32,000 nt of DNA from Zygophlyctis sp. KS116 (taxonomy: Eukaryota > Fungi > Chytridiomycota), in assembly GCA_054661495.1 (NCBI GenBank), contig BAAFSQ010000057.1:1-32000 (forward strand), in the 5' to 3' direction. Below, piece by piece: positions 1 through 32,000 of this stretch. Within the stretch, counting starts at the first letter, position 1. Each line of letters opens with the position of its first letter. The notes under the pieces were generated by a model, which saw only the letters and a list, made by a program, of their open reading frames with translations, was not told the origin of the DNA and searched no databases. The position numbers were made by a program, and so were the translations under genes.

Positions 1-14
1 TCTTAATGCATTAT

Positions 15-104
15 AGGAAAAGGAGTCAAGAAATCTTCAAAGCGCAGATCAGGAAAAGGAGTCAAGAAATCTTCAAAACGTAGATCAGGAAAGGGAGTCA
101 AGAA
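15..104. repeat. 36-bp tandem repeat, about 2.5 copies
   Basis: Unit AGGAAAAGGAGTCAAGAAATCTTCAAAGCGCAGATC at 15-50 and 51-86, partial at 87-104. Confidence 0.9.
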
Positions 105-120
105 AAGTGCAAATTTCTAA
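17..120 (+). CDS. Probable last exon of an upstream gene: basic K/R/S-rich repetitive tail (GKGVKKSSKRRS repeated, ending KKSANF*)
   Basis: Acceptor-like TTATAG at 11-16 and an open frame to TAA at 118-120. Differences between repeat units are synonymous in this frame. The rest of the gene lies outside the window. Confidence 0.45.
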
Positions 121-191
121 ACAGATTTGCTAAAAGTTGAAATCTTTTCAAATAAACTCGTGAAAATAAAAGTCTCTTTGAGATATTTGAC

Positions 192-991
192 TTATTTCCC
201 AAAATTCTTTTGAAAAATCGCATTGTCTATATCAGACACATTCCATTTCGCTGATTCTATATGATTATATATTACTTTTATCCCGTCTAATCTCAACGAT
301 AATTCTCTTGTTTCATTATGCAATAATTTAACAGGATTCCCATCAAGATTTTCAGCAGTAAAATCTACAGATATGATTGCATCCATTAAAATTTCTAGAG
401 ACATAGTATAATGAATTAACTTATATCCTTTTTTCATAGAAATGATCTATTAGATTAGAAAATTTAAATCAATTCTACCCCTATATTTCCAATATGACTC
501 CTTTCTAAACGATCATTATCATTTTGTACTTTAGTTGCAGATTCTAAAAAATCCGTTGAATTATCTAAATCCGTAACCCCAATATTTACTGTTCCAAGAC
601 GCACCGGCTCTTTGACATTTACCGATAATTTCAACGTTGCATTGTTCTCTTCAAAGAATTCATGATGAGACTTGAGCTCCCTGAATAATGAAGGAGTGCA
701 CATATTTTGTAATGCGATTTCATTTTCCTTAAAATCCTGTAAAAGAACAAATAATCGCTTAATCACTGCTGTTGAAAGACTCAACATTGTACTTGTTTCT
801 CGATTAAACATTGTTAATTTCAATAAAAAAACCATGGCCTTATCTAGAAAGGTCCGTTTTTCATCGAATTTTTGCATCCAATTGATTCTTACTTTGGTAT
901 TTCCTAATAAAACTGGATAATTTTTCAAGTGCATCTTCATAACTTGTGTAATTGACGAAAAACATTTCCTGAACCGACCGAATTTCAACAT
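192..991 (-). CDS. Putative mitochondrial Tim44-like (MAIP1/Mba1-type) domain protein, 2 exons
   Basis: ORFs 464-1033 and 192-437 join in frame across a GT-AG intron at 447-478. MLKFGRFRKCFSS resembles a mitochondrial presequence and the C-terminal W-x-V-x-DID resembles the end of a Tim44-like domain. The family call is tentative. Confidence 0.45.
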
Positions 992-1209
992 TTTTAGGAG
1001 GAGGAACAGGTTCAAGTAGTTGATTTTGTTCATTTTATTCTATACTAAATTCATGCATTCATAATTTTCCATGATGGATTCATGATGGATTCATGATTTG
1101 TATTTTGTAAGAACCAATGATACTGTTTGTTTGATTTATAAAAATTTCGGACATGGTTAAGATGGACAGAGTGTAGGAAACAAAAGGCAGGCGAAGGAAC
1201 AAAGAGAGA

Positions 1210-4200
1210 ATGACGGATTACTTTTTAGATAATAGACATGTAAAATTCATGATTGCTAGTAAATCAGGAGATTTGGAAGATTGGAGAATGAAGGAAAGAT
1301 TAAAGACTGTGTCTGTGGTCTTGGTTCTCTGTTTGAATATAGGAATTGATCCGCCAGATGTTACAAAAACTCAACCTTGTTCTAAATTAGAGGCATGGGT
1401 TGATCCATTTTCTTTGCCTCCTCAAAAGGCACTAGAAGCGATTGGGCGAAATTTGCAATCACAGTATGAGGTAATTTAGATTTATCATAATGATCAGGTT
1501 TGGCAGCCAAGAGCTAGGTACAGATTATCACTAGATCCCTCAATTGAAGAAACAAAGAAATTATGTTGTTCTTTGCGTAGGAATGCAAAGGAAGAACGTA
1601 TTCTATTTCATTATAATGGTCATGGAGTTCCAAAACCTACTGCTGGTGGTGAAATTTGGGTGTTTAATAAGAATTATACTCAAGTAAATAATTTTAAAGC
1701 TAAAAATATAGTATATCCCAGTATCTATTTATGATATTCAGACTTGGTTAGGATCTCCTTGCATTTATGTTTACGATTGTAATAACGCAGGGAATATACT
1801 TTATGCTTTTACTAAATTTGCTAAACAAAGAGATTCAGAAATGGCTTTGCATTCCATTAATGTTTCAAAAGATTTACCTCAAACCAACTCTCAAAATGAA
1901 CAAAGTACAGCAAGTTTGGAATCTAGAACTACTGGGCTTTGGACCCCTCTTTCAGAATGTATTCAGTTGGCCGCATGTAGGCCAAATGAGTTATTGCCTA
2001 TGCATCCTGATTTGCCTGCTGATATATTTACTTGCTGCTTGACAACTCCAATTGAAATCGCTCTAAGATGGTTTATTTCAGAAAATCTATTGGTCAAAAA
2101 TATTAATGTTGATATGCTTAAGAAAATTCCAGGGAGATTAAATGATAGAAGAACCCCACTTGGAGAATTAAATTGGATTTTTACTGCCATCACGGATACT
2201 ATAGCCTGGGATACTCTTCCTCATGCACTTTTTCAAAAGCTATTTCGACAAGATTTAATGGTGGCTGCTCTTTTTAGAAATTTCCTACTTGCTGAAAGAA
2301 TTATGAGACATTATGGTTGTCATCCAATGTCTAGCCCAATCATTACAACGACATATCAGCATTCTATGTGGCAAGCATGGGATTTGGCAGTAGATGTTTG
2401 TCTTACTCAGCTTCCAAGTTTGTTGGATGAATCTAAGCCGTATGAATACGTTCATGCAAGTTTCTTTGCGGAGCAGCTAACTGCTTTTGAAGTTGGTCTG
2501 TCCCGCGCTGGTGTATCTAAAAAGCCGCAGATTCAATTACCGATTGTCTTACAAGTTCTTTTAAGTCAGGTTCATCGTTTACGCGCCCTAATGCTTTTAA
2601 GTCGCTTTCTGGATTTGGGCTCCTGGGCAGTTCATCAAGCCCTTTCGGTTGGAATATTCCCTTATGTCTTAAAACTTTTACAAAGTCCAGCTGCTGAATT
2701 GAAGCCTGTTTTAATATTCATCTGGTGCAAAATTTTGGCAGTTGATAAGACATGTAAGGCAGACCTGTTGAAGGATAGTGGGTTCACATACTTTATTGGG
2801 GTTTTAGCCGTTGAAAATGAAAATTCGCTACCAAATATGGCAAACATTTCAGAACATCGAGCTATGTGTGCGTTTATTTTGGCTATGTTTTGCTCATCAT
2901 TTCCATCAGGACAAAAGGTATGTCTTAAAGCAGATCTTTCACAGACTTTACTTCCTCATTTGTCTGATGCGGACCCACTCTTACGACAATGGTCATGTTT
3001 ATGTTTCTTTAAATTCTGGGAATCTAATGAAGAGATTAAAAGTTTGATTATCAAAGAATCAATACACGAGCGTATGATTGATTTGCTTGTGGATCCGGTA
3101 CCTGAAGTTCGTGCTGCTGCGTTAGTGGCATTAGCTAGTTTGATTGGAGATCCTGATAAAATTGAAAATGTGGTCCATTTCGAGACATCTATAATGGCTT
3201 CACTTCTAAATTGCATTCGGGATGCTTCGCCTTTAGTCCGAAAAGAATTAGTCGTTTCATTATCTCACTTTATTTCAGAATATCACTCCAAATTCTTAAC
3301 AGTAGCGGCTGAATTACTTGAAGAAGAAAAGAAGCAGATCGGTGGAACGGTACCCCCGCAGAGAAAAAGGTTTATGCATACAGGAAATGATTCTAGCTCA
3401 ACCATTAGTGGCTGGTCGGATATTCAAAGACAAAATAGGTCTAATCCTATTGGATCTATCTTAAATTCTATATATGGAATATCATGGAAGGCTTTGTTGA
3501 TTCTGTCTACAGATTCTTTTCCATCCGTATCAATTGCTGCTTCTGCGGTTGTTGATAAAATTGTAAAGCAGGTTTCTTCCCTTCCAAAAGCCGAGAATTC
3601 AATTTCTGCAGCTATTCAGACAAACAAAAAGAAAGTTTCAGAAGCATCTTCCACCAGGATGGTTGATGGAAATATTAGACAAATCAAATCCCTTCAAAAC
3701 ATTAACTCTGCTACAGAAATCAATAATGCATCTTCCACTGAGCCATCAATTACAACCACTACTATTGATAAACTTTCACGGACAATTCGAAGGTCGGCTT
3801 CCCTAGCATTTAACACACTATTTGCCGGCAATTCTTCAGATTTAGAGCCAAGTTCTTCACAGCCTGCAACTGATAAAAATCCACAATCAGAAGCACCTAC
3901 AAAGGAACTTGAATCAACTCTTGACGATGAAGCATATTCGGACGATGATTCTCGAATCAGCATTGTAACATATTTTTTCGAATGGAGCTGCAGATACTTT
4001 TGTGAACCCCAAATGAAAGTGCTCGAAGGGGATGATCCTGGTACTAAACAATTTAATGAGAAACTATGGCGGCATGAGAGAAATGAAACCGTATTAGCTG
4101 CTGTAAAAGAAATCAAAATATCTACATGTAATATCATCGTATTTAAATTTAGATTTAAAAACGAATGAAGATCCGATTTGTTCATTCCATGATGATTTTC

Positions 4201-5315
4201 ATGCGGTAATTAACGCAGTCTTTCACCCTTATTCCGACCATTTTGTCAGTGTGGATTCATTTAGTCGAATCAGGTAATATTTTATATTTGAAGAAAAAGC
4301 ATCTATGATTGGAAAATTAAGTCTAAATTACATTCGTTTGTCAATCAAAATCCGTATGGTAGTCAAGTTAGTTCGATTAGATTTATAAATGAGGAGAATA
4401 TGTCACTATTGCTAGTAGCATCGGGTAGTTCATAAATATATAACGTTGATTAGATGAAGGAATAATTCGTCTTTATGACAAATATGATACCGAAGATTCA
4501 TATTTACTATCATCTTGGAAAGGATTAACTAATGTTCTACATCCTATTCCTTCAAAAGGCAAAGGGGTGATTTTGGATTGGAAAAATGGCTCATTGGCAG
4601 TTGGAGGAAACTCTCCTTTTGTTAGACTTTGGGATGCCAGTAGTGAACTGTGTGTGTCTGTAAGTTTGATCGTGCTAGAATCAGCTCATAATTTCTCGCT
4701 TTCTTTTCGATAATTAATTTCAAGGAAATTTGTACTTCATCAGATTCGCCTGTCACCAATTTAAGTTTTTGTCACAATCAAAATTTATTGGCGGTAGGAT
4801 TTAAAGACGGAATGTTAAAATTATTTGATTCCAGGACATCTAGGTGATGAAATTAGGCTTTAATAAGTATAGTCTTGTCAAAGATTTTTCAAAAGGCCAC
4901 GAAAAACAAATCTTAAAGTTGCGCTTTAGTGGCGATGCAATAGTTTCTGCTGGTTCCGATGGACTAGTAAAATTTTGGGACATTCGCCAAAATGATTCTG
5001 TGCAAGAATTTTCTATGGGATTAGAAAATTCAATAAATGCAGCTGATATTCATCCTGAAATGTTTGTGATTGGATGGTAAGAATTGCAGAGATAAAGTAA
5101 TCATTAGTGGGAATTCTACTCAATGTATTAAATTATTTTCTCCCGGTGGGTCCAATTTAGGTTCTGTTGCATATTTAAACAATTACCTTCATCAGAAAAC
5201 AGACCCGATTTCAATCCTAGTATTTCATCCGAAAAGACTTTTGCTCGCATCATGCTTATCTAATTCTTTTGGAATTTCTATTTTCGACCTCAATAATAAT
5301 TTCGGACATACTTGA
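1210..5315 (+). CDS. KOG1: TORC1 subunit Raptor/Kog1 (RNC domain, HEAT repeats, WD40), about 8 introns
   Basis: Motifs [73 protein letters not shown] and [19 protein letters not shown], followed by C-terminal WD40 exons. Introns include 1471-1497 and 1684-1711. The true start may be slightly upstream. Confidence 0.97.
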
Positions 5316-5394
5316 AGAGAAAAGGCTTTTGGTGGCTTTTCTCATACATACACACGCCCATTTTAGCCCTTTAAGAACGTTGAAACGTTAAAAC

Positions 5395-6458
5395 ATGCTA
5401 AATTTACAAGCTCCAGCGCATAATATATCCGCAACAGAAACGTTTTCATTGAGTCTTGACCCGAATCCCTCATTTGAAAGTGTTGAAAGATTATGTAAAA
5501 TATTTGGCAATGCTTTAAAAATGATCAAGATCAATGGCGCCCTCACAAATTCTGTTTATAAAGTATATCTGCAAGACAAAATAATATTGCTAAGGATATA
5601 TGGTTTAAATTCGGAAACTTTTATTGATAGGTCATTTGAATTGAATTGCTTCATTAGAATGTCCGAACTTGGGCTTGGCCCAAAATGTTTAGCAACATTC
5701 ACAAATGGAAGAATTGAAGAGTATTTGAATTCAGAAACTCTAAACTCTCAATCAATAAGATCAGAATCTCTAGCGATAGCAGAGGCGTTGGTTCATTTGC
5801 ATAACGTATCGTATGATTCTCCTTTGATGCTCTGGGATAGATTGTTCAAATGGTATGATTTAGCATTAAATTCGGTGGATGAACTAACGAAGAATGGAAT
5901 ATATATTTTTCAGGATTTGGATCTGCAATCTCTTGGTAACTTTATTTATGATTAATTGCATCAGGAAAAGATATACAATACTTAAAAGAAAGGGTCAAAT
6001 CAGGGATATTGGTTTTCTCTCATAATGATTTACAGTATGGAAATATTATCAGACTTTCAGAAACCAAAGAACTAGTGTTTCTAGATTATGAGTATGCTGG
6101 CACAAATTACATGGAATATGATTTTGCTAATCACTTTTGCGAATGGATGGCTAATTATCATTCATCTACGCCCCATATTCTTGCCAAGAATCTTTATCCA
6201 ACCAATGAAGAACAGCTAGCATTCATAACTCATTATCTGAATAGTCAAAAATTGTTTGGATACAGTCAAATGGCTAGCGCAGAAGAAATATTAACTAGAA
6301 CCCCATACTTTACGGCGATCTCACATTTACTTTGGGGCTTTTGGGGAATTTTTAGAGGTATGGCTTTATTAAACATTCCAAGTGATTTCGATTATCTTTC
6401 CTATGGTCTTGGGAGAATTCTGATGTATTTTGAATTAAAACCAGAATTGAACCTTTAA
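5395..6458 (+). CDS. Choline/ethanolamine kinase, 2 exons
   Basis: GALTN, LLRIYG, NGRIEEY, Brenner motif FSHNDLQYGNI, and LDYEYA...DFANHFCEW. Intron at about 5936-5964. Confidence 0.93.
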
Positions 6459-6460
6459 CT

Positions 6461-6901
6461 TTACTGATATTGGGTCTTAGCCATTTCCTGAATATCGAAA
6501 ACACTCCGTGCATTCTTGAGTTCCTTGTCTAATGCAAGTAATTCTCTTGCTCTATAATACTGTTTTGGATAAGATGATAATGCTTGCAGAAAATGTGCTG
6601 TTTTAGGATTTTTCTTACAGATCTTGTCTACATTTGCAACCAAATTCATCAGATATTCTTGTAATAATTCATCCATTAATTGAACAGAGTCCTGCTGAGG
6701 AAAATCCCCAAAAGCATACATCAATGCAGCAATATCTTTTTCCGGCATCATAGGCTTCTTTTTATCTTTGACTAAAGTGAAGATTACTGAATCGTCCGTT
6801 TTCATTTCCTCAGTATTAACTTCTACTACCATTTCCTCATCTGAATCATCTGAAGCTTCTGAAGTAATAGGAACTGGTTTAAGAGATGATCTTGTTTTCA
6901 T
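6461..6901 (-). CDS. TAF13: TFIID subunit TAF13 (TFIID-18kDa family)
   Basis: DIAALMYAFGD...SVQLMDELLQEY...RARELLALDKELKNARSVFD. First ATG at 6901. Confidence 0.88.
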   Translation of the reverse strand: MKTRSSLKPVPITSEASDDSDEEMVVEVNTEEMKTDDSVIFTLVKDKKKPMMPEKDIAALMYAFGDFPQQDSVQLMDELLQEYLMNLVANVDKICKKNPKTAHFLQALSSYPKQYYRARELLALDKELKNARSVFDIQEMAKTQYQ

Positions 6902-7149
6902 AGAGATAAATGTAAAACTCAAACCTCATCCGTGAATCCGGTTCTGTTTTACATATCATTCATATCATTTAGTGTTTTACACATCATTTAGTGTCTTGAT
7001 TCTCGAGTATATTAAATTGGCTAAATTAGACAAAGCCTTTATCTAGAATCCAGTGCGCACTTGAAGAAACCTGATCAGAAATTTAAATCGGACGAATAAC
7101 TCAAATTATGTATGCAAAACGTAAAACTAAGCTCCAGCCAAATTCAAGT

Positions 7150-8106
7150 TCATATATTCATAGATGGGATATCAGTTGATTCACTAAGCCATTTAAAGTA
7201 GTCTGGATGTTTTTCAAGTATTAGCCATTCTGACATTCCATATTTTCTAAATTGCTTACAAAATCCCATCAGTGTAGTATCATAATCATGATGCATGATT
7301 GCACAAGGCTCAAAATCAAGTATGTTGTTTGATTGTCTTAATTTGATACAAAAGTCTATATCCTCATAAGCCGAGTCTGGAAATTGTTCATCAAATTTAA
7401 TTCCACATTTGAGATTAATTCCAAAATTGCAAGTCGGAGCATAGAGTAATTCTTGATTAGATTTCCAAAGTAATCTTCCATTCAGTGTACCAAATAGATC
7501 ATGGTATAATGAAACTGAATCTTTTCTGATTGCTTTTGTAATTCCACCAACTGCAATTGAATTATTCTGTAATCTGCGTATCATACTTGAAGCCCAATTT
7601 TTATCAGCAATACAATCAGCATCAAGAAAGAGAATGTAGTTTATGGAGCCCAACATTTTACAGACTTCTAGTCCGATATTCCTTGCAGCAGCTGGACCAG
7701 AATTCTCATTCAACCTGAAAATAAATGAATCTTCTTTAAATGGGATTGGAGAAGCATCATCAATGATCAATACCAAATCAACTTGCTTACAAACTGACAA
7801 AACTGCCATGTGAAGCTGTTTTGCCTCTTGATCGTTTCTGATATATGCAGGGATTATAACTGCATTGTTGGCTGGAGAGAGAGAAATTTTGGACTTTATA
7901 CATTGGACAAACTCCAAAAGGGACGTCCGATCATCAACTCTTTGTTTTCTACGAATAGATTTTGGAGAATGCCTGCCCAGAGCATAAGAAATTCTTGCAA
8001 GTATTCTAAGAATAACCAAGAATATTTTAGGCATGATCCCAAGTTTCATTTTCAGGATTTGATAAATTTCGGAATTCAATTCAACAAGAAAGCTGCCAAA
8101 AGTCAT
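7150..8106 (-). CDS. Family 2 glycosyltransferase, intronless, bacterial-like
   Basis: GT-A fold motifs VIIPAY, IIDDASP, NSGPAAARNIG, FLDADC (DxD) and FDEQF...EDIDFC. Start at 8106 or 8049. Confidence 0.88.
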   Translation of the reverse strand: MTFGSFLVELNSEIYQILKMKLGIMPKIFLVILRILARISYALGRHSPKSIRRKQRVDDRTSLLEFVQCIKSKISLSPANNAVIIPAYIRNDQEAKQLHMAVLSVCKQVDLVLIIDDASPIPFKEDSFIFRLNENSGPAAARNIGLEVCKMLGSINYILFLDADCIADKNWASSMIRRLQNNSIAVGGITKAIRKDSVSLYHDLFGTLNGRLLWKSNQELLYAPTCNFGINLKCGIKFDEQFPDSAYEDIDFCIKLRQSNNILDFEPCAIMHHDYDTTLMGFCKQFRKYGMSEWLILEKHPDYFKWLSESTDIPSMNI

Positions 8107-8216
8107 TAAGCTCGCATCAAAAAGCTTCTGATACTGTATTCAAGATCTTTGAAGCTTGCATTTAGACTTTAAGTTCCTGATGTCGTTTTTGGAATCAGAA
8201 ACCCTCAAAAATTGAC

Positions 8217-10026
8217 ATGAAAGAATGGAAAGCTGTCCGTCAAAGTAATGAACCTTATCAAGAGGTTGTGATCCATGGTTGCGATTATAATCTGACAGAT
8301 TCTGAATTATTTGCGGCTCTTCGAAGAGTAAGAAGAATGTTTTTATACAAGGAAAATGCTAATATTGCCAATGCAAGTATTTGCAGAGATAAAGACACTG
8401 GAATATCAAAGGGAATCGGATTTGCTACTTTTAGCTCATTGCAAGAGTATATTAAAGGATTAAAGACAATAGTGCCAAAGAATTCATAGAAAAAACCTCT
8501 GGCCTTTTAAGGTTTGGAGATAGAGTGCTAAGAATGGAATATAGAAAGAATAATAGTTGGATCTGTGAAGTTTGTGGACATTTGAAGTAAGGTTTTTGTT
8601 TTTCGAATTACTAGCTACAAAAAGACTGAAAAAGGATGCAGAAAGTGTTATGTGCCAGAATTGGAATATACGAATGATGGGACAGGAGATATTGGATCAG
8701 TGCCATCATATGTGGTTCTGGTTAGAGGTCTAGATCCTCTAACAAAAGAAGATACAGTGCGGCTAATCTTGAAAATATAGTTTGCTTACTTTTATAGATA
8801 TTCACCTCCTTAAAGAAAAGGAGTTTGGACTTGATACATATTCGATTGGTCAAAAGCAAAGAGACTGGAGCTTCTATGGGATTTTGCTTTTTGATGTTTT
8901 CAGACGTTGAAAACGCTACCAAATTGGTTCATGATGCATACGTTAATCCAGTTTCTATAAATGGCAAATATCTTTCAATTACATATTCACATCCAAATAG
9001 TTTTGTTCCGGTTTATGGATCCTCAGAATGGATTACATATTCTTACTTGGACACAGAATATAATTTGGTAGAAATCACGTATTGGGATGAATTATATTAT
9101 ACAAAAGAATATCCAAAATCTCCTCCGATTGATCCATCATTAATAAAAGGTAAATGGGTCCCTCCAGAAGTTTTGAAAGCTCAGGAAGCCTTGGTTTCAG
9201 AAGACGCCTCTTTAGCTGAAAATGAAGGTTCAACAACTGTTACTAAAGAACCTGTTATATATGATCAGCAAAAAAAGAACGATTCAAATGATTTAGAACC
9301 GGAATCATCACCTAATTTGCATGTTACCAAGAAGAAAAAGATTATAAATCCTAAAGATAAAACATCTGTCCAAATCCTGAAATGGCAAGAACGCCAAGAA
9401 GAATTAGCGCAGCCTTTAGACGATGAAACCGTAGACATTTCTGATGAATCTTTAAAAAAAGTAAAGCATCTAATTTTTCTGACTTTATAGAAGCTTCCTT
9501 CTGAAGAGGAATTAAATCAACGTTATCAAGACTTGAACTTAATAGCATGCTTACTCTGTGAAAGACAATTTAAAAGTGTAGAAACTCTGAAAAAGCATCA
9601 ATTGAAATCTGAACTTCATCGTGTATATTTTATATATTTCATTATTAGGCAAATATGGATCATTTGATTGAGAAAAAAATTGAAGAACTTCGTGATCAAA
9701 TCTCTAATGAGAAAGATTCACAATATCGTGACAGAGCGCTTGAAATGAGAAAGATGCATGGTTCTGGAAAAAAGATTGCATTTTCAGTAAAATCAAACAT
9801 GGCTCGTAAAAAAATCAAACCATTAGTATCTATTTCAAAGCCGATTTCTGAAGAAAATATTGGGAATAAAATGCTTAAAAAAATGGGATGGAAGTCTGGT
9901 GAGGGCTTGGGGGCAAATAAAGATGGGATAAAAGAACCAATTGCGGTATTTAATTTTTTGTAATTATAGACTACCAAATATGCGTCTGGAGCAGGACTGG
10001 GATCCATGTCTAGAAGCAGAATGTAG
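8217..10026 (+). CDS. RBM5/RBM10-like splicing factor (RRM, RanBP2 ZnF, RRM, C2H2, G-patch), about 6 introns
   Basis: [48 protein letters not shown]...KHQLKSELH and [19 protein letters not shown]. Exons join through short GT-AG introns and end at TAG 10024-10026. Confidence 0.87.
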
Positions 10027-10116
10027 AATGCATGTCTAAAAATAGTAATAGATTGTAGAATGCATGTCTGAATTAAGTAGAAGCATTTTCTTTACGTTTT
10101 GAGTGAAAAATTTTAA

Positions 10117-13100
10117 ATGTCGCTGAGATTTGATGGGAAAGTTGTTATTGTAACCGGAGCCGGAGGAGGTATTTTTTAATATTCATTACATCAGGTCTCG
10201 GAAAGGCATACTCTGAATTCTTTGCATCCAGAGGTAACTTTCTCTAATGTTATAATTAGGCGCATCGGTTGTTGTAAACGATCTCGGAGGTTCGCATACT
10301 GGCGACGGAAAAGGGAATTCTAGAGTAGTTTCAATTTAGTAACTCTAGGCTGCAGATGTTGTTGTTGCAGAAATTATTAAAAATGGAGGAAAAGCAGTCG
10401 CCAATTATGATTCGGTAGAAAATGGAGAAAAAATTGTTGCTACTGCATTACAAGCTTTTGGAAGAATTGACATATTGATTAATAATGCTGGTATTCTACG
10501 TGATAAATCATTCTCAAAAATGTCGGATAATGATTGGGATTTAATTATGGCTGTTCATGTTAAAGGATCTTATAAAGTTGCAAAGGCGGCATGGGATCAT
10601 ATGATTAAACAAGGATATGGAAGAATTATTAATACAGCTTCGGCAGGTAAGAAATCCGAAACGCTATTTTTAAATCTTGAAACTTCGCAATAATTATTCT
10701 AAAATTTAGCTGGGATTTATGGAAATTTTGGTCAAGCGAATTATTCTGCTGGTAAGATATATGATTTTTGATGTTAGCTAAACTAGGGCTTTTTGGATTG
10801 ACAAATGCATTAGCTAGAGAAGGAGAAAGAAAAAATGTGTTTTGCAATACAATCGCACCATTGGCGGCTTCTAGACTCACTGAAACTATTATGCCTCCTG
10901 ATATGCTCGCAGCTCTAAAACCTGAATTCATTACTCCATTGGTGGCTTATCTTTGTCATGAATCATGTAAAGAAAATGGATCTTTATTTGAAGTTGGTGC
11001 AGGATGGGTCGGTAAATTGCGATGGGAAAGAAGTAAAGGTGCTGTTTTTAAAGCTGATTCTACATTTACTCCAGCTTCAGTTGGGTCAAAGTGGAAAGAA
11101 ATAACAGACTTTAAGAATCCAGACTATCCCAAATCTATCATGGATACTGATTGGGTTGGTCTTTTGGAAAAAGCCAAGGAATTACCTGGAAATCCAAACG
11201 CTCCTCCTATCAGATTTGATGGTCGTGTAGTGATTGTAACTGGTGCTGGGAATGGATTGGGAAGAGCATATGCGCTTTTATTCGGAAAAGTATCTATTGA
11301 AGTAAATAATACATAGCTTGGTGCGAGCGTTGTTGTAAACGATTTGGGAAGCCCTGTAAACGGAAAACCTGCTGCTGCCGATAAAGTTGTAAATGAAATT
11401 TTAGCGGCTGGTGGAAATGCAGTTGCAAATTATGATTCTGTCGAAAATGGAGACAAAATTGTTGAGCAGGCTCTTAAAACATTTGGAAAGGTTGATGTTT
11501 TAGTAAATAATGCCGGAATACTTCGTGATAAATCGTTTATAAAAATGACAGATCAGGATTGGGATATAGTGCAGCGCGTACATTTAAGAGGATCATACAA
11601 GACAGCAAAAGCTGTATGGCCAGTATTCTTGAAGCAAAAATATGGGCGTATCATAAATACTTCATCTGCTGTTGGGTTGCAGGGTAACTTTGGTCAGGCC
11701 AATTACAGTTCTGGTAATTTTATCATGTTTTCAACATAAAGCAAAGGCTGCTCTGATTGCTTTTAGTAACACTTTGGCATTGGAGGGATCCAGAGCGAAT
11801 ATAGTGGTTAATACAATCGCTCCAAATGCTGGAACGGCCATGACAGCCACTGTTATGCCACCGGAAATGGTAGAAGCTTTAAAGCCCGACTATGTAGCTC
11901 CTTTGGTTTGTTATCTAGCGCATGAAAACAATAAAGAATCTGGCTCTATTTTTGAAGTTGGATCTGGATGGATTGCCAAAGTTCGCTGGCAAAGGTCTGG
12001 AGGAGTTGGATTTCCAGTTAATGAAACTCTTCTGCCTGAGCAGATTGCCTCAGAGTGGACACGTATAACTAATTTCAATGACGGGCGTGCAACTTATCCA
12101 TTGACTACACAAGATTCTTTCAGTGCAGTCCAAGGAAATTTCCAAAACGTTTCTAAAAAATCTCAGGGCTCAAGCAAGTCGCAAACAAAAGGCACAATTG
12201 ATGTGGAAAAGGCAAAGGAAGTTGTTATGAAAAGTGCTTCTTTCGAATATTCAGAGCGCGATGCGATTCTTTACGCATTAGGACTTGGCGCAAAGCGTAC
12301 TGACTTGAATCTTGTGTATGAAAATGATGAAAACTTTATGACTCTTCCTACATTTGGTGTAATTCCCGCATTCTCCTACCAAATCAATAACGTTTCCCTT
12401 GGGGATTATCTTCCTGATTTTAATCCGGTATTTGCATTATACTTTTTACTTGTCATAGATGATGCTTCTCCACGGTGAACAATATTTAGAGATCAAAAAG
12501 CCTCTTGCAACCTCTGGAAAATTGATTTCCACTGGAAGAATTGTTGATATTCTTGACAAGGGATCTGGAGCAGCAGTAACTGTTGGTGTTACATCAAAAG
12601 ATGCATCGGGAGACATAGTGACCGAAAACGAGTTTACCATGTTTATCAGGGGATTGGGAGGATTCGGTGGTCGCAAAGAAGGAACTGACCGAGGTGCCGC
12701 AACTGCCTCTAACGTACCTCCTTCACGTGCCCCTGATGCTATTCTATCTGAAAAGACAAGTGAGGATTTGGCAGCGATTTATCGGTACTTTACTTTTTTA
12801 ATATAATTAGACTCTCTGGAGACTATAATCCACTACATATTGATCCAAACATGTCTGCCATGGGTGGTTTTACTGTTCCAATTCTTCATGGCTTAGCAAC
12901 ATTTGGAATTGCAGGAAAACATGTTCTTAAAGCCTTTTGTGGAAATGATTCTTCTAAATTCAAGTCTATAAAGGTAAGTTTTCTATTCTAATTTCTAGGT
13001 AAGATTTGCAAAACATGTCTTCCCAGGCGAGACTATTGAAACCCATATGTGGAAAGAAGGATCCAAGGTTATATTCCAAGTCAAAGTTGTTGAAAGAAAC

Positions 13101-13559
13101 GTCATTGCAGTTTCTAATGCGGCTGTTGAATTGTTTGAATCCAATTCTCCTACTAAAACTCCTTCTACTTTTGAATCTCCCAAAATATTCTCTGCTTTAG
13201 AATCTGCATTTTCCTCAATGTCACCATCAGCAAAAGATGGTATGATTAAAAAGGTGAATGCCGTATTTAGTTTTGACATTAAAAACTCTTCTGGAGAGTC
13301 TCAAAATTGGTTTATTGATATGGTATTTGATTTTATTTTAATATTTTAGAAAAAAGCCACTGTAGGATCTGGTACTCCATCTTCTTCCGATTTAAAAGTC
13401 TCTGTCTCTGACTCTGATTTTGTACTTTTAGCATCTGGAAAATTAAGTCCTCAGAAAGCCTTTTCTACTGGGAAAATCAAGGTTAAAGGGAATGTGATGC
13501 TAGCCACAAAGCTAGAGCCCATTTTACTATTGGCGACTGGCGGTAAAGCCAAGATTTAA
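10117..13559 (+). CDS. FOX2: Peroxisomal multifunctional beta-oxidation enzyme type 2 (two SDR dehydrogenase domains, hydratase 2, SCP2 domain; PTS1 AKI), about 11 introns
   Basis: [18 protein letters not shown] and a second [28 protein letters not shown] twice, [23 protein letters not shown], an SCP2-like segment [22 protein letters not shown], and terminal AKI*. Confidence 0.96.
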
Positions 13560-13644
13560 AGAGTGAGATTTAAAAAAGATTGCAATTCCATGAGATTGAG
13601 CCGTCGGACCATTTTCCAGTTTTGTGGTGGGAAAATTCCTAAAA

Positions 13645-16600
13645 ATGAAATTTTCTTCTCGATTTCCACTTGAAACCATTGCTGGTATTCTGATTTTAAC
13701 GGCATTCAGCTATTTTTACCTGGTTTCACATCCGCTATCTCCAGAGAAGAATGTCAGACTAATGCAAAGCGGAACTGGAAATGGAAGTATGAGTTTAACT
13801 CTAGTAATTTTCAATAATTTCCAAGAAAATGAAATTAAGAATCTGACTGCAGAAATATTATCATTACAAGTGTCCGACGCAAGAGGCAGTTTTTCACTCT
13901 TTAATAATTCTTTAATAGCATCGGCGACAGTATTTCAGGAAAGTGAAAAAATATTTTATCTTTTAATGGATACAACTCTTGACTCTGATTTACAATTGTT
14001 TAAAAAATGGGAAATGGAACTCTTAAACTTTCAATCAAGTTTAATGGGTAATTTTTGGAGTTTGGGGATGTTGGAATTAATGAGGGAATTAGAAATTACT
14101 TCAAATATTCATATAATTATTATTTGCGCTGCTTATTTAGTAATGAATTTGACGCTTTACGCGCTATTTCAAAGAATGAAGAAATTAGGATCTAGTTTTT
14201 CTTTGGGATTTAATGCATTAATTAATGGGACTTTTGGATTGGTTATGGCATTGGTTGTGACAAGACTGGCTGGAATATCTTATTCTTTTAGTCAATTAAT
14301 GGATGCAATTCCATTTTTAGTATCTACTGTTGGTTTTGAGAAATCTGTGACTTTAAGTAAAGCAGTAATAGATTCTGTTGCAGATGCAGGACCTTCAGAG
14401 TATATAAGACCAAAAATTTCAAATGCAGTTGCAAGTGTATCTTATTCAGTGATTTTAGATGGGGCTTTTGAGGTTTCTGCATTGTTATTGGCAAGTATTT
14501 TAGGTATTTAATTCAAAATTTAATGGAAAGGTCCGACTGGGATAGTTGCGGATTTTTGTCTATTGTCTGGGGTAATTGTGGCTTTTGATTGTTTCTTCTT
14601 GTTGACTTATTTTGTATCTATTTTAACCTTGAAGGTTGAGGTATTGCTAGATTTTTCTAAAGGACTTAGTTGAATCGGATTCAGGATAAAAAGTCTCCAA
14701 AGATTGTAACTGTGGATTCAGGGGCCTATACAGAGGATACAATTGAGAAAAACTGGATTTCAAGTGGAAAAATGTTTTTGGTAATATTTATCAATGTGAT
14801 TGGTAGATTTTTGTTTTTTTGGCGATTCGGGCATTAACAGCGTCAACAAAGGATTTTCAAATGTCTTTATTTCCAGAATCTAATCTGGATGGAAATTCTA
14901 CAGTTTCAAATGTTTTGTCTATTATGAATCATTCTTATCAAGTAGTCGATATAAGTATTTCGAAGCCTATAGTGATCTATTCACAATCGCAAAGGTACTC
15001 ATAATTTTTTCATTTTCTAGTATGTTTGAAGTAAAGTATGCAGATAGCAGTGACGCTGATCTATTTTGGTTTTTGAATTACAGATATCACATAATTTTCT
15101 TTACAGTAATGGCCTCTGTTATTCTTATTATGTCGATTTTGTCAATACCCTTATCGAAAAAACCCGTTAAAAAAGAAAAAGACTGCCTAAAGGATGAATT
15201 TCAACAATCAAAGAAAGAAGCCTGTTTTAAATCTGGATTTTCCCGGCTTGATTCTGCTATTGATGTACAAGATTCTGATCTCACTGACATATTGAATAAT
15301 TTAACAGAAAATCCTGACAGCGTCTCGGATGACATGATAATTTCTTTGTTAGATGCTGGTAAGATTGCTGGTTATTCTTTGGAAAAGACCTTGGGTGATT
15401 TTAATCGTGCAGTAAAGATTCGACGTCGTATTATTTGTAACTTATGATATCGTCACTAATTAACAGCGAAAACCACTAAAAGTGATATCTCACAAAGCAT
15501 GCTACCTGTTGATCATTATGACTACTCAAAGGTTCTTGGTGTATGTTGTGAAAATGTGATTGGTTACCTTCCACTTCCAGTTGGCGTTGCAGGTCCTTAT
15601 ACAATTGATGGACAAATATACCAAATACCAATGGCAACTACTGAGGGATGTCTTGTAGCTTCCACCTCTCGAGGTTGTAAAGCAATTTCAATGGGTGGAG
15701 GAGCCAAAACAGTCCTGATATCCGATGGAATGACTAGAGGACCTGTCGTAGAATTTCCATCTATAATCGATGCTGCCGAATTAAAGAAATGGATTGAAGT
15801 AAAAGGTGGGTTTGCGACGCTGAAAGAGCAATTTGAATCCACTTCCAGATTTGCAAAACTACAAAAGGTATTTTATTCTTTGCGCTTATGTTTAGATAAA
15901 AATTGCATTAGCAGGTAAACTGGTTTATCTCAGATTTACTACCACAACTGGAGATGCAATGGGGATGAATATGATTAGCAAAGGAGTTGAAAAGAGTCTA
16001 ACTTGTAATTTATCTATACTGAAGAATTAGATCTCAAACAGAAATATCCTAACATGAATGTTATTTCCCTGAGTGGAAATTATTGTACAGATAAGAAACC
16101 AGCCGCTATAAATTGGATTGAAGGGCGGGGAAAATCAGTTGTATCAGAAGCCATCATTCCCGGATCAGTAATAAAAACAGTTTTAAAGACATCTGCCAAA
16201 GCATTAGTAGAACTTAACATAAACAAAAATTTGATAGGCTCAGCCATGGCAGGCTCCATTGGAGGATTCAATGCACATGCAGCGAATATCTTGACTGCAA
16301 TTTTCCTAGCAACTGGCCAGGATCCAGCACAAAATGTAGAAAGTTCTAATTGTATTACTTTGATGGAATGGTAATTAATTCAATTTCTAAATAAAAAGCA
16401 TGGGAGAAGATTTATACATATCATGCTCAATGCCTTGTATAGAAGTTGGCACTGTTGGAGGGGGAACTTCCTTGGGACCTCAATCAGCCTGTCTAGACAT
16501 GCTTGGTGTCAAAGGTCCTAATATGACTAATCCTGGACAAAATGCTCAAACTCTAGCAAGAATAATTTGCGCATCGGTAATGGCAGGAGAATTATCACTA

Positions 16601-16728
16601 TGTTCTGCATTAGCAGGTAAATTTATAAAATTTATAAACATTCAGCTGGTCATCTAGTAAAGAGTCATTTAATCCACAACAGAGGAAATACTATAGTTCC
16701 AACACCTGGATCCTGTCTAAAGACCTAG
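13645..16728 (+). CDS. HMG1: Class I HMG-CoA reductase with N-terminal sterol-sensing membrane domain, about 9 introns
   Basis: [55 protein letters not shown] and HLVKSH..HNR. Sterol-sensing segment [10 protein letters not shown]...[12 protein letters not shown]. Confidence 0.97.
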
Positions 16729-16886
16729 GATGTATTTTGAATATTGTCTTTTTCTAGATCATACTTTATTTTTTCCAAGTGAAGAGACATTTGAATATAA
16801 TTTAGGGATAAAAAGGACAGGGAAGAGTAATAAAAAAATGAAAGACCAACTTTCCCATACATTTCGATGAATCGCATTTTTTCAGT

Positions 16887-17201
16887 ATGAGCCTTCCCCT
16901 CCAGTCGATGAGTCTGAAGCGAAGAATATCCAAAGTTGAAGAGTTACCAGACTCACTCGCTCAAATGACGATTTCCTCAAAGAGAATCATGTTGGATCTA
17001 GACATTCTCCCTCCCATTCAAATATTAGAGTACAAGTCTGATCTCCCCCCAATGACTCTAAATCCAGAGTCATCTCAACTTGTATTGTATAAATCAATTA
17101 CTCTGATTGACCAATTAAAAGAAAATCAAGAAATTAAAGAGTCAGATCCCAATGAAAAATCCAAAAATCTCAATCAAGAAATTGACATGGATTGGGAATG
17201 A
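16887..17201 (+). CDS. Small hypothetical protein (104 aa)
   Basis: ATG-initiated ORF filling the gap between HMG1 and ARL8. No recognised domain. Confidence 0.55.
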   Translation: MSLPLQSMSLKRRISKVEELPDSLAQMTISSKRIMLDLDILPPIQILEYKSDLPPMTLNPESSQLVLYKSITLIDQLKENQEIKESDPNEKSKNLNQEIDMDWE

Positions 17202-17207
17202 AATGTA

Positions 17208-17795
17208 TTAAGTCGATCGTCCCGCCTGACCTTGTTTAATTAGCCAATTCAAAGTCACATCCAAATTAACAGAATTTTTAGCAGAAATAGAGTAATAGGC
17301 AACTTCTCTTGATGTTATACTAGTTAATCCTAGTTGCTCAACCATTTGATCTACTGAAAGAGCACCTGGTAAATCATTCTTATTTCCTAAAACCAATAAT
17401 GGAATTCCAGCCAAGAGAGGTTTTTCTAGTAGAGTATGTAATTCAGTTTTTGCAGCAGGAATTTTCGAATGATCAGCTGAATCTAATACAAATACAATGA
17501 CATTTACCCCACGACAATATCTCTCCCACATTGATCTAAATCTTGCCTGACCTCCTAAATCCCATAGTTTAATGACAACAGAGCCTTTTGTAACTTTTCT
17601 CATGTTAAACCCGACTGTAGGAATCATATCTTCACTAAATGCTCCATTTGCGATTACATTGACAAGAGTTGTTTTTCCAGAATTTTGTAGTCCGACAAGC
17701 GTCAGTTCCATTTCTAAAAATCAATATTGTAAATTACCAGTCTTGAAGAAGAGGCTCTTTAGCCATACAAGGAAATTTGTTAAAAAGGAAAACAT
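17208..17795 (-). CDS. ARL8: ARF-like GTPase Arl8, 2 exons
   Basis: [19 protein letters not shown]|[48 protein letters not shown] and GNKND. 24-nt intron at 17714-17737. Confidence 0.95.
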
Positions 17796-17866
17796 GAATT
17801 TTTATTAACGCGAAAAAACAGACACAAGAGAGAATTGAACCTGGGCACTTTGCATCTAATAAAATC

Positions 17867-18097
17867 TTAAATTATAATGGCTTTATTATCAATGGATTTA
17901 TCTAGTGTCTCTAGACTTGAATTATTTTGATCCTTTACTTTGCTTACGAGATTTGATTTTTTACTCCTAAATTGTAATAATTCTCTGATTTCATTTCTTT
18001 TCCATCGGGTTTCAAATGCCAAGGAAGCTAAAACTAACCATCCACTCAATGAAAGAATTGAGGGAGTAGACTTTTTCAGAAATGCTGAAATTTGCAT
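17867..18097 (-). CDS. Small hypothetical single-pass membrane protein (~76 aa)
   Basis: ATG at 18097, one hydrophobic segment (ILSLSGWLVLASLAF) followed by a charged tail. Confidence 0.45.
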   Translation of the reverse strand: MQISAFLKKSTPSILSLSGWLVLASLAFETRWKRNEIRELLQFRSKKSNLVSKVKDQNNSSLETLDKSIDNKAIII

Positions 18098-18266
18098 TAC
18101 TTTTCTGCTAATTACTTTTCCTACTTTGCACCTAGACACTTGTACAAGTATTTCAGAGATTCATCTTTACAGTTTGCCCAAAATTACAATTTAATAAATT
18201 ATAAAGTGTTTTGATTTTGAACAATTTCCTGCCATTTTTGCCATTTGTGGCGTTTTGAGGTGGAAA

Positions 18267-20706
18267 ATGGATTTCAAGTTTAGCAAAACATTAAACGGAT
18301 CGACAATACTATTTCCGGACAATGAGAGTCAGAGATACTATAATGAGATTGCAGAAAATAAATCAAGAGGGCTAAGAAAGGAAGATGCATTAGAATGTTT
18401 TGGGCAGATGCATTCTTCAATGGATGCAATTATTAGTCTACTTTATGATGAAAAGGTACATTATGATGTGGTTTTACAAGTTTCTAATAAGAACAATTCA
18501 AGCGATGCTTTGTATCTGCAGAATCTATATATAATGGAATTATTAAAGTTTGGATGTATAATCTCTAGGGAAAACTCACCATTGAATAAGAATGTTGGGG
18601 TTTTTCTGGTTTTAATGCCATTTTGGAGACTGGTGGATGAGGCTGAAAGGATTCAGTTGAAATTGCCATTGAAATCTCATCATTTTGATGTTGTGAAAGC
18701 AAGGTTCTGGGGAGCTAATAAACGTCCGATATTTGGGATTGATCGTTGGAGAGCAAGAGATTTATACGCAGAAGTTAAAACTCTAAATGGACGATTTTCA
18801 TCGACAAGAATGAAGTATTTTTTGAATCAAAAAGGAAAAACGGATTCTGAACTTTTTTCAAGTGCCCAAAGGAATTTGCTCAGTTATAATATTTTGCATA
18901 GGATCATTATTAATTTAGATGATTTAAATTTAAAGCAAGATTCAGAACGGTTGGATTTGGATGGATTAGTGAATTTAAATGTTTTTACAACTTATTATCC
19001 ATTACATGATGGGCAGGCAGATAAATCTTTGGCTAATCCAAGATCTATTCTTAATATGTCTTGGAAGGGATGGCTTAGTCCACAACCTGTTCATTTAATA
19101 AGATCTTATTTTGGGGAGCAAATTGCATTTCATTTTGCTTGGATGGATCATGCGACTTGGTGGATGTTTATCTTGGGGATTATTGGTGTGTTTGTATTCT
19201 TTTATGGGCTAGTAAAGGCAATTATTATTAATAAGTATAATTTAATTGATTTTTAAATGCTAGGAACACTATAAATACGGATACTTTAAAGACAATTAGA
19301 AGGCAGACATTTTATTCTACTGTTTTTGATAATGAAATGACGATAGTTTTTGGTTTTATTACTTCTCTGTGGGGACTAGCTCAGGTGAAATTTTGGAAAA
19401 GAAGATCGAATTATCTCTCAGTATTTTGGACAACTGATAAATATCTAGTGGAGGAAGCACCGAGGCCTTTATGGAAATCTACAGAACGGACTCCAAATCC
19501 TATAACAGGTGAATTGGAACCACATTTTCCTACAAAACAAGTTATTAAGAAGAGAATGTTCTCTTTTCTGGGAATAATTGCAACTGTAAGATACTACTTC
19601 CTAATCAAAAGTTTCTCCTATTGGCTCTAAATGTGATGCTATATGTGATTTATAACAGTGCTATCAGAACCAAATTTGCAAAAGATATATCCATTTCAAA
19701 ATATAGCTCTCTTGTTAGTGCAGTTATATCGTTTATTACTATCCAGATACTAAGTCCCGTGTGCTCTTACATAGCATTAAAGCTTAATGACTATGAAAAT
19801 CACAAGACTAGTACCGAATATTATGACAGTTTGATTGCTAAAAGACTAACATTTGATTTTGTGAACTATTATGGGATCATTACATATTTAGCTGTGGTTC
19901 ATGTGTGGGTGCAAGCCGGTATTTTTGGACAGGCTAGTTTAATAGACGGATGTTTTAATGCAGACCCCACAGATCCTTCTGCACAATCATGTATGATGGA
20001 TTTAACTATTCAGATGGGTGTTATTTTTGTTGCTCGAGCTCAAGTGAGACATTTATTCAATTATTTAGAGCCTGTATGGACTCGTTTCGTCGAAAGTATC
20101 AAGTATGGTGGGTTAAAAGCCAGTTTTAATTCATTGGGCTCCAAGTATTCGTACAAAAGCTCTTTAAGCTCTAATATACCACAACTTTATTCCGATATGA
20201 CGCTCACTAGTGTGGACAATTGGCAAACATCTTTGGATGGATATGAGTCTGCAACTGTTCAATTTGGATTCATCATTCTCTTTTCGGTTTCCTTCCCTCT
20301 GGCGCCCATACTTGCCACGGTTCACAATATAATCCAATGGAGGATCGACGCAAATAATCTGTTAATCCGATATAAACGTCCATTCGCTCAGCAAGCAGCA
20401 AGCATTGGAGTCTGGGACGACTGGTTGGTCTTTTTGGCATATTTGGGGATCGCTATGAATGCTCTAATTCTCTCATTTACTTCGGATTACATGTTTACCG
20501 CTATTGCTTTCTTTAGCGAAAAAACAAATAATGAGCAGTGGTTCATTAGACTTGTATTTGTCCTCGTATTCGAACATGCTGTTTTGTTAGCCAATCTATT
20601 GATTCACAAACTTATATCTCATATGCCCGAAAGAGCAATTGTATCTCTCAAGAGACAAGCCTATATTGAAAAATTTCTGTCTGGAGAAATGAAAGAATTA
20701 TCTTAA
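18267..20706 (+). CDS. Anoctamin/TMEM16 family channel or scramblase, 3 exons
   Basis: YYPLHD, QPVHLIRSYFGEQIAFHFAW, FWKRR, LNDYENHKT, FDFVNYY, VQFGFIILFSVSFPLAP, RIDA, YKRP, IGVW and FEH. Confidence 0.93.
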
Positions 20707-20713
20707 GATTTTT

Positions 20714-21743
20714 CTATTTATGGTTTTCAAGTAACAATCCAGTAATAGAATCTAGATCTATAATAAATTGTTGAACTCTATCTAATTGTAAAATAGGATT
20801 AGATGTCGGAGCTACATTTTGTGCCAAGTGACTTTTTACAATATTAAATAAATTACTTGTTGCACTAATTTATTAGATTTATAGAATATTACAGTTTTAT
20901 TTGACCAATCAGTAGAGTTCTTTGACTAACACCCTTTAACATTTCTTCCGCCTCTGTCTCTAATTTTACTGATTTAAATTGCAAATCTTCATATTTTGAC
21001 TGTAATCGTGCAATTTCATTATTATAATTCAAAATAACATTATTTTTCTCTTGCATTGACTTGTTAAAGTCAGTCTTTGATTAATATTATAAATAAATTA
21101 CTCTTTCTTCTTCAGCCTTTTCTTGAGCACTCCTAGCCCTTAAAATAAGCTCCTTTTGATTAGTCTCTTTTTAAGAACCTTGTTTGTAGCTTCCAGTGTA
21201 TCAAATCTTGCAATAATATCCTTAATTTCTCCAAACTCTTCTCCAGTACTTGACAAGACTCCTTCCAAATACTTTTGATACATTAAACCTAGACATGAAC
21301 CTAAATTCTAGAATACTTTTTTCTGTAGCGACAACTTGTTTATTTCTAATCCCTGCCAATCTTGCTAAATCATTTTTCAAATAGATCAATTCTTCTTCCT
21401 TTGCCTCTTTTAATTTTTTTTCTTCTAGAGATTTACGTATTGCCCTTGTCCTTTTTGCATTATTTTCCTTTAAGAATTTATCAAATTTAAGTAGAGAGTC
21501 TTTTAATTGACCTTCTTTCCTCGACAATTCTTCCCTCCTTTGTTTTAAAGAGTCTATAGTCATTGAAAACTCATCCTTTTGTTGATTAAGCCCATTTTCC
21601 ACTTCCAACATTTCTCTTCTCTTTTCCAAAAGTCTTGTAGCTGGAGTTAACTCGTAATCTTCTTGTTCTGGAGCCTTTACAAACAACTTTTTTTCTACAT
21701 TCATTCTAAAGTGCTCTTCCATGTTTGAAAGAGTATAAGACAT
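20714..21743 (-). CDS. CFAP73: Cilia/flagella-associated coiled-coil protein CFAP73/CCDC42 family (DUF4200), about 4 introns
   Basis: LTPATRLLEKRREM.EV and LKDSLLKFDKFLKENNAKRTRA. Spliced continuation ...GQIKLATSNLFNIV...QLDRVQQFIIDL, ending at TAG 20714-20716. Confidence 0.82.
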
Positions 21744-21819
21744 TTTCGGATAATTCAGTAGAGAATGACATAGTCGGCTTATTAGTGCAGGATCAGCAGG
21801 ATCACAGTAGTATGCGCCG

Positions 21820-21875
21820 ATAACTCTTAAAGGGAATAATTCTTATAACTCTTAAAGGGAATAATTCTTATAACT
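21820..21875. repeat. Perfect 25-bp tandem duplication in the CFAP73/UBE3D divergent promoter
   Basis: ATAACTCTTAAAGGGAATAATTCTT at 21820-21844 and 21845-21869, followed by ATAACT. Confidence 0.9.
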
Positions 21876-21901
21876 GGCAGGAGTCAAGGGCAGGGTTACC
21901 G

Positions 21902-22955
21902 ATGCAATTCGTTGAATTTTTGCCAAACTTAAGCTCAAAAACCATTTTCAAACCCAAAAGCATTTGCAAAGTAAAATCTGATCATGAAAATCTATCAAAT
22001 TCTAAAATAGACTTTGACAGTTTTACTAGCATCAACTGCTCATCATGTCAGAATCTACTCTTGTTTAATAATCTGGAAATCAAAAATGCTCCTTCAGAGT
22101 ACTGGTATGATCTTTTAGACTGTTGGGCTTGTCATGATGAAGACTACAATTCTAAACTTAAAGGTCATAAAAATGGAAAGATTTTGGCTAAAAAAGGAAT
22201 CTTATTACTCTCTGACTCTAAATTACTGATTCATAAAACTGATTTTCAAGAAAATTGTCTGATTGTAAGTTATTAAAAATTTGAAAAATTTGAAAAAAAA
22301 TTAGCAAGGATAAATAGAAATGGCTTTTTAGATTCTAGAAAGCCTGATACAATTATCCAAAAATGATAAATCTCAGACACCTTTCATGATGCAAGAAATG
22401 TCATGGATGCTACATATGATTTTACAATTACTTTATTCTTTAGAATCTCGTATAGATTTACTAAAAATTTAGGTGGCTGATACTATTGTTCAGTGTAAGG
22501 AATGTTTAAGTACGATTGGGGAGTGTATAGAGTCTGAAATTTCTCTTTATATGTACTCTATAATCTTTAAAAATGATTATTGTGAATATTATAGGCCTTG
22601 GGTCTATTATTTTTCTAAAAAATTACTAGATTCGGCAGTTGCTTATTCTAGTTATAAGAGTATTGTGATTTCTGATGATAGGAAATTACTGGTTTGGGTC
22701 ATTCATTGGGATGTTTGGATAAATTCTGTTGATGAAGTACAGGATTTAGCAAAAATTCCTCTTTTCCCAGCACTTAAAGTCATGTACAAGGAATCTAGTG
22801 ATTCTGACTTTCAAGTTTCAAATGATAAATCCGTAGAAACGAGATCAGTCACATCTGATCAATACATTGAACTATTAAATCATTTAGAATCTAGTTTTCC
22901 AGGCTCTGATTTGAAAGTATCAACTGGATTCAAAATAGGTTATCTCCGACTTTAA
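21902..22955 (+). CDS. UBE3D: UBE3D/Ipa1 family (HECT_2, E2-binding) protein; exons 21902-22264 and 22473-22955
   Basis: CSSC..L, PSEYWYDLLDCWACH, CKEC..TIG, LLVW...D and ALKVMY. The phase-0 intron 22265-22472 joins the two ORFs in frame. Confidence 0.85.
22308..22429 (+). ncRNA. Intronic box H/ACA guide RNA (snoRNA/scaRNA) predicted to pseudouridylate U2 snRNA; 5' pocket equivalent to yeast snR81
   Basis: Hairpin 1: GGATAA/TTATCC lower stem and 10-bp upper stem 22322-22331/22335-22344. H box AAATGA at 22361-22366. Hairpin 2: AAATC/GATTT and TTCATGAT/GTCATGGA. ACA at 22424-22426. Pockets AGAA..GATAC and CAGA..CTACAT are complementary to conserved U2 GUGUAGUAUCUGUUCU, at 15 and 14 nt from the H and ACA boxes. 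Confidence 0.82.
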
Positions 22956-23164
22956 ATCGCGTGGCTGCATGTCCTTATCAGGTGACCGGTACTCCGGAGG
23001 GGTAAGCGTGTATATAACTGGTAGAGGCTGATGTACTGATTGATGGATGAATAGGATAGATTGATTTTTCCAGGCTCAAAAGTATAAAAAATAGAAAATA
23101 TAAGGGAAAAATAGATTTTTAAATTTTTTAAATTTTTTTAAATTTAATCAGAGTATCACTGTAA

Positions 23165-23728
23165 ATGAATTTTACTCTTGAAGGAGAATGCATATCTTCT
23201 ACCGCGATTCCTCTCTTGTCCAATCAAAAGATTCGCAAGATGGAGACAAATAAAGGAATTTCGGACATGAAACTACAGGTTTCAAATTCCAAGAAATCAT
23301 TATCTGCTAAAATACTTCCTGGAGATTGGATATGCAATGGATGTCAATTAAATAACTTTGCTGCAAGATTAAAATGCATCAACTGTGGTTCTTCCCATGC
23401 AGGTGCCATCAGACCGATTGATAGAGCAGGAGATTGGACGTGTCCCAATGACTCTTGTAGATTTCATAATTTTGCTAATAGGAGGGAATGTCATAAATGT
23501 GGTGCTAGAAAGCCAATCAAAAATATTCAAACTCTTAAATCAGGAGATTGGATTTGCTCAAAACCTTCCTGTCTAGCTCATAATTTTGCTAAGAGGACTG
23601 CTTGTTTTCAATGCGGATCTATTCCAACCTCTAATGAATCTACAAAAAATTCAAATCTAAAAACCTTTCTTATGGATTATGGTGAATCTCTATTTTCTTC
23701 ACAAAATCCATTTTCTCCGTATGGATAA
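23165..23728 (+). CDS. Protein with three RanBP2-type zinc fingers (likely RNA-binding)
   Basis: GDWICNGCQLNNFAARLKCINC, GDWTCPNDSCRFHNFANRRECHKC and GDWICSKPSCLAHNFAKRTACFQC. Start uncertain. Confidence 0.9.
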   Translation: MNFTLEGECISSTAIPLLSNQKIRKMETNKGISDMKLQVSNSKKSLSAKILPGDWICNGCQLNNFAARLKCINCGSSHAGAIRPIDRAGDWTCPNDSCRFHNFANRRECHKCGARKPIKNIQTLKSGDWICSKPSCLAHNFAKRTACFQCGSIPTSNESTKNSNLKTFLMDYGESLFSSQNPFSPYG

Positions 23729-24206
23729 TGGATAAATTGATTTTTCTAATCTGTAATAAGTAATGTAAATATATTTTTTAACCTTCTCTCCATTGATGAC
23801 CACAAGAACAACATCTATAAAAGATTGACATTGGTTCATCTGCTGATCTAATCTGAATCATCAAGAAGAATGCCCGATCATGTTCGCATTTGCGCATATT
23901 ATATTTTGAGTTAAAACCATAATCAATGCGGATCTATTCCAACCTCTAATGAATCTACAAAAAATTCAAATCTAAAAACCTTTCTTATGGATTATGGTGA
24001 ATCTCTATTTTCTTCACAAAATCCATTTTCTCCGTATGGATAATGGATAAATTGATTTTTCTAATCTGTAATAAGTAATGTAAATATATTTTTTAACCTT
24101 CTCTCCATTGATGACCACAAGAACAACATCTATAAAAGATTGACATTGGTTCATCTGCTGATCTAATCTGAATCATCAAGAAGAATGCCCGATCATGTTC
24201 GCATTT
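23608..24206. repeat. 284-bp direct duplication (23608-23891 and 23923-24206)
   Basis: The copies look identical by eye at offset 315 and are separated by 31 nt of non-duplicated filler. Confidence 0.95.
23778..23891 (-). pseudogene. Duplicated 3' fragment of RPC11 (C-terminal zinc ribbon, truncated)
   Basis: Encodes KCEHDRAFFLMIQIRSADEPMSIFYRCCSCGHQWREG* without the 5' part of the gene. Confidence 0.8.
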
Positions 24207-24443
24207 AGCGCAAGTTACAAGAGTAGAATCAACATTGTCCCATGCACCTGATCCTCCAAGAATATCATCGACTGCTTTTTTATTCAGTTTGGTTGTATGT
24301 GTGACACTCTATGATCAGATTAAACATCTTACAGATTCCATTGTATGAACATAAGGGCATGCAAAACAAGTTAGCTGATTAATAGATTTCTGAGATTTAG
24401 AAAGACTGAGGAGATTAGAGCAGTTTGGGCAAAAGTAGATCAT
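24093..24443 (-). CDS. RPC11: RNA polymerase III subunit C11 (POLR3K), 2 exons; not in the ORF track
   Basis: Hand translation MIYFCPNCSNLL...CFACPY...KAVDDILGGSGAWDNVDST..TCAKCEHDRAFFLMIQIRSADEPMSIFYRCCSCGHQWREG*. 24-nt intron at 24309-24332. Confidence 0.95.
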
Positions 24444-24712
24444 CTTTTGAGTGAAATTTTTAACAGAGAATTCGATTTAGGTGAATGTCCGAACTTATTG
24501 GCCAAATGCTCTGATCTATATTTTTACGAATTATTGGCCAAAGTTTCTCATGTATATTTGAAGGTATTCATGATGCGATCTACCAGGTACCAAAATAGGC
24601 ACTCACTAAACTTGTGACGCATCTATTAAAATCAATACGTCATAAGTTCTTCGGATAACGAATTGACGATTAGCATAATTATACCTTGATTCAGTGTAGA
24701 ATATTATAGAAA

Positions 24713-25776
24713 ATGAAACAATGTAAATTGGAAGGGATATTTCCTGTTGAAATTATAAATATGATTCTAGCAATCTTGGAATTATCAGATATTTCACGAT
24801 TTTCCAGGACCAATAAGAAATACCACATATACATTACTGATTATTATAAGCCATTTTGGAAAATATGCTATATGAATAGATGGAAATGTATTAGATTTTG
24901 TCCGAATTGTGTATCGATTCAATGTCCTTGCTCAGACTGGAGTTGTCAACCAAATCTAAATTGGAAAACTAAATTCATTAAAAGACTTGAAATGGAAAAT
25001 GATTTCAATGCTGGTGGATATAAGCAATCTATTAATTATGAAAACAATACCTCTTTAAAAGTTATTGTACTTGTTTTTACTAAAAATTCTAGAAAACTGC
25101 AGATTCAACAATTACATTCAGAGGATCAACTTTAAGAATATTTGAACCTGGAAGAGATCGCTCTATTCAATTTCAAGACCATAATTCAAACTCTATTACT
25201 TGTATTGCATTAAACTATCCTGAATTTATATCAATATCTATTACTGGAAAAGGAATAATATTATATGATTATCATACATTATCAGAAAAAAACAGCATTT
25301 ATGCAAACTCTGTTACCCAAATCCTTTCAACTTCAACTCGACTTGTTTGCATAGACTCAAAAACCATGATCAAAACTTGGAAATTATCTAATCATGGATC
25401 TAAATCTCAATTTCATTCTTTATTATGGGGACACATTCATGAAATTCAAGATCTTCAATTTTCTAAAGATTTGCTAATTTCTATTGATAAATTTCAAACA
25501 TATTTCTGGGACTGGAATACAAAAACTTGTTTAAAAGTCATAAATTTACAAATTTATAAAGCCATAATTTACAAGGACATTATTGGACTATTTGGTATTG
25601 GAAACATTAAAGTATTTAAAAAGAATAATACTTGTATATTGAAAATACAAGATATTTCTACATCACAAATCTTTAAAAAAGAGGATCAAATTGCAATGAA
25701 TTCAGACAATATCATGATCAAGAGACAATCAATTGATTTTCTAATCAGTCTTGATACACCACAAATTACAATCTAA
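24713..25776 (+). CDS. F-box protein with degenerate WD40 repeats, 2 exons
   Basis: F-box FPVEIINMILAILELSDISRFSRTNKKY...FWK and WD-like LWGHIHEIQDLQF...FWDW. A short intron at about 25066-25092 joins the frames. Confidence 0.75.
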
Positions 25777-25780
25777 AGTA

Positions 25781-26020
25781 CTAAATTGATTTCTTAAAGA
25801 TTTCAGCTTCTAATTGTTCCGCCGAAAGACTGCCATCAATTTTTTCTTGTCCCTTATTAAAAACTGAATATGCGGACAAGTTCCCCTTTGGAATCGGACT
25901 TGTCGACGTGTTCAAATACATCCATACTAGTCCAAGTAATAAAAATACAAACAATCCTATTTCCAAATAAATCGCAAGGCATAATAAAAACAGACTTGAA
26001 ATTGCTAAAATCATCATCAT
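25781..26020 (-). CDS. SAYSD1: SAYSvFN-domain membrane protein (SAYSD1 family)
   Basis: Hydrophobic hairpin followed by GNLSAYSVFN...IDGSLSAEQLEAEI. Start uncertain. Confidence 0.88.
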   Translation of the reverse strand: MMMILAISSLFLLCLAIYLEIGLFVFLLLGLVWMYLNTSTSPIPKGNLSAYSVFNKGQEKIDGSLSAEQLEAEIFKKSI

Positions 26021-26101
26021 CAATACTTGTAATATTGAACCGTCAAGCCTACACATACACTGATTGGTTTCTGATTTCTATTCTGATTTCTAGTCTGTAA
26101 T

Positions 26102-26770
26102 ATGAGAGATTATCAATGTGAGTTTATTGAATTTGCAATATCATCACAAGTTTTGGTTTTTGGAGATTTTGAATTGAAGAGCGGTCGAAGATCTCCATAC
26201 TTTTTTAATGCTGGAAAGTTTAATAATGGATCGGATTTACTTTTATTAGGACAGTTCTATGCTAAAGCGCTACTAAATTCAAAGTTGGAGTATGATGTTT
26301 TATTCGGACCTGCGTACAAGGGAATTCCTCTGGTCTGTGCATTGGCAATGTCGTTGCCAGAGAAGAATGATTTTGCATTTAATAGAAAAGAAGTTAAAGA
26401 TCATGGAGAAGGAGGATCGTTTGTTGGAACTCCTTTAAGAGGGAAAGTAGTCGTTATTGATGATGTTATAACTGCTGTAAGATTTATAATATTAATATTA
26501 CAGGGTACAGCAATCAGAGAATCTGCTGAAATGATTCAAAAGGAAAATGCTACAATTTCTGGTGTTTTAATTGCTATTGATAGACAAGAAAAAGGGAATA
26601 ATACGCAAGTTTCTGCTGTACAACAAGTTTCAAAGGATTTAGGGATTCCAGTGATTTCAATAATTACTATTTCTGATGTAATTGAATATCTAAGGGGAAA
26701 AGATGGAATTTATGAAAAAGAATTACAAGATATGGAGAATTATAGAAGAGAATGGGGAATTAGAATTTAG
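26102..26770 (+). CDS. URA5: Orotate phosphoribosyltransferase, with a 27-nt intron at 26477-26503
   Basis: LKSGRRSPYFFNAG, LFGPAYKGIPL, FNRKEVKDHGEGG and VIDDVITA|GTAIRE. Confidence 0.97.
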   Translation: MRDYQCEFIEFAISSQVLVFGDFELKSGRRSPYFFNAGKFNNGSDLLLLGQFYAKALLNSKLEYDVLFGPAYKGIPLVCALAMSLPEKNDFAFNRKEVKDHGEGGSFVGTPLRGKVVVIDDVITAVRFIILILQGTAIRESAEMIQKENATISGVLIAIDRQEKGNNTQVSAVQQVSKDLGIPVISIITISDVIEYLRGKDGIYEKELQDMENYRREWGIRI

Positions 26771-26785
26771 AAAAAGGGGCGAAAG

Positions 26786-28352
26786 ATGGATGAATCTCAA
26801 ACACTTTTGGGTAATACAAATTCGAGAATTAAAGGATTTAATAATAATGATAAATTTAGGCTGTTATTTCAATGTTTTGTATCATTTCTAATTTACTTTT
26901 TTGTATCGTCTAAAGTTGTTCGTATTTCAATAATATTTTTAAATATTATACTTGCATTATTAATCACAGAGTATGAAATTTCAATGATTGTGGGATGGGG
27001 TGCATTGATTATGGTTTTAACTCAAAATATAATATGCGCAAAGGATAGGGAATGCGAGGGAGTGGAAGAGGCGTTTAAAATAATGCTGAATGGGTATATA
27101 AATTCAAATTTAAAATTTCAGGTTTTCGAGTCAACTACCATGGTTGGTGCTATCAAGTTTCAATATCGGACACGCAATACAGATTTCGAAATTGGGTCAA
27201 AGAATCTCTTTAAACATCTTGAAACTCGTAGGATCAAATGCATTAAGTCTTGGTTATGGGATTTTTCTATCTGAATTGATGTTGGGACCATTCATTCCAT
27301 CAAATACTGCGCGTGGTGGTGGTCTAATATTGCCCATTGTCCAGCAAATGATTCAAGAGTTTGATGAAGATATGAAAAATGATTCTCTCAATGGATTTAT
27401 TATTGCATGTGCAAGTATGGCTAATTTGGTTAGCTCTTCCTTTTTTATGACGGGAACAATAGCGAATCCATTGATTTCAGCAATAGCAAAGGATTCGTTT
27501 GGTATTGATTTTGGATTTTATAATTGGTCTCTGGGGTAATTCATAATTTTTATAATTAATTATTAGAAATTTGGTTCCTGGTATGGTTCTTTTGTTTCTT
27601 TTGCCATACTTCTTCTTAATAATGTTTCATCCTGAAAATCATTCTTTAGACATACAACAAAAAATTGTCTTGAAGCTCTCTCAACTTGGTAAAGTGTCTA
27701 GAAAAGAAGTTAACCTTTCATGCATACTTGTTTTCTGTTTAGTCTTCTGGATCTTTGGTGCTGCATTAGAAATTCCTGTAGCTTTTGTAGCAATCGTTTC
27801 GCTATTTGTTCTAGTCACAATAGATGTCATTGAATGGAAAAATGTAGTTCAAAATTCAACGGCTTGGGATTCATTTTTCTGGCTCGCACTAATGATCCAA
27901 ATTTCACAACAAATCTCTGACTCTGGTCTAGCGATGAGATTTGGTGAATTTTGTGCAACAAGTATTATATCCATGAATTTACCAAGCACTGTGGCATCTT
28001 TCTTATTGGCGGTAGTCTATTTTCTTTCAATGTATTTTTTTTCGAGCATTACAGCGTATGTTTATAATCCCATCTTAAATGTAGACATACAGTCGTGTTC
28101 ATAGCGCCTTTCTTCAATGCTGCAAAAATAATTGGATGTTCACCTTTCTTGATCACTGCTTTACTTGCATATTTTTCATCTCTGTGTGCTTGCTTAACCA
28201 ATTATGGATCTGGTACTCAAGCAATGTATTTCTCTCTGGATTACATTGGTAGAAAAAAGTGGTTTCATCTGGGATTTATGACATTCATCATTATTGTAGG
28301 GGTATATTTGGTTGTCGGTTTGATATGGTGGAAATTTCTCGGTTGGTATTGA
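26786..28352 (+). CDS. DASS-family dicarboxylate exchanger (CitT/TtdT/plastid DiT-like), 4 exons
   Basis: GFSSQLPWLV...LGQRIS, FIPSNTARGGG, SSSFFMTG..ANPL, AWDSFFW, YFFSSITAH, LTNYGSG and WWKFLGWY terminus. Confidence 0.9.
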
Positions 28353-28371
28353 TTTTATTTGATCGCATAAT

Positions 28372-31300
28372 CTATTTATATCCCTGGTTTCCCGGATTAT
28401 ATGGAGGCATAAAATTGGGACCTGGCCCAGAAGGCCTTGCAAATTGACTAGACATCTGAGGATTCATAAATTGAGTCTGATTATTTACGTAGGATGGTGG
28501 AATTTGGTTTTGAAGATTCATCAGCTGTTCGGGAGATAAATTTGAATATTGGGGTGGTATGTTCCTATATTGTCCTTGCATATTCCCTGATGCGTTCATA
28601 AGAGGATAGCCTTGACCCATTGTTTGAGGGAAACCGGCTTGATTTTGTCCCTGCATCATATTAGATTGGTAGGAATTTGGGGCCAATTGCGTTTGCATAC
28701 CTAATAAATATAAATAGAAAATAACTACCAGACATTGAGCTAGTAAATATTGAAGGTTCATTTACGTTTACGGTTCTAAATACTGCATAAGGGTCATTAT
28801 TGTTAGGTGCGGTTTTATCATTTGATCCCGTGAAAGGCCTTGGGGGATTGCCAATCGAGTTATTAACGGGAATCAACGGTGCCTGCAGTCCTGGGCGAGG
28901 GAAGTTTCCAGGTGGCATCGTAGTTGAAGTCATCGAGGTGTAAGAACCTCCTGATCCAGCTCTCATCATGCCAACAGAATTTCCCGGCTGGTACATAGCA
29001 GGTTGATTATAGGCAGGCCCAGAAAAATTACCCGCTGTCCCAGCACTAAATGAAGAAGTCATTGATGCATTAGAAAATGTTTGAGATAATTGAGGAGCGA
29101 TCGGCTGAGTACTTATTCCATAAGAACTATTTTGTTGAAGGGGGGGTGGGTGAACCAGACCAGCCTGAGCTGCCCGCAAAGCTCTCTCGGATTGTTCTTT
29201 GATCAAAGCAGCCTGTCTAGCAGTCTCTTGGGCTTTAGCTAATGCCATTGCAGATTGTGCCTCTTCCTCCTGAGCTCGTTTGTTTTGCTCATGAATTAAA
29301 GCTGCCTTTTTTGCTTGTTCTTGAGCCTGAGCAAGATCATGTTGAGCACGTTGAAGTGCTAACTGGGCCTCTTTCTGTTGTAATTGCGTTTTTGTTAGGG
29401 CACCTTGAGGAGCGGCATTTGGAGTTGATGTTGGCCGGACCGGAATAGCTGGCGGCGGAAGGCCACTATTATTCTGATTAGGAGAAGGCCTGATATGTTG
29501 TGATGGTACATTCGCAACCTTTTCCACGGTTTTCGATTCATTTCCAGGCACACTCCATGGATTGTGTTTGGATGATGAGTCATTTGATTTTATGCCCAAT
29601 GAAGATGATATGGCATCTTCAGTAGAAGGTGGGATTGAAAATGAAGTGACATTCTTATTTGCAGTCATAGACTTTCGCAATACTGATGGTGGTCTCTTTG
29701 AGGAACTATTACTTGCTTCTAATATTGCAGAAACATCTTTAATCGCATTGAGATCAACCGCGTTTCCGGAATGGGCTATTTCGTCATTTTTCGAAAATGA
29801 TACCTTTCGATTTATTCTGTGGTTGAAGTTCCTCAAATTGTAATTTTCGAGCAAAAGCCTCATCATTTTCAATCTGCTGCGTTTTGTGAATAATGGAATC
29901 TTCAGCTGAATTTGATGAGCGCAAGGTTGATACCTGGGAAATGAATGAAACATAAAATACCTTTCTTATCTTATCCAAATTTTGATTTTGAGCCTTCAAT
30001 TCACGTGCATTAATTGTACTTGTCTCAACTGATATGTTATCCACAATAGCTCTTTTAATTCGAATAATATCCCCTTCAGAAACTCCCAGGTCGCGCAATA
30101 ATCCTCTGTCTAAACTATTGACACTTGACGAATCAAGCTTTTCTGAGCTGAATTTCTGTCCATAAGCAATGGCATCTCCAGGTGACACGCCAGCTTTCAT
30201 CAGCCACTCTTTCCAATTAAATCCATTATAAGTAAAACTATTTGCCGACGGTTCAGATATCTGTATTGCAGCGGCTTGAGCAACTATATTATCATCTACC
30301 TTTGAGGCTTTCAAAGTTTGCTGTGGGGACGGCCTGGCTGCCACCTCTCTTAATGCCACGTTTTCATATCCAGGAATACTCCTTATATAGTCCACATCAC
30401 TCGGATGAAGTTTATCAATTTGAATTGTTATTTTACCACCGGTGTCCCCCTTTCTTAAGTGAACTTTATTATCGACAACACTCACTAAGAGGGCCTTAAC
30501 CTTGAATGATCCGGTTTTATCTGTCCATTCTCGGATATTAGAAGAGCCCGGATCTATAAATTATAAAAAAAGGAATATACGAGAAATTGAAGGTTCGCTT
30601 GCTAAAGGGTTTCCTTTGATATTAGTTATAAACTAAAACATACCAAGAGCTTCAGTTGATGGTCGATTAGGAATAGCTGGAGTTATATCAGGCCTATTGG
30701 CAATCGAGCTAGCGAAATTGGGACGATTTGCTATTGAAGGAGCTGTATTCGGCTTTACAAAGGAATGTGGTACTACTTCAGGTCTAGATGAAATTGGGTA
30801 TTCTGCGATATCAGGTCTTGAATCTATACGCGGAGGAGGTATTTCGGGTCTGGAAGATATGGGTGGTGCGACAATATCTGGTCTAGAAGATATTGACTGT
30901 GGTCTCACATCAGGTCTCGAGGCTACTGGTGGTAGTAGTATTTCAGGTCTTGAGGCTACTGGTGGTGGTAGTGGGATTTCAGGTCTTGAGGCTACTGGTG
31001 GTGGTGGTGCGATGTCAGGTCTTGAGGCTACTGGTGGTGGTGGTGCGATGTCAGGTCTTGAGGCTACTGGTGGTGGTGCGATTATAGAGCTGCTTGAAGA
31101 TGGAGCAGGAGGTCTTTTGGCAATCTTAGGGGGCTCCGTATCAAACCGGGAAGACATAGAAGAGGCACGCACAAAAGATTCAGAAGAAAGCCTTTCTTGC
31201 TCTTCTTGAATGCGCCTTTGTTCAGCTTCCTGCTGCCGTCTATCTTCTTCTTCTCTTTGCAACATTTCTTTTTCCCATCTGATACGTTGCTCTTCTAATT

Positions 31301-32000
31301 CTTTCCAATTCTGAATTCGCAAAGCTTCTTCTCTTTCCCGAGCATATGCCTCTTCACGATCACGAGCTTCTTCTATGACATTACTTTCTTTTGCTTCTGT
31401 CTCGTAATTCGTATTATGACGATCAACAGCTTCTTGGTGATCCAAAGTATTGCTCAAAGTATCTCCGAGTTTCTGTTTGGCCTAATTTAAGTTTATTCCA
31501 GTTACCTGAACATAAGACTTGGGCACAAATCCTTCTCTACCACCTTTTTTCATCGAACGAACCATCCACCAATCTGAATCCCTATCATCCAAAACAAGTA
31601 AATTTTCATTTTCTAGAATTGAGAGCTCTTCCTTATCTGCAGCACTGTAATCATATAAAGCAACAACAATATTTGGAGTTAACTGCTGTTGTTGTGATTC
31701 CGCATTACTTTTGGGGTGTGGAACTTGAGAACCCCCTAATGTCTCTTTTTTTGGCGAATCCAGAGTTTTTGAATACTATTATTACAAAATATAAATATAC
31801 TAAAGTTTGACATTGTGTTAATTGCGCCATGAGACCTTGAATATCATCTTTTTCTCCTTCATATTCCCTTGTATCTACATTTCCATCTGTTTGAGTTATA
31901 TTTATTGTTAATTTTTTAGATTTTTTTTCTGAAAAAGTAATAGTGTTAATATGAAACTTGTAAAATGGAACTTTAGACTTTTCATCATTAAAAGAGACCA
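28372..32000 (-). CDS. SLA1: Endocytic adaptor Sla1 (SH3, Pro-rich, SHD1, SHD2/SAM-like, Q/P-rich tail); 5' end outside the window
   Basis: SH3 VALYDYSAADKEELSI...DWWMV...EGFVPKSYV, SHD1 REWTDKTGSFKVKA...KVHL...KLHPSDVDYI and SHD2 FNWKEWLMKAGV...LLRDLGVSEGDIIRI. Confidence 0.9.
30660..31083 (-). repeat. Coding tandem repeat (SRPDIAPPPPVA-like, 33-36 bp units) inside SLA1
   Basis: TCAGGTCTTGAGGCTACTGGTGGTGGTGGTGCGATG units, near-perfect at 30943-31083 and progressively degenerate toward 30660. Confidence 0.9.

Follow-up and report, generated by a model that had tools for sequence, protein, structure and literature searches.

A conserved intronic box H/ACA RNA of a chytrid fungus, predicted to guide pseudouridylation of the branch-site-binding region of U2 snRNA

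An unusually long intron of the chytrid Zygophlyctis sp. KS116 harbors a box H/ACA RNA whose structure, pockets and boxes are conserved in related genomes and whose pockets are complementary to U2 snRNA. The best explanation of the element as a whole, to which we assign a probability of roughly 0.7, is that of an intron-hosted H/ACA guide with both pockets directed at U2. The predicted mature RNA, 122 nt long, extends from position 22308 to position 22429 on the plus strand of the window, namely the whole stretch of 32,000 nucleotides that was analyzed here (contig BAAFSQ010000057.1 of assembly GCA_054661495.1, positions 1 to 32,000). It is recognized with 116 bits by a covariance model (R1), and a search with the same model finds it as a single copy in the 12.7-Mb assembly.

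The host gene is of the UBE3D/IPA1 type, an assignment supported by Pfam searches in which each exon was run singly. Both exons match HECT_2 (PF09814, the UBE3D/IPA1 family) along consecutive stretches of the profile: 100-194 for exon 1 (21902-22264, plus strand, E 2e-13) and 204-353 for exon 2 (22473-22955, plus strand, E 1e-14). The sequence and its reading frames place a 208-nt GT..AG intron (22265-22472, plus strand) between the two, in agreement with a first-pass annotation of the window that had noted an intron of this length in a UBE3D/IPA1 gene. The element occupies most of this intron, which carries a branch-site-like UACUAAA about 8 nt upstream of the AG, and the window is AT-rich. 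The same annotation had described the host as the gene of a CPSF73/Ysh1 regulator; nothing points to a functional link of the RNA with that role, and the equivalent guide of the fly lies in an unrelated gene, bur.

A search of metagenome and Logan contigs with exon 1 retrieved five orthologous exon ORFs (P0003-P0007), 59-70% identical to it, on contigs that have in common the gene order Anoctamin, DUF4200 (minus strand), HECT_2 and a RanBP-type zinc-finger gene. All five orthologues possess a long intron, of 157-193 nt, at the same position, and the flanks of these introns outside the RNA element are not alignable. A CUAAY motif (UACUAAC-like) lies 6-10 nt before the 3' AG in all six orthologous introns (22455-22472 in the window; L005-L010); it is the partner of the GUAGUA stretch of U2, where modification by the guide is predicted. 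Other features of the locus can be recorded here. One of the relatives (L005, around 1221-1245) has a 25-nt GT..AG intron within HECT_2 exon 2 that the window gene does not have; close relatives thus vary in whether they carry an ultra-short intron. It is the one example obtained here of the length, 23-32 nt, that the first-pass annotation gave for most introns of the window. The neighboring DUF4200 gene is flagellar, and the short divergent region running from it to the HECT_2 start codon contains a 25-nt unit, ATAACTCTTAAAGGGAATAATTCTT, in tandem, with two full copies and a partial third (21821-21875). Downstream of the RanBP zinc-finger gene, two identical minus-strand ORFs of 46 amino acids (23699-23839 and 24014-24154), placed 315 nt apart, indicate a tandem duplication of about 315 bp.

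The sequence between 22308 and 22429 folds into a hairpin, an H box hinge, a second hairpin and an ACA, each hairpin having a large internal loop, and this fold, as previously proposed for the window, is found in all six orthologues. Hairpin 1 is formed by a lower stem (22308-13/22353-58) and an upper stem (22322-31/22335-44) with a conserved closing pair, A22320-U22345, while hairpin 2 is formed by a lower stem at 22368-72/22418-22 and an upper stem at 22381-90/22400-09. The H box, read from the sequence as AAAUGA (consensus ANANNA), occupies 22361-22366 on the plus strand; an ANANNA motif lies 14 nt past the pocket in four of the relatives and is degenerate in L010. The ACA box (22424-22426, plus strand) is situated 14 nt past the upper stem and 3 nt before the predicted 3' end; five of the orthologues have ACA here, and L010 has AAA. 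The canonical distance from target to box in H/ACA RNAs is 14-16 nt. Pocket 1 lies 15 nt from the H box in the window and 14 nt from it in the relatives, and the upper stem of hairpin 2 lies 14 nt from the ACA in all six species, so that the spacings of 15 and 14 nt given in the first-pass annotation fall inside the canonical range; its positions for the pocket motifs (AGAA at 22316-19, GAUAC at 22346-50, CAGA at 22374-77 and CUACAU at 22410-15) are likewise all correct.

L010 (585-708) is the most divergent orthologue: its ACA box is replaced by AAA and its H box reads AGAAUU, which departs from ANANNA, and it retains both pockets together with all stems; its box variants are either tolerated or the mark of a decaying copy. 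Positions 22391-22399 (plus strand), which form the terminal loop of hairpin 2, contain an invariant AGA at 22394-96 (alignment columns A87, G88 and A89), within a loop motif xRAGA that appears as UGAG in L006, CGAG in L007 and L009 and AGAG in L010. This AGA might be a candidate CAB-box-like motif, to judge from its resemblance to the ugAG of scaRNAs.

Folded on its own, this sequence is only modestly better than its shuffled versions (z -2.4) and proves little; the strong support for the RNA comes from the comparison across species. The same RNA, with a length of 122-127 nt, is present in the same intron of the five syntenic metagenomic relatives and can be aligned with 22308-22429. In the model-based alignment of the six orthologues, standard pairs account for 92.5% of the cells, and 10 of the 29 pairs have changed on both sides, a value that 0 of 500 shuffles reached; indeed, none of the five covariation measures was reached by any of the 500 shuffles. 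When the partner was slid by 1-3 columns as a control, pairing fell to 32-46%. Covariation backs all five helices. The upper stems differ among orthologues in nearly all their letters and retain their pairing, and the invariant columns comprise the pocket strands UAGAAA, CUGAUAC, AGACAC and CUAC, bases of the lower stems, the start of the hinge and a UUUA-A tail. Alignment of orthologous introns and analysis of covariation, suggested with the original prediction as a check, thus show the pockets kept, the stems compensated and the boxes present in five of the six species. Mean pairwise identity is 0.74 for the RNA versus 0.67 for the host exon overall and 0.51 at its third positions. Dyskerin, recognized by its DKCLD domain (114 bits), is among the proteins encoded in this genome. 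On this comparative sequence evidence, we consider it settled that the element represents a functional intronic box H/ACA RNA gene.

U2 is present in this genome as two identical gene copies (148 bits to RF00004), whose region for branch-point recognition reads GUGUAGUAUCUGUUCUAUUCAG; the U2 sequence that the first-pass annotation had used is valid for this genome's own U2. The two genes (C11:32201-32391 and C140:2790-2980 of assembly G000) are also identical in their flanks, over 60 nt or more upstream and some 20 nt downstream. On another contig, C912, two halves of a U2 match lie about 1.4 kb apart and constitute an interrupted or broken copy (L001-L004 designate the U2 loci).

The 5' strand of pocket 1, AUAGAA (22314-22319, plus strand; UAGAA invariant in all six species), pairs with UUCUAU of U2, and its 3' strand, GAUACAA (22346-22352, plus strand; UGAUAC invariant), pairs through GAUAC with GUAUC. 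Among the relatives, the upper stem of hairpin 1 is closed by an A-U pair that does not vary, and the window carries a further, bulged U at 22321; the pocket strands xUAGAA and GAUACxx therefore abut the upper stem directly. Against the U2 sequence of this genome, GUAUC[UG]UUCUAU, the pocket pairs flush, forming 5+6 Watson-Crick pairs, of which 5+5 belong to the conserved core. Of the pairing originally proposed for this pocket, the GAUAC/GUAUC arm stands as it was, and the 5' arm turns out to have six base pairs (AUAGAA/UUCUAU) instead of four. The uridine so exposed is U40 of U2 (42 in yeast and 41 in human numbering), at 15-16 nt from the H box, and the score of the match is reached in 0.045% of pocket-strand shuffles (p 4.5e-4). 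Moreover, U2 reads UUCUAU here versus UUCUua in the Rfam consensus, and the guide reads UAGAA versus AAGAA in the fly consensus guide; a base of U2 that is specific to the lineage is thus matched by the guide.

The competing claim of ribosomal RNA on the pockets had to be evaluated with stand-ins. Neither a 5.8S model nor a universal SSU motif matched anything in the 1175-contig assembly G000, and rDNA is consequently taken to be absent from it; a scan of viral contigs with the 5.8S motif returned no rDNA. As stand-ins we used 117 eukaryotic rDNA loci (401 kb) found in metagenome contigs by their 5.8S motif, and pairing was also scored in five complete units of eukaryotic rDNA (58 kb). For pocket 1, the best scores in the five complete units were at most 9, included G-U pairs and fell in unrelated places, and no recurrent site emerged from the 117 loci. 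With an 11-bp canonical pairing (p ~5e-4) and no rRNA competitor in these sets, the earlier assignment of the 5' pocket to yeast position 42 (human 41) is upheld, and we consider it probable from the sequences that this pocket aims at U40 of U2.

In Rfam, the best match of the RNA is a known guide of U2. At gathering thresholds, the window gave nothing, and an E-value search of 1.4 kb produced a weak generic H/ACA match only, to snoF1_F2. Only with the search narrowed to 145 bases did RF02667, the Drosophila scaRNA PsiU2-38.40.42, emerge as the best of 4227 families (29.9 bits, E 6e-4), in an alignment that takes in the whole model (positions 1-136 onto 22305-22429). The same family is at the top for L009 in a search equally restricted to 145 bases (25.6 bits, E 6e-3), and L010, the most divergent orthologue, has no match to it. 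The scores, about 30 bits in the window, fall far short of the gathering threshold of RF02667, which is 88 bits. Since the letters shared with RF02667 are mostly guide elements, common descent and convergence on the same target are indistinguishable. From the sequence, we have therefore filed the RNA as probably working like SCARNA15, with no membership of RF02667 being asserted.

The fly RNA, pugU2-38/40/42, is encoded in an intron of bur, was found by co-precipitation with WDR79 and is concentrated in Cajal bodies (PMC3884663). Both Xenopus extract and yeast served to show that it makes psi42 and that a single 3' domain, by refolding, makes psi38 and psi40, psi38 being formed in a pocket that has three unpaired substrate bases (PMC3884663). 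Non-eutherian SCARNA15/ACA45 and C50C3.14 of C. elegans are triple guides of the same kind (Deryusheva and Gall 2018; PMC5733568). In the orthologues of SCARNA15, the 5' pocket serves psi42 and the 3' pocket serves psi38/40, with psi38 made non-canonically (PMC5733568, PMC3884663), and experiments have established guide function for the RNAs of fly, frog, human and worm (PMC3884663, PMC5733568). The RNA described here resembles the fly RNA and SCARNA15 in being an intron-encoded H/ACA RNA of two hairpins, and it resembles RF02667 in the strands of its 5' pocket (xAGAA ... GAUACAA), which are closed by an A-U pair and aimed at yeast psi42 of U2. It differs in its host gene, which is of the UBE3D/IPA1 type here and bur in the fly, and in belonging to an organism that is not an animal. 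The novelty that had been implied for the combination of pockets therefore falls, because RF02667 and the SCARNA15 family have this layout and the targets predicted here; the first-pass annotation had itself foreseen that an existing Rfam family with the same targets would remove it, and RF02667 is such a family.

Two other guides of the same uridine deserve comparison. The 5' pocket of snR81 in budding yeast reportedly guides psi42 of U2, as Ma et al. are said to have described in 2005, and its 3' pocket guides a pseudouridine of 25S rRNA. The 5' pocket of our RNA is aimed at the same U2 uridine as that of snR81, whereas no conserved rRNA site in the five rDNA units and the 117 loci fits its 3' pocket; no Rfam match to snR81 was obtained at E values up to 10. 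The role of the 5' pocket of S. cerevisiae snR81 in guiding psi42 is also documented by PMC5733568. Vertebrate SCARNA4/ACA26, to which no Rfam match was obtained either, is an H/ACA guide for U2 psi41 in human numbering (yeast 42), as predicted for the present RNA, and its proposed psi39 target is unconfirmed by experiment (PMC5733568). As a separate observation, window 22321-22403 and L010 597-705 show weak, sub-threshold Rfam likenesses to plant snoR104, which has the same GAUACAAU strand past its 5' hairpin, and, in L009 and L010, to TtnuHACA17 of Tetrahymena; other kingdoms might thus have U2-type guides of their own.

The 3' pocket requires a separate and more cautious treatment. Its 5' strand is UCAGACAC (22373-22380, plus strand), with AGACAC invariant, and its 3' strand is CUACAUAU (22410-22417, plus strand), with CUAC invariant and CUACA present in five of the six species. 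The upper stem of hairpin 2 is closed by a covarying pair, C-G in five species and G-U in L010, which defines the strands of the pocket as ...AGACAC and CUAC(A)... The 3' arm is flush with GUGUAG of U2 through CUACAU, contributing 6 bp in the window and 4-6 bp in the relatives. The first base to stay unpaired is then U36 (yeast 38, human 37), which lies 15 nt from the ACA and is preceded by a paired base. Only AGA(C) of the 5' arm can pair with U2, namely with UCU(G), and its 3-4 bp are formed only after a spacer of 3 nt, the invariant CAC at 22378-80. Of the pairing first proposed, CUACAU is indeed flush with GUGUAG, whereas the CAGA arm lies behind this spacer and begins with a base that is not conserved, C22374 being A in L005, L006 and L010 (three of the five relatives).

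The configuration recalls that of RF02667, in which CUACA is also flush to the upper stem and U38 (yeast numbering) also lies about 15 nt from the ACA, the 3' pocket being non-canonical in both RNAs. They differ in the 5' arm, which is (C/A)AGACAC here and AAGAACAG in the fly, with no flush pairing from C41 here, and in the unpaired bases, which are three guide bases here versus three substrate bases in the fly. Other registers were considered and set aside. Pairing on U35 (yeast numbering) brings AGACAC flush with GUAUCU at the cost of one C-A mismatch and is weaker, with only 1-3 bp in the 3' arm. A fly-like register, with ACAG on U42-U45 (yeast numbering), leaves four substrate bases unpaired, and a psi40 configuration is permitted only by the window copy (U22408), the G of the relatives giving an A-G mismatch beside the target.

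The principal alternative to a guide with both pockets on U2 accepts a real H/ACA guide whose 5' pocket acts on U2, and holds that the 3' pocket is either orphan or directed at a lineage-specific rRNA or another non-coding RNA. It draws strength from the invariance of AGACAC and CUAC, because pairing with U2 uses AGA and CUAC(A) only and leaves the conservation of CAC unexplained, and from the statistics of the match: under relaxed rules, 5% of shuffles equal the complementarity of this pocket to U2 (2% do so inside the branch-site region) and 6-18% equal that of its conserved core, a complementarity that is not significant (p 0.05-0.18). Furthermore, with the organism's own rDNA absent from the assembly, the pocket may have a lineage-specific rRNA target. 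Against this alternative, the canonical target of such a pocket, GUAG-UN-GUGUCU with G-U pairs allowed, occurs in the genome at chance level (3 hits versus 1 in the control, then 19 versus 40) and in no case within a known RNA family, and the five complete rDNA units and the 117 rDNA loci of 401 kb contain no recurrent site for pocket 2. The 3' arm is, moreover, flush with U2 directly adjoining the target of pocket 1, and the 3' pocket of the fly and vertebrate family uses the same uridine non-canonically. Taken together, we regard an orphan or otherwise directed 3' pocket as a serious minority view, distinctly less probable than a guide with both pockets on U2. U36 (yeast 38, human 37) is plausible as the real target of the 3' pocket, chiefly because the guides of fly and vertebrates are analogous, and we would place its chances at close to even or slightly under. 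The dual U2 guide of the first-pass annotation is accordingly sustained for the yeast 42 pocket and no more than plausible for the yeast 38 pocket (p 0.05 for the match, 0.06-0.18 for its core).

Far less probable is that the RNA is an ordinary H/ACA snoRNA modifying rRNA, with the U2 complementarity of both pockets arising by coincidence. Most intronic H/ACA RNAs do guide rRNA modification, and our scan covered stand-in rDNA, the organism's own being absent from the assembly; however, coincidence would have to account for the 11-bp canonical match of pocket 1, which extends to a lineage-specific base of U2, and neither pocket matches a conserved rRNA site in that set, while the best Rfam match among the 4227 families is precisely a U2 guide. 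The RNA data come from one estuary metatranscriptome run, in which one contig of 228 nt covers exon 1 with at least 99% identity; the host gene may be transcribed in that sample. The least probable reading, that of a conserved intronic structure acting in cis on splicing or expression of its host in place of a stable RNA, would agree with the lack of any read-level trace of processed RNA in this run and with the large share of the intron that the element takes up, yet it leaves unexpected the maintenance of an 11-nt complement to U2 and of single-stranded pockets, an ANANNA hinge and an ACA at spacings of 14-15 nt, amid helices that drift with compensation.

For a guide with both pockets on U2, we infer the processing of the RNA, its assembly into an RNP, the modification itself and the target of the 3' pocket as follows. 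After splicing, the RNA would be freed from the intron and join dyskerin/Cbf5, Nop10, Nhp2 and Gar1. Its 5' pocket would then direct the formation of pseudouridine at U40 of U2, in the part of the snRNA that binds the branch site, and its 3' pocket would probably act four bases upstream, at U36, in a non-canonical manner like that of SCARNA15 and Drosophila pugU2-38/40/42.

The RNA is new, and its guide design is already known from flies, worms and vertebrates. We consider it rather doubtful that it is a true orthologue of animal SCARNA15 and pugU2-38/40/42; if it were, a multi-site guide for U2's branch-point-recognition region would already have been present in the ancestor that animals and fungi share, and snR81 of budding yeast would be a remnant of it with the 3' pocket re-aimed at rRNA. 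The finding adds a well-supported predicted guide of snRNA modification to a lineage of fungi for which we found none described. The 3' pocket, with its three unpaired guide bases, would represent a natural variant of the non-canonical pocket, and the long-intron outliers of a genome with ultra-short introns would offer a simple route to its non-coding RNA genes. Dense guided pseudouridylation of this region of U2 may be part of how splicing operates in this lineage, with its introns, described as 24-30 nt long, and their tight CUAAY branch site. Whether by descent or by convergence, the design seen in fly, worm and frog, in which the 5' pocket serves psi42 and the 3' pocket serves nearby uridines, would also be present outside animals.
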